Virus record (IMG/VR): IMGVR_UViG_3300031576_000060
Location: 1-52,509 of that record
Source of the DNA: a virus
Lineage: Duplodnaviria; Caudoviricetes
Length of the DNA: 52,509 nucleotides
Reading direction: 5' to 3' (one strand)
The position numbers and the translations under genes were made by a program. The notes under the pieces are model-generated. The model made no database searches. It was not told where the DNA came from and saw nothing but the letters and a program-made list of their open reading frames with translations. Of the stretch, positions 1 through 52,509 are shown in pieces; within the stretch, counting starts at the first letter, position 1; each line of letters begins with the position of its first letter.

Positions 1-115
1 CGCAGTACAGCTCGCGGGCCAACACGACGGCCCACGGGCCAAAGCCTTCGGCCGGGTTGGCGATCGCGTCGCCCCTCAAGAACGTGGCGATCTCGGCGAA
101 TCGCGCGTCCGTCAT
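1..115 (-). CDS. hypothetical protein, partial (runs off window start)
   Basis: ATG at 115 overlaps the TGA of the upstream ORF (ATGA coupling); open frame MTDARFAEIATFLRGDAIANPAEGFGPW... Confidence 0.5.
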   Translation of the reverse strand, partial: MTDARFAEIATFLRGDAIANPAEGFGPWAVVLARELYC

Positions 116-402
116 GGCGGGCAGGTCTCGTGTCCCAAGTTGGTCTCGTCGATCCTCGCGAGCCTGGCGTACTCGGCTTCCTCACGGCGCGCCCGCTCTT
201 CAGCCGCCTGGGCGACCTGCTTGCGCTCTTGCTCACGGGCGGCCCGCGCCTGTTTGGCCGGCATCTTGAGCAGGCCAGCATCCCGCTCTTCCTCGGGGCC
301 AGCGTTCGGGCGAGCGAGCAAACGGTCGGCCTGTCCGCATCGCGCGCACGACTTGCCGTGGCCGCGGTGGCCGCATGGGTGCGTTCTACGTGTTGCCGGC
401 AT
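112..402 (-). CDS. hypothetical protein with N-terminal Cys/His cluster
   Basis: 96-aa ORF with HPCGHRGHGKSCARC; AGGAGAGG 5' of the ATG; coupled to the next gene. Confidence 0.55.
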   Translation of the reverse strand: MPATRRTHPCGHRGHGKSCARCGQADRLLARPNAGPEEERDAGLLKMPAKQARAAREQERKQVAQAAEERARREEAEYARLARIDETNLGHETCPP

Positions 403-441
403 CCCCGACCCTCTCCTGGCAGCAGCGGCACAACGGTCGCG

Positions 442-3400
442 TCATCGGTTCCGGAATTCCTTCTCGTCGAACACCTCGTCGCGCAGGAACCCGTACAGCT
501 CGGCATCCCGTTCGAGCAGGCCCCACGGATCGTTCACGTATGCGGTCGCGCTCTCGACGAACATGTCGCGTGGTCCCAGCTCGGCGGTCCGGTTGATGAA
601 TCGGTTTCGCTCGCTCCCGGTCGTCCCCTCGGGCTGGACATACCGGCCATCTAGCGTCCAGACGGGGCGGTCGCGCCGCCACATCAGGATCGTCTTGAGA
701 TCCCTAGCGGCAATTCCGACACCTGTCAAGACTTTTTCGAGCTTGTCGTCCGGAGCCTCGCGCAACCGCTTCTCTAGCGCGACCGTCGGGATCTCATCGA
801 CCATCTGACGGCGCATCATCGTGAACGGATCGAACGTCTTGAGCAACGTCTCGATCGTATCGGCCGAAAGGTTGGCGGGCCCGACCTCGTCGCGCGCGTG
901 CATCCTGTCCATCGCGCGCCGGACACCAGCGTCCTCGTCGTACACGCGTGCCGCCCACCCGCGCAACACAGCGGCCGAAATGGTGTTGCCGTCATCCGCG
1001 GAGAACTGGCTGACAAGCAACCGGTTATCGGGCGTTGTCCAGGCCGTCACCTGTCCAACGACCGGCTCGGGCAAGTCGGCCGCCGCCTTGAATTCGTCGG
1101 TCTGACCGACGTCCCGAACGAACCGCAGCTCGACCGGCTGGAACTGCTGGTAGGGGGTTGCGCGGATGACGTCGAGCGTCTCCTTGATCTCGTCCTCGTG
1201 CTCGACCGGAACGTCGTGTAGCTCAATCCCGTAGAAAGTTGCGTAATCTTGAGCCACGTCCTCCATCTCAAGGCGGCTCCGATCGAAGACGGTCTGGCCG
1301 GGCGCGAACCGCTCGGGCTCGTCGCGGTACATCTGCTCCATCGATTCGAGCGTGACGTGCGAGATCACTGGTGAAGGCCAGCAGTTATGAACGCCGAATG
1401 GATCCCCACCCTCGGCAGCTCTCACGAGGAAGTTGTGGCTTTCTGTACCGATGTCGCAGAAGACTTCGGGCGGCTCGATATCAGGCTCAACAACGGCCTG
1501 CACGACCGAAGGATAGCCAACGTCCTGTCGGCCCGGATGTCGTGCTCCCAGAGCCGCAACATCGTCCAGCCAGCTTGCTCGGTCATCGCGGTGATCTCCG
1601 CATCCTTGACTTTCGGCAGTCTGCCCGGAAAACAAGTTGGGCAATTGTGCCAGTGACAACCGTCCACTTCGACCGCGACATGAGCAGCATCCACCAGAAT
1701 GTCGATCTGTGACCTCGCTCGATACCCCACCGCACCTGGAACAGAAGCATGTTTCCTGAACTGGATCCCCAAGGACACCAACGTCCGCTGAACGAGTATT
1801 TCTGGGAGGGTATCCTTCAACGGGATCTTGTATTTGCTCCGATCGATCGACTTCCGCTCGCGTAGATCCGGATCGGTCGCGTAGCGCGCACGCAATCCTT
1901 CCGACACCTTGCGGCGCCACGTCTTGGAAGCGTGCACGCAACGCAAAGCTGAAATCATCAGCTCCCCGCTGAGCTTCCAACGGTCCGAAAGTTGAGCCGA
2001 TCTGACGCCCTTCAGCATCGGATCCCGCGCATACCGCCGAAGGATGCCTTCCCGTTGACGTTGAGCCCACTCCTCCTTCGAGAGCTTCGGTTTGACCGGG
2101 CGCTTGAACCGTTGCGCCCCATGGACTTTGCACCCATGCGTAGCGAGAGCCCGATGACTTTGGAAGGCCCGTGGGCACAAGCTGCACTGAACCAACAGAT
2201 CCGAAGCCACCTGACATGCGCGTACTTTGATGCGATGGGTCGCGAGTTGCTGGGGGTTCGGGAACCGCGCCCCACACGCGCCGCACGAGACGCCGACCCG
2301 TCCGGACCTCACCGGCGGGCGCCCACTCTTCTTCGGTCCAGACCTCATGGTCGATCGTCAGTGGCACACCGAGCACACGAACGACAGGTACGTTGGCCTT
2401 GATGTCGTGTCGTTTGTGGAACCGGGTGACCTGCGTCACTTTACTCCAGCTATTCATCATGTCGAGGACGCGATCACCAACGGAAACGGACTCGATCGGC
2501 ACCCAGCCACGATCGAAAGTGCAGACCTCAGCTCCAGCTCCTACACACCTGCATTGTGGATGGGTCAGCGTGCTCAACGGGTACCGCCCCCCTTCCGACA
2601 AGAGCGTTTCGATCGAGTGCTCGGTGCCATCGAGCGCCAGGCAGATCGTGCAGGTCCGCTGTTCGGCCGTATGGCTGTTGAACTTGACCTTGGTGAACCC
2701 CTGCTCGCGATACCCGGTCAACGTCGACAGCCAGTAGGCGTTGGCCGTCTCGGTCCTGGTGATCCGTTGGACCCGCCACAGCATGTTGTCGTAGAGCGAC
2801 TTGATCTCTTCTTTCAGGACCTTCCGGTCGTCGATCGCCTCCTCCAACTTGCGGCGCTCCTGCCGGATGATCTCGTTGGCCATCGCGGTCGGATTTTTGG
2901 CCGCGGCACCCGGCCGGCTCAACGCCTCCAGGATGTCGCGCTTCATCTGCTGGTCCGTGATGCTCTTGACCTTCCCGAGAGCGGTCTGGCGCAGGCGGGC
3001 AAGCTGAGCCTGCTCTTCGAGCGTGTCGATCGACTGGGCACGCCGCCTGGGCTCCCGCTTGTCGAACCCGGTCAACCGGTAGCTGTGCTCGCGGGCCCCC
3101 ACGTACAGCCCATTGAACCCGCTGGCCCACGCGTCCGCATCGACGTTGCCGAGTTGCCGGGCGACCGAGAGGCGCACGTACTCGGCGAACACGTCGTCCG
3201 TGATGGGCAAGCCGCGGTCGAGCGACTCCTCGATCGTGCTCCACAGCGACTCGAACGTTCGCCCCCACCCCTCGACCACCAGGTTCTCCAACTGCTTGAT
3301 GTACCGCTTGGACGTCGGGTCGATGCGGGACTGCCAGAGGGCCCGCTGCCAGTCGGTCCTCGACTCGTAGTTGGTCGGATCGCCGTGGACCGGATCCTGT

Positions 3401-3465
3401 ATGGTGGTGTCGCGGCGGGCGTGCAGATGGTGGTGCGGGTGGCCCGCGTCGCACGCGGCCGCCAT
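442..3465 (-). CDS. MuF/SPP1 gp7-like minor head (head morphogenesis) protein, intein-containing, with C-terminal extension
   Basis: RITRTETANAY, RTCTICLALDG and HPQCR|C motifs typical of the MuF domain; lies directly downstream of the portal gene. Start taken at ATG 3465 because the track start at 3543 overlaps the portal gene. Confidence 0.85.
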   Translation of the reverse strand: MAAACDAGHPHHHLHARRDTTIQDPVHGDPTNYESRTDWQRALWQSRIDPTSKRYIKQLENLVVEGWGRTFESLWSTIEESLDRGLPITDDVFAEYVRLSVARQLGNVDADAWASGFNGLYVGAREHSYRLTGFDKREPRRRAQSIDTLEEQAQLARLRQTALGKVKSITDQQMKRDILEALSRPGAAAKNPTAMANEIIRQERRKLEEAIDDRKVLKEEIKSLYDNMLWRVQRITRTETANAYWLSTLTGYREQGFTKVKFNSHTAEQRTCTICLALDGTEHSIETLLSEGGRYPLSTLTHPQCRCVGAGAEVCTFDRGWVPIESVSVGDRVLDMMNSWSKVTQVTRFHKRHDIKANVPVVRVLGVPLTIDHEVWTEEEWAPAGEVRTGRRLVRRVWGAVPEPPATRDPSHQSTRMSGGFGSVGSVQLVPTGLPKSSGSRYAWVQSPWGATVQAPGQTEALEGGVGSTSTGRHPSAVCAGSDAEGRQIGSTFGPLEAQRGADDFSFALRARFQDVAPQGVGRIACALRDRSGSTRAEVDRSEQIQDPVEGYPPRNTRSADVGVLGDPVQETCFCSRCGGVSSEVTDRHSGGCCSCRGRSGRLSLAQLPNLFSGQTAESQGCGDHRDDRASWLDDVAALGARHPGRQDVGYPSVVQAVVEPDIEPPEVFCDIGTESHNFLVRAAEGGDPFGVHNCWPSPVISHVTLESMEQMYRDEPERFAPGQTVFDRSRLEMEDVAQDYATFYGIELHDVPVEHEDEIKETLDVIRATPYQQFQPVELRFVRDVGQTDEFKAAADLPEPVVGQVTAWTTPDNRLLVSQFSADDGNTISAAVLRGWAARVYDEDAGVRRAMDRMHARDEVGPANLSADTIETLLKTFDPFTMMRRQMVDEIPTVALEKRLREAPDDKLEKVLTGVGIAARDLKTILMWRRDRPVWTLDGRYVQPEGTTGSERNRFINRTAELGPRDMFVESATAYVNDPWGLLERDAELYGFLRDEVFDEKEFRNR
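1384..2547 (-). mobile_element. intein (388 aa) in the MuF gene, inserted in the HPQCR/C motif
   Basis: Starts CVGAGAEVCT...VPIESVSVGDRV (block A); LTIDHEVW (block B); FCDIGTESHNFLV (block F); ends GVHN followed by Cys. Splicing restores HPQCRCW. Confidence 0.9.
1422..2348 (-). CDS. Vsr/DUF559-like endonuclease with two C2H2-type zinc fingers, nested in the +1 frame inside the MuF intein
   Basis: CGACGARFPNPQQLATH and CSLCPRAFQSHRALATHGCKVH fingers; IDILV...VAVEVDGCHWHNC...KD...GWTMLRLWEHDI matches the Vsr-like nuclease pattern. Confidence 0.85.
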   Translation of the reverse strand: MRSGPKKSGRPPVRSGRVGVSCGACGARFPNPQQLATHRIKVRACQVASDLLVQCSLCPRAFQSHRALATHGCKVHGAQRFKRPVKPKLSKEEWAQRQREGILRRYARDPMLKGVRSAQLSDRWKLSGELMISALRCVHASKTWRRKVSEGLRARYATDPDLRERKSIDRSKYKIPLKDTLPEILVQRTLVSLGIQFRKHASVPGAVGYRARSQIDILVDAAHVAVEVDGCHWHNCPTCFPGRLPKVKDAEITAMTEQAGWTMLRLWEHDIRADRTLAILRSCRPLLSLISSRPKSSATSVQKATTSS

Positions 3466-3487
3466 GGCGACGCGGCCCTGGTCTACC

Positions 3488-6400
3488 TCAGCCTCGACCG
3501 CCCCGGGGACCGCGTCGAAAGGGATTGGTGGAACCGCCGCCACCCCCTGGAGCGGCTAGATTGCCGGCACCAACCAGCACCGAAAGGCTCGCGCGACCCC
3601 CGAGCAGCGACCCGTTCGATCGCCCGTTCGACCGGGCCTTCCGGCCGCTGAACGCTCGGGCGAACGCGTCGCCCGCGTCCTCATCGCTGTCGATCCCGTG
3701 CTCCGGGAGCGCGTCGTAGATGTTGCGCGCGACGTCCTCGGACGCCGCCTCCAACACGCCCTCCAGCACCAGGATCTTGCGCAGGCTCCCGACGTCTTCG
3801 TCCGGGTAACCCTGCTGCTCCAGGTAGAGCTGGAGGTCGTCCCACGCCTCCTCGTAGTCGTCGCGCTCGACCGCCCCGATGAACCGGGGGGTCGCCGCCT
3901 CCGCCCAGAACGCCTCGTCCGACTGGCCCGTCCGGAACAGTTGGACGACCGCATCGATCTCCCCCTTGGTCCAGTTGCCGTCTCGCGGACGCTCGGGCGC
4001 CTCGACCGCTTCCTCGGGGGGCGGTTGGGCGGGCATGGGACGCCTGATGATCGCGTCGGGGGCGGCCTGCTGGACCTGCTGGGTCGGTTGAGCGGGCGGG
4101 AGGGCGGGGGTCTGGGGCGTGGTGCCGGGCCTTGGGGGCGGCTGGAGGGCGGGCGGACCACCCGGCTGCCCTCGACCCGGAGCCTGCTGGCCGGGCTGCT
4201 GCTGGTCGCTCGGCTGCATGCCGGTCGGCCCCTGGCCCGCCGGCCCCAGCTCCTCCTCGAACTTCTGGCGCTCCTTCGCCTCCAGCACCTCTTCCTGGAG
4301 CGACGACTTCATCTCGTCTTCGTGCTTGAGCCCGACGGCCGCCAGCTTCGTCTTCTTGCTGATCTTGACGCCGATCCTCTCCAGGCTCTCGTACGCGCCA
4401 ATCAGCTCGCGGTCGACGTACGGGTCGAGCTTCTTGTCCCAGTCGATCTTGGGGACGATGTAGCGGGAATCGTCTTCCAGCTCCTGGGCGGTCCGCCGGA
4501 CCCGGACGCGATGCGACAGCTCCGCCTTGGTCGGCTTGACGAACTCGTTGATCTCGGCGATCGGCCGGAAGAACTTGGGCGAGATCCACTTGGACTCGAA
4601 GTAGCCGCGGAGCGCGAGGAGCCGCTGGAGGAACACCTGCAAGCCCGTGATGCTCGACGCGTACGTGACCTCGCCATGCAGGAACGACTTCGACACACCC
4701 AGCCCAACCAGCTTGATGCGTTCCAACGTTTCCCATTCACGTCCAACCGAGATGACCCGGTCGGTCGTGCCGAACGCCTCGAACTGGACGCCGAAGTGGT
4801 AGACGATCCAGGCGAGGGGATCGAGTTCTGCTTGCGCGAGCAGCTCCAACAGACGCTTCTCGTGTTCGGGGCCCGGAATCCATCCGGTCTGAGGATTGCC
4901 GATCTTGGCGATGCGGAGAGGGCCGGCGTGCCGCCTGGCCGTCGCGATCGTTGCGCTGTTGAACGTGCCGATCCCATCGGCGAGGTAGCTGTGGTCGCCC
5001 GAGACCGTCAGGTTGTAGACGGGCCCGTCGTAGGGCTCGTCCTCGATCCGCTTGATCGGAACGTATACGTAGTCGTCGTCGATCCACGCCTTCGACCACG
5101 CGTTCGAGCGCTCGCCGCGATCGAATCGCTCGCCCCATACGAGTGCGAGGGCCTGGTCGGCGAATTGACCCTTGAGCAACATGATGTGGAGGGTCGATGG
5201 TGTCTTCCTCTCCTTGCCGCCTGGCAACAGGCCGGTCGATTGATGGACCCGTCTGGTCGCGTACATGCCGAGCTGGACGAGCACCAAGAACACCTGGTCG
5301 ACCAGATCCTCGGACGTACTCGCGAACGACACGTTGAAGCTGGCGGTTCGACCGGAGCGTGCTGGCCTCGACCAACGGCTTCCATCTCCACGGAACAACC
5401 CCCGGACGAACTCTTCCTTGAGAGCTACGGGCCACCGCATGAAATCAGCGGACAACCGCTTAGTCTTGGCGCCGGTACCACCGTTCTCGATCAGGAAATC
5501 GACAAGGGACCTATCCTCGTACCGCTGCAACGTGACGGTGCATCCGTTGTTACCGGTTCGATAGACCGCGGCTGTGTGGCCGAGCTGGCCGCAGAGCTGC
5601 TTGACGTCCTCCGCCCATGTCTCGATCTCGTGTATGCCAAACGCCCACTGGATGCCAACCCCCTTGTCGTTGAGGTTGCGGGGCGACCCTTCGCTCACGT
5701 AGTAGCCTAGCAACCTGGCACGGGCTCGATTCTCGGCGGTCACAGCTATATCGAGCGCGTCAAACGTTCGCGGAACCATGAAGTAATCGCCCGCGCGCAG
5801 CTCATCGGCGCGAAGCTCCTGCATGGGCTCGTACGCGACTGGGACACATCGCTTGCTCGAACGGAGACGCATCCGCACGAGCCCGTATGTTTTGCGCTCG
5901 ACAGGCTGCCCCTTCGTCCCGTGCGTCTTGATGTAGCTCGATGGCCACTTGACTGAAGCACCACACCCGCACTGGCACACGCGCGGGTACGCCCACACCG
6001 GGAACCGGTGGCCTGGCGTGCATCTGATCTCGTGCTTTCCGTACAGCGTAACCCGCTTGATCGTGCTCGCAGGCTCAGCCCACTGGTTCTCAACAATCGC
6101 GACCTTGCCATGACGGTCGAGGACACGCGTCCCCTTCTTAATGTCCTCAACGTTCGTCGTCGTCCCATCCGCCATCGTGATGCAAGTACCTGGAATCATG
6201 CAGAAAACGGCGTCCTCCAACATGAGAACGCGCCAGAGCCGCGAGATGATCGAGGTACCACGCACATCGTACGGGTGAAGCTTGCGCGGGATGAACGTGC
6301 AGTTGAGCGAATCGAGCGGGAGGTTCTGGCGGGACAGCAACCGACCCAACAGCTCGGGCGGGAGCTGCGCCTTGACCCGCTGGACCAACGGGTCCCCCGA

Positions 6401-7144
6401 ACTGAGGAGCGCGCGAAGCCGCTGGTCCGGGATCAGCTCGACGATCGGCTCCATCCGGATGAACGGCGCGTCGATCACCTCGATGTTGTCGGGGTTGTGG
6501 AGGGTACAGTAGTCCCACATGCGAGCATCGTCGTCGTACATCAGGTGGGGGATCGCTTCCCCCACCACCATGAACTCGCGGACGATGTAGGGGAGGAGCG
6601 CGAGCAACTCGATCTTCTCGCACATCCGCTCGAAGTGGTCCTTGACCTCCCCGTCCACTCCCTCGCCGGTCAACTGGAACCCGCTCCACGGCATCTCGCT
6701 GAACAGGTCGATGCAGTTGCCGATCACCGGATCGAGCTTGTGGAACAGGCGCCAATACCGGTTCGCCAGGATCCGGTGGACCGGGTACTGCTGGCGGTCC
6801 GGGCTAGCGAACTCGGGCTGGTATGGGGTCTGCGCTGAGATGAGGTTGCCGGCGCCCGGGTTGGTGGCGCCCGGGACCACCTGGCCGAACCGACGGAACG
6901 GCGACGGGGTCGCGCCGATCCGCCGGAAGTCGTCCTCCAGCAGGCCGGTCCGCTGGGCCGATGGATCGCCCGAGACAATGCTTGGCAGCATCCCATCGAG
7001 CCGCCGGTTCATCGCGTCCATCTGGGCGGCGGTAAAGACGGGGCCGTCTTCACCGCGGAACGGGTTGCGCGCTTCACCGCGGAACGGGTTGCGGGCGGCC
7101 TGCCGCCGAGGATCTCCTGACCCGCCTGGGATGATGAGCGACAT
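3488..7144 (-). CDS. portal protein (large-phage type), intein-containing, with Pro/Gln-rich linker and acidic C-terminal domain
   Basis: DPVIGNCIDLFSEMP, REFMVVGEA, YDVRGTSII, GEVTYAS motifs resemble phage portals; located between terL and MuF; GGGAG SD before ATG 7144. Confidence 0.75.
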   Translation of the reverse strand: MSLIIPGGSGDPRRQAARNPFRGEARNPFRGEDGPVFTAAQMDAMNRRLDGMLPSIVSGDPSAQRTGLLEDDFRRIGATPSPFRRFGQVVPGATNPGAGNLISAQTPYQPEFASPDRQQYPVHRILANRYWRLFHKLDPVIGNCIDLFSEMPWSGFQLTGEGVDGEVKDHFERMCEKIELLALLPYIVREFMVVGEAIPHLMYDDDARMWDYCTLHNPDNIEVIDAPFIRMEPIVELIPDQRLRALLSSGDPLVQRVKAQLPPELLGRLLSRQNLPLDSLNCTFIPRKLHPYDVRGTSIISRLWRVLMLEDAVFCMIPGTCITMADGTTTNVEDIKKGTRVLDRHGKVAIVENQWAEPASTIKRVTLYGKHEIRCTPGHRFPVWAYPRVCQCGCGASVKWPSSYIKTHGTKGQPVERKTYGLVRMRLRSSKRCVPVAYEPMQELRADELRAGDYFMVPRTFDALDIAVTAENRARARLLGYYVSEGSPRNLNDKGVGIQWAFGIHEIETWAEDVKQLCGQLGHTAAVYRTGNNGCTVTLQRYEDRSLVDFLIENGGTGAKTKRLSADFMRWPVALKEEFVRGLFRGDGSRWSRPARSGRTASFNVSFASTSEDLVDQVFLVLVQLGMYATRRVHQSTGLLPGGKERKTPSTLHIMLLKGQFADQALALVWGERFDRGERSNAWSKAWIDDDYVYVPIKRIEDEPYDGPVYNLTVSGDHSYLADGIGTFNSATIATARRHAGPLRIAKIGNPQTGWIPGPEHEKRLLELLAQAELDPLAWIVYHFGVQFEAFGTTDRVISVGREWETLERIKLVGLGVSKSFLHGEVTYASSITGLQVFLQRLLALRGYFESKWISPKFFRPIAEINEFVKPTKAELSHRVRVRRTAQELEDDSRYIVPKIDWDKKLDPYVDRELIGAYESLERIGVKISKKTKLAAVGLKHEDEMKSSLQEEVLEAKERQKFEEELGPAGQGPTGMQPSDQQQPGQQAPGRGQPGGPPALQPPPRPGTTPQTPALPPAQPTQQVQQAAPDAIIRRPMPAQPPPEEAVEAPERPRDGNWTKGEIDAVVQLFRTGQSDEAFWAEAATPRFIGAVERDDYEEAWDDLQLYLEQQGYPDEDVGSLRKILVLEGVLEAASEDVARNIYDALPEHGIDSDEDAGDAFARAFSGRKARSNGRSNGSLLGGRASLSVLVGAGNLAAPGGGGGSTNPFRRGPRGGRG
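4958..6202 (-). mobile_element. intein (415 aa) with in-frame LAGLIDADG homing endonuclease in the portal gene
   Basis: Starts CMIPGTCITMADG; CTPGHRF (block B); LLGYYVSEGS and FVRGLFRGDGS LAGLIDADG motifs; VYNLTVSGDHSYLADGIGTFN followed by Ser. Confidence 0.92.
7048..7093. repeat. tandem duplication with 24-nt period (RNPFRGE x2) in the portal N-terminus
   Basis: cttcaccgcggaacgggttgcg occurs at 7048-7069 and 7072-7093. Confidence 0.9.
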
Positions 7145-7175
7145 CGTTTGGCTCCCGGACTCTACCGCATCCCCG

Positions 7176-7829
7176 TCAGTAGGGGGTCCCGTACTTGTCA
7201 TGGAATCGCTTGAGCGTTTCCTCCGACCCGTCGTCCCGCCACTTCATCATGATGACGTGGCCGATCTCGTGGCCGAGCGCCGACCGATCGAGTGGGTCGA
7301 CCCGCGCGACCATCATGGATTCGCCGGATCCGGACGTCAGCCCCATCCACTTGAAGCCGGGCCGGACGTGCATGGAGAAGGGCGCGGTGGCCCACCGGAC
7401 CACGACACCTCGAACGGCTGGGCGGACGACCGGTAGCTCGCGACCAGTGTGGATCGCTCGCTGGACCGCGGTCTTGAGCTGCTTGAATGCAGCCTCCCGC
7501 TCCAGCTCGACCGCCTTCTCCCACAACTGCACGACCCGTTCGGTCTCCTTCTCGACGAACACGCGGATCGGCGTCCACTCCGACTGCATGACGACGAGCC
7601 CGTGGGACGTCACGTACGCGATCGCGCGCGCGAACGCGAGCCGCCGGCCCACCAGCGCGGCGTACACGAACGCGAACCCCAGCGCCATCGCACCCGTCAC
7701 CAGCTTGCCGACCAGCGGGTTGCCAGGCGTCACCGCCACCCCGACGGTCAGGGCGGCCGCCAAGATGACGGGCAGGCCGAACGTCAGGAAGTCGATCCAG
7801 CGGAGCACACGAAATTGGTACTGGCTCAT
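7176..7829 (-). CDS. membrane protein with C-terminal HExxH zinc-metallopeptidase motif
   Basis: MSQYQF start overlaps the upstream stop (ATGA); two hydrophobic segments; ALGHEIGHVI. Confidence 0.7.
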   Translation of the reverse strand: MSQYQFRVLRWIDFLTFGLPVILAAALTVGVAVTPGNPLVGKLVTGAMALGFAFVYAALVGRRLAFARAIAYVTSHGLVVMQSEWTPIRVFVEKETERVVQLWEKAVELEREAAFKQLKTAVQRAIHTGRELPVVRPAVRGVVVRWATAPFSMHVRPGFKWMGLTSGSGESMMVARVDPLDRSALGHEIGHVIMMKWRDDGSEETLKRFHDKYGTPY

Positions 7830-8374
7830 TTCGAGTCCTCTTGGGCGTACGCGCTCTCTTCGTGCTGGCTGCCGCGGTACGGGTTCTCGCCGCGCAACCA
7901 CGCGACCGCCCACCCGCACGTCCCCATCGCGATGTAGCCGAACGTCCAGATCGCGGCCGCGAGAACATGGTGGTGGGTCGCGATCGCGACCGCCACGCCC
8001 GCCAAGAACGACCGGAGCATCGCCTCTTCGCACTGCTCGACGTGGACGTGCTCGTGCCGCTGAATCCGGAGGTAGTGCTCGGGCGCGCCCCTGAGCGCAT
8101 GACCAGGCCCGTAGAAGATGGCGTGCCCGAGTGTCGTGGCGCCCCACGTCCGCCACGAGCCATCCGCGCGCTTCTCGTACTTGCCGTCGACCTTGTGGCG
8201 GTACCAGCTCCTCGCGGGCCACGAGTCCTTGCGGAGCTGGCAGACGAGCGCCTCGTCCTCCCAGCGAAGGTGCTCGCCCCAGAACAACCGGATCAACAAG
8301 ATGGCGGGCCAGCCGACCAGCAAATCGTTCGGCAGCGCGACCAAGAAGGTCACGAGTCTACGGAGCCACTTCAT
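7826..8374 (-). CDS. membrane-associated HExxH protein (putative zinc metallopeptidase)
   Basis: Hydrophobic N-terminus; ATTLGHAIFY, RHEHVHVEQCE, NPY...HEESAY. Confidence 0.7.
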   Translation of the reverse strand: MKWLRRLVTFLVALPNDLLVGWPAILLIRLFWGEHLRWEDEALVCQLRKDSWPARSWYRHKVDGKYEKRADGSWRTWGATTLGHAIFYGPGHALRGAPEHYLRIQRHEHVHVEQCEEAMLRSFLAGVAVAIATHHHVLAAAIWTFGYIAMGTCGWAVAWLRGENPYRGSQHEESAYAQEDSK

Positions 8375-8550
8375 AGCGGGTTCTGGGCGACGACCGCCGC
8401 TTCCGCGGTCCTCGCCTCCTCTTCGGTGGCGGCGCCCGCCCGCGCCGCCGCAATCAACTTGCCGCGGTCACGGTGCTGCTGGCACCGTGGGCAGAAGTAG
8501 GTCGGGGGATCGGTCACCGGCAGGGTCGTCAACTTGCAAATCGGGCACAT
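8371..8550 (-). CDS. 59-aa zinc-ribbon protein (not in ORF track)
   Basis: GGAGA SD; MCPICKLTTLPVTDPPTYFCPRCQQH...; its stop overlaps the next ATG (ATGA). Confidence 0.65.
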   Translation of the reverse strand: MCPICKLTTLPVTDPPTYFCPRCQQHRDRGKLIAAARAGAATEEEARTAEAAVVAQNPL

Positions 8551-8560
8551 GGTCTATCTC

Positions 8561-10192
8561 CTACCCTGTCCTGAACACGCGGGCCGCGTCCCCGCCGATG
8601 AGCGGCGTCCCGGTCACGAGCGCCGCGAACGTCGCGGTCGCCGCGTCCGCCTGGCAGTTCGCCCCCGTGGTCGCGAAGCTGAGCCCTGAGACCACGCCGA
8701 GCTGCGAGCCACTCTCGGCCTTGACCCCGACACCAGGGATGTCGCCGGCCCCCGCGACCGTGACGGGTCCGATGATCCGCAGGCGCCCTCCATGGCGGCC
8801 CTTGAACGCATCACTCGAAAGCGCCTGTAACTCGACCGCTCGAATCTCGGCGTAGGAGTTGCGATTGTAGTCGATGGCCGGGCGGGCCACCGGGCTCGAC
8901 CGGATGAGGAACGGGAGCGCGGGATCGAAACCACCGTCGACAAAGCTGGCGCCCCCTTCCTGGCCTTGGCACTCGATGTCGCCGTCGACTACAGAGCCGC
9001 CGAAGATGTTGAACGAACCGGAACCGAACAACCCGGCCGCCCCCTTGCACGCGATCGAGCCAGCGAACCGTGCGCCACCGTCGACGCGCACGGCGTTGAA
9101 GCCGTCCCGGACCCCGAGGCAGAGCGCGTAGAACAGGTCGAAATCGCCGGCCGGTGCGCCGAAGACGGGATCGGCCGGTGCGCCGAAGCCTGCCCAAAGC
9201 TGACCGCCGTTGACGATGCAGCCGTTCGCTTCGACGGCGTTGTTGAACCCGGTAGCCTCAGCCGCGCAATCGACGAACGTGGCCTCGCCGCCGATGAGCA
9301 CAAGAGCGGCGCGATCGGTCGCCGGGCCGAACTCGGTGTAGCCGAACATGATGCAGGGCCCAGGGGTAGGGAAGTTGATCGAGTTGAACCCGTTCGACTT
9401 CCACGGCATCTCGGCCCGGAAGCTCCGGACCCGAAACTTCGGCCGATGGATCCGGTAGGTCCAGCCGGCCACCGGCGAAACGCCGAACACCTGGACGGGC
9501 CGGATGACCGTCCCAGAATGGTCGCGGATCTGCTGCCCGATCGTCTCGACGCCCATCGGGTTGAACAAGCGCATAGACCGCCCAACCAACGCGTTGGCCG
9601 CGCCGAACGCGGCCCCACCATCCGTGATGCTGGTGAGGCCGCCGCCCGTCAGGGTGCCCGAATGCAGCACCTCCATGGTCTGCCGGTTGCCCAGCAGGAT
9701 GACGCGCCGCTTCGGGACGACGGGCGGCCGCCAGACGACGTGCGGCCGCCAGACGACGTGCTCGTCGAAGAACTCGTCGGGCCCGTGGACCACGACGTCG
9801 CGATTGTCGCCGGTCAACAGCCACTCGTTCACCCGGTCGAACGCCTTCTGGACGGTGCGGAGCGGCCGGGAAAACGAACCGATCGCAGCGTCATCGCCCG
9901 AGAGGCTCGTGTAGATGTTGGCGGCCGCGTTCGCCTCGATCGTCACCGATGCGGTCGAACCGTGCTCGATGTCGCCGGCCTCCTGGAAGCTCCGGACGGC
10001 CAGCAGGTTGGCGCCGGTCAGCCGGCGGACCTGCGGGTCGTTCGACAGCTCGTCGAGGGTGGCGCGACCGCTGACGTCCACCTGCCCGCCGATCTCCAGG
10101 GTCTCGCGGATGGTCCGGCCGAAACCGCCACCAGGCAGCGTGATGTCGAGGCTGAGGCGCCCGGACGATAGGTTCTGCAACACGATCTTCAC
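8561..10192 (-). CDS. putative virion structural protein (fibre/decoration-like, probable beta-helix C-terminal part)
   Basis: Gly/Ala-rich; YTSLSGDDAAIGSFSRPLRTVQKA resembles the start of pectin-lyase-like/DUF1565 domains; N-terminal domain shared with 41701..42438. Confidence 0.6.
   Translation of the reverse strand: MKIVLQNLSSGRLSLDITLPGGGFGRTIRETLEIGGQVDVSGRATLDELSNDPQVRRLTGANLLAVRSFQEAGDIEHGSTASVTIEANAAANIYTSLSGDDAAIGSFSRPLRTVQKAFDRVNEWLLTGDNRDVVVHGPDEFFDEHVVWRPHVVWRPPVVPKRRVILLGNRQTMEVLHSGTLTGGGLTSITDGGAAFGAANALVGRSMRLFNPMGVETIGQQIRDHSGTVIRPVQVFGVSPVAGWTYRIHRPKFRVRSFRAEMPWKSNGFNSINFPTPGPCIMFGYTEFGPATDRAALVLIGGEATFVDCAAEATGFNNAVEANGCIVNGGQLWAGFGAPADPVFGAPAGDFDLFYALCLGVRDGFNAVRVDGGARFAGSIACKGAAGLFGSGSFNIFGGSVVDGDIECQGQEGGASFVDGGFDPALPFLIRSSPVARPAIDYNRNSYAEIRAVELQALSSDAFKGRHGGRLRIIGPVTVAGAGDIPGVGVKAESGSQLGVVSGLSFATTGANCQADAATATFAALVTGTPLIGGDAARVFRTG
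9724..9761. repeat. 18-nt tandem duplication (HVVWRP x2)
   Basis: gcggccgccagacgacgt repeated directly. Confidence 0.9.
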
Positions 10193-10368
10193 GGCCTACC
10201 CTCCCACCACGACGCGCAACCTGCTTCGAGCAGGCGGGACCGCCACAGGTCCCCCGGGATCCACCCGGCCCGATAGCGGAGCCGCTCGGCGAGCCGATGG
10301 ACCTTCTGGCGGTCACCGGTCTGCCAGGCGGCCAACAAGTTGGCCAGGATGTCGCCCCGCCTCGCCAT
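10189..10368 (-). CDS. hypothetical 59-aa protein
   Basis: MARRGDILANLLAAW...; start overlaps the upstream TGA and its stop overlaps the next GTG. Confidence 0.55.
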   Translation of the reverse strand: MARRGDILANLLAAWQTGDRQKVHRLAERLRYRAGWIPGDLWRSRLLEAGCASWWEGRP

Positions 10369-10802
10369 CACAAGATCCCGACCGCCTTGGCGATCGACCT
10401 GACGGTCGTGAGGAAGATGTCGTCCTTGAGGCGCTGGTCGGCCGGCAGGTCGCCGTACGGCAAGAAGCACGGATGTAGCTTCAGCTCCGGATCCTTGACC
10501 GGCCCCCACCGCCATCCTTCCTCGGTCTTCTGCTTGAGCCAGCCCTCGTGCGACTTCTCGGGCGTCTGGTCGGGGTCGAGCGCCGCCTTGACCCCGTTGC
10601 ACGCGCTCGACCGTTGCCACTCGGGCGCGTCCTCCCAGACCGGTTGGCTGATGTCGTCGAGCGCGATGCAATACGCCCTGTTGGCCTGGTGGGCGGCCGC
10701 CGCAATCAGCTCGATCAAACTGACGCGGCTGTCGATGTGGTAGACGGTTGGGCCGACGCTACCCTCGGCCCCGCGCTCCCCGTACTGCTGTTGCTCTTCC
10801 AT
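10368..10802 (-). CDS. RyR-domain protein
   Basis: HEGWLKQKTEEGWRWGPVKDPELKLHPCFLPYGDLPADQRLKD matches the RyR repeat domain; GAGGAG SD before ATG 10802. Confidence 0.85.
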   Translation of the reverse strand: MEEQQQYGERGAEGSVGPTVYHIDSRVSLIELIAAAAHQANRAYCIALDDISQPVWEDAPEWQRSSACNGVKAALDPDQTPEKSHEGWLKQKTEEGWRWGPVKDPELKLHPCFLPYGDLPADQRLKDDIFLTTVRSIAKAVGIL

Positions 10803-10810
10803 CTTGCTCC

Positions 10811-10951
10811 TCACCTGCACTCGCACTGGACCATGGTGGTCCGTTCGGACAGCTCGATCACCTGCGCGCCTATGTACCGGCAGCCCAGCACGACGGCAAG
10901 CGCGATGGCCACCAGGCTCGCGACGATCGCGTAGTCGAGCCAACGGGACAT
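10811..10951 (-). CDS. small membrane protein, Flp/Fap pilin-like
   Basis: MSRWLDYAIVASLVAIALAVVLGCRYIGAQV resembles the Flp pilin hydrophobic helix (EY replaced by DY). Confidence 0.45.
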   Translation of the reverse strand: MSRWLDYAIVASLVAIALAVVLGCRYIGAQVIELSERTTMVQCECR

Positions 10952-10955
10952 CCGG

Positions 10956-12848
10956 TCACGCGGGTCCTGCGGGCCGGTCGTACCGGATCGGCTCGGCATC
11001 TGGTGGGCGGGCAATCGCGCGATCGTTCATCTCCTCCGCCACGTTCGTCTGGACGTTCTCGTCCATCTGACGGTTGTCGACCCCCTGGGCGAACTGCCGC
11101 ATCGACCGCGACGCCATCACGCCAAAGTCGTGGGGGTCGGGCGGAGCGTCCGGGTCGTTCGCTTCGAGTGGTTCGCCAGCGCCCGGGTCCTCGAACGCGT
11201 CGCCCGCGATCCCGATCGACTTGTCGGCAGCGGTCCTGGGCTTGTTCTTCGAGACCTGGATGTTGTCGTACTTCTCCACGGTCGCTTGATCGGCCTTCCA
11301 GATCGCGAGCCACTGGTCGGCCGTCTCGGGCGTGACGGAACGAAGCACCTCCCAGATGCCGGTGATTTTGTTCAAGCCCCAGAGTCGTAGGCCCGCGGCC
11401 ATCCGGTTCGCGTGCGGTTGGATCGTCGACTCGTCGAGGTCGGGCTCGTCGTGAACCCCTTCCCCATCCCCCTCGGCTACCGGTGAGCCGGTCTGGTAGG
11501 GCTGCTGCTCCATCGCGATGAGCGCGCGCATCGAGCGGCCCGCCCCCTTTTGCCGCCGTTCCTGGATGCGCTCGTCCATCTCGCGGATGATCTGCTGGAC
11601 CCGGTTGTACTCGCGCTCCGGCCACTCGCGCTGCTCGGCGGTCAACCCGAGCCCCGCGTAGCTGAACAGGTCCTCCTGGATCCTCTTCATGTAGGACTCG
11701 GGAGGGATGTCGTACGGCCCGTACCCAACCGGGACGTTTCCGTCGGGGTACCGCTGGAGCATGTGCTCCATGGTGGTGTAGCGGTCGGCCGCCCGAACCT
11801 CCCGACCAAGATGCATGTCGGGGTCTTCCCACTGGTTCTGGTCACGGTACGCGTCGCCCGCCTGCTCGTGGACCGACGGGTTGAGCGCGCGGTCCCGGCC
11901 GCTCGGAGAATTGGCGTCCGACCCCTTCTCCAGGTCGTGCTTGGGGCGACCGAGCGGATGCTTCGCCAGATCCATCATCGAGACGGACGCGACGATCCTG
12001 CCGCCACGAGCCCACCGTTCATCGACCATCTCGGCGCCCGACCACCCCATCTCGGCCTCGTGCTCGGGCTTGGGCTGCTTGCGGCGAACGAACCCGCCTT
12101 CCTCCTCCAGGATGCCGCGGTCGATCATGTCCCAGATGGCCGCCTCGCCGCCGGGCAACCGCTTCATGTTGGCCCAGCCGCCCCCCTCCTCGATCGCCTT
12201 GTCGATCTGGGGCAGTAGGACGGTGTCCCAGTCGGCCTGTCCCTCGACCTTGCGGGGCCACGGGTAGTCGTGCTCGGTGTGGGCCTCCTCGTTGGAGATC
12301 CCATCCCCCGCATCCGCTGGGGTCCATGGGAACATGCCGGGCTGATCGGGCGCGTCCACCGCCGCCCCCTCCGCTTCGCCCGCGCCCCCCGGGCTTGCCC
12401 ACGGGTCCGGGTGCTTGGCGAGCCCGTCGACCTCGGTGTTGGGGTTGGTCATGACGTCGATGGTGGCGGCGCGCGCCGAGCCGGTCCGCACGTGGACGCC
12501 GTGCTCGATCAACGCGCTGGCGAACGGGTATTGGTCGGTCTCGTCCAGCTCGTCGTGGATCGTCTGGAAGTCTTGCTGGTCGAGCAGGTGGTCGGTGCCC
12601 GCCATCGCTTTCGCGCGCTCGATCGCCTGGCTCAAGTCGAGCGCGGCAACCCGGACCTCGTCGCTCAACGGCTCGGGCGCGATCGATAGCTCCGCGACAA
12701 ACCAGCCCCGCTCGATCACCGCGACCGGCTCTTGCCTGCCGACCCGCTGGACCAACAGGCGGCCCGCGTCCGTCTCGCCGACCACTTGCACGTGGACCGG
12801 CACGCCGTCCAGGTCCGCGACCCCCACACAGCCGAGCAGAGTGTTCAT
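10956..12848 (-). CDS. acidic modular protein (putative internal head polyprotein)
   Basis: GAAGGAG SD and ATGA coupling to the HNH gene; segments punctuated by RVAA, REVRAA, RTAAD, RQFAQ motifs. Confidence 0.7.
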   Translation of the reverse strand: MNTLLGCVGVADLDGVPVHVQVVGETDAGRLLVQRVGRQEPVAVIERGWFVAELSIAPEPLSDEVRVAALDLSQAIERAKAMAGTDHLLDQQDFQTIHDELDETDQYPFASALIEHGVHVRTGSARAATIDVMTNPNTEVDGLAKHPDPWASPGGAGEAEGAAVDAPDQPGMFPWTPADAGDGISNEEAHTEHDYPWPRKVEGQADWDTVLLPQIDKAIEEGGGWANMKRLPGGEAAIWDMIDRGILEEEGGFVRRKQPKPEHEAEMGWSGAEMVDERWARGGRIVASVSMMDLAKHPLGRPKHDLEKGSDANSPSGRDRALNPSVHEQAGDAYRDQNQWEDPDMHLGREVRAADRYTTMEHMLQRYPDGNVPVGYGPYDIPPESYMKRIQEDLFSYAGLGLTAEQREWPEREYNRVQQIIREMDERIQERRQKGAGRSMRALIAMEQQPYQTGSPVAEGDGEGVHDEPDLDESTIQPHANRMAAGLRLWGLNKITGIWEVLRSVTPETADQWLAIWKADQATVEKYDNIQVSKNKPRTAADKSIGIAGDAFEDPGAGEPLEANDPDAPPDPHDFGVMASRSMRQFAQGVDNRQMDENVQTNVAEEMNDRAIARPPDAEPIRYDRPAGPA

Positions 12849-13522
12849 GCTGCACTCCTTCTTCCAAGCCTGACAGGAGTAGCATTCAGCGTGCTGACGG
12901 GGACTGAAAGCCCATGGTGCAGGCGGTACGCGATGTATTCGTCGGCCGTCCTGGTGCCCTTCGAGCAGTTGCACGATCGACATGCACAACAGAGGTTGGC
13001 AGGATCATCGACTCCCTGTCGTACCAACGGGACCTTGTGATCCACGGTGAACTGACTGGAGATGTCGGCGCCGCAGTAGTAGCAGCCCCCTCGTTGCTGA
13101 ACAAAGATGCGCCGGATGTCCACAGCGGTGTGGCTACCAGATGCCGCAACCTTACGAGCACGGCGCCGCCCAACAGTCGCACGTCTTGGTAGCGGGTCTT
13201 TCGCATAGCGGTCACGAGAAGCAGCCCTGGTTGCAACAGGGTCCGCCCAGTACGCAGCGGCAGCTTTTGCCTTCGCGTACTCTGCATGGCTTACATACCA
13301 TATACGATTCCGTCGTTTGACCGCAGCCACGGTCCGCTTTGCGGAAGCTCGTTTCACTGCTAGATGGCGATCCCGATTGTCTTTGTTCCACTCCCGTGCT
13401 GACACCTTTGCACAGACCTTGCAATACCCACCCAATCCATGACGACCTCGCTTCGCTGAGTAGAAGAACTCGGTGGTAGCCGGCTTCTCCTCCTCGCAAC
13501 GGGCGCATCGCTTCGTCACCAT
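12845..13522 (-). CDS. HNH endonuclease
   Basis: N-terminal CxxC...CxxC; CYYC...VDHKVPL...NLCCACRSCNCSKG; lower GC than flanks. Confidence 0.92.
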   Translation of the reverse strand: MVTKRCARCEEEKPATTEFFYSAKRGRHGLGGYCKVCAKVSAREWNKDNRDRHLAVKRASAKRTVAAVKRRNRIWYVSHAEYAKAKAAAAYWADPVATRAASRDRYAKDPLPRRATVGRRRARKVAASGSHTAVDIRRIFVQQRGGCYYCGADISSQFTVDHKVPLVRQGVDDPANLCCACRSCNCSKGTRTADEYIAYRLHHGLSVPVSTLNATPVRLGRRSAA

Positions 13523-15756
13523 CTGCGCATCCTTACGGTCCCACGACTGGCGAACTGGTGGGACCCGCTGGCCTGTCCGTTGGGCCCGACGAACGTGTCG
13601 CCGGTCGTGTACCCCGGGATGCCCGCGCGGGTCGACCGGAAACTGCCGGCCGGTCGACTAGGTTGCGAGACCGTCCACCCCGACATCGTTCGTGCGATTC
13701 CACCGCCCGCCCACATCTCGCCCCCCATCGTTTCTCGGCGCAACCGATCCTTGACCGACTTGTTGGCCGGGTCGTCCGCGACCGCCTCCTGGATCATCCG
13801 GTGGACCCCAACGATCACCTGAGCGACGTCGTCAGAATCGTAGCCCCTTCTCTTTCCTTTGTTCGGGTTGAACACGCGCTTGAGGTCGGGGCTGCGCGAC
13901 AGCTTGACCAGCTCGTAGATGCCGACCCCCTGCGCCGACATCTCGACGGGCGTGCGGTGCATGACCAACTGGCCCGCCTCCGTGAACTCCAGCTCGTAGC
14001 GGCCGTCGTGCAGGCGGGCGGGCGGCAACAACTTGACCTTGCCGCCGTAGCAGTCGCTCTTGAACGCGACGAAATCGCGGGCCGTAATGCTGGCCTGCTC
14101 GGCCTGCACGCCGAACGCCCGGACGTCCTGGATGAGCGCCTCGCTCTGCCACCGGTCGAAGCAGACCTGCGTGACCCGAAAGCAGTCCTTGAGCCGCTCG
14201 ACCAGCTTGACGACCGAGTCGAACCAGACGGTTCTCTTCGGTCTCTCGGTCGGGAGGATCCGGACGACCCAATCGTAGATGGTGACGAGAATGCGGTGAG
14301 GCTGGCGCGGCATACCCGGATGGTTCGGGTCCGGATCGGTCACGACCTCGATCCACGCGGGATGCGCGCACGCGCCCGCGAAGCTGTCGAACGAGGCGCC
14401 CGCGTCGAAGCAGATGAACCGGGGCATCTCGGGCGAGATGATCGAGTCCTCCACCTCGGCGCCAATGTACTGGCGGCCCAGCGCGTCCTCCGGCAGGATC
14501 GTGCGGAACAGGGTGGTGGGCGAGAGGGCGGGCTCGATCGACTTGGCGAACCTGGGCACGTCCTCGATCAGCGGCGTCTCGGTCAGGGGTGGGTTGGCGC
14601 CAAAGTCGCGCTCGGCTTGTACCGGGTCCTCCGCGTACTCCTCGTCGAACGCTTCGCGCGGCATGAACGGGTTGAAGTCCCAGGTGGCCATCTTGAGCGC
14701 GTACATGCGGTCGAGTACGTCCTGCTTCTCCAGCAGCGACATCATCTTGTCGTCGCCCGACATCGGCGAAGACGTCGCGATCTTCATGCCGAACAGGTAG
14801 CCGGGCAGCCCGCCCGACGAGATCGTACTGGCCCGCCGGATCGTCTTGAGCGACATGCTGAGCACCCGCCAGACCTCGTCGGCCCCCCGCTTCGACTCGG
14901 TAAGGTCGAACCGGGCCAACTCATCGACGAACGCGGACAGGCGGGTCGCGCCCGCCATCGCGCCCGAGTTGCTGTTGAGCGAGTCGAGTTCGACTCGGAT
15001 GAGGCCGTTGCGGATCGACTTCTTGGCCTCCTCGTCGTAGCTCCACCGCTTGAGTCCAATGCGCGGTTGCGTAGCCTCCAGCTCCTTGATGCGCCGGACA
15101 TACCGGCGGATCCATGGACCACGCTCACGGAAGTTGGTGAACCAGTCCCAGATCGTTTTCTCGGTCTGCTTGTCGCTCGACGCGACGAACGCGATGTCGA
15201 ACCGGGTGCCTGGCGCCTGCTTGAGCACGCGGGCGAGCCGGTCGCGATCGAACTGGGCGATCGAGTAGACGATGTGCTCCAGGTAGGTGGCGAGAATGCC
15301 GGCCGTCGCCGACTTACCCGCCCTCGCCCCAACGCACACGATCGCCGTGTTGTAGTCGTAGAGGAGGCGGTCGCGCGTGAACTCGGATCTGGCCCCCCGG
15401 CACTGCGGACAGACGTCCTCGTTGAGGTCGGCCGAGTAGACCAGCAATACCTCCGATTCCAGCTCGGTGCGTGTCTTGCCCCAGCAACGGCCCGGCCCCT
15501 CCGAGTTTTTGTCGAACGGGTTGCAGATGGGGCATCGAAGCTGTGCGATGTCGCGAAGGAACTGGTACTGACCCCAGTGCCCGTAGACCAACGGGAAGTC
15601 GAGGAACCGGGGGTCCGCGGTCCATTCGATCAGGTTGCCGGCGCGGGGCAGGTCGTACTCGGGCGCGACGTCCGGGGTTTCGCGGCCGCCCCGCCGTAGG
15701 AACGCGAGCGCTTCGTCGACATTGACGGGCGCGATCTTGGGCGCCTTGGCGGACAC
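13516..15756 (-). CDS. terL: terminase large subunit
   Basis: Walker A VGARAGKS, Walker B AFVDELA, RNase H-like FDAG...FDRWQS...DDVAQ; N-terminal CxxC pair. Confidence 0.85.
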   Translation of the reverse strand: MSAKAPKIAPVNVDEALAFLRRGGRETPDVAPEYDLPRAGNLIEWTADPRFLDFPLVYGHWGQYQFLRDIAQLRCPICNPFDKNSEGPGRCWGKTRTELESEVLLVYSADLNEDVCPQCRGARSEFTRDRLLYDYNTAIVCVGARAGKSATAGILATYLEHIVYSIAQFDRDRLARVLKQAPGTRFDIAFVASSDKQTEKTIWDWFTNFRERGPWIRRYVRRIKELEATQPRIGLKRWSYDEEAKKSIRNGLIRVELDSLNSNSGAMAGATRLSAFVDELARFDLTESKRGADEVWRVLSMSLKTIRRASTISSGGLPGYLFGMKIATSSPMSGDDKMMSLLEKQDVLDRMYALKMATWDFNPFMPREAFDEEYAEDPVQAERDFGANPPLTETPLIEDVPRFAKSIEPALSPTTLFRTILPEDALGRQYIGAEVEDSIISPEMPRFICFDAGASFDSFAGACAHPAWIEVVTDPDPNHPGMPRQPHRILVTIYDWVVRILPTERPKRTVWFDSVVKLVERLKDCFRVTQVCFDRWQSEALIQDVRAFGVQAEQASITARDFVAFKSDCYGGKVKLLPPARLHDGRYELEFTEAGQLVMHRTPVEMSAQGVGIYELVKLSRSPDLKRVFNPNKGKRRGYDSDDVAQVIVGVHRMIQEAVADDPANKSVKDRLRRETMGGEMWAGGGIARTMSGWTVSQPSRPAGSFRSTRAGIPGYTTGDTFVGPNGQASGSHQFASRGTVRMRRW

Positions 15757-15760
15757 CGAC

Positions 15761-16138
15761 CTACTCCCTCCGGAAGATGTCGACCGTGACGGTCATGGGG
15801 GCGTCGTCGTCCCCTCGAACCTCTTGGCCGGCCAGCTCACCGTGCTCTTCGATGGCCTCGCGGTCGTAGTTCATGTCGACCACCGCGGTGACGCGCCGGT
15901 ACCCCTTAGCCGCCACCATCTCGAACCGGACCAGCCCGCCGATCTGTTGCCCGTCCACCACGATGACGGTGCCGGCGAGCGTCCCGTCCGACACGACCTG
16001 CAACTTCTTCGCCTTCATGCAAAGACGGTCGGGCCGCTTGCGTCGATCGATCGACGCGGCCGGTGCCTTCAGGTCCGGGTTGCTGGGGAGTGCGTAGCCA
16101 TCCGGGCCGAACTTCAGCTCTGTCCGATCATGCTGCAT
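15761..16138 (-). CDS. hypothetical protein
   Basis: GC3-biased ORF; probable start MQHDR at 16138 (GAGGG SD); the track extends it to 16297. Confidence 0.6.
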   Translation of the reverse strand: MQHDRTELKFGPDGYALPSNPDLKAPAASIDRRKRPDRLCMKAKKLQVVSDGTLAGTVIVVDGQQIGGLVRFEMVAAKGYRRVTAVVDMNYDREAIEEHGELAGQEVRGDDDAPMTVTVDIFRRE

Positions 16139-16487
16139 GTGACCCTCGCTTACGCGCGGATCCAACCCCGTATGTCGGAGTCCGTCTATGGCATGGACGG
16201 CAAAGGGTCCGTCCATTCGATACATCAAATCGCAAGTCATGGTGCGATGAAAAAGGCTGGACGTGGTCTGCCTGGAGATGTCCGCCCTTAACCCCACAGA
16301 GCTGACAGGTGTAGCCGTCTCGGTCGAACACCTTCTGTCGCCACGCTTTCATCTCCAGTGTTGCCCGGGTTGCTGCATCGCGCGGCTTACCGCGCTTGGC
16401 CGAAATGATCTTCTCGCGGTAAGCCGGATCCTTCCACAACGCCTTGCTCTTTTGCGACAGCTTCTGCCTGGCCTCTTCGTCCATCAT
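16128..16487 (-). CDS. HNH endonuclease with NUMOD3-like N-terminus
   Basis: VFDRDGYTCQLCG...ADHVQPF...NGRTLCRPCH. Confidence 0.9.
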   Translation of the reverse strand: MMDEEARQKLSQKSKALWKDPAYREKIISAKRGKPRDAATRATLEMKAWRQKVFDRDGYTCQLCGVKGGHLQADHVQPFSSHHDLRFDVSNGRTLCRPCHRRTPTYGVGSARKRGSHAA

Positions 16488-17362
16488 GCCGCCCCCTTGA
16501 GCCGGTAGCGATCGATCACTACCGACTGGCTCTCGGCGCGCAGATCATTGACCGCGCGGGCGAGCGCCTCGGACAAGCGGGCGTGCATCCACTCGGCCAT
16601 GTCGTCGGCCGGGACACTCTGGCCCGCCGCCTCCTCTTCGATCGCGGCCAACTCGTGGCCCAGCACGAGCGCCAGCTTGCCGGTGAAATGCTCGATCCCC
16701 TCCTTCAGCACCCCCACGACAAAATCCTTGCCGTTCACGTAGCGGTCGAGCGTTGAGGTGACGGCAGTGATCGCTTGAGTGGCGGCGGCGAACTGGTTGA
16801 ACGCCGACTTGAGCGTCAGGGGGGAGGGTCCGGGACCATCGTGGCCTTCGCGAGCCGCCTCACTCTCCTCGATCTGCCGGTAGACCCGGTCGGCGATCTT
16901 CTGCCAGCGGGCCAGGTTCTGCTGGAGCGCCTCGATGTTCTCCCGCTTGAATTCCAGCACCTGCGAGAGGACCTCGTCCTCCTGTGGCTGGCGGGCCGCT
17001 TCGTTGCGCTGCCGATGGTCCGATTGGACCGCATGCAGGAACGCGGAGTCGGCGGGGACGTGCTGGTTGAAGTGGGCGGTGAAGCTGGAGTGACGGATCG
17101 GCTTGATGTCGAGCTTCTGGTCGGCGATCAGCCTGTTCACCTCCTCCATGATGATGGAGTAGGGCTTCCGGTCCTTGAAGTGGCGCTCGTGGATCAGCTC
17201 GACCAACCGGGGGTGCGACTTCATCAGACGACAGAGATGGCACCTGTACTCCCAGATGCCCGTCGTGGTCGCCGGCTTCTTGGTTGGAGGCTGCGGGGCC
17301 ACGGGCTCGCGCGCCATCCCCTCCTCCTCGACATCCTCCCGCCTGATACCTCTCCGCTCCAT
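16484..17362 (-). CDS. hypothetical protein, candidate terminase small subunit
   Basis: CHLC...HFNQH Zn/HTH-like N-terminus followed by helical region; upstream of terL. The function is a positional guess. Confidence 0.4.
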   Translation of the reverse strand: MERRGIRREDVEEEGMAREPVAPQPPTKKPATTTGIWEYRCHLCRLMKSHPRLVELIHERHFKDRKPYSIIMEEVNRLIADQKLDIKPIRHSSFTAHFNQHVPADSAFLHAVQSDHRQRNEAARQPQEDEVLSQVLEFKRENIEALQQNLARWQKIADRVYRQIEESEAAREGHDGPGPSPLTLKSAFNQFAAATQAITAVTSTLDRYVNGKDFVVGVLKEGIEHFTGKLALVLGHELAAIEEEAAGQSVPADDMAEWMHARLSEALARAVNDLRAESQSVVIDRYRLKGAA

Positions 17363-17372
17363 CGATCAACTC

Positions 17373-17810
17373 CTAGTGACGCCTCATCTTGTCATGCATC
17401 TCGGCGATCTGCTGGACCTGGTCGGACGTGACCAGCAGGACGCCCGCCCCCTCGGCCCGATCGCGCTCGTATTCCGCGAGGAACGCGGCCCACGATTCCC
17501 TGTGGATCTTGGTGGTTGCGGGGCCCGCCAGGTAGTAGCGGGTCGGCCGGATGAACAGGACGTCGACCCAATCGATCACGGACGCGGGGAACGGGTTGAA
17601 CACGCGCTCGGGGCCTGCGGGCCCCGCCTTGACCCCCTGGACCACCCGGATCGGCTGCATGACGCCGATGAACCCGTTCACGTCGAACCCGGGGGACGGG
17701 TCATGAGGGCCGACCGGCTGGCAGAACCCCACAAACGTGGCGTTCGCATCCTCCAGGCCGAACAGCACGGAGCCGGCCGGCACCTCTTTGATGACGGTCG
17801 ACATGGTCAC
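17373..17810 (-). CDS. hypothetical protein
   Basis: 145-aa GC3-biased ORF coupled to the upstream stop. Confidence 0.65.
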   Translation of the reverse strand: MTMSTVIKEVPAGSVLFGLEDANATFVGFCQPVGPHDPSPGFDVNGFIGVMQPIRVVQGVKAGPAGPERVFNPFPASVIDWVDVLFIRPTRYYLAGPATTKIHRESWAAFLAEYERDRAEGAGVLLVTSDQVQQIAEMHDKMRRH

Positions 17811-20674
17811 TCTCCGTCCAGGTCGAGCAGCCCCTTGTCGCGCGCCGCCTGCATGACCGCCTCGGCGAGGTCGGGGTACTTGTCGCTCACGGAGAGGAGC
17901 ACAGAGACATCATCATAGCCTTCGTCTTTCAAGCCTTCCACTTCGCGGACGACCTGATCGACCGTTGCGGCGGCCGACCGGACCGCCAGATAGTCGGGCG
18001 CCGCCTTGGCGATCCGGTCGAGGTCGAGCCCGTAGCACCGCGGGCAGGCCATCTGGGTGGCGTCGAGCGTATCGGCGGTGACGAGCCGGTTGGCTGGCGT
18101 CTCGGTACCGCACCGGGCACACCGGTAGCGGCCCGGGTCACCCGGGTAGTAGACGCTGTCGGCCTCACGGCTGGCCCGCCGGAGCGTCTCGCGCGGCACC
18201 ATCACCTTGCTGCCATCTTCCAGCCGTACCTCGAATGTGGTGCCGTCCTCCGCCATGTCGCGCACGACTGTCGCGCTCGTGCCCGACTCGACCAGGTAGC
18301 TGGGGCCGCCGCGCGTGCGCGCCCGAAACGACTTGACGAACTCGACCTTCGCGCCCGCCGAGAAGTCATCTTCCTTGCGGGACTCGTTGTGCTGGGCGGG
18401 CTGGCCGTCGCCCTCGCGCGCGGCCGTCATGGCGACGTCGCCGCCGCTCCCCAGACACCTGGGGCACTTGCCGTCGGTCGCGCGACACCAATCACATCCG
18501 GCCCCCTGGCACTGTGGGCACGCGCCCGTTCCCTTGCAGATGTGGCACCCCTGCGAATCGTCCGGCTCGACCGGCACGACCGCGGGCCCCTGGGCGTGGC
18601 GCTGGATCTCCTGCTCGATGGCGGCGCGCAGGCCGGCGTCACCGCCGACCGACGGGAACGCCCGTCCCTGCCGGTCGAGCAGGCCGGTGAAGTCGCACGC
18701 CTGACAGCCGTCCCCACCGCACGCCCGGCAATCGTCGTACCGCTTCATTGGTTCGAGCGGGGTGGCGGCCACGTCGCCGAGCTGCTGCTTGCATCCATCG
18801 CACAGGTTGCCGTCATCCGTCTTCCAGCGGGCCGGGCACTCCGCGCACCTGGTGCAGCGGCTTCCCGTCTCTGGATGGTAGCCGGGGATGTAGCGGCCGA
18901 ACTGCGTGCCGCACGTCGCGCACGCGCCCGATTGAGCCTCCACATGTCGGAGGGTCTGACGATCCTGGTCGACCGACAGCTTCGACTCGGGCACCACGTC
19001 GGTCCGGCCGTCCTGGAACTCGACCCGGTAGGTCCCGTCCCACGCGCCGTTGCCGGTCGGCTCGTGAACCTGCTCGATGACCCGGGCAGCTTCTCCGCCG
19101 ACCGTCACCCGAGCGCCGGGGTCGTACCGCTGGGCTCGCCTGCTCGTCTTCACTTCGCCGCCGTAGACCTCCGCGACGTCGATCCCACCCTTCATGACCG
19201 ACACGTACCCGCCGCTCTCCAGCGAGACACGCTTCGCTTCCTCGATCGCCTGCCGCTTGCTCTGAAACTGGTGACGGTGAATCGTCTTGGGCGACTCCGT
19301 CTCCCAGTAGACCGTCCAGTCGCCCGAGCCCTGCACATCGACCTGCGGGTCCGACTGGGCCCGCCGTCCAATCTTTGGGCGGACGTCCTCGTCCTCCCAC
19401 GCCCCGCCGGCCGGATAGTTGGTATCGGGCGACCATTGCTTGATGTCTTCGTTCCGAACGAACTCGCCGCATCGCGGGCAGTCCTTGCCGTCCGGTCGTC
19501 GACCACCTTCCAACCAGCCACCGCACTGCGGGCATGCGGGCTCGTCACGCTTGGTCTGCGCTTCCTGCGGCTCGCCCGCATGCAGCCCCTTGACCCGGTC
19601 GAGCGGGACCGCGACGTTCCGGTCGCCATCGACCAGGTCGACCTTGCAGTGGGGGAACATGTAGGACGACGACCCCTCCGGGTAGCACTCCTTGACTACC
19701 GCCTCGTCCCCGTCGACCGACACACGATCGCCCCGCTGCCAGGTCTGCTGGGCCGTCTTGCTCGCCTGCCGCTCGGTGACCTGCACGTTCCAATCGCCGC
19801 CGACGTACTTGGAGGCCATCTCCTCGGCCTCCTGCTTGGCGCGCGCGAGCGCCTCGTCCTCGTCGTACCCACGGGACGCGTAGGTATCGCCAGACTCACG
19901 ACCGTCCTCCCAGACCATCGGGAGCCAGTCGCCCCTCGCTTCGTTCTTGTTCTTGACGGTCCCGTATTCGATCCGGACGACTTCGTGGGGTAGGTCGGCG
20001 AACTCGCACCCCTCCGAATGCCGGCCCTGCCACTGGCCGCACCCCCGGCATGGACCCGCCTGCCGGCCGGCCGGAGCCTGCGCGGTCTTCCGTTCCGCCA
20101 CGCTGTAGAGCCCGCGGGAGTAGCGGTCCTGGATCTTGAACGCGTCGTCCAGCGCGACGAACGTGGCGAACGCTTCGTTGTCGAGCGGGGGCGCGAACAT
20201 CCCGCCCCTCGGGTCGACCTTCTGCTGGAAGGTGCCCTGCCGGACCAGCTCATCGACGAGCGACTGGCTGAGGATCCGGGGGATCCCGTCCACCACCATG
20301 ACGGACGGCTCCAGCAGCCGGCCAGCCCGCACGACGATCGGGACCTCGACTTCCCGCCTGCACCCCGTGAGGGTCAGCATGTGGGCCGACAGGATCACAT
20401 GCGCGTCCGCCTCGATGGCGGGCGTGTTCTCGTCGCGCGTCGCTGTCCGGATGCCCCGATACACCAGGGTCGGGAGGATCGGCCACGAAAACTGACCCAT
20501 GAAATCCTGCGCCAACCGGATCGCTTCGGTCGGCAGTTTGCCGCGATCCAGTGGCCCATCCATTCGATTGCCTGGAAGCATAGGGCTGGTCGCAAACGCG
20601 CCCGCGAACCGCTGGAGACGAGCGAGGCGACGGCGGGCCCGGGCTTCCGGGCCGAACGGGTTCTGGTCGGTCAT
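17807..20674 (-). CDS. large modular protein (SH3/KOW-like and Zn-ribbon modules separated by R/K-x-A-Q motifs); putative virion polyprotein
   Basis: Start MTDQNPF at 20674 (GAGG SD); RKTAQ, SKTAQ, RRAQ x2, RHAQ, SREAD; WQRGDRV, YDPGARV, FSAGAKV modules; DnaJ-like CxxCxGxG repeats. Confidence 0.75.
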   Translation of the reverse strand: MTDQNPFGPEARARRRLARLQRFAGAFATSPMLPGNRMDGPLDRGKLPTEAIRLAQDFMGQFSWPILPTLVYRGIRTATRDENTPAIEADAHVILSAHMLTLTGCRREVEVPIVVRAGRLLEPSVMVVDGIPRILSQSLVDELVRQGTFQQKVDPRGGMFAPPLDNEAFATFVALDDAFKIQDRYSRGLYSVAERKTAQAPAGRQAGPCRGCGQWQGRHSEGCEFADLPHEVVRIEYGTVKNKNEARGDWLPMVWEDGRESGDTYASRGYDEDEALARAKQEAEEMASKYVGGDWNVQVTERQASKTAQQTWQRGDRVSVDGDEAVVKECYPEGSSSYMFPHCKVDLVDGDRNVAVPLDRVKGLHAGEPQEAQTKRDEPACPQCGGWLEGGRRPDGKDCPRCGEFVRNEDIKQWSPDTNYPAGGAWEDEDVRPKIGRRAQSDPQVDVQGSGDWTVYWETESPKTIHRHQFQSKRQAIEEAKRVSLESGGYVSVMKGGIDVAEVYGGEVKTSRRAQRYDPGARVTVGGEAARVIEQVHEPTGNGAWDGTYRVEFQDGRTDVVPESKLSVDQDRQTLRHVEAQSGACATCGTQFGRYIPGYHPETGSRCTRCAECPARWKTDDGNLCDGCKQQLGDVAATPLEPMKRYDDCRACGGDGCQACDFTGLLDRQGRAFPSVGGDAGLRAAIEQEIQRHAQGPAVVPVEPDDSQGCHICKGTGACPQCQGAGCDWCRATDGKCPRCLGSGGDVAMTAAREGDGQPAQHNESRKEDDFSAGAKVEFVKSFRARTRGGPSYLVESGTSATVVRDMAEDGTTFEVRLEDGSKVMVPRETLRRASREADSVYYPGDPGRYRCARCGTETPANRLVTADTLDATQMACPRCYGLDLDRIAKAAPDYLAVRSAAATVDQVVREVEGLKDEGYDDVSVLLSVSDKYPDLAEAVMQAARDKGLLDLDGE

Positions 20675-20732
20675 GGCTGGGACCTCTTGGCGTGAGTGTA
20701 GCGGAACGGATGGAAAACGGTTGACTGGCGGC

Positions 20733-20969
20733 CTAGATCCCGAAGCTGGCGGGATCGCGGTTCCCTTGGAACTGGACCGCCCACGTCGGCTCCGCCCGGA
20801 AAAACGCGTCGTGGCTCGGGTAGGTGCCGAACAACAGGTCGATCGCCCGGTCGCTGGCATAGAGGCCACAGAGATCCTGGTACAGCTCGCGCGCGTTGGC
20901 CTCGTCCTCGAACGCGCGCAACACGAACACCCGGTCGTCCCGGATGCTCCTCGCTCCAACGAACAACAT
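20733..20969 (-). CDS. hypothetical 78-aa protein
   Basis: AAGGAG SD; preceded by a sigma70-like promoter. Confidence 0.65.
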   Translation of the reverse strand: MLFVGARSIRDDRVFVLRAFEDEANARELYQDLCGLYASDRAIDLLFGTYPSHDAFFRAEPTWAVQFQGNRDPASFGI

Positions 20970-20989
20970 GGCCTACTCCTTTCAGCTCC

Positions 20990-21020
20990 ATGATATCGGT
21001 TTGCTTGCGGATGTCAAGCA
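20990..21020 (-). promoter_or_regulatory. sigma70-like promoter with an inverted repeat over the -35 element
   Basis: TTGACA-16 nt-TATCAT; TGCTTG-N7-CAAGCA palindrome. Confidence 0.65.
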
Positions 21021-21027
21021 TTTTCCA

Positions 21028-24000
21028 TCACCGGAGCTGCCCGGCCGGGTAGCAGTGGCGCAGGACCGTCAGGATCTGTGGGCAGGGCGGCATCTCGGCT
21101 CCGTCGGTCTCGCCCTTGTCCAACCGGTAGAGGTAGTCCGAGATGCCCTCAGCATACCGCTTGACGTCGGCGTCGTCCTTGACGCGGTCGGGCGCCTTGT
21201 AGACCTTGTTGTGCGCCCAGTCGGCGAACCAGGTCTGCCGGGTCGTCCGGAGCTGGGCCTCCACGACCTTCCCGTTGATCCGCACGAGCAAGTGGATCGA
21301 TCGGTAACCGCCCGGGCGCGCCCGGTCGCTCAAGTCCTCGACCTCGATGAGGCCGTCATCCGTTCCCTTCGGATCGACCTCCGGCATCTTGGAGATGACC
21401 GACTGGAGGGCCGCCTGCGACTCGGCCAGATTGCCGTGCGTCAGCCTGGTGCCCGCGTGGTCGGTCAGCTCTTCGGGCGCGAACGCCCGCCCCCTCTCCT
21501 TCTCGCGCCGCTTGAGCTTCTCGAAGATGGAGTCCGCCGACTTGATGCGCCCGATGACCTCGCCGCCTCCGGAGACCTCGCTCAAGAAGTCGGCGACCGC
21601 CTCGAACGCTGGGACGTAGCTCTCGGCCACGCCTTGCAGGTAGGTCAGCTCCTCGGGGGATGCAGCATCGCCGGACACGAGCGGCCAGTCGGCACCCTCG
21701 CCAGTCGGCAGCCGCCACTTCTCCGCGAGCGCCCGGACCTGCTCGGAGGATTCGGGGTTCGGCTGGCCGAACTGCTCGACCAGCAGCATGCCGACCTCTG
21801 GGTCGACGCCCGGGGGCGCGCCGTGCTCGGGCTCGGCTGGCGTGAACTGCCGTTCCTTGCCCGGTTCCTGCGGCTTCTTGGTCAGCTTCTTGGTGGTGGC
21901 CGGGTACTTCTTGATGTACCGCTTCTGCTCCTCGTACGACTTCGAGTCCCACCACTCCTGCGCGGTGATCCCGAGGCTCGCGAGCAGGAGGGCGCGGCGA
22001 TCCCGCTGGAACCGTTCGCACGCGCAACCGTCGCCCATCTCGTCCGCGAAACATGGGCGGGGCGACACATCTGCATGTTCACCCAACCGATGGCCGCACC
22101 GGCACACGACGTCCAGGTTGGAGTAATCGTAGCGGCCCTGGTCGCGTCGTTCGTGGGACCGGTCGATGTCGACCCCGCCGCACTGTGGGCACTTGATCGT
22201 CAGTTGGCCGGCGGGCGCGTCCTCATCGATCCCGAAGTGCTTGGCGTAGTCGCGGTGACCGCAGCCCCTGCACTGCGCCTCCCCGGACCCGAGTGCCGCC
22301 TTCTTCTCGGACTCCGGCTTGGTCTTGTGCTCGCGGGTGTGCTCGGCGTGATCGACGACCTCCAGGTTGGACGGCGCGTTGTTCGACTTGTCCTCGTCGA
22401 TGTGGTGGACGTCTTCGCTCGGCTTGAGCGGGCGGTCGAGCTTCTCCTTCATGACGCGCCGGTGCTCGCGCTCGCCATCCGAGTTCCGCTCCCACCTACG
22501 CTCGTCTTCGTACCCGACGATCCCCAAGCCGGCGAGCAGGCGGGCGACCACTGGGGTTGGGACCCCTCCGGCCGCTTCGCCGCCCTCCTGGTCGGCCCCG
22601 CCCTCCTCCTCTTCCTTGCCCGGCACCTTCTCCAGGAGATCCTTGTCCAGATAGAGGACGGCCTGCGGGTGGTCCTTGAACGCGACCCCGATCATGTAGC
22701 CTTGAACGCCCACCACCTCGCCGACGTCGTCTTGGCGAAGCCCCAGCATCGTCTCCTTGAGCTTGACCTCGTCGCCCACCTCGAAGTCGGCGTCGTCGCC
22801 TTCCTCGTCGTCCCCACCGCCGAATTGCGCCACGATCCCCAAGCGCGCCAACACGGCGGTCCCGCTCATCTCACCCTCCGGCATGTCGCCGAGCAACTTG
22901 GTCAGGGCTTCGTCGTCCGCCTGACCAAATTGGTCGGCTGACCCGGCGATCAACTCGACCATTTTGGTCAGGAACGCGTCGATCTGATCTTGCGCGTGAC
23001 GGCTGGCGAACAGGGCGGCGCGCCCCACCGCCTTGGCGGTCGCTTCAGCGGCCCAGTGGGTCGCGAGCGCCTGAGCGGTCAGGTGGCCCAACCCGCCGAT
23101 CGCGATCGACCCCGCGACCGTGACGGCGAGCGACCGGACCGCCCGGCCGATCACCTTTTTCTCGTCGGCGGACAGCTCTTGGCCGCTCGACATCTTGGCG
23201 ATCGCCGCGCCAGCCGCCCGGTACTCCCGCAGCTCCTGGGCGAGCATCCCGACGGCCGCCCGTCCCTTCCGACGGATCGCTTGGCCGGCCGCCTTCCCAA
23301 CTTCCGCCCGGTAGCCCGGGTCATCGAACAGCCGGCGGGTCTGGGCCGGCAGCTTGGCCGCCTTCTCGGCGAGCCCCGCGACCCCTTCGGTCACGCGCGC
23401 GAGGAACCCGGGGCCCGCCGGTACGTTCGACGGCTTGGTGTCGCGGTCGAGCCTGGGGGTTGGGGCTGGCGCGCGGGGCGCGCCGAACAGCGCGGTGTCG
23501 ACCTTCGCTTCCATGCCGTACGCGACCCGGTCGAGCCAGTCGGCGGTCGCGTCGACCGTGCGCTTCAGCTTGGTGATGGCGGGCGCGACCGCTTCGCCCA
23601 GCAGCGACCAGAGACCCTTGGCGGTATTGCGGAACCGGCTGGCCAAGCTGCCCGCCGCCCGCTGCAACGCCTCACCCGGCAGACCGGCGAGCCGCCGGAC
23701 CTCCGCGCCCGTCCGCTTGAGCGCGTCGACGCCAGCGTTCACGGCCTCGCGGGTCTCGCGCTCCATCGACTCGGCGAGCTTCTGGACGTCCCCGAGCGCC
23801 TCGCTCAGATTGCGCTCCAGCCCGTCGGCGATCTGGTGGGCCTGCCCGACCAACCCGCCGGTCGCGCGCGGCGTTGGTGGCGCTTCTGTGAGCGGCTCGG
23901 GCGCGGGCTCGACCCAACCGCCCGGTGGCTCGGTGGGGCCGGCGGGCGGTTCCTGGGGGGCCGTTTCGAGGGCGGGCTCAGGCTCGGGCGGCGTGGTAGC

Positions 24001-25707
24001 GGCGGGCGGCTCGGTCGGCGTTGGAGCGGTCGGCGCCTGCTCGGGCGCCTCGCCCGGCTCGACGATCTCGTTGACGAACGGGCCGCCCGGCTTTTCCTGC
24101 CGGAGCGTGAAGGTCCGGCCGGACGGCAGTTTGACGGGCTCGTTTGGCGTCACCCGGGTGGTCTTCAGGTGGGCACGGTCCGCATCGTCCAGCTTGGGCG
24201 CCCGCTTGGGCTTGGCGGGCGCGTCTTTGGGCGCCTTCTTGGGCTTGGCGGGGGCCTTGTCGTCGAACCCGGGCGCTTTCGTCCTGGACCTCTGGTCGGG
24301 CACCCGCTTGGTCCGGGGGTGGTCCCGCTTGTAGTCGGTCTGCTCCTTGAACGACATGTCCGACCACCAGTCCGCCGTGATGCCGAGACCGATGAGCACG
24401 CGGGTGCCTGCCGGACGCGCGGCCGACCGGTAGAGCCGGTGGAGCACCTGGAGGGCTTGCTCGTCGGTCAGGTCGGGGGATTGCTGCTTGACCCGCGCGA
24501 GCCACTCGCCGCACTTCTGGCAGGTCGAGCCGCCCGCCAGCGTCTTGCCCCCGCACACGAAGCAGTCGACCTCGGGCCAATCGGCCAGCATGACGCCGCA
24601 CGACGGGCACGTCTCGGTCTTCTGCCGGAGGGGCGCGCCGCACTCGGGGCACTGGAGGGCCCGCTGGGAGATAATCCGTGGGTCCCCGATTGTCTCGTGG
24701 GTGGCCGCCGAGATACTCGCGTGACCATCGACTTTCTCGCGGCGAGCGAGCGGACGAGAACCCGGGGGTCTGGCGTTTTGGTCGGCGGTCCTGGGCTCCC
24801 CGGGCAGCTCGACCTCCTCGATCGTGCTGTCGGGCTCCCGGGTGTCACCGATCGCCACCTCGACGGTCTCGGCGGTCCATTCGGCGGTGGGGGGTGAGAG
24901 GGCAAGGCCCTGGTCGCTCAAGTACGCGAGGGTGCAATGCGGTGTGAAATCGTAGTTCTCGCGGACCGGTACACCCCCGTCCTTGAGCGCCCGAACCAGG
25001 TCGGTACGGAGGGCGGCCAACCCGTTGCCCGTCACGGTCGCGACGGTCGGGTAGACCCCGTCACTCGACTCGAACTGGGCGATCCCCGTGAACTTCATCG
25101 AAATGGGACCGTACTCCCGGCAGACCCGCGCGACCGTCTCGACGATGAAGTCGGAACAGCAGAGCGTCACATGGAGCTGGTTCCACGCCTGTGCCTCATC
25201 GCCCACGCGGTCGCGGACCTGTTGCTCGACCTGCTTGGCGATCGCGTCAGGCAGCATGAGCGCGACCATCGAGGTGGTCGGCTTGTCGGCACGCCGCAGC
25301 TCCACCACCTCGACGGCGCCGCTATCGAAGTCGTCCTTCAGCACCATCGAGGAGTCGGCGGGACCCGTCTTCTGCCCTTCCCACCGGATCGAGACGTAAC
25401 GGGGTGGATCCTGTGGGTCGATCGAGACCACCTCGCCGAACGTGCCGGCTGGTGGGTCCTGGTCGCCCAGCTCGACGGTCGTGCGGACGCGCGCGCTGAC
25501 CTGCGGGGGCCACACGGTCCCCGCCCTCGTCATCTGGCCGGCACCAGGCTCCAGGTACGTGTCGGTCGTGGGGTCGCGGCCCAGCTCCAACGCGAAGTTG
25601 TCGTCGAGGTAGCGGTCCGACATCCACCGCTCCGGCAGGTCGGACTCCTGGTGCTGCTGGGGTTGATCGGGACGGCCGGGCGCTACCGTATTGGATCGAC
25701 CGGTCAT
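21028..25707 (-). CDS. 1559-aa multidomain protein: 2H phosphoesterase, Zn ribbons, HNH, C-terminal RelA/SpoT synthetase-like domain
   Basis: HVTL and HCTL (2H motifs); EHRRVM...VHHIDEDKSNN...NL (HNH); GRIKSADSIFEK, DHAGTRL, GYRSIH, EAQLRT, WAHNKVYK (RelA/SpoT). Confidence 0.85.
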   Translation of the reverse strand: MTGRSNTVAPGRPDQPQQHQESDLPERWMSDRYLDDNFALELGRDPTTDTYLEPGAGQMTRAGTVWPPQVSARVRTTVELGDQDPPAGTFGEVVSIDPQDPPRYVSIRWEGQKTGPADSSMVLKDDFDSGAVEVVELRRADKPTTSMVALMLPDAIAKQVEQQVRDRVGDEAQAWNQLHVTLCCSDFIVETVARVCREYGPISMKFTGIAQFESSDGVYPTVATVTGNGLAALRTDLVRALKDGGVPVRENYDFTPHCTLAYLSDQGLALSPPTAEWTAETVEVAIGDTREPDSTIEEVELPGEPRTADQNARPPGSRPLARREKVDGHASISAATHETIGDPRIISQRALQCPECGAPLRQKTETCPSCGVMLADWPEVDCFVCGGKTLAGGSTCQKCGEWLARVKQQSPDLTDEQALQVLHRLYRSAARPAGTRVLIGLGITADWWSDMSFKEQTDYKRDHPRTKRVPDQRSRTKAPGFDDKAPAKPKKAPKDAPAKPKRAPKLDDADRAHLKTTRVTPNEPVKLPSGRTFTLRQEKPGGPFVNEIVEPGEAPEQAPTAPTPTEPPAATTPPEPEPALETAPQEPPAGPTEPPGGWVEPAPEPLTEAPPTPRATGGLVGQAHQIADGLERNLSEALGDVQKLAESMERETREAVNAGVDALKRTGAEVRRLAGLPGEALQRAAGSLASRFRNTAKGLWSLLGEAVAPAITKLKRTVDATADWLDRVAYGMEAKVDTALFGAPRAPAPTPRLDRDTKPSNVPAGPGFLARVTEGVAGLAEKAAKLPAQTRRLFDDPGYRAEVGKAAGQAIRRKGRAAVGMLAQELREYRAAGAAIAKMSSGQELSADEKKVIGRAVRSLAVTVAGSIAIGGLGHLTAQALATHWAAEATAKAVGRAALFASRHAQDQIDAFLTKMVELIAGSADQFGQADDEALTKLLGDMPEGEMSGTAVLARLGIVAQFGGGDDEEGDDADFEVGDEVKLKETMLGLRQDDVGEVVGVQGYMIGVAFKDHPQAVLYLDKDLLEKVPGKEEEEGGADQEGGEAAGGVPTPVVARLLAGLGIVGYEDERRWERNSDGEREHRRVMKEKLDRPLKPSEDVHHIDEDKSNNAPSNLEVVDHAEHTREHKTKPESEKKAALGSGEAQCRGCGHRDYAKHFGIDEDAPAGQLTIKCPQCGGVDIDRSHERRDQGRYDYSNLDVVCRCGHRLGEHADVSPRPCFADEMGDGCACERFQRDRRALLLASLGITAQEWWDSKSYEEQKRYIKKYPATTKKLTKKPQEPGKERQFTPAEPEHGAPPGVDPEVGMLLVEQFGQPNPESSEQVRALAEKWRLPTGEGADWPLVSGDAASPEELTYLQGVAESYVPAFEAVADFLSEVSGGGEVIGRIKSADSIFEKLKRREKERGRAFAPEELTDHAGTRLTHGNLAESQAALQSVISKMPEVDPKGTDDGLIEVEDLSDRARPGGYRSIHLLVRINGKVVEAQLRTTRQTWFADWAHNKVYKAPDRVKDDADVKRYAEGISDYLYRLDKGETDGAEMPPCPQILTVLRHCYPAGQLR

Positions 25708-25725
25708 GCGACACCCAGGAAACGC

Positions 25726-25754
25726 TTGACACGTGCAAGCAGCCGTGCTACCGT
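25726..25754 (+). promoter_or_regulatory. sigma70-like promoter for the plus-strand island
   Basis: TTGACA-17 nt-TACCGT with TG at the extended -10 position; GCTTG-N7-CAAGC palindrome; AGGGAG SD downstream. Confidence 0.65.
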
Positions 25755-25781
25755 TGATTCGTAAGCTGGAAGGGAGACGAC

Positions 25782-26513
25782 ATGGTCATCACGGCAAAGT
25801 TCGCGAGCAAGTGCGGTGGCTGCGGTGGAACGATCCACGCGGGTGATAAGATCGAGTGGTCCAAAGGCGTGGTGCCGCGGCACGCCCGCTGCGTCAAGGG
25901 TTCGGTGCAGAAGGCGCACGCAACCGCAACCCCCAAGGCCCGTCCGGTCACGCGGGCGCCACGACGTCCTAGCTTCCCGACCGAGCCACCCGAACCCGGG
26001 GCCCACCGGATCGAGGGTCGCCGTTCGGACCGGCGCGACAGTCGCTACGACGTCGGCAGCGTTGTCCACGCGCCCAAGGTTAAGATCGAAGGCGGCGGGC
26101 CGGATCGCCACTACTACACCGTCCTGGCAGCCGTCATGTACCCGCCCAACGAGGACAACGGGCAGTACGGCTGGGTCGAGTGCGCATGGGTCCGGGCTTC
26201 CACCGACGAAGAGGCCGCGCCCGTCGCCGCCCGGTTGACCAGCGCGGCCGACCGCAAGGCCATGCTGGCCGAGCTGGACACGCTCGCGCGGGCCGGCTGG
26301 ACCGGTTCGGACGACACGGCGGCCAAGCCGGCGGGTCGCGAGGTCGTGCTGGACGCCGGCACGCACGGGTCGGGGCGTCGCATCGCCCTCCTCTCGGAGG
26401 ATGGTGGGGCGGTCGCGGTGTGGTGCGGCGGCTACTACGACGACTACCGGCCGACCTTGGAGGTCACGCGTGACCCGCGTGCCGTCGAGATCGTCACGAA
26501 GCTGCTCGGATGA
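25782..26513 (+). CDS. hypothetical protein with N-terminal Zn-binding module (AKF..KCxxCG..I..G..I.W...H..C)
   Basis: GC3-biased ORF with promoter and SD. Confidence 0.8.
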   Translation: MVITAKFASKCGGCGGTIHAGDKIEWSKGVVPRHARCVKGSVQKAHATATPKARPVTRAPRRPSFPTEPPEPGAHRIEGRRSDRRDSRYDVGSVVHAPKVKIEGGGPDRHYYTVLAAVMYPPNEDNGQYGWVECAWVRASTDEEAAPVAARLTSAADRKAMLAELDTLARAGWTGSDDTAAKPAGREVVLDAGTHGSGRRIALLSEDGGAVAVWCGGYYDDYRPTLEVTRDPRAVEIVTKLLG

Positions 26514-26536
26514 CCGAAAACGAAAAGGAGAGAGCG

Positions 26537-26704
26537 ATGAAGAGGACAGACTGGGTAACTGTGGCCCGAATCCCTCAGATCGACGGGAGAATCCGTATCG
26601 TACAGGTACACGCGCGTGATGCCCGCGAAGCCCGAAAGATGCTCCGCGATGACCCGGCGCGGATCGATGGCTTGTGGTGCCCTGTCCGCACGTTGGACAG
26701 GTGA
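26537..26704 (+). CDS. hypothetical small protein
   Basis: AAGGAG SD before ATG 26537 (alternative coupled start at 26510). Confidence 0.6.
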   Translation: MKRTDWVTVARIPQIDGRIRIVQVHARDAREARKMLRDDPARIDGLWCPVRTLDR

Positions 26705-26708
26705 CACC

Positions 26709-26897
26709 ATGAGCCACAACGACTACGACCTGGACCTCACGCCCCTGTGCATCGGATTCGACATCCGACTGCACGACATCCAAATCAAGGTCGACCCGAC
26801 CATGCGGACCGCCATCACGCCTGCTGGCCCGATCGTCGCCGAGACGGTCGCGGCGCTCGTTGCGGCGCTCAGGCGTGCCGGATACCACGTCAAATAG
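26709..26897 (+). CDS. hypothetical small protein
   Basis: AGGTG SD; MSHNDYDLDLTP... Confidence 0.6.
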   Translation: MSHNDYDLDLTPLCIGFDIRLHDIQIKVDPTMRTAITPAGPIVAETVAALVAALRRAGYHVK

Positions 26898-26909
26898 AGG
26901 AGACGAACG

Positions 26910-27128
26910 ATGAGCAACTTCACGCTGGACACGCTGAGTCGGTCGTTCCTGGAGGAACTGGAATCCACTTTCCGATCGTCCGATCTGGATGGTGCGACAT
27001 GGGTACCGATCGCCGAGAGCCCAAACGGATACCCGGGCGTCGAGGTGCTGCTCGCGTCGCGCAAGCGTTACGTAGTGTACCGGGAGGACGGGTACATCAA
27101 GATCGCGCAGTGCGTGTTCGACGCTTGA
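26910..27128 (+). CDS. hypothetical small protein
   Basis: GAGGAG SD; 72 aa. Confidence 0.7.
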   Translation: MSNFTLDTLSRSFLEELESTFRSSDLDGATWVPIAESPNGYPGVEVLLASRKRYVVYREDGYIKIAQCVFDA

Positions 27129-27138
27129 GCGCACACAG

Positions 27139-28623
27139 TCACCTGTCGTGCTGGCACGAGAAGCAGTCGGATGGCTTCTCGAATTCCTCGACCGATCCGC
27201 AGGAGCAACCGGTCCACGTCCCGCGTGATCGGGGCCGTGAACGGCCGCCGGGCTGACCGCAGCTCTGATGACTGGCGCCCTTGTCCTTCGACCAGTTGAT
27301 CATCTCGCCGACGTCGATGTAGCGACCGCAGACCTTGCACGTCCCTCGGAACTTGGCCGGAAAAGCCGCCTCGCGGCGCGCCACCCCCACGGACGCGGAC
27401 ATCCGCTCGAAGTCGGCGAATGACGATCCGCACGACCCGCATGAGCCACCAGGCCCAACCGGCTCGTCACAGCCTGGGCACCGGACATCGTCCTGCTGGG
27501 CCGTCTTGGACGCCTCCGTGAGGCTGCGGAGGGGATCGACGCTCCCGTGCCCCATGGCGACCTGGTCGAGATCGTCGGGCGTGGTGGCGTCGACGTACTG
27601 GTCGGCGCAGTCGGGGCAGAGGAGCCCCTCACCCGCCATCTCGTACCCGTCGGTCGCGTCGCGCCCACACGACCGGCAGGTCGCTGATGGCTCACGGCGC
27701 TCGTCCTCTTCGGGGTCGCGCGCGGTCTTCTCGCCCGAGTCTTCGGTCGGTTTGGCCGACGGGATCGACGGGATCGTGAGCCCCTGGGCCGTCCTGTCGA
27801 CGCTCCCGTCCCGCTGCTCCGCGCACGCCTCGCACTCGCCGGACGCCCCCTTCCAATCGCCAGCGGGCGGCGCGCCGCCACACATCGAGCACTCCGTCTT
27901 GCCATCGAACGTGCCGGAGGCGACCCGGGCGAACTTGACGCTCGCGGACCCGCAGTCCGGACAACCCGGATTGCCGTCCTGGTCGACGAACTCGTCGCGC
28001 GGCGCGAACCACCCGCACGCCCCGCACTCCGCCATGCCGGGCTCGACTTGTGCGGTCCTGGTAGCTGTCATCCGGTAGGCGGTCGGGAGGGCCGTGTCGA
28101 ACTTGTCGATCGATCCGACGAACCCGCACCCGATGCACCGGGTCGAGTCCACGTCCGCCATCTTGGCGGCCATCTCGCCCGACCCCCACGTCTGACCGGA
28201 CGACTGGATCGCCCGGTTGGTCCCGCAGGCCGGACAGACGAGCGCGCGGAACGCGGCCTGGTGGACAAGCCGCTCGAACGCGTCGACCGACATCCCTTTC
28301 GCCACCGCCATCGGAATGGTTGTTGCGGTCTCTCCGCTTGTATGTAGCGGGGCGCCCGAAAGTACGCGCGCGATCTTCCCGTACCCGACCTTGTCCCCCT
28401 CCTTGATGCCGTGCGCCCGGCAGAACCCACCCGCCACCTCGACGACCGCGGCGGTCCGCGGGTAGCTCCAGTGTCGCAGATCACCTGGCTGTAGGTTGTG
28501 GACGATCTTACCGATTGTCCCATCCGCACGAATGAAAACGATGTCCAACGGAAACTGGACCCCTGCCATCCAGAAGGTCTCGTGGCGCTCCAATGCTTCA
28601 CGCCGCAATGCTTCACGCCGCAT
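27139..28623 (-). CDS. C-terminal half of a DUF192 domain fused to a string of Zn-ribbon modules (putative polyprotein)
   Basis: FWMAGVQFPLDIVFI...VVEVAGG...GIKEGDKV; then RTAQ, RVAS, RTAQ, KTAQ, RREAA-delimited CxxC modules. Confidence 0.8.
   Translation of the reverse strand: MRREALRREALERHETFWMAGVQFPLDIVFIRADGTIGKIVHNLQPGDLRHWSYPRTAAVVEVAGGFCRAHGIKEGDKVGYGKIARVLSGAPLHTSGETATTIPMAVAKGMSVDAFERLVHQAAFRALVCPACGTNRAIQSSGQTWGSGEMAAKMADVDSTRCIGCGFVGSIDKFDTALPTAYRMTATRTAQVEPGMAECGACGWFAPRDEFVDQDGNPGCPDCGSASVKFARVASGTFDGKTECSMCGGAPPAGDWKGASGECEACAEQRDGSVDRTAQGLTIPSIPSAKPTEDSGEKTARDPEEDERREPSATCRSCGRDATDGYEMAGEGLLCPDCADQYVDATTPDDLDQVAMGHGSVDPLRSLTEASKTAQQDDVRCPGCDEPVGPGGSCGSCGSSFADFERMSASVGVARREAAFPAKFRGTCKVCGRYIDVGEMINWSKDKGASHQSCGQPGGRSRPRSRGTWTGCSCGSVEEFEKPSDCFSCQHDR
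28591..28620. repeat. 15-nt tandem duplication at the HNH/DUF192-C junction
   Basis: caatgcttcacgccg x2. Confidence 0.9.
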
Positions 28624-29287
28624 GACTCAACCCCTTCGCCAAAAACTCGGCCGCGGTCAAGTTGTGCTTACGTGCGTTGCACCGCCTGCACGCGCAGCAC
28701 AAGTTCTCTGGCCAGTTAGTCGGTGATAGCTCAGGCCGCGAGATCGGGATCTTGTGATCGACCTGATAGCCACCGCGCAGATCGTCACCACAGTAAAAAC
28801 AGCGGCCACCTTGTTCTTCGTACAGGCGCAAGATGTCCGATGGTGTGAAAGAACCCGGGAGTCCAGCCAGAAACGCGCGACGTCTCGCAGCACGCGCTCG
28901 ATTCAGCTCGGGGTGCGTCTTGCTCCACTTCGCACAGGCAGTGCGTACTGCATCGGGATGACGCAGCCAGCGGCGTACACCCTCAGCTCGTTTGGCAGCA
29001 AGGCGTTCTTCTTCAGTCCGGACCGGGCGTAGCGCGCGTGGCGGTTTCGCAACAACGATCATCTCACGCCGAGCCCTCACACGCCGCTTGTACGGCTCCG
29101 GATTCCGCGCGTAGCGATCCCTATCGTACGCACGAGCTGCCTCCAAGTTCTGGGTTCGTCGCGCCTTGAGCACCTGCTGATTGCATTCGCGGCAGATCGG
29201 GTAGAGGCCATCACAACGATTCTTGTCGCGAGGGAAGAAGTCAGGGCTGGCAGGTCGCTCCTGCCGGCATGTTGAGCAACGCTTCAC
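28613..29287 (-). CDS. HNH endonuclease inserted within a DUF192 gene; paralog of 12845..13522
   Basis: GTG 29287 after GGAGG; KRCSTC...CREC; CFYC...VDHKIPI...NLCCACRRCNARK. Confidence 0.9.
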   Translation of the reverse strand: MKRCSTCRQERPASPDFFPRDKNRCDGLYPICRECNQQVLKARRTQNLEAARAYDRDRYARNPEPYKRRVRARREMIVVAKPPRALRPVRTEEERLAAKRAEGVRRWLRHPDAVRTACAKWSKTHPELNRARAARRRAFLAGLPGSFTPSDILRLYEEQGGRCFYCGDDLRGGYQVDHKIPISRPELSPTNWPENLCCACRRCNARKHNLTAAEFLAKGLSHAA

Positions 29288-29577
29288 TTCACCTCCGGAA
29301 GGAACAGCATGCCGGCCGCCGGATGGAGTTGGTCGCGCCCCTGAAGCCCCTCGGCCCTCTTGGCCGGACTCCTGGCGACCTCGACGGTCACCTCGGTGAC
29401 GGGCTTGGGGTCGCCCGCGGAGTAAAACCACACGATCACGTGCGGCGTCGCCGTAGCCCATGACCCAGCCGTCCGCGTAGGCATCTTGGCAACACCCACA
29501 CGGCCCGCCAGCCTGCCTGCCAGCCGCGTGGCAACGTCTGGATCCACAACATCGGGACGCTTCGGATCGACGGCCAT
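29284..29577 (-). CDS. N-terminal half of a DUF192 domain
   Basis: VTVEVARSPAKRAEGLQGRDQL...GMLF, then a stop overlapping the HNH start. Confidence 0.8.
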   Translation of the reverse strand: MAVDPKRPDVVDPDVATRLAGRLAGRVGVAKMPTRTAGSWATATPHVIVWFYSAGDPKPVTEVTVEVARSPAKRAEGLQGRDQLHPAAGMLFLPEVK

Positions 29578-29583
29578 CGGGGT

Positions 29584-30035
29584 CTACTCCGTTCCCTCGC
29601 TACGCGATGTCTTCCGGTGCATCTTCCCACCGTATGTGCTTGTCGATCGATGACATCCGGCCATTCATAAGAGCGAACCGCAACTCCGGATGTCTCGCGA
29701 ACGGCTTGATGTGATCCGCGTTGATCCTGCCGCCGCGCGCTCCGCAACTCTGGGGATTCCGAGATCCTTCGCCTATGCTCAGGCGAGAAGAACCGATCGG
29801 CCAGTACCGCGGAGAGTTTCGCGCGCGTCTCTGGGCTCAATGGGTGTCGGAGCTTCTGCTTGGTCTCCTCACTGATGGTCTTGCCCTTGTGCGCCTCAGA
29901 CTGCTTTCTCCTCGATACCGGACTGCCGCATCGCCGCTTGGCTGCCTCCGACATCTTCTTTCGGGCGGCCTCGGTATGGCGCTTCCCCCAGAATGGGTTC
30001 TCCGTACCGGCCTTGCCGCGTAGCTTGGCAGCCAT
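29584..30035 (-). pseudogene. degraded NUMOD3-HNH endonuclease
   Basis: NUMOD3 repeats (NPFWGKRHTEAARKKMSEA, HKGKTISEETKQKL) in one frame; CGARGGRINADHIKPF...NGR in a second frame; CHRSTSTYGGK after a further shift, with the TLC..C segment missing. Confidence 0.75.
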
Positions 30036-30044
30036 ACCCGAACC

Positions 30045-30809
30045 CTACTCCTCTTCGTTGACGATACGGCGGAGGTCCTGTGGGTCGAGCTGGAGGTCCT
30101 CGACCGCCTTGAGGAGGGCGGCGCGCGTCTTCATCTTCTTGGCCCCCTTCACCTCGAACGTGGTGACGACCCGGCGGAGCTGGTCGTCCGTCAGGTCGTC
30201 GGGGGCGAGGGCTGGCGCTTCGGCGACTGGGGTGTCGCGGGTCGGTTCTGGCGCAGGTTCGTCCCACATGCGCGACTCCATCAGGTCGGCCGGCTCGACC
30301 AGCCGGTCTTCCTTGTTGGCGGGCTGGCGCGCCCCTTCCGCATGCCGCGCTTGCTCCGCCTGCTTGGCGGCGATCCGGGTCTTGCGAGACGACTCGAACA
30401 GTTGGTCGAGGCTCTCGTCCCCCTTGACGGGCGTGGCCTGGCTGGCCCGCTTGGCCGCTTCCGCCTGCTCGATCGCCCGCCCCTCCGCCACCAGCTTGGC
30501 GCGCTCCTGGGCCGCCTCCTCCGCCACGTTCTTGGCGGTCGCGCGCTCCGCCTGACCGGCCAGGTCGGCGGCGCGGTCCTGCTCGTCCACCACCACCTGG
30601 GCCTTCGCGCGCGCGAGCGCATCGAAGTCGATGTCCTGGATCTGGATGATGCCGGGCGTCAGGTACTTGCGGAGCTGCACGTCCCGCATGACGTCGTTGG
30701 GGTCGCGGAAGTGGTCGGCCACCCGGAAGATGCCGCCGGGCATGAGCCGCCCCTGATTGAGCGACACGACCATCTGGCTGACGTTGACGATCGCCTTCTC
30801 GGTGGCCAT
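30045..30809 (-). CDS. hypothetical protein, possibly virion-associated
   Basis: AAGGAG SD; N-terminal IVNVSQMVVSL...LMPGG domain plus charged coiled region. Confidence 0.75.
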   Translation of the reverse strand: MATEKAIVNVSQMVVSLNQGRLMPGGIFRVADHFRDPNDVMRDVQLRKYLTPGIIQIQDIDFDALARAKAQVVVDEQDRAADLAGQAERATAKNVAEEAAQERAKLVAEGRAIEQAEAAKRASQATPVKGDESLDQLFESSRKTRIAAKQAEQARHAEGARQPANKEDRLVEPADLMESRMWDEPAPEPTRDTPVAEAPALAPDDLTDDQLRRVVTTFEVKGAKKMKTRAALLKAVEDLQLDPQDLRRIVNEEE

Positions 30810-30812
30810 GGC

Positions 30813-31196
30813 CTACTCCTTGGAGGGCTTGGCCGGCTTCGTTTCGGCCTTGGCGTCTGGGCGGGCCCGTGCCGCCTCCTTGATCTTGCGCCGGTGCTCC
30901 AGCACCTTCTCGACCCGCACCTCTTCGGGGTCGCTCTCGTTCCACACGCGCCCGACGTTCCCGACCTTCAGGGTGGTGTCGCGTTCGTACATCTTGAGCG
31001 CGCCATGGTCGGTCAACCCCTTGACCGACTCGTTCGTGCGGGCCGCCTCGACGTCCGCGCCTCCCCCGGTCTTCCGGAAGAAACCGGCGACCGGCCGGAC
31101 CGACCCGGGCGCAATCCCGCGGACCTGGTCGCCGACCTTGATGGAGACGAACGCGGTCGAGACGTTCTCGAAGACCCATTCCTTGACGGTCGCCAT
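30813..31196 (-). CDS. hypothetical protein, possibly virion-associated
   Basis: GAGGGA SD; VFENVSTAFVSI...IAPGS domain. Confidence 0.75.
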   Translation of the reverse strand: MATVKEWVFENVSTAFVSIKVGDQVRGIAPGSVRPVAGFFRKTGGGADVEAARTNESVKGLTDHGALKMYERDTTLKVGNVGRVWNESDPEEVRVEKVLEHRRKIKEAARARPDAKAETKPAKPSKE

Positions 31197-31208
31197 GTTG
31201 TCCCTCTC

Positions 31209-34200
31209 CTACTCGGTCGCTTCGGCAGGCGCGACCTGCGGGGCCGCCTGCTCGCTCGTCATGAACGAAACGGTCGCGATGCCAGCGTCGACATCGATGT
31301 CTTCCACGGTGGGGTCGGCGCTGAACCCCCAGTTCTTCGTCGAGTTGCGGTCGGTCGCCTGCCGCTGGCCGATCTCGCGCGTCACGTACGAGCGGATCTG
31401 CTGCTTGATCCCCTCGGTCGACATGGCCGCAAGCGACTCGGGCTCCCACGAGAGATCCCAGACGACACGGTCGCCTTTGCTCCGCTCGTTCGACTTCTCG
31501 AACTGGATGCCGGCTGCGGCGGGCGGCATGCCAAGCGGCTGGGCGCGACGACGAGATGCGCTCGCGTCGAGCGGCTCGCACTCCGGGCAGCCAGGCAGGT
31601 CGATGCCGTACGGCTTTCCCGGGACCGGCCTGGATCGCTGCTGGGCCTGCCGGCCCCCAACCGCCGCGACACACGCGGGGCACCAGAACTCTTCGGCCGA
31701 CAGGTTGCCGGAGCCCTGGCCGCCCGACTCCTGGTAGACGTCGCGATGCACGTACGTCATGGCGCCCGGCGCGACGGGCTGGCCGCACAGCGTCGTGTCG
31801 AAGTCGTCGGTGATGTGGGTCGCGTCCGCCTGTGCCTGGTGGACCGCCGCGTCGAACCAGCCGCCCGGCGCCTCGCCCCCCTCATCCCGGTAGGTGCAGT
31901 CGCGGCACTGGTACCCCTTCGCCTTCTCCTGCGCGGAGATGGCGTCCGGCTTCCCGCACGACGGGCACGGATACCGCTTGCCCCGCTGCGCTTCCTTCTC
32001 GTTGTCCTCGGACGGCTTGGCCTTCCCGTCCGACTTCTCCTTCATCTTCTTCTTGAACTTGTCGTCCGAGATGTCGTCGTACCAGGCGGCCAGCCGCTCG
32101 AACACGCTCGCGTCCTTCGCGAGGTCGATGTCGTAGCTGCCGCACTTCGGGCACTTGGGCTCCGGCGAACTCGTCTTGAACGTCTTGCCGCACTCCAGGC
32201 ACTCGACCGACATCTTGTCGGCCGCGTCCTTGTCGTGCCCCCACTCACGATCGATCTCCTCGAAGAAGTCGCTGACCCGCTCGTCCGGCTGGTCGAACGG
32301 ATGGTCGATCCCCCACTCCTTCGCCTTGTCCTCGACGAACCGCTGGTACTCGTTCTTGTCGGCCTCGCGGGTCGTGTCCTCGAACGTCTCGGGGCCCTCG
32401 GGGGTCTCGTCCATGGTGACGGGACCGCCGAGCGGCGCGTCGGGGGCGGGCGGAGCAGCTCGGCGGCGCGCCTGGATGCTGGTCACCGCGTCCGACCCGC
32501 ACTCCGGGCAAGTCCAGTAATCGTCCTTCGTGACCTCGAACCGGTTGTTGCACTGCTGGCACCGGACCTTCGTCGGACCTTCGGTCGGGGTCGGGTTGGA
32601 GTAGGGCTTGTACTTCTCCGGCTGGTAGTCGGCGTCCTGCTCGAACGACTCGTCCGGCTGCTCGTCCATCTGGCCGAGCTGCTGCATCCCACGGGTCGCG
32701 CAGTAGAACGACGGGGTGCCATCATCGTCGTCCCCGAACCCCCCGTTCATCCGCTGCTGGTCCGACGCCTTCATAGGCGCCGTGCTGGTCTCGGCCCACG
32801 CCTGACCCTCTTGGTCCATGCCGTACGCATCGGCCCGCTGGCATTCACCATCACCCTCGATCGAACAGCCGGCCTGCTCGCAATCACCGCAGAGCGCTGG
32901 CTTGCCATCCCCGTCGATCGCGACATCGAAGCAGTCGCGGCACGCGCAGTCCGTGTAGCCCGATGCCACCCGACCACCGGTCGCATCCTTGATGGCGTCC
33001 TGTTGGGCGGCCTTGTCGTACCCGCCGACCGCCGGATGGCACGGGCAGTCGCAAGGCCACGGGCACTTGTCCAGCGCGCTCGACAGCCCGGATTCCGGCC
33101 CGTCGTACTCGTGGCACGGGCAGTCACAGGCCCCCTCGCACGAGTCGATCGCATTCGACAGGTACGATGCACGACGGCTCGCCTGCTTCCCCATCGCCGC
33201 TTCGCACTCTGGGCACCAGCCCATGTACTCCCGGACGCTCGGGTCGGTGCGCTCCCACACGACCGGGTCGCTCACCCCCATCGTCCCCGGATCCACCGGC
33301 TGACCACAGAGGGTTGTGCGCTTGTCCTTGCTGATGTGCAGCGGTTCTTCTCCGGATGGTGGCTGCTGATCCATCGCCCACGGCTCGGGCCCAGTCGCTC
33401 GCCGGCTCTTCTTCCAATGCGCTGGCGCAGCGTCCCTGAGTTCGTAACCCTTCTCCCTCGCCCATTCGATCAGGGAGTTGGGATCCTCGGAAGCCGCACC
33501 ATCCACGTACTGGTCGTTCGCATCGAACACGTCGATGCGCCAATACCCCGGGCCCCCACTGATGACTCCGTAGCTCCCATTGACCCCCTGCGCTCGCCTA
33601 CTCGCCCCACTGGGCGTACCGACGCCTGTCTCTACCGGGGCACCTGCTGACGGGGCACCGCTAGGGGTCTTGCGCTTCGGCTTCCATCCGAACTCATCGC
33701 CCCGCTCGGGCCCCTCGTCGCCCGTGTCGGCCGCCCGGCCCGCCACATCGCTGGGCCCGACGATCGCGTCCAGTTCGCGGGCGTACTCCTCGAACAACGG
33801 GTCGCCGGTCGTCTCGTCCACCCCCGCCATCGCTTCGGCGTCGTAGCCGCACGCCTGGCACGTGCCGGTGCCGGGCGACCACTGAGGGACGGGTGCATCG
33901 CACAGTGGGCAACCGTCTTCGCCGCCCTCCTGCTCGACCTCATCCATGAACTGGCCGCGCTTCTGCCCGACCCGCGGGCTCGACGTCTCCTGCTCGATGG
34001 CAGCCGCCAACCACTGCTCGGCGAACGCCTGCGCCTCTTCGAGCGACCCGAACTTCCGCCCGTTCGCCGCGTCCACCCACGTGAACACGTCGTACGTGTC
34101 GAACTTGAACTCGCCGCCCCGCCCATCGATCCGCATCGGCACCTTGATGGGCCGGCCACCCTGGATGTCGATCGGGACCTTGGCCTCCGACGCCCACACG

Positions 34201-36071
34201 TCCCCGCCCTTCTCCTCCCACGCGAGCGCGGCGGTCCGGTAGTGCGCCTCGACCCACCGGAACCCCAGCGGGTTGAACGCGAACAGGTCGTCCCGGTTGG
34301 TCGGCTTGGGCACGTTGTAGCCGTCCCAGAACACGATCTTGGCCACTTCGCTCATCGAGCGACCACGCAGCCGGTCCTTGACCGTCCCCTTGATGTCCCG
34401 CTTGGTGTAGTCGGGGCCCGCGTAGCTGCCGGGTGTCGTGCCGGTCGCGATCACCCCGCCGCCCGCATCCACCGCCTCCCAGGTGTGCCACCCCTGCGCG
34501 ACCTTCTTGCCGGCCGCCATCGGTTGACCCTGGGGCATCTGCTGTTGGGCTTGCGGCTGGGGCGTCAGCGGGGCGGCGGGCTGCGCCTGTCCCTGCTGCT
34601 GTTCCTCCGGCTGCCCGTCGGGCGAGCGCGTCAACCCCATGTCGTTCAGCTCACGATGGATCCGAACCAGGTCGTCGACCCCGTCCGCCTCGACCTCCCG
34701 GCTGAACTTGCCGTCCTGATCCCACACCTCTTTCGTGCGGGCCGGGTTGACCTTGCCGGGCTGAGGGGGCGGCGAGCCACCAGGCTGTCCGGTCTGCTGT
34801 CCGGGCTGACCCGGTTGAGCGGGCTTCGGCTCGGCGGGGCGCTCGGGCTCCATGGGGTTCTGCTGGGCGCTCCGGCCCGCACGTCCGAGCGGATCGGTCA
34901 GCTCCTTCTGGTAGTCGACCCCCGGACCGGGCTGCCGGTCGCGCTCCTCCCGTTCCTCCTCGGTCGTGATGCCGTAGCTCGCGGGGCACTCGCAGTCGGC
35001 GCACCCGAGGTCGTCGTGCCGGTTCTTCGGGCACCGGCACCCCGCGCACTCGTTCGATTGAGCGGTCCGGCCGACCAGCAGGTCGATCTGTTGGTCGCTC
35101 ATCTCGGCGATCGCCCCGTCCGACCAACCGGCCGCACGGAGCTGGGCGCGTCGCGACCCTTCCACCTGGATGACGCCAGCCGCCTCGTCGTAGTACCGAA
35201 CCCAGCCGTTCGGCCACCTGACCGCCACGGCGCCCGGGTGCTGGGGCACGTCGGTCGCGACCTCCCCGACCGTCCCGACCGGTACCGCGTCATCGACCTC
35301 TTGGACCCCGTAGCCCGGTTCGTCCGGATCCTTCTCGGGCGCCACCTTGGTGACCTGCTGGGCGCGCCGACGCCCTACGGACGCGTACGCGCGGTCGGGA
35401 TGACCCTCCTGCACGGCCGTCAGCTCCTCGAACGCTTGGTCGATCGAGCCGGCCTGCCGGTGGCCCGTCTTCGCGCGCTCCAGCAGCTCCCACCCGATCC
35501 CCACCATCTCGCCGAGCGACATCGCCGTGAACTTCTGTTGGTTGTTGGGGCTGAGGGCATCGTGGACCTGGACCAACATGTTGGCGGTGGTGGCGTCGAG
35601 TAGCGTGCCCTCCACCTCCTCGGCCTGATGGTTCTGCACGATCCGCCTGGCCACCTCGATGGTGTCGGCCGAGCTGACGCGCGGCTGCCCTGTTCCATCG
35701 GCCGGTTCATCGGCGACCGGGTAGCCGTCGGGCGGAGGTTCGCGGGTGACGGGTGGGGCGTCCGCCTTCTTCTCGCCCTCCAGCTCCAGGTAGAACTGGG
35801 CCTGGTGGCCCATGACGCTCGCCCTATCCTTCTTCAGCCTGACCCGATCGCCCACCTGAAAACCACCTGCTTGCGCGACTCGCGCGCCCACCGCGAACGC
35901 GTCCCCATGGATCGCGGCACGAACGAGCCCACGACCGATCTGGTCGATCGTGGGGCGTTGAAGAGCGCGGCGCGCTTCTTCGCCGCGGGCCTCGTGGGTC
36001 TGGTGGAACGCCGCATCCGTGATGGGTCCGGCGGGGCGGGCTCGACGTGCTGGTTGGCGGGTCGACATCAT
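31209..36071 (-). CDS. about 1620-aa acidic modular protein (putative virion polyprotein of many small Zn-ribbon/SH3-like modules)
   Basis: GGGAGG SD before ATG 36071; more than 20 (R/K)-x-A-(Q/S/D/A) motifs separating 30-90 aa modules. Confidence 0.8.
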   Translation of the reverse strand: MMSTRQPARRARPAGPITDAAFHQTHEARGEEARRALQRPTIDQIGRGLVRAAIHGDAFAVGARVAQAGGFQVGDRVRLKKDRASVMGHQAQFYLELEGEKKADAPPVTREPPPDGYPVADEPADGTGQPRVSSADTIEVARRIVQNHQAEEVEGTLLDATTANMLVQVHDALSPNNQQKFTAMSLGEMVGIGWELLERAKTGHRQAGSIDQAFEELTAVQEGHPDRAYASVGRRRAQQVTKVAPEKDPDEPGYGVQEVDDAVPVGTVGEVATDVPQHPGAVAVRWPNGWVRYYDEAAGVIQVEGSRRAQLRAAGWSDGAIAEMSDQQIDLLVGRTAQSNECAGCRCPKNRHDDLGCADCECPASYGITTEEEREERDRQPGPGVDYQKELTDPLGRAGRSAQQNPMEPERPAEPKPAQPGQPGQQTGQPGGSPPPQPGKVNPARTKEVWDQDGKFSREVEADGVDDLVRIHRELNDMGLTRSPDGQPEEQQQGQAQPAAPLTPQPQAQQQMPQGQPMAAGKKVAQGWHTWEAVDAGGGVIATGTTPGSYAGPDYTKRDIKGTVKDRLRGRSMSEVAKIVFWDGYNVPKPTNRDDLFAFNPLGFRWVEAHYRTAALAWEEKGGDVWASEAKVPIDIQGGRPIKVPMRIDGRGGEFKFDTYDVFTWVDAANGRKFGSLEEAQAFAEQWLAAAIEQETSSPRVGQKRGQFMDEVEQEGGEDGCPLCDAPVPQWSPGTGTCQACGYDAEAMAGVDETTGDPLFEEYARELDAIVGPSDVAGRAADTGDEGPERGDEFGWKPKRKTPSGAPSAGAPVETGVGTPSGASRRAQGVNGSYGVISGGPGYWRIDVFDANDQYVDGAASEDPNSLIEWAREKGYELRDAAPAHWKKSRRATGPEPWAMDQQPPSGEEPLHISKDKRTTLCGQPVDPGTMGVSDPVVWERTDPSVREYMGWCPECEAAMGKQASRRASYLSNAIDSCEGACDCPCHEYDGPESGLSSALDKCPWPCDCPCHPAVGGYDKAAQQDAIKDATGGRVASGYTDCACRDCFDVAIDGDGKPALCGDCEQAGCSIEGDGECQRADAYGMDQEGQAWAETSTAPMKASDQQRMNGGFGDDDDGTPSFYCATRGMQQLGQMDEQPDESFEQDADYQPEKYKPYSNPTPTEGPTKVRCQQCNNRFEVTKDDYWTCPECGSDAVTSIQARRRAAPPAPDAPLGGPVTMDETPEGPETFEDTTREADKNEYQRFVEDKAKEWGIDHPFDQPDERVSDFFEEIDREWGHDKDAADKMSVECLECGKTFKTSSPEPKCPKCGSYDIDLAKDASVFERLAAWYDDISDDKFKKKMKEKSDGKAKPSEDNEKEAQRGKRYPCPSCGKPDAISAQEKAKGYQCRDCTYRDEGGEAPGGWFDAAVHQAQADATHITDDFDTTLCGQPVAPGAMTYVHRDVYQESGGQGSGNLSAEEFWCPACVAAVGGRQAQQRSRPVPGKPYGIDLPGCPECEPLDASASRRRAQPLGMPPAAAGIQFEKSNERSKGDRVVWDLSWEPESLAAMSTEGIKQQIRSYVTREIGQRQATDRNSTKNWGFSADPTVEDIDVDAGIATVSFMTSEQAAPQVAPAEATE

Positions 36072-36081
36072 GGCCTCCCGG

Positions 36082-37794
36082 TCAGACGTTCTCGGGGTCG
36101 TCCGGACCGCGGACGTGCCGGAGGGTCCCGCGCAGCGCATCCCTCAAGGCCACACGGTCGACCCGCTTGCGCGCCGAGCGGCCGGGCGAAACCTTCCCGA
36201 CGTCGAAGGCGGCCGGCTCCTCGTCGCTGGAGTGACGGCCCAGGTTGGTGTCGGGCAGGCTGGTGCCCGCTTGATCGGCGCCTGGATGCTGGGGCTTGAC
36301 GGTTGGGTCGGAGAACCCCTCTTCCTCATTGACCCCTTCGCCCATGTTGGCGGCCGGCTCCGAAGTACCGGGCTGGTCTTGCGCGGGATGCTCCTGCTCG
36401 ATCGACCCGGCCTCCAGGCTGTCGACGTCCTGCCCGCTCGACTCCTCGCCGAGCGGCTGCTTGGCCTTCGGGGGCTTGACGGCGTCGGGCTGCTGGTCGT
36501 TGACCTCGCCGGCTTCGAGCGCCTGCCCCTCGACCACCCGGGCGAAGTAGTCGATCGCGGCGGTCATGCGACGGAGCGGCCACACCATCGGCGGTTCGCC
36601 GGTCCGCCGGTCGGACGTCATCTCGACCTGGTCGTTCGTCCCGAGCTGGAGGCGGTAGCGCCCCACCCGCACCTGCTTGCCTTCGAGCAGGATGTCCTCG
36701 ATGCGGGCGCGCGAAACCTTCTTGGTGGCCATGCGCGACTCCTCCGCTTCCTCGGCGGGCGCGTTCTCGCGCTCGTGTTGATCGACCAGTTGTTCGACCT
36801 GCTCGCCCAGCTCCGCGTCCTCCGGCTCATCCGTCTGGGCGCGACGACCGGACGCTCGCAGCTCCGCGTCTTCCTCGGCGAGCTTCTCGGCGTCGTCCGA
36901 TTGACCCGCGACCCCCGGGTTGAACTCGGGCTCGCTTGGCTTATCGGCGCGTCGCCCCTTCACGATCTTGTCGGCGTCGACCGCGTCGTCGAGCGATTGG
37001 CCTTCTTCGGGAACGTCCGGGTGGAACGCCTGCTCGCCCGCATCCCCCGCATCCCCGGCCTGCCGGCCCTTCTTGTCCTTGTCCTTCTGGATCGACCACG
37101 CGACCGCGTACGGCTCCTTGATGTCGGGATCACGCTTCAGCTCGTGCATCGTCTCTTCGGAGACGCCGGGGGGTGTGACGGCCGTCCGGTTGATCTCCGC
37201 GAGCATGAACGCGCGGGCCCGCCGGCTCAACGGATCGGAACCGTCAAGCCCGTTGTTTCGGATCGTCCGGTCGTAGTCGGCCTGCGAGTGGATCGTGGCG
37301 GCGAGCGCGCGCAACCGCTTGACCGGGAGCTGGTGGAACCCGGCGGCCGGCAGCACCTCGTCGAACAGGACACGCGCCATGCTCTTGGGGTACTCGCCGG
37401 TCGCGCGCCGCCGCAGCTCCGCGAGGTCCGCGATCGTGAGCGCCCCCTCCTTGTCGATCGTCCAGATGCGATGGAGCGTGAGGGCGGCGCGACGAAGACC
37501 GTAGTCGCGCGGGTTCGCGCGCGCGGTCCTGACGGCCAATTGGGCCGCGTCCCACTTGGAAATGGCGGGCGTCGGATCGTTCGCGAGCGAGCGGTGGAGC
37601 TGCTCGGCGATCTTGCGCCGCACCACCTCGACGTGCGGGGTCTTGGGTCTGGTGGCAGCGTCGTGCGCGGCTCTCTCGCGCGCATCCAGCTCGCCTCGCG
37701 CCTGCCGGAGATACCGTTGTCCCAGCTCCGAGTTGATGAGCCGGTCGAACGACGTGGTTGCCCCGTAGATCCCGGCCAGATGTCTCGTCTTCAC
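36082..37794 (-). CDS. basic/acidic modular protein, putative head/scaffold-associated
   Basis: GGAGG SD before GTG 37794 (track start 37920); RTAV, RQAG, RRAD, RRAQ motifs; ELKRDPDIKEPYAVAWS module. Confidence 0.7.
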   Translation of the reverse strand: MKTRHLAGIYGATTSFDRLINSELGQRYLRQARGELDARERAAHDAATRPKTPHVEVVRRKIAEQLHRSLANDPTPAISKWDAAQLAVRTARANPRDYGLRRAALTLHRIWTIDKEGALTIADLAELRRRATGEYPKSMARVLFDEVLPAAGFHQLPVKRLRALAATIHSQADYDRTIRNNGLDGSDPLSRRARAFMLAEINRTAVTPPGVSEETMHELKRDPDIKEPYAVAWSIQKDKDKKGRQAGDAGDAGEQAFHPDVPEEGQSLDDAVDADKIVKGRRADKPSEPEFNPGVAGQSDDAEKLAEEDAELRASGRRAQTDEPEDAELGEQVEQLVDQHERENAPAEEAEESRMATKKVSRARIEDILLEGKQVRVGRYRLQLGTNDQVEMTSDRRTGEPPMVWPLRRMTAAIDYFARVVEGQALEAGEVNDQQPDAVKPPKAKQPLGEESSGQDVDSLEAGSIEQEHPAQDQPGTSEPAANMGEGVNEEEGFSDPTVKPQHPGADQAGTSLPDTNLGRHSSDEEPAAFDVGKVSPGRSARKRVDRVALRDALRGTLRHVRGPDDPENV

Positions 37795-37960
37795 GCTCGG
37801 CCTCCGTCGACGCGCGCGCCGCACCACAGTAGGAATTGCGTACCGCGTACTACTGGCTTGCGCCCGTCGCCGGGGAGGTCCGGGTTGACCAGACTTCGTC
37901 CGGGTGATCGCCAGGAACATCCCAGAGTTTTACAGGCGCGTCAAGGTTCTACTTTTCCGC

Positions 37961-38752
37961 TCAGCCGACCGGACGGTCACGCAGACGTACCAGCGCCTCG
38001 AATAGACCGCGGAAACCGTCTTCCTCATGACCTGGCGACCCCTCGACCGCTTCACGGCCGACGGGCCACCGTTTCCCTGACGCGTAGCTCGCGAGCCATC
38101 GCCATACATCTCCCTCGCCCCCGTACATCTCGTCCCGGATGTGCCGGAGGCACCGGATGGCCGCCTGGACGTTGTGGACCCGGTTGAGCAGGTTGGGCTG
38201 ACGGCCGGCGTCGTCCCGGATGCGCGCGCACACGCCGGTCGGCATGATCTGCAAGAGGCCGACCTCACCGCGGCCACCGCGCCGTTGACCCGACGCAACC
38301 GATTCGGCCCAATTGCTCTCGTGCCACGCGATCGCCGCGACCAGATAGCCATCCAGCTCGGCGGAGACGAGTGGGTCGTCCCGGAACGGCCGGACCGCCC
38401 GTTCGATCACGTCCGCGATCCGTACGACATGGTTGTGGTAGAGCGCCACGCTCCTGGGGCGGTTGTGGATCCAGGGCGACCGCTCCATCCCGAACGCCAC
38501 GAGGGTCTCACGAAACTGCCGGGCGGCCCGGTCGTTCCGCTCCGACTCTTCGGCGTGGCGCCGCAAGAACGCTTGATCCTCGCGGACACGGTCGCGCGAG
38601 TTCGCCTCCATCTTGGCGCGCAGCTCCGCGCCGAAGTCCCGGACGACTGGTCGATCGCGCGGTGCAACATGGTTGTCGGCCGCCGCGTCCGTCCCGCACG
38701 CACAGCCGCTCGATAGCAACATGAACAACAAGAGCCATGAGTTGTGCATCAT
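37961..38752 (-). CDS. lytic transglycosylase (SLT domain), probable lipoprotein
   Basis: AIAWHESNW, GEVGLLQIMP, NVQAAIRCL, LASYASG; N-terminal hydrophobic stretch ending LSSGC. Confidence 0.85.
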   Translation of the reverse strand: MMHNSWLLLFMLLSSGCACGTDAAADNHVAPRDRPVVRDFGAELRAKMEANSRDRVREDQAFLRRHAEESERNDRAARQFRETLVAFGMERSPWIHNRPRSVALYHNHVVRIADVIERAVRPFRDDPLVSAELDGYLVAAIAWHESNWAESVASGQRRGGRGEVGLLQIMPTGVCARIRDDAGRQPNLLNRVHNVQAAIRCLRHIRDEMYGGEGDVWRWLASYASGKRWPVGREAVEGSPGHEEDGFRGLFEALVRLRDRPVG

Positions 38753-38791
38753 GGTCGGTTCCCGTAGCACGGCCACCAAGATGCTTGCAAG

Positions 38792-39449
38792 CTAGGCGGT
38801 GGCGGGCATACCGGTTCGCTTGACGGGTGCAACTTCGTCGCCCAGACACAGCCATCCTTCTCGCTGGGTTCTGGCGAACAGCTCCACGTATGGGCCGGGC
38901 GAGACCTTCTCGACGATCTGCCGGTAGAACACCTCGGGCTTGCTCGAATGGCGCTCGTATGGAGCGAAGAAAAGGGAACGGATCGATGCCGAGAGCCGCT
39001 CGGGCCGCCCCATCTGGCCGATCAAGCAAGTCTCATGGGATGCCCTCAACGTCCTCCCCATCCCGAAGTGGAGCTTGTCCTCATCACCCAGCTCTTCGGC
39101 GTCGAACACGGGACCGGGCCCCTTCGAGACCTTCGCCCAGACCACCTCGGTCTTGAGCGTGAATCCCCACGCCTTCATGACGTCGAGCGCTTCCTGCTGC
39201 ATGGACGCGACCCGCCACAAGAACAGCCGGCAATCCGGTGCAAGATAGTGGCGGAGCGGGATCGCCCGACCGGTCTGCGGGTCCCGCTCGAACCCGTTCT
39301 CCGCATCATCGAGGAACCTGGCGATCTGGTCGACGGTCAGGACCCGGTAGTTCTTGGCGGCGCCTCGCGAGGCGCCAGGCAACTTGTCGCCGAAGAGGTC
39401 AAAGCCACGGCGGATCAGCGCAAAGCGTCTTGATCATGAGCGTGGACAT
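38792..39449 (-). CDS. MT-A70 family N6-adenine methyltransferase, requiring a +1 frameshift at CTT-TGA-C (or a pseudogene)
   Basis: GGAGGT SD, ATG 39449, MSTLMIKTLCADPPWL then TGA; the +1 frame continues DLFGDKLPGASRGAAKNY...LFLW...WGF...GMGRTLRASHE...HSSKPE...ELFAR...GW..LGDE. Confidence 0.85.
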
Positions 39450-40098
39450 TCGGCACCTCCTTTCTGTGACGGAGGAAAGCCTCCGCTAGCCGGTACATCC
39501 GAGAGTCAGGACCGTCGTTGTGAAAGAGGTTCATGATGTTGAGCACGAACCGGACATTTCGCTTGGTGTAGCCACCACGCGGGTTGATCCGGTCGCAGCT
39601 CAACGAATTCCATGCGAACCCACGGCCCTTCTCCCCCTTCACCTTGGCCCACTTCATCGGGAGCCCTGTAAGGGCGCAGCACCACTGTTGTGTTTCTAGC
39701 TTCTTCAGAACCCATTCCTTCGTCAGATCAAACGGCACGCTCCTGTCTGACGAGGGACGTATACGGTGATACCCACCGCGCAAAGCGGAATGCCGACATC
39801 TTCGGATGATCTCGGCTGCCGCTCCCCGCTTTGTCATTCGTCTGTACTGCTCAATCCCTTTCGATTCACACACGCGGCAGACATTGTTGATCCACTGCTC
39901 CGACTTATATTCACGGAAGCGGCTTCGACACCGAAATAGCTCGATCGCGAGCATCTTCCTGCACGTGCGACACCGTTTTTTCGTACGGTCCGCGTTGTAG
40001 CTACTGTAGTCAGCCACGATCCACCGTGTGACACGTATTGCACGGCGGATAGCGTTGTCAAGCGTTTTCCGTAAGCCGGTAACCGGGATCGTTTCCAC
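39415..40098 (-). CDS. HNH-like endonuclease (SxDRI...GY...NV family)
   Basis: CRTC...CRVC, CALTG, SLSCDRINPRGGYTKRNVRFV; lower GC; true start may be downstream of 40098. Confidence 0.75.
   Translation of the reverse strand: METIPVTGLRKTLDNAIRRAIRVTRWIVADYSSYNADRTKKRCRTCRKMLAIELFRCRSRFREYKSEQWINNVCRVCESKGIEQYRRMTKRGAAAEIIRRCRHSALRGGYHRIRPSSDRSVPFDLTKEWVLKKLETQQWCCALTGLPMKWAKVKGEKGRGFAWNSLSCDRINPRGGYTKRNVRFVLNIMNLFHNDGPDSRMYRLAEAFLRHRKEVPNVHAHDQDALR
40035..40070 (-). promoter_or_regulatory. possible sigma70-like promoter of the same family
   Basis: GGAAAACGCTTGACA matches the -35 contexts at 21020 and 25726; -10 element weak. Confidence 0.4.
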
Positions 40099-40585
40099 CC
40101 CTTCGACCCTCGACCGTGAACCCGGCCTTCCGCAACTTCTTGATCAGCCCACCGACCGACGCGGCCGCGACACCCGCGCGCGCGGCCAGCTCGTCGCCCG
40201 ACACGAACGAGTCGACGCAGTCGCGCAGGACCGACAACAAGGACGACTGACTGGGCGACAACGATTGCGACGGTTCGCTCCCGTTGGATGGGGCGGGTGA
40301 CGGAGGGAGACCACCCCGCTTCACCGGGGTCGCCACACGACCATCATCAGGTTGGCGGAGCGTGGCAGCCTTCTTGGTCGGCTTCTTGGTCGCCCGCTTG
40401 GTCGGCTTCTTGGTCGATTCCGTCTTGGTCGGACGCCTGGCCGGCATGGCTGCCACGACCGGCTTGGCCGGCTGCTGAACGCGAGGCAACCACTCGCCCC
40501 ACACACTCCTTAGCATCCGACCAAAATGGTTGGCCGCCATCTCCAGGACGAGATCGACCGCCTTGCCCACGACAGAGTAGTCCAC
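40058..40585 (-). CDS. HTH DNA-binding protein (BirA-type HTH_11-like C-terminus)
   Basis: FVSGDELAARAGVAAASVGGLIKKLRKAGFTV...GYRL; Lys-rich KKPT repeats; AAGGAAGG SD before GTG 40585. Confidence 0.75.
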   Translation of the reverse strand: MDYSVVGKAVDLVLEMAANHFGRMLRSVWGEWLPRVQQPAKPVVAAMPARRPTKTESTKKPTKRATKKPTKKAATLRQPDDGRVATPVKRGGLPPSPAPSNGSEPSQSLSPSQSSLLSVLRDCVDSFVSGDELAARAGVAAASVGGLIKKLRKAGFTVEGRRGGNDPGYRLTENA

Positions 40586-40624
40586 AGCGCCTTCCTTTCG
40601 AGTTGCAGGGTTTCCCACAGCTCG

Positions 40625-40652
40625 ACGCTACCGCCCGGCCTGCGGATGTCAA
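40625..40652 (-). promoter_or_regulatory. sigma70-like promoter
   Basis: TTGACA-16 nt-TAGCGT; TTGACATCCGCA is identical to the promoter at 21017. Confidence 0.6.
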
Positions 40653-40846
40653 GAGATATTTGAGATTGGGGTGGACCCGTGTCCGTCCGGTCGGCCCGAT
40701 TGCTCCACAGGCATTTCCCGGACTTCGTGTCGTCCACCACACGAGCACAGCTCGTTGGCCTCATCGACCGACAGGTCAGCGTCCTGCTGGGTGAGCGCAT
40801 CTTCCCACGCGACACCATCCTGACAGTAGACGCCCCACCGCCTCAT
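40649..40846 (-). CDS. hypothetical small protein
   Basis: MRRWGVYCQDG...; ATGA coupling to the upstream gene. Confidence 0.5.
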   Translation of the reverse strand: MRRWGVYCQDGVAWEDALTQQDADLSVDEANELCSCGGRHEVREMPVEQSGRPDGHGSTPISNIS

Positions 40847-41133
40847 CGAAGAGCGCGTTTCCACGACCCTCGGAACTCGTCGCCGGCATCGCGGCGGCGA
40901 CGACCGTGCTTCGACGCGCGCGCCGGTACACGCTCGGGAATGGGGTCGGGCGATGGAGTCACGGGCAACGTCGATCCGCCCTCGCGCGAGAGCTTCCGCT
41001 GCTGCCGGCATGTCCGGCATCGCTTGGGCGCCTTGTAGTCGGATCCGAACTTGTCGGACAGCCACTGCTGTTCGCCCTCCGTGAACACGAACGTGGTACC
41101 ACAGTCCTGGCACTTGATGTCAATGTCGGGCAC
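40843..41133 (-). CDS. zinc-ribbon protein (zf-trcl-like)
   Basis: DIDIKCQDCGTTFVFTEGEQ...PKRCRTCR. Confidence 0.85.
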   Translation of the reverse strand: MPDIDIKCQDCGTTFVFTEGEQQWLSDKFGSDYKAPKRCRTCRQQRKLSREGGSTLPVTPSPDPIPERVPARASKHGRRRRDAGDEFRGSWKRALR

Positions 41134-41686
41134 GCGAACCTCCAGAAAGTAGCCAACGATCGATCCGCCGGTCTTCCTGGCCGGACGTGTCGCACCTGTA
41201 GTTTCGGCAGACCTCCGGTCTGTCCTGGTAGATCGAGCAGTCGTTCTCGGCGGTCAGGTAGACGCACCGGCCGTACACCCGCCGAAGGTAGTGGGCGCCG
41301 CGCGAGTCCACATCCATCTCGTACGTGCCGGCCGCCACTTCCTCGTCGGTCAGGCCGGCCGCCAAGATCATGCAGCAGGGTGCCGGGCATGTCGTGCAAT
41401 CGCGCTTGCCCGTCGCCTGGTTGATGACGGGAAGGCGGCGACGGACCGGCTGCCAGGTGGGCGGCGGAACGGATGGCGGATGGGCGGGTGCTGGCGCTGG
41501 TGCGGCGACCGCCTGGAGGGCGGGCACGAGACTGAGGTGGGATCTGCCACGTCCACGCCACGGACGACGGACGACCTCGGGGGCCCGGCTGGCCAGCCGA
41601 TCGAGCTGGTCGGCCGTCAGGAAGGCGGACAGGTCCACGCCCCCGAGGATCGAGAACTTGCCAAGTTGGATGCCGGGTCGACGCAT
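41120..41686 (-). CDS. YkgJ family cysteine-cluster (Zn/Fe-S chelating) protein
   Basis: CTTCPAPCC...CVYL...CSIYQDRPEVCRNYRC. Confidence 0.85.
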   Translation of the reverse strand: MRRPGIQLGKFSILGGVDLSAFLTADQLDRLASRAPEVVRRPWRGRGRSHLSLVPALQAVAAPAPAPAHPPSVPPPTWQPVRRRLPVINQATGKRDCTTCPAPCCMILAAGLTDEEVAAGTYEMDVDSRGAHYLRRVYGRCVYLTAENDCSIYQDRPEVCRNYRCDTSGQEDRRIDRWLLSGGSRARH

Positions 41687-41700
41687 GCGGTACTACAGAA

Positions 41701-42438
41701 TCAGGTCGATCCCATCGGAAGCGAATCGAGCGCCTTGGCGGTCGCGATGTGCGCGTTGAAGTCGGCCTTGATCTCGTTGGCGAGCGCGATGCTGGTCGCC
41801 AGATCGGTCGCGTCGACCGCCGCGACCGTGTTGGTCGCGTCGTTGACGATGTGGACGCCCGCCTCGGCCAGGTGGGTGTTCCACCGGGCCTTCTCCATGT
41901 TGAGCAGCGTGTTGGCGGTCGCCTGATCGGTCGCGACCGCGGCCGTCACGGTCGCGGCGCTGGCGGCCCGGTGGGCACCGACGTCACCGGTCGACGCCAG
42001 GTGGGCGATCAGCTTGCCGCGCAGCGAGTTGGCCAGCACGATGACGGCCGGCAGGGCGGCGGCGTCCGCGTTCGCCTCGGCCGTGATGCTGGCCGGGTTG
42101 GCCTTGTGGTACGGGGTCGTCGCTTCGGTGCCGCCGCCCGACACCGCCGACACGAACGCCTGGACGACGTCGTTGCGCAGCTTGTTGAACTGGCTGGACG
42201 GCGACAGGATGTCGGTCGCCTGCTCGACGACATCGACCCGAACGGCACCGCTGGTCCTGAGCGACCGAAGCGCCACGTTGTTGTTGACCTCATCGAGCGT
42301 CGCGATCGTGCCGACGTCCACGGTCTCGCCGGGGCTGAGCAGCTCGCGGACGCTTCGACCCCCGGGGCCAGGGCCCGCCTCGAACGTGATGTCCAGGCTG
42401 AGCGGAGTGTTGAGAAGATTCTGGATGTTGATCTGCAC
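41701..42438 (-). CDS. putative virion structural protein
   Basis: AAGGAGAGG SD; N-terminus paralogous to 8561..10192; C-terminal repeated A-T-D..T...LAN.....N.H helices. Confidence 0.7.
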   Translation of the reverse strand: MQINIQNLLNTPLSLDITFEAGPGPGGRSVRELLSPGETVDVGTIATLDEVNNNVALRSLRTSGAVRVDVVEQATDILSPSSQFNKLRNDVVQAFVSAVSGGGTEATTPYHKANPASITAEANADAAALPAVIVLANSLRGKLIAHLASTGDVGAHRAASAATVTAAVATDQATANTLLNMEKARWNTHLAEAGVHIVNDATNTVAAVDATDLATSIALANEIKADFNAHIATAKALDSLPMGST

Positions 42439-42487
42439 GGGCCTCTCCTTGTTGAGGTAGGTGCCGAGCAGTCTAACGTGAGGCAGG

Positions 42488-42502
42488 ACGGAATTTTAGA
42501 AG
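42488..42502 (-). promoter_or_regulatory. conserved 15-mer CTTCTAAAATTCCGT, candidate late promoter
   Basis: Identical copy at 44825-44839; both copies lie just upstream of minus-strand gene starts. Confidence 0.5.
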
Positions 42503-42715
42503 CGGCGGATCGACCACCAAACTACCACGAGCCCCACCCTTGTGTGCCGCGGTGCTGCGGCATCTCATCGTAGCGTTCGGCCGCGACACGCAAGCGCGCG
42601 GTCCGGCGCAAACGACGGCGATGTAGACGTCGCCATTCGGCCGTTTCCCGGCCCAACGGGCCACGGTGCTGTGCGTAACGATTCAAATCTGTGGGTAGTT
42701 TAGCAGATGGGACGG

Positions 42716-44647
42716 CTAGCCGGTGATCTTGACCGCCTTGACGCGCCCGTTCTCGACGATCATCTCGAACGACTTGCGCGCGGTCGCCTGCTTGTCGGGG
42801 CCGGTGTACCGCCCGGTGAACTTGCCCTCGATGATGCGGCGGTTCTGTTCGCGGGTCGACGACGTCACCTCGATGGTCTTGGGGTCGACGAAGTAGCGGC
42901 CTTCGGCGCCCCCCTGCTTCATGATGCCCCCGACGTGCGCGGTCAGCGCGTCCGCCAGGCTGGCGCGCAGGTCCTTCGGGCGCGGCGCGGCGGGCGCGGC
43001 GGTCCTGGGGGCGGGGGCAGGCGTGCGCGCCGGAGCGGTCGCGCCACGACCGATCTTCCGATCGATCACGTCCGCCTTGACGCGACGGCGCACCTCCTTG
43101 ATGAGGTCCTCGCCGTAGTCGCCCCAGTAGGCCCGGTAGTAGCTCTTGCCCATCTCGTCGAGCGCGCGCTTCCGGAGCTTCGGGTTCCAGTCGGCCGCGG
43201 CGGCCGCGCGACCCGCGAGCGCGGAGGCGGTCGGGACCGGCACCGCCCCCTTGGCCAGCGCGATCCGAACGCCGATCGACAACCAGCGACGAGCCAGCCG
43301 GATCTTCTCGGCGGCCTTGTGGTACCGGGCATCGATCTGGCCCCACGAGAGCGCCGCGCTGGCCATCTGGATGATGCCGGCCCGGTTGAGCCCACCCTTC
43401 CGCGCGGTCGTGAACGCGTGCGCGTCCAGCACCGCGACCACCGCCTTGCGAGGCACCAGCATCTTGCCGCCGAACGGATCCTGCACGGCCAGCCGTTCGG
43501 TCCCCGCCTTCACGACCTTGACGACGCCGGTCCGCAGCCCCTTGGACGCCATCCAGATGTTGCCGATGTCGACCACGTCCCCGACGGCCGCCAACGCGGC
43601 CGACTTGGTCGGGGTCTTCTGCTTGCCGGCCGGCGTGGCGGGCTCGGCGCGATCGGTGACCGCGCGAGGCAGATCGCTCTTGACGAGCTGGCGGCCGTAC
43701 TCCTTGAAATACGACTCCCAGTAGTCCCGGGCCTTCTCGTCGACCGCCTGCTTGCTGACCGACGCCTGCCTGGCAATCGACTGGGCGGCGGCAGGGCCGT
43801 CGGGTGCGACGTCTCGCTGGAGCACCCGGGTGGTCGCGCCGCTGTCCAGCAGGACGTCGAAGTGGGTGGCGGTACGGGCCAACAGCTTGCCCTTCTCGAC
43901 CGCCCGCTTGCCGATCCGCACCAGCACCTTGGTGCCCCGCTTGAAGCCGGCGAGCCGCCGGTCCTCCTGGGTCTCGACGACATCGCGCAGCCCCGCCGTC
44001 ATGGCGGGCGGCTGGGTGACGGCGGGCGCCTGTGCCGCGGGGACTGCCTGCGCGGTCGTCGCGCCGCACCCGCACTCACACGGGCACCCCTCGACACAGA
44101 CACACGTGCCGGTCGCGGCGCACCCGCAGTCGCACTGGCACGCACCGCCACACGAACACGCCTGCGCGGTCATGGGGGCGGCGGGCATCTCGGCGGGCAT
44201 CTGGGCTTCCGGTTCCATCGGCTCCCCTACCCCATCGTCCTGAGCGACCGGCGCCATCGGAGGAGCCATCTGGGCACGGTAGCGCGCCCCGCGACTCGCC
44301 GCCTTCTGCAACCTGGCCGACAGGCTCGTGGGACCGTCGGGACTGTCGGGCGCATGCGCATCGAGCGCTTCACCTTCGCCTTCGTCGAGCCGCTCGTCCT
44401 GCGCGCGGATCAGATCGAACCCGCCGCCCGGCCGCGCCTTCATCTCCCAGACGCGATGGGCCCGGCGGTCCAGGACCTTCCCGTCCTCGCGCTTGTAGAA
44501 GTCGCGCGCGACCTCCTCGACGCTGGCGTACCGCAGAGCGGTGGGCTGGAGGGCCGCGTCGGTTGCGGTCTCTCGCTTGCGCTGGCGCGCGGCCGCCTCA
44601 GCGATCCGTGCGAACCCGTCTTCCGTGAGGCCGAGCTTCTGCGACAT
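42716..44647 (-). CDS. modular protein with a Cys-rich metallothionein-like segment and SH3-like modules; putative head protein
   Basis: RAQ, RQAS, KQAV motifs; CSCGGACQCDCGC...; repeated DE....YW..Y...YG..L.K motif. Confidence 0.75.
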   Translation of the reverse strand: MSQKLGLTEDGFARIAEAAARQRKRETATDAALQPTALRYASVEEVARDFYKREDGKVLDRRAHRVWEMKARPGGGFDLIRAQDERLDEGEGEALDAHAPDSPDGPTSLSARLQKAASRGARYRAQMAPPMAPVAQDDGVGEPMEPEAQMPAEMPAAPMTAQACSCGGACQCDCGCAATGTCVCVEGCPCECGCGATTAQAVPAAQAPAVTQPPAMTAGLRDVVETQEDRRLAGFKRGTKVLVRIGKRAVEKGKLLARTATHFDVLLDSGATTRVLQRDVAPDGPAAAQSIARQASVSKQAVDEKARDYWESYFKEYGRQLVKSDLPRAVTDRAEPATPAGKQKTPTKSAALAAVGDVVDIGNIWMASKGLRTGVVKVVKAGTERLAVQDPFGGKMLVPRKAVVAVLDAHAFTTARKGGLNRAGIIQMASAALSWGQIDARYHKAAEKIRLARRWLSIGVRIALAKGAVPVPTASALAGRAAAAADWNPKLRKRALDEMGKSYYRAYWGDYGEDLIKEVRRRVKADVIDRKIGRGATAPARTPAPAPRTAAPAAPRPKDLRASLADALTAHVGGIMKQGGAEGRYFVDPKTIEVTSSTREQNRRIIEGKFTGRYTGPDKQATARKSFEMIVENGRVKAVKITG

Positions 44648-44798
44648 GGTCGTCATCCTTCCTGATGTGCTCTTCGATCTGCTTGACCAACTTGGCGAGG
44701 ATCGGATCGATCGCGTCGACCGACATCCGCTTGAGCAACCGGACCGCGCCGTTGATGGCGGTGCGGTGAAGCGGGTTGTCGTAGACCTCGCGATTCAC
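44598..44798 (-). CDS. hypothetical small protein
   Basis: 66-aa GC3-biased ORF downstream of the conserved 15-mer. Confidence 0.5.
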   Translation of the reverse strand: MNREVYDNPLHRTAINGAVRLLKRMSVDAIDPILAKLVKQIEEHIRKDDDHVAEARPHGRRVRTDR

Positions 44799-44824
44799 AG
44801 GGAGGCACGATAGCGCAGATTGGA

Positions 44825-44839
44825 ACGGAATTTTAGAAG
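44825..44839 (-). promoter_or_regulatory. conserved 15-mer CTTCTAAAATTCCGT, candidate late promoter
   Basis: Identical to 42488-42502. Confidence 0.5.
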
Positions 44840-45108
44840 TCGTTAAGATTCAACCGGGCCGCGGGACCGGTAGCTCGGCCGGGCACCCGGGGCATCGATG
44901 GACCCAGCCGGACCGATCGAGCTGCTCGACGTCCCGGACGCTGACGTGTCCACAGACCCGGTGCGTGATGATGAGGGTCCGCGTAGCTCGGTTCCCACTC
45001 GACCGCCAGGACGTCGGTCTCGATCTTGCGGCTGCCCCACCGGACCGGTTCGACGGGCCCGACCGGCGCGGGCGCGGGCGTGAACGACCAGCGATCGCGC
45101 GCCCCCAT
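44833..45108 (-). CDS. hypothetical protein
   Basis: MGARDRWSF...; fills the gap between neighbouring genes; weak support. Confidence 0.4.
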   Translation of the reverse strand: MGARDRWSFTPAPAPVGPVEPVRWGSRKIETDVLAVEWEPSYADPHHHAPGLWTRQRPGRRAARSVRLGPSMPRVPGRATGPAARLNLNDF

Positions 45109-45160
45109 TGTCAACCTTTGGTGCCCGTAAGGTTGACAATCGGCGACCGTAAGGTTGACA
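45107..45160. repeat. three copies of AAGGTTGACA (one inverted, two direct); candidate operator array
   Basis: ATTGTCAACCTT-10 nt-AAGGTTGACAAT inverted repeat; CCGTAAGGTTGACA at 45125 and 45147. Confidence 0.8.
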
Positions 45161-45162
45161 GT

Positions 45163-45435
45163 TCAGTCGACCGACTCACAGCACTCCTCGGGCAGGAACG
45201 GGAGCCCGACGACCAAATTGTCGAACAATCGCTTGAGTTTGAGGAACTGCTCGACGGTCAGCCGTTCGGTCGCCACGTCCCAGCCCAACACCTCGGTCTC
45301 GGTCCACGGGCTTCCGTAGACCGCCGCCACCTCAACGTGCGGTTCCTTGGTCTCGACCCACACGACCTCGCCGATGAAGTGGCGGGTCCACGAATCCGGC
45401 CGGTGCGACCGGACGATCCGCATGCGGCGCATCAT
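45163..45435 (-). CDS. hypothetical protein
   Basis: 90 aa; GGAGG SD; ATGA coupling. Confidence 0.65.
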   Translation of the reverse strand: MMRRMRIVRSHRPDSWTRHFIGEVVWVETKEPHVEVAAVYGSPWTETEVLGWDVATERLTVEQFLKLKRLFDNLVVGLPFLPEECCESVD

Positions 45436-46160
45436 TCATCCTCCTGGTCGTCGAGTCGATCGAGATGCGAACCGTCGATTACGACAAGCCTACGGGTCCA
45501 CCGGGCCGACTTGGGGAACCGGTCGGTGAGGGCCAGCTCGGTCAGCTCTTCGCGTGGTCGATCCACCAGGATGAGGGCGTCGCCGCGGATCGGGCACGAG
45601 CACACCCCCTTCGATCGGAACTTGTCGACCACGTAGTATTTCGGACGCCCGCCCCGCCGAACCGCCGACACGTCCACGATGGAGCACGCGTGCGCCGCGC
45701 AGATGTACTTCCGCTTCCAGTCGGGCCAGTCCATCTCGAAGAAGAACCGGAGCCAGTCGTGGAGCGTGTGGTACGAGACCCCCAGGTTCGCCTCGAACCT
45801 GGCGAGCACGTCGCGCCCCTCCGCGTTCGAGAACCAGTCGAACGCTTCGCGGCCCGCCTGCACGATGATGTCGGTGATGTCGTGCTTGCGCTCCGCCTGG
45901 AGCTGGAGGGCGCGCAATCGACCGCCGAACCGCTCACGACACGCCGGACAGAACTTGTTCTTCCAGGTCTTGAGAGCTTCGAGCGAGCTGGCCCGCACGA
46001 TGAATCGGGTGGTGCAAGCGGGTGTCAGGCACTTAGCCGCGAATTCCTGGGTCCGGCGAGCCCGTCGGCACGACCGGCAGTACGCGTTGTTCCGCCCGAT
46101 CGGGGGCTCTCGACACCCCTCCGTCCTACAACCGACCGGCTCGACCGCCTCACCCGCCAT
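45432..46160 (-). CDS. hypothetical Cys-rich (Zn-binding) protein
   Basis: Probable start MAGEAVE at 46160; multiple CxxC/Cx4C motifs. Confidence 0.65.
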   Translation of the reverse strand: MAGEAVEPVGCRTEGCREPPIGRNNAYCRSCRRARRTQEFAAKCLTPACTTRFIVRASSLEALKTWKNKFCPACRERFGGRLRALQLQAERKHDITDIIVQAGREAFDWFSNAEGRDVLARFEANLGVSYHTLHDWLRFFFEMDWPDWKRKYICAAHACSIVDVSAVRRGGRPKYYVVDKFRSKGVCSCPIRGDALILVDRPREELTELALTDRFPKSARWTRRLVVIDGSHLDRLDDQEDE

Positions 46161-47379
46161 CGACCGCCGTGTTGGCCAACGCCCGGTTCGACTCGGTCGT
46201 GACCCGCTCGATCGTGAGGTTTTCGACCGCCCAATCGAGCGCGGCATCGACGCCGCCATCTGGTTCGACGACCCCGACCCGCCGGCCAAACTCGCGGAGC
46301 AGCACGGTCTCGTGGAACATGCGGGAGACTTCACTGGCAAGAGTCGCGTCGTTCCCGATGAACCCGTTCGCCCGCAACTGCTCGATGTGGCGGGCCGCCC
46401 AGTAGTCCGGGAACGGCTCGAACCGGATGTCGGTCGCGCTCGACATCATCGCGTCAACGATCGCCTGCTTGATCGCATCTCGTTCGAGGCGCCGCTCGTT
46501 CGCTTCGGCGATGCGGCGCAGCCGGGTGTGCCACACCTTGACCGACGGGTAGCCGTACCGCTTCGCCACCTGCTCGGGATCCGCGAGAACGGCTTCGTGG
46601 ACCTGGTCGATGTGGATGTGGAGGTCGGTCTTGAGCCCATCGATCTCGACCGTCAGGACCTTTCGGTCCTTCGACTTCACCCCGACCAACTGGTCGGCGT
46701 ACTGCGTGCTGGCCGCCCACTCGTCCGCCGTGGTGAACAGGACGGCGTTGCGGCCGCACCCCTGCTCCCACCGGCGTCCCTCTCGCACCGCCGTGATGTT
46801 GGCGCACAGGACCGCGTCCCCCTGTTCCAGTTCGCCGGCCCGCTTGGGTCCGAGGACTGGCACGCGCACAAGCGCGGCGATCCGGACATCGACGAGCGCG
46901 TCGATCTTCGCGTCCGTCCTGATCGCCACGACGGGCGCGACCCCATTGGGATCGAACCCGTCGGGAACGCCCAGCGCCTCGGGGTAGAGGAAGTAGCCGG
47001 CGGTCACGCGATAGTGGTGGTCGGTCGCTTCGCCGCCCTCCTGCTCCGCCGCCGTGGCGGCCGCCTGGACGCTGACGTCGAAAAAGTAGAGGGCGATGCG
47101 ACCCTCGTGCTGTTCGGCCACCACTCGCTTGAGCAGCCCGTTGAGCACGTCCTCGTACAGCACCATCTTGCCGCCCACCACCATCTCGGCCACGCTGGCG
47201 GGCAGCTTGCCGCGCCGGAACCGCCGGAGCGCCTGGACCGCCGCGTTCCTCCGGTTGGCCGGGATGTCGCCACCGCCATTGGCGATCTGCACGATCGTCT
47301 GGTGGATCGCGACCCGGTTGGCCCAGTAGAACGCGTGGAACCGGGCGTTCAACACATCCTTCGCGACCTTGATGGTCAT
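46150..47379 (-). CDS. hypothetical protein
   Basis: Strong GC3 bias from MTIKVAKD (47379); no recognised motif. Confidence 0.7.
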   Translation of the reverse strand: MTIKVAKDVLNARFHAFYWANRVAIHQTIVQIANGGGDIPANRRNAAVQALRRFRRGKLPASVAEMVVGGKMVLYEDVLNGLLKRVVAEQHEGRIALYFFDVSVQAAATAAEQEGGEATDHHYRVTAGYFLYPEALGVPDGFDPNGVAPVVAIRTDAKIDALVDVRIAALVRVPVLGPKRAGELEQGDAVLCANITAVREGRRWEQGCGRNAVLFTTADEWAASTQYADQLVGVKSKDRKVLTVEIDGLKTDLHIHIDQVHEAVLADPEQVAKRYGYPSVKVWHTRLRRIAEANERRLERDAIKQAIVDAMMSSATDIRFEPFPDYWAARHIEQLRANGFIGNDATLASEVSRMFHETVLLREFGRRVGVVEPDGGVDAALDWAVENLTIERVTTESNRALANTAVDGG

Positions 47380-47441
47380 GGCGTAGGGCACCGCCTTCGG
47401 GCGCGCACAGCAGTCGAGCAGGGCGAGGTCGGCGCCCCAAT

Positions 47442-48062
47442 CTACGGCATGGCTTGGCGCATGATCGGCATGGTCGTGGTCGTGGTCATCATCGTGACCG
47501 TCTCCTTCGTCAGGCTCGTCAACGTCTCCATCATGGTCAGGTAGGTCACCCGACCCTTCATCTGGATCGACCAGACCGGCCCCGTCTTCGCCCCCATCAC
47601 CCACAGGCTCGACGCCAGGTTCTCGTGGTCCAGCATCGCGTACCACGGGCGCAACTTCCTGGTGAACAGGAGGAGCGGGTGCTTCCCGTCCGGCGTCTCC
47701 TGCACCGTTTGATCCCACCACTTCGCGATCTGGCATTTGTCAGGGCTCCTCAGCAGTTGTTCCAGCGCCCACCCCTCCTCGCTCTTGACCTCGACGCAGA
47801 AGGGGAAGTCGCTCGCGGTCGTGACGATGTCGCCCGCCGCATTGAAGTCGTCTCGGACCTGCTTGCTTCTACCCCATCCGCCGGACGATGGGGTCCTCAT
47901 CCATTCGCCCGAGCCCCACCAGTCCCTGAGCAGCTTGGCGACCTCCCGCTCGTTCAAGTTGCCTTTCCTCTTGGACTTCTTGCCAGCCATCACCCGCTTG
48001 GGATCTTTAGCCCGCGGAGTCAATTTAGCCCGGCGGCTAAGCCGGCCTCCCGATCTGTCCAT
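47442..48062 (-). CDS. PD-(D/E)XK nuclease, Holliday junction resolvase-like
   Basis: SKRKGNLNEREVAKLL...RTPSSGG...GDIV...VEVK; start may be 47990. Confidence 0.8.
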   Translation of the reverse strand: MDRSGGRLSRRAKLTPRAKDPKRVMAGKKSKRKGNLNEREVAKLLRDWWGSGEWMRTPSSGGWGRSKQVRDDFNAAGDIVTTASDFPFCVEVKSEEGWALEQLLRSPDKCQIAKWWDQTVQETPDGKHPLLLFTRKLRPWYAMLDHENLASSLWVMGAKTGPVWSIQMKGRVTYLTMMETLTSLTKETVTMMTTTTTMPIMRQAMP

Positions 48063-48363
48063 CCCGCACGAACGTCTGGAGCAAGGCGGCGCGGTCGTGC
48101 AGGATGACGGGCGGGCTGATCCGGCGGGTGTCGTAGTAGACCACCGCCTTCTTCGTCATCTGGGTCTCGTAGATGTCGAGCGCCTGCTCGACCGCGAGCG
48201 CGTGGATCGGTCGCCCGTACCGCGCCTGAATCGCCCGGGCGTCTCCGAACAGGTCGAGGCCCGTCTGCTTCTTGCAGTCGGACGCGTGGCTCCCGTCCGT
48301 CCTGCCGCACGTACAGCGAGCGGACGGATCGAGAAAGGCGACGCGAATGGGCTTGAGGTTCAT
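48037..48363 (-). CDS. hypothetical protein
   Basis: 108 aa; GAGGG SD; CTC...H...C motif. Confidence 0.65.
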   Translation of the reverse strand: MNLKPIRVAFLDPSARCTCGRTDGSHASDCKKQTGLDLFGDARAIQARYGRPIHALAVEQALDIYETQMTKKAVVYYDTRRISPPVILHDRAALLQTFVRDGQIGRPA

Positions 48364-48367
48364 CAGG

Positions 48368-50482
48368 TTACCCCTCGATCACAGTGGTGTCGTCGTCCCG
48401 CTTGGTCGCGGTCCAGACCTCGTCGGCGGTCAAGAGGGACGACAACGCCTGGTCATGCCCGACCAGCACGATTGTGTCAACCGTTTCCCGGACCCGCTCG
48501 ACCAGCCGGACGACCCCCTCGATCGATCGCTCGTCGAGAAAGGTGGCCGCCTCGTCGAGCAACAACACGTTGGTGCCGCCCCCCTGGCTGGCCGCCAACT
48601 CCCAGAACGAGCAGATGAGCGCGAGCACGATGCGCTCCCGCTCGCCCCCCGAGTACAGGCGGATTGGCACCCCGGTCTTGCGCCCCTCCTCCACCGTCAT
48701 CTCGAACTTGAAGATGTAGTCGTCGGCGGTCAGGTCGGCCGCCTTCTTCTTGACCGCCTCCTTCTTGAGGCGGAACGGGTTGATCATCACGTGTGTGGTG
48801 CCGCCGGTCAGCACGTCGAGCGAACGGGCGAGCGCGTCGTTCAGGAACGCGGAGCCGGTCGCGAACTTCATCTGCTTGACGCGCGGGAAGTTGCGGACTA
48901 GCCAGCCCCACTCCTGCGCCTCCAGGTTGACGGCGGCGAGTCGGCGCTCCTGCTCCGCGCGCGCCGCCGTGATGCGGGCGCGGTCGGCGACCCGCTGGTC
49001 GTGCAGCATGATGGCGGCGTTCGCGTTGGCCGCCTCGATCTCCCACGCGCGCCTGTCGTCCAGCAGCTTCTTGCGCGCCCCTTCCAGCTCGGCGGTCTTG
49101 ACGGACGCGGCTGCACCATCATGCTGCCGGATGGTCGCGAGAGTGGCGGCCTTCTCGCCCTCCAGCCCGAGCACCACGGCCATCATGGCCTTGACGGTCG
49201 TGTCGATCGCGGTCACCTGGCCCGCCACCTCCACATCGATCTCCGCGGTCCTGGTGGCGCGCGCCTGCTCGATGGACGCGACTTCGCCCGCTACCGTCCG
49301 GTCGGCCACATCGATGGCGTCGAGCGCCGCCTTCACGACGGCGGCCTGCTCGTCCTTGTGGTGCGCGAGAGTCTGGGCATCCAACACGCTCCCACACGAC
49401 GGACACTTGCCCGCACCCGCCAGCATGCTGGTCAACCGCCGATTCTCCAACGCGGCGGTCGCGTGGGCGGCGGCGAGCTGGCGGCGCGCCTCGTCGAGCG
49501 ATGGTGAGGTGGTCGGGATGGACGCGACCTTCGCGCGCGCTTCATGCTTGGCCCGATCGACATCGGCCTGGACGCGCTGCACCTCCAGCGTCTTCGCGTG
49601 GATCTGCTGGACGATCGCGGCCTGTTGGGCTTGCGCTTGCGCGAGCGCGGCGGCGTTCGCGTCCGCCATCGTCCTGCTGGCCGCGATCTGGTTGTCGACG
49701 TCCGCAAGACCCACGTCGAACTGGGCGATCTGGTCGTTCGCGTGGGCGACGCGCGTGCGGACCGCCCCAACATCCCCGAGGACGATCCCACCCTCCTGGA
49801 CCTGTAGGGTCGCGACGGCTGATTGGAGCGATTCAACCTGCCGGCGACAACCGGTCAACCGTTCCTTCGCCTTCAGCTCGGCGTCGTCGTAGCAGGCGAG
49901 CCGCATCAACTTGGTGAGGATGTCCTCCCGGTCCGCATCCTTCCCCCGGATGAATGCGAGCGCATGGTCCTGCGCGACGTAGCACGCGTTACAGAACATC
50001 CCGTAATCAATGCCCGCCACCTCGACGACCCGACGCCACGTGTCTGCCATGCGGGCGAACCGGAGATCCTGGCCGTCCGGCCCCTTCTGGATCCAGCGGC
50101 TCCCGTCCCACCACTCGAAGTAGACGGTGGTGCCCGAGTAGCCGCCCGCCCCCTCCTCCTGAGCGCTCGGGCCCGTCAAGAGCGACGGGCCTTTCCAGTT
50201 GCGCAGGTAAGCGACCCGATAGTAGTGGCCGGCCTGCTCGAATTCGACCACTCCGAACGCTTGCCCAAGCGTCTTGTTGACCACGTCGTTCTCGGTCACG
50301 TCGGCGGCGCCGTCCCGCTTGGGCGAGTTGCCGAACAGGATCTCGCAGGTGGCGTCGAACAGGCTCGACTTCCCCGAACCAACGGGGCCACGGAGCAACA
50401 CGATGCCCCGGTCGGCCAGCTCGATCGGAGCGTGCTGGCCGTACGCGAAGAAGCCGGTCGGGTTGACGCGCAGGAGCCTCAT
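48368..50482 (-). CDS. SbcC/Rad50-like ATPase (recombination nuclease subunit)
   Basis: Walker A GPVGSGKSS, Q-loop YVAQ, coiled coil with CPSCG Zn hook, YSGGE signature, LLLDEAATFLD, VGHD. Confidence 0.92.
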   Translation of the reverse strand: MRLLRVNPTGFFAYGQHAPIELADRGIVLLRGPVGSGKSSLFDATCEILFGNSPKRDGAADVTENDVVNKTLGQAFGVVEFEQAGHYYRVAYLRNWKGPSLLTGPSAQEEGAGGYSGTTVYFEWWDGSRWIQKGPDGQDLRFARMADTWRRVVEVAGIDYGMFCNACYVAQDHALAFIRGKDADREDILTKLMRLACYDDAELKAKERLTGCRRQVESLQSAVATLQVQEGGIVLGDVGAVRTRVAHANDQIAQFDVGLADVDNQIAASRTMADANAAALAQAQAQQAAIVQQIHAKTLEVQRVQADVDRAKHEARAKVASIPTTSPSLDEARRQLAAAHATAALENRRLTSMLAGAGKCPSCGSVLDAQTLAHHKDEQAAVVKAALDAIDVADRTVAGEVASIEQARATRTAEIDVEVAGQVTAIDTTVKAMMAVVLGLEGEKAATLATIRQHDGAAASVKTAELEGARKKLLDDRRAWEIEAANANAAIMLHDQRVADRARITAARAEQERRLAAVNLEAQEWGWLVRNFPRVKQMKFATGSAFLNDALARSLDVLTGGTTHVMINPFRLKKEAVKKKAADLTADDYIFKFEMTVEEGRKTGVPIRLYSGGERERIVLALICSFWELAASQGGGTNVLLLDEAATFLDERSIEGVVRLVERVRETVDTIVLVGHDQALSSLLTADEVWTATKRDDDTTVIEG

Positions 50483-50772
50483 TCGTCGTCAGGCTCCTTT
50501 TCGTCATCACCATCAGGTTCCTTTTCGTCGTCACGGTCAGATCCAAGATCCTTTCGGATCTCAGAGAGAACCTTTTGCATGGTGACCCTCTTGGACTCTT
50601 TCAATCCGAGGAGCTTCTCGGTTGGTCGCTCGACCTCTTCCTCGATGCCCTCCAGCGCATCAAGATCATCCAAAGCAGCTCGAAGCTGCTCGCTAGACGC
50701 GTCGGATGCCGCACCAATGATCGCCAGGATCGCCTCGACCTTCCCCATCACATCTATGCCCTTCGGTGACAT
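50479..50772 (-). CDS. hypothetical acidic protein (possibly a frameshifted continuation of the ParB gene)
   Basis: 97 aa; ends in DDEKEPD repeats; no clear SD. Confidence 0.5.
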   Translation of the reverse strand: MSPKGIDVMGKVEAILAIIGAASDASSEQLRAALDDLDALEGIEEEVERPTEKLLGLKESKRVTMQKVLSEIRKDLGSDRDDEKEPDGDDEKEPDDE

Positions 50773-51542
50773 CTGCTTGAGTGCAACGGCAAATGCAGCT
50801 CGTCTGTGTCTCGCCGATCCGAGATGCGAGCCTCCTGAAGGAGACGGGACAGCCGTTTCATCCAGTCGGGGTTCGCGTCCTTCTCGGCCTTGACGATCGC
50901 GCGAGTTTCGTCGCGCGTCTTCTCCACTAGAGAAGGCAACAGCTTGGTCTGCTTAGCCGGCGGCAACTTGGCCAGTTCGTCGGCCTGCGACATCGTGATC
51001 TTCTTGTCGACCGCCGCCCGCCTGACATCGGGCGCGAGCCGCTCGACCCGCGCAAGCCCCCTCCGGATCGTCTCGTCCGTCACGCCGAACCGGTGGGCCG
51101 CTTCCTGGATCAAACCACGCGGCGTGGTTTTGATTTTCTCTTGCGCTTCCGATGACTTGCGATCTCCGCCTCGCCCAAGTCGCGGATGTTTCAGCTCATG
51201 CAGCTCCTTCCAGCGAGCCAACCCGACCATCCATTCGTCGGTGTCGAGCTGGTAGCGGCGCAGGTTTTCTTCGAGGCCGATCAGTTCACCATCGACATCA
51301 TCGACCGACAAGATGACGACCGGCAGTTTCGTTAGACCAGCCCGTTTGGCCGCGCGCCAGCGATGCTCACCAGCCAACAACTCATATCCGCCATCATCAC
51401 GTTCCCGGACGATCGCCGGTTGGATCACGCCGAACTCCGCGATGCTCCCAGCCAGTTCGGCAATACGAGCGTCCAGGATCTCTCGTTTCCACTTGAGCTT
51501 TGAGATTCTGATCGTACTTGGGTCGACCTGGGCCATCTTCAC
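50754..51542 (-). CDS. ParB/Srx N-terminal domain protein with HTH
   Basis: ELAGSIAEFGVIQPAIVR...YELLAGEHRWRAA...ENLRR; RGGDRKS; HTH. Confidence 0.88.
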   Translation of the reverse strand: MKMAQVDPSTIRISKLKWKREILDARIAELAGSIAEFGVIQPAIVRERDDGGYELLAGEHRWRAAKRAGLTKLPVVILSVDDVDGELIGLEENLRRYQLDTDEWMVGLARWKELHELKHPRLGRGGDRKSSEAQEKIKTTPRGLIQEAAHRFGVTDETIRRGLARVERLAPDVRRAAVDKKITMSQADELAKLPPAKQTKLLPSLVEKTRDETRAIVKAEKDANPDWMKRLSRLLQEARISDRRDTDELHLPLHSSRCHRRA

Positions 51543-52465
51543 GTTCGATCTCCAATCAAGGGAACATCAAAGTCGGATCGCCTCAAACACGAACGCGACC
51601 CACAGCCCGAGCACAGGAACCTGGCTCGACTCTCGCACGCACCAGGATGCTGATGCTCAGCGATGTCCCGGTCGGCGCAGCCCTTCGAGCAGAACAGGTA
51701 GTGGGGGGTGGCATGCACGTTGGTCCAGCGCCGCTCGGGATCGTCCGGCAGCGGCTTTCCACACCGCAAGCAGACCTGATCCGATTGGATCGGCGGCAGA
51801 CCGGCCGCCTGCGTGATCGACTCGATCGCGACCGGCATCTCGATGAGCTGAATGTTGGCGTTATCGAGCACCAGGTTGAACGCGTCGTCCGGGATCGATC
51901 TGAACTCCGCCTCGGACGGGTGCGGGTCGGTCGACTGGGCAAGCCCGCGAGTCAGCTTGACACAGAAGGCGCCTTGATCACGGCTCCGGTCCAGCTCGTT
52001 ACGGAACCGCCCATCCGTCACGACGACCCGCTCGACGTCGCCCGCGCGAACGCGCGAGAAGCACGCATCGACCCAGACGTGCGGGTAGAGCCGCCGACCC
52101 CACTCGGTCCCGAGCGTCTGGAGCGCGATGCGCGCGTTCAGGAAAACCGGTAGATGCGCACCACAACCCAAGCACCGGACGCCGCGCGGAAGAGTTGGAT
52201 CCTTCTCCACCAACGTTTCGCTGAAGCCCTGCTTGCCTGGACAGAACGGACAACCGGTCATCGGGTACGCGGGCTCTTGCCGCTCTCGGTTCTCGCTCGT
52301 CCCGTACAGATCAGCATCCGTGAAGTCTGGGAACGCGAGCTTGGCCATCTGCTTGAGGGGCGCGGCGAACGCGTCCTTCGCGAAGCCGTACCGATCGCGC
52401 AGCAGGTCACCAACCGTGTCCTTCCCCGATCCCTTGACTCCGAACAGCACGATCACGGCGGTCAT
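51539..52465 (-). CDS. deoxynucleoside monophosphate kinase with Zn-ribbon insertion and Cys-rich C-terminus
   Basis: GVKGSGKDT P-loop, FAAPLK, RIALQTLGTEWGR, VVTDGRFRNE, HPSE. Confidence 0.88.
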   Translation of the reverse strand: MTAVIVLFGVKGSGKDTVGDLLRDRYGFAKDAFAAPLKQMAKLAFPDFTDADLYGTSENRERQEPAYPMTGCPFCPGKQGFSETLVEKDPTLPRGVRCLGCGAHLPVFLNARIALQTLGTEWGRRLYPHVWVDACFSRVRAGDVERVVVTDGRFRNELDRSRDQGAFCVKLTRGLAQSTDPHPSEAEFRSIPDDAFNLVLDNANIQLIEMPVAIESITQAAGLPPIQSDQVCLRCGKPLPDDPERRWTNVHATPHYLFCSKGCADRDIAEHQHPGACESRARFLCSGCGSRSCLRRSDFDVPLIGDRT

Positions 52466-52509
52466 CGATTCCTCCTGGCGAACGTGGCGACATGCTGGTC
52501 GTTCGCGGA

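Follow-up and report, generated by a model that had tools for sequence, protein, structure and literature searches.

A predicted methyltransferase gene of a phage is interrupted, directly after the codons for its catalytic DPPW tetrapeptide, by seven nucleotides, CTTTGAC, that reproduce the +1 frameshift site of bacterial prfB. Judged by sequence comparison, this insert is real, derived and unique. Our preferred though tentative reading, to which we assign a probability of roughly 0.45, is that the insert is compensated at the ribosome, through recoding at the CUU codon and a useful leak of full-length enzyme; the reading in which the gene is a fresh pseudogene is nearly tied with it.

The window, by which we mean the whole stretch of DNA analyzed, corresponds to an IMG/VR virus record 52,509 bases long, with portal, terminase and head genes on the minus strand; tRNA genes were sought in it and none found, and a distant DNA search of phage records returned no match. 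The phage is GC-rich and TGA-rich. The methyltransferase gene (Table 1) opens at an ATG served by a Shine-Dalgarno (SD) sequence whose duplex with a generic anti-SD is computed at -12.9 kcal/mol, where the background of the window averages -2.0, which makes for a very strong start. ORF1 encodes M S T L M I K T L C A D P P W L before its stop (16 codons), and the codon run on the minus strand reads GCT GAT CCG CCG TGG CTT TGA CCT CTT CGG. ORF2 is open from GAC (39400) to TAG (38794-38792), and reading TGAC as one step yields a 218-aa protein (P0002) that matches Pfam MT-A70 (PF05063) at 60.2 bits (cut-off 23.9, E 3.1e-16), PHROG phrog_359 'DNA methyltransferase' at 2.1e-50 and, at 1.9e-9 and weaker, solved MT-A70 and METTL3 chains. 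The gene is predicted to encode a phage MT-A70 DNA adenine methyltransferase of the N6-adenine type. DPPW lies in frame 0 and the remainder of the domain in frame +1, and the two form one chain only if ribosomes recode. An earlier note made on this DNA had already described this layout, and its coordinates and codons, the strong SD and ATG, the heptamer at 39404-39398 and the remainder of the enzyme in the +1 frame are all correct.

Table 1. Sequence features of the interrupted methyltransferase gene and its surroundings (window coordinates).
Feature	Position	Strand	Basis or remark
227-aa endonuclease-like ORF (HNH / endonuclease VII type by PHROG)	39415..40098	-	Lineage-specific, low GC
Shine-Dalgarno AAGGAGGTG of the methyltransferase gene	39454..39462	-	Sequence; inside the stretch by which the upstream endonuclease-like ORF reads on
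ORF1, frame 0: ATG (39449-39447), 15 codons (MSTLMIKTLCADPPWL) and TGA	39399..39449	-	Sequence
Codons GAT CCG CCG TGG of the catalytic tetrapeptide D-P-P-W	39405..39416	-	Sequence; motif aligned with homologues
7-nt insert CTT TGA C: slippery/take-off Leu codon CTT (39404-39402) followed by T, in-frame TGA (39401-39399), 3' C (39398)	39398..39404	-	Missing from all relatives
CTC Leu codon abutting the insert, candidate landing site of a 7-nt hop; TTC GGC GAC AAG (FGDK) next	39395..39397	-	Sequence
ORF2, +1 frame, GAC...TAG, 202 codons with the remaining MT-A70 domain	38792..39400	-	Pfam, PHROG, conservation
Perfect palindrome GGCGCCTCGCGAGGCGCC, 18 nt, within ORF2, 22 nt past UGA	39359..39376	.	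Possibly no role

The proposal that the heptamer is a discrete insert, whose removal restores the usual spacing of the enzyme, is borne out by comparison with relatives. A scan of viral contigs gave 35 related loci (best L003, at 72% identity), and a metagenome scan found 200 relatives, of which 80 were kept; uninterrupted metagenome relatives include L038 and L039 (72%, with the same sequence as L003), L040 (64%) and L041 (50%). In DNA alignment of the window with its three nearest relatives, L003, L040 and L041, a clean 7-column gap appears in all three, exactly at CTTTGAC. At the protein level, 1,622 homologues were found at E <= 1e-20 and the best 120 examined, one of which is the window's own shortened 196-aa gene call, leaving 119 for comparison. 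In 108 of these 119 (best of 1,622), DPPW or DPAW is followed by a single residue and then F/Y-x-D-x-LPG, with 10 to 12 residues (11 in 103 of the 108) up to a G-A-x-x-x-Y motif; in 10 further sequences among the 119, which have DPGW or DCPW instead, the visible spacing is unchanged. The one-residue spacing holds in 118 of the 118 homologues that retain the region (among the best 119 of 1,622), and the longer spacing of the window occurs in none of the 119. P0015, a 172-aa homologue that has no N-terminus, may be a second broken gene. Conservation of CTTTGAC in homologous MT-A70 genes, to which the earlier note had looked for support, is absent (0/119, best of 1,622). The insert itself is secure at the level of assembly: in Logan contigs from two runs, both of a sample that is probably the record's source, positions 39000-39800 are identical with zero gaps (depth figures 464.8 and 15.2), a comparison that, being of contigs and not raw reads, excludes a one-off assembly slip but not minor variants. 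With the insert identical in both assemblies, a sequencing error is unlikely.

No tandem duplication or target-site duplication is present at the insert, nor are there flanking repeats of 8 nt or more within 1.5 kb of it. Counted on both strands, CTTTGAC occurs once in the window against 3.31 expected, and since 94 of 100 shuffles contain at least one copy, the mere presence of the heptamer in the window is unsurprising. What is unusual is its in-frame position at the sole codon where a shift could link DPPW to the rest of the enzyme; by our own arithmetic from the base make-up of the window, a random 7-mer is CTTTGAC with a probability of about 3e-5.

The +1 frame contains no ATG, GTG or TTG from its upstream stop until 39382, and inclusion of DPPW needs a shift after TGG, which leaves CUU, with UGA in the A site, as the one place where a shift could serve. 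A +1 slip there would produce DPPW-L-D-L-F-G-D-K, which is two residues above any homologue (among the best 119) in a conserved segment of fixed length. A 7-nt hop from CUU to CUC, with decoding resumed at UUC, would produce DPPW-L-F-G-D-K, the family-normal form, and Leu is found at that spacer position in several homologues. Take-off and landing codon, which are synonymous but not identical, would both be read by a single tRNA-Leu, and the stop lies directly 3' of the take-off codon. In the mechanism we propose, a 7-nt insert of a single lineage would have entered an otherwise intact gene just past its DPPW codons, and would probably be linked to the nearby endonuclease gene, whether it is the scar of repair or co-conversion or protects a cleavage site. 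Most ribosomes starting from the strong SD and ATG would end at UGA after 16 codons, a minority would recode at CUU, either slipping +1 onto UUU as prfB does or hopping 7 nt onto CUC, and the low level of full-length enzyme would keep the gene useful. On mechanistic grounds, some trans-frame product is likely under either main reading; that the leak is big enough to matter, that the insert was selected and that the endonuclease link is causal are all speculative.

CUU-UGA-C does act as the shift site of prfB, as the earlier note had it (PMC5009743, PMC12421855), with CUU_U the best shifter (PMC5009743) and UGA-C a weak stop (PMC5009743, PMC12421855), and from this established knowledge we infer that CUU_UGA_C is intrinsically shifty. 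The window shares with prfB the identical heptamer, which provides CUU in the P site followed by U and the in-frame UGA with its 3' C, as well as a short ORF1 with a useless product (16 codons here, 25 in E. coli) and a functional protein in the +1 frame, and a response to RF2 at UGA would in principle be expected. Unlike prfB, which has an internal SD 3 nt upstream of CUU, the window site has none: anti-SD pairing of the 18 nt that precede CUU comes to -0.9 kcal/mol and so falls short of the background mean of -2.0, in agreement with a caveat already raised in the earlier note. The E-site codon is UAU in prfB and UGG in the window, the site is found in no relative, the product is not RF2 and hence closes no feedback loop, and the heptamer arose as an insert into an existing motif. 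RNA folding against shuffled controls gave z-scores of 0.09 and -1.05, that is, no significant structure, and Rfam returned no match. The SD is described as a major and highly conserved stimulator of prfB shifting, and a change to any element as lowering its efficiency (extracts of PMC5009743 and PMC12421855). UGG as the E-site codon allows intermediate RF2-type frameshifting in a reporter (PMC2377451). The suggestion that the Asp-Pro-Pro-Trp codons supply a ribosomal pause in place of the missing SD has some foundation, in that PPW is a strong EF-P-dependent pause motif (PMC5885033), but the pause would fall two codons before the shift and DPPW is family-wide. The 39359-39376 palindrome makes a 7-bp hairpin and is not palindromic in L003 or L040; palindromes of at least 18 nt number 2 in the window against 0.62 expected.

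The genomic setting bears on a further proposal, that methyltransferase output is attenuated by, or coupled to, host RF2. As given in the extract of PMC12421855, the prfB motif is present in 64% of 12,753 genomes and in 0 of 2,658 Actinomycetota, shifting at the full motif reaches 52.7% in B. subtilis and about 6% in M. smegmatis, and high usage of RF2 stops is tied to motif loss and poor shifting. In a crude GC3-filtered gene set from the window, TGA ends 20 of 32 genes, with TGA-C as an ordinary terminator in 7 of 32, and CTT is used at 3.2 per 1000 codons versus 26.8 for CTC. The idea of RF2-coupled or attenuated output is weakened by the lack of an SD stimulator, of structure and of recurrence, and further by the two extra residues in a fixed-length loop and by TGA at 20 of the 32 crude gene ends. 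Two points lie beyond the earlier note: the 7-base CUU to CUC hop, which would give a normal protein, and the endonuclease-like gene that ends 11 nt upstream and seems recently inserted.

Apart from the insert, the gene is undegraded as far as its sequence goes. Aligning P0002 with the 119 homologues gives 59 columns with conservation of at least 90%, and the window protein keeps 59 of 59, a score matched by just 39 of the 120 aligned sequences. Between ORF2 and L003, dN/dS is 0.285 (NG86) or 0.069 (ML), which we read as no higher than for the intact pair L003 and L040 (0.404 by NG86, 0.009 by ML), with dS near saturation so that dN/dS cannot date the insert; the low value suggests either a young insert or continuing selection on the gene. 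The DPPW codons in ORF1 are perfectly conserved, and the SD and ATG are retained. The earlier note had named absence of the motif in relatives together with decay of the downstream frame as evidence against recoding: the former is seen, the latter is not, given the 59 retained columns and the low dN/dS.

In the closest competing reading, which we hold to be almost as probable as compensation, the 7-nt insert inactivates a dispensable methyltransferase gene, the likeness to prfB is coincidental and slipping is too rare to matter; the insert would perhaps be a scar of the endonuclease gene's arrival, and the intact look of the gene would reflect a recent event. Consistent with it, recurrence was sought in vain: the pattern GAYCCNCCNTGGCTTTGAC (DPPW followed by CTTTGAC) has 8 matches in viral contigs, none with MT-A70 downstream in any frame (the window, as positive control, scores 3e-85), and at least 120 in genome contigs, none of them MT-A70 among the matches listed. 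Every +1 case at a CUU-stop in RECODE belongs to prfB, according to the extract of PMC10274946. Inactivation is further favored by the uniqueness of the insert (0/119 homologues), by the absence of every prfB stimulator except the heptamer, by a position in a fixed-length conserved loop beside the catalytic motif and by the TGA-rich genome. Moreover, broken MT-A70 genes do occur among relatives, as judged from their sequences, by a route other than a 7-nt insert: two out of 115 related loci have lost the frame, each at a poly-G tract (G9 in L020, G11 in L108). In this they resemble phase-variable methyltransferases, whose frame is likewise broken early or mid-gene; the window, however, has no repeat tract, and slipped-strand DNA switching is not expected there.

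Against a dead gene stands the rarity of the event, since the chance of the in-frame heptamer is about 3e-5, or perhaps 1e-3 when other known shifty stops are allowed for (our estimate), and the CUC codon that follows would be a second coincidence. The insert is not a tandem duplication and has no flanking repeat of 8 nt or more, the gene shows no second lesion (59/59 conserved columns, low dN/dS), and the phage bearing this allele is abundant in the sample (depth figure 464.8). In favor of compensation we thus count a heptamer that is exact and in frame, a further Leu codon to land on and the lack of decay, and in addition the retained strong start, the endonuclease precedent discussed below, the two identical assemblies and the UGG E-site codon. 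We count against compensation the single case, the missing stimulator, the odd +1 product and the TGA-rich setting, as well as the fact that methyltransferase genes are dispensable and do get broken (2/115 loci), and that this heptamer was chosen for its motif out of a very large scan. Taken together, these considerations leave compensation at the probability given at the outset.

The neighboring ORF offers a possible origin of the insert. The 227-aa ORF matches phrog_3322 'endonuclease' (8.8e-17), phrog_1035 'endonuclease VII' (5.8e-12) and phrog_3118 'HNH endonuclease' (6.1e-6) in PHROG, and no family in Pfam. Its sole homologue among 5.8 billion proteins, P0123, is 50% identical and ends at window residue 213, indicating that the window ORF reads on for 14 codons across the SD and start of the methyltransferase gene; it ends in a TGA 11 nt short of the insert. 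No relatives were found in viral contigs. Its GC content is 55.7%, versus 64-67% in its neighbors. The flanking order, comprising a 188-aa ORF, a zinc-ribbon protein, an HTH protein, the methyltransferase and a transglycosylase or a 612-aa ORF, is kept in L003 and L040, yet at the syntenic locus L003 and L040 have no counterpart of the 227-aa ORF and none was found in L041; in L003, an ORF of the same PHROG families is located instead downstream of its methyltransferase gene. The 227-aa ORF thus appears to be a recently acquired, predicted endonuclease-like gene. In a genome of 52 kb, two lineage-specific events are separated by no more than about 55 nt, and as we estimate the chance of such closeness at about 1 in 100 or less, a link between insert and endonuclease is suggested.

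A close precedent is bacteriophage T4 gene 60 (Bonocora et al. 2011, as reviewed in PMC5009743). A homing endonuclease gene adjoins gene 60, and the 50-nt insert of gene 60 may guard against that nuclease (PMC5009743; 10.1101/2022.08.31.505936). The window resembles gene 60 and mobA in having an early noncoding insert in a phage enzyme gene with a stop right after the take-off codon, flanking codons readable by one tRNA and a free-standing endonuclease gene missing in relatives. It differs in that the gap is 50 nt there and 7 nt here, with CUU and CUC synonymous rather than identical; in that no take-off stem-loop, gap SD or nascent-peptide signal is apparent; and in that the host gene is not split in the window and the endonuclease, known in T4, is here predicted. 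An extension of the compensation reading, which we consider improbable, would join the 7-nt insert and the endonuclease-like gene in a single mobile cassette, a small-scale version of T4 mobA/gene 60. The insert would then abolish the endonuclease target where the methyltransferase gene is most conserved, and would have been selected as a shifty stop flanked by Leu codons; ribosomes would mend the break by slipping +1 or hopping 7 nt, and output would depend on host RF2.

For the hop itself, stop-hops between matched codons flanking a stop have been described for synthetic constructs (PMC5009743). In these (Weiss et al. 1987, as reviewed in PMC5009743), as proposed here, the peptidyl-tRNA re-pairs past the stop, about 9-10 nt encoding one residue; they are, however, engineered and of low efficiency (PMC5009743), and the window hop would be +7 and frame-changing. 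No natural in-frame stop-hop is known, as far as the extract of PMC5009743 goes. Compensation as such has a precedent in the G-run of herpesvirus thymidine kinase, where a 'savior indel' is offset by low-level frameshifting that gives enough product (PMC5009743). There too a viral enzyme gene broken by an indel is compensated at the ribosome (PMC5009743), but thymidine kinase slips on a homopolymer run under drug selection, whereas the window offers a shifty stop.

It is far less probable that the two frames are used separately, with ORF1 a 16-codon leader and translation restarting at TTG 39382 to give a 196-aa protein without DPPW and FGDK, which would act as a catalytically dead DNA- or SAM-binding protein, or with the leader merely tuning downstream translation. 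This TTG is the first start in the +1 frame, 16 nt past UGA, and public gene calls give exactly this 196-aa product (P0003); however, the product has neither motif IV (DPPW) nor the conserved xFGDK segment, no SD-like pairing of -3.5 kcal/mol or stronger is found downstream of the initiation SD (scan of 39475-39380), and the perfectly conserved DPPW codons of ORF1 would not be needed. Two further candidates were rejected: TGA as a sense codon, where frame 0 past TGA is not methyltransferase-like and meets more stops, and transcriptional slippage or phase variation, where the frame break has no homopolymer or short tandem repeat tract, only TTT. Least probable, and very unlikely, is a sequencing or assembly artefact hiding an uninterrupted gene, for although the record is a metagenome assembly and loss of one T from the TTT run in the insert would restore the frame, the two Logan assemblies of two runs agree (464.8 and 15.2, from the same sample and as contigs, hence not fully independent), the difference is 7 nt and not 1, and a single-base error would leave an unprecedented two-residue insertion.

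The question at issue between compensation and inactivation is whether enough trans-frame product is made to matter and whether or not the insert has been selected, and on it the two stand nearly level. According to the extract of PMC5009743, nature has for years been expected to hold shorter versions of the gene 60 bypass, but none has come to light. Were the mobile-cassette reading true, the window would hold a natural CUU_UGA_C recoding site where none but that of prfB was known before, together with a coding gap shorter than any other in nature. Even a gene that is simply dead would calibrate the chance rate of perfect recoding motifs in metagenomic phage genomes. An enzyme gene interrupted solely by the heptamer is in itself a clean and cheap test of a bare shifty stop without an SD, and the same gene could tell whether short hops occur and whether recoding can neutralize invasion by an endonuclease gene.

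Directly upstream of the methyltransferase gene, an endonuclease-like ORF of 227 aa (window 39415-40098, minus strand) lacks the normal end of its family and instead carries a 14-codon extension (window 39415-39457) that crosses the SD and start codon of the methyltransferase gene and reaches its stop within the stretch coding for the catalytic DPPW. In the nearest related MT-A70 locus, L003, an ORF assigned to PHROG endonuclease families shared with this window ORF is found on the opposite side of the methyltransferase gene, overlapping its 3' end.

Within the clade of the window methyltransferase, the tetrapeptide is more variable than the spacing downstream of it. DPAW, DPGW or DCPW takes the place of DPPW in close homologues, and the downstream xFGDxLPG segment is retained. 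Two further MT-A70 relatives, L020 (G9) and L108 (G11), have a frame break at a homopolymer G tract, which may reflect either phase variation of these methyltransferase genes or sequencing errors in the homopolymers.

The palindrome inside the methyltransferase ORF is one of two of at least 18 nt in the window, vs 0.62 expected, and its counterpart in L003 and in a second relative, L040, is not palindromic.

Features of the window and of MT-A70 relatives (proteins from the best 120 of 1,622 homologues, E 1e-20 or better)
Feature	Position	Details
Very large ORF, 1,559 aa	window 21028-25707	HNH endonuclease-like and RNA-ligase-like segments
Very large ORF, 1,643 aa	window 31209-36140	HNH endonuclease-like segment
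18-nt perfect palindrome GGCGCCTCGCGAGGCGCC	window 39359-39376	within methyltransferase ORF, 22 nt past in-frame UGA
Endonuclease-family ORF	L003:3557-4234	phrog_1035 7.4e-27, phrog_3322 4.4e-20
G9 tract	L020:110-135	
G11 tract	L108:3425-3445	
DPPW-variant locus	L040:2570-2581	
DPPW-variant proteins, set 1		P0007, P0008, P0029, P0030, P0074, P0107
DPPW-variant proteins, set 2		P0011, P0028, P0031, P0044, P0061, P0069, P0078, P0090, P0110, P0119

Independent Logan contigs from two runs measure 51,708 and 51,785 bases, near the 52,509 of the window, whose genome may be nearly complete despite a CheckV completeness estimate of only 29%. As for the methyltransferase gene, its neighbourhood seems to attract endonuclease-type insertions.
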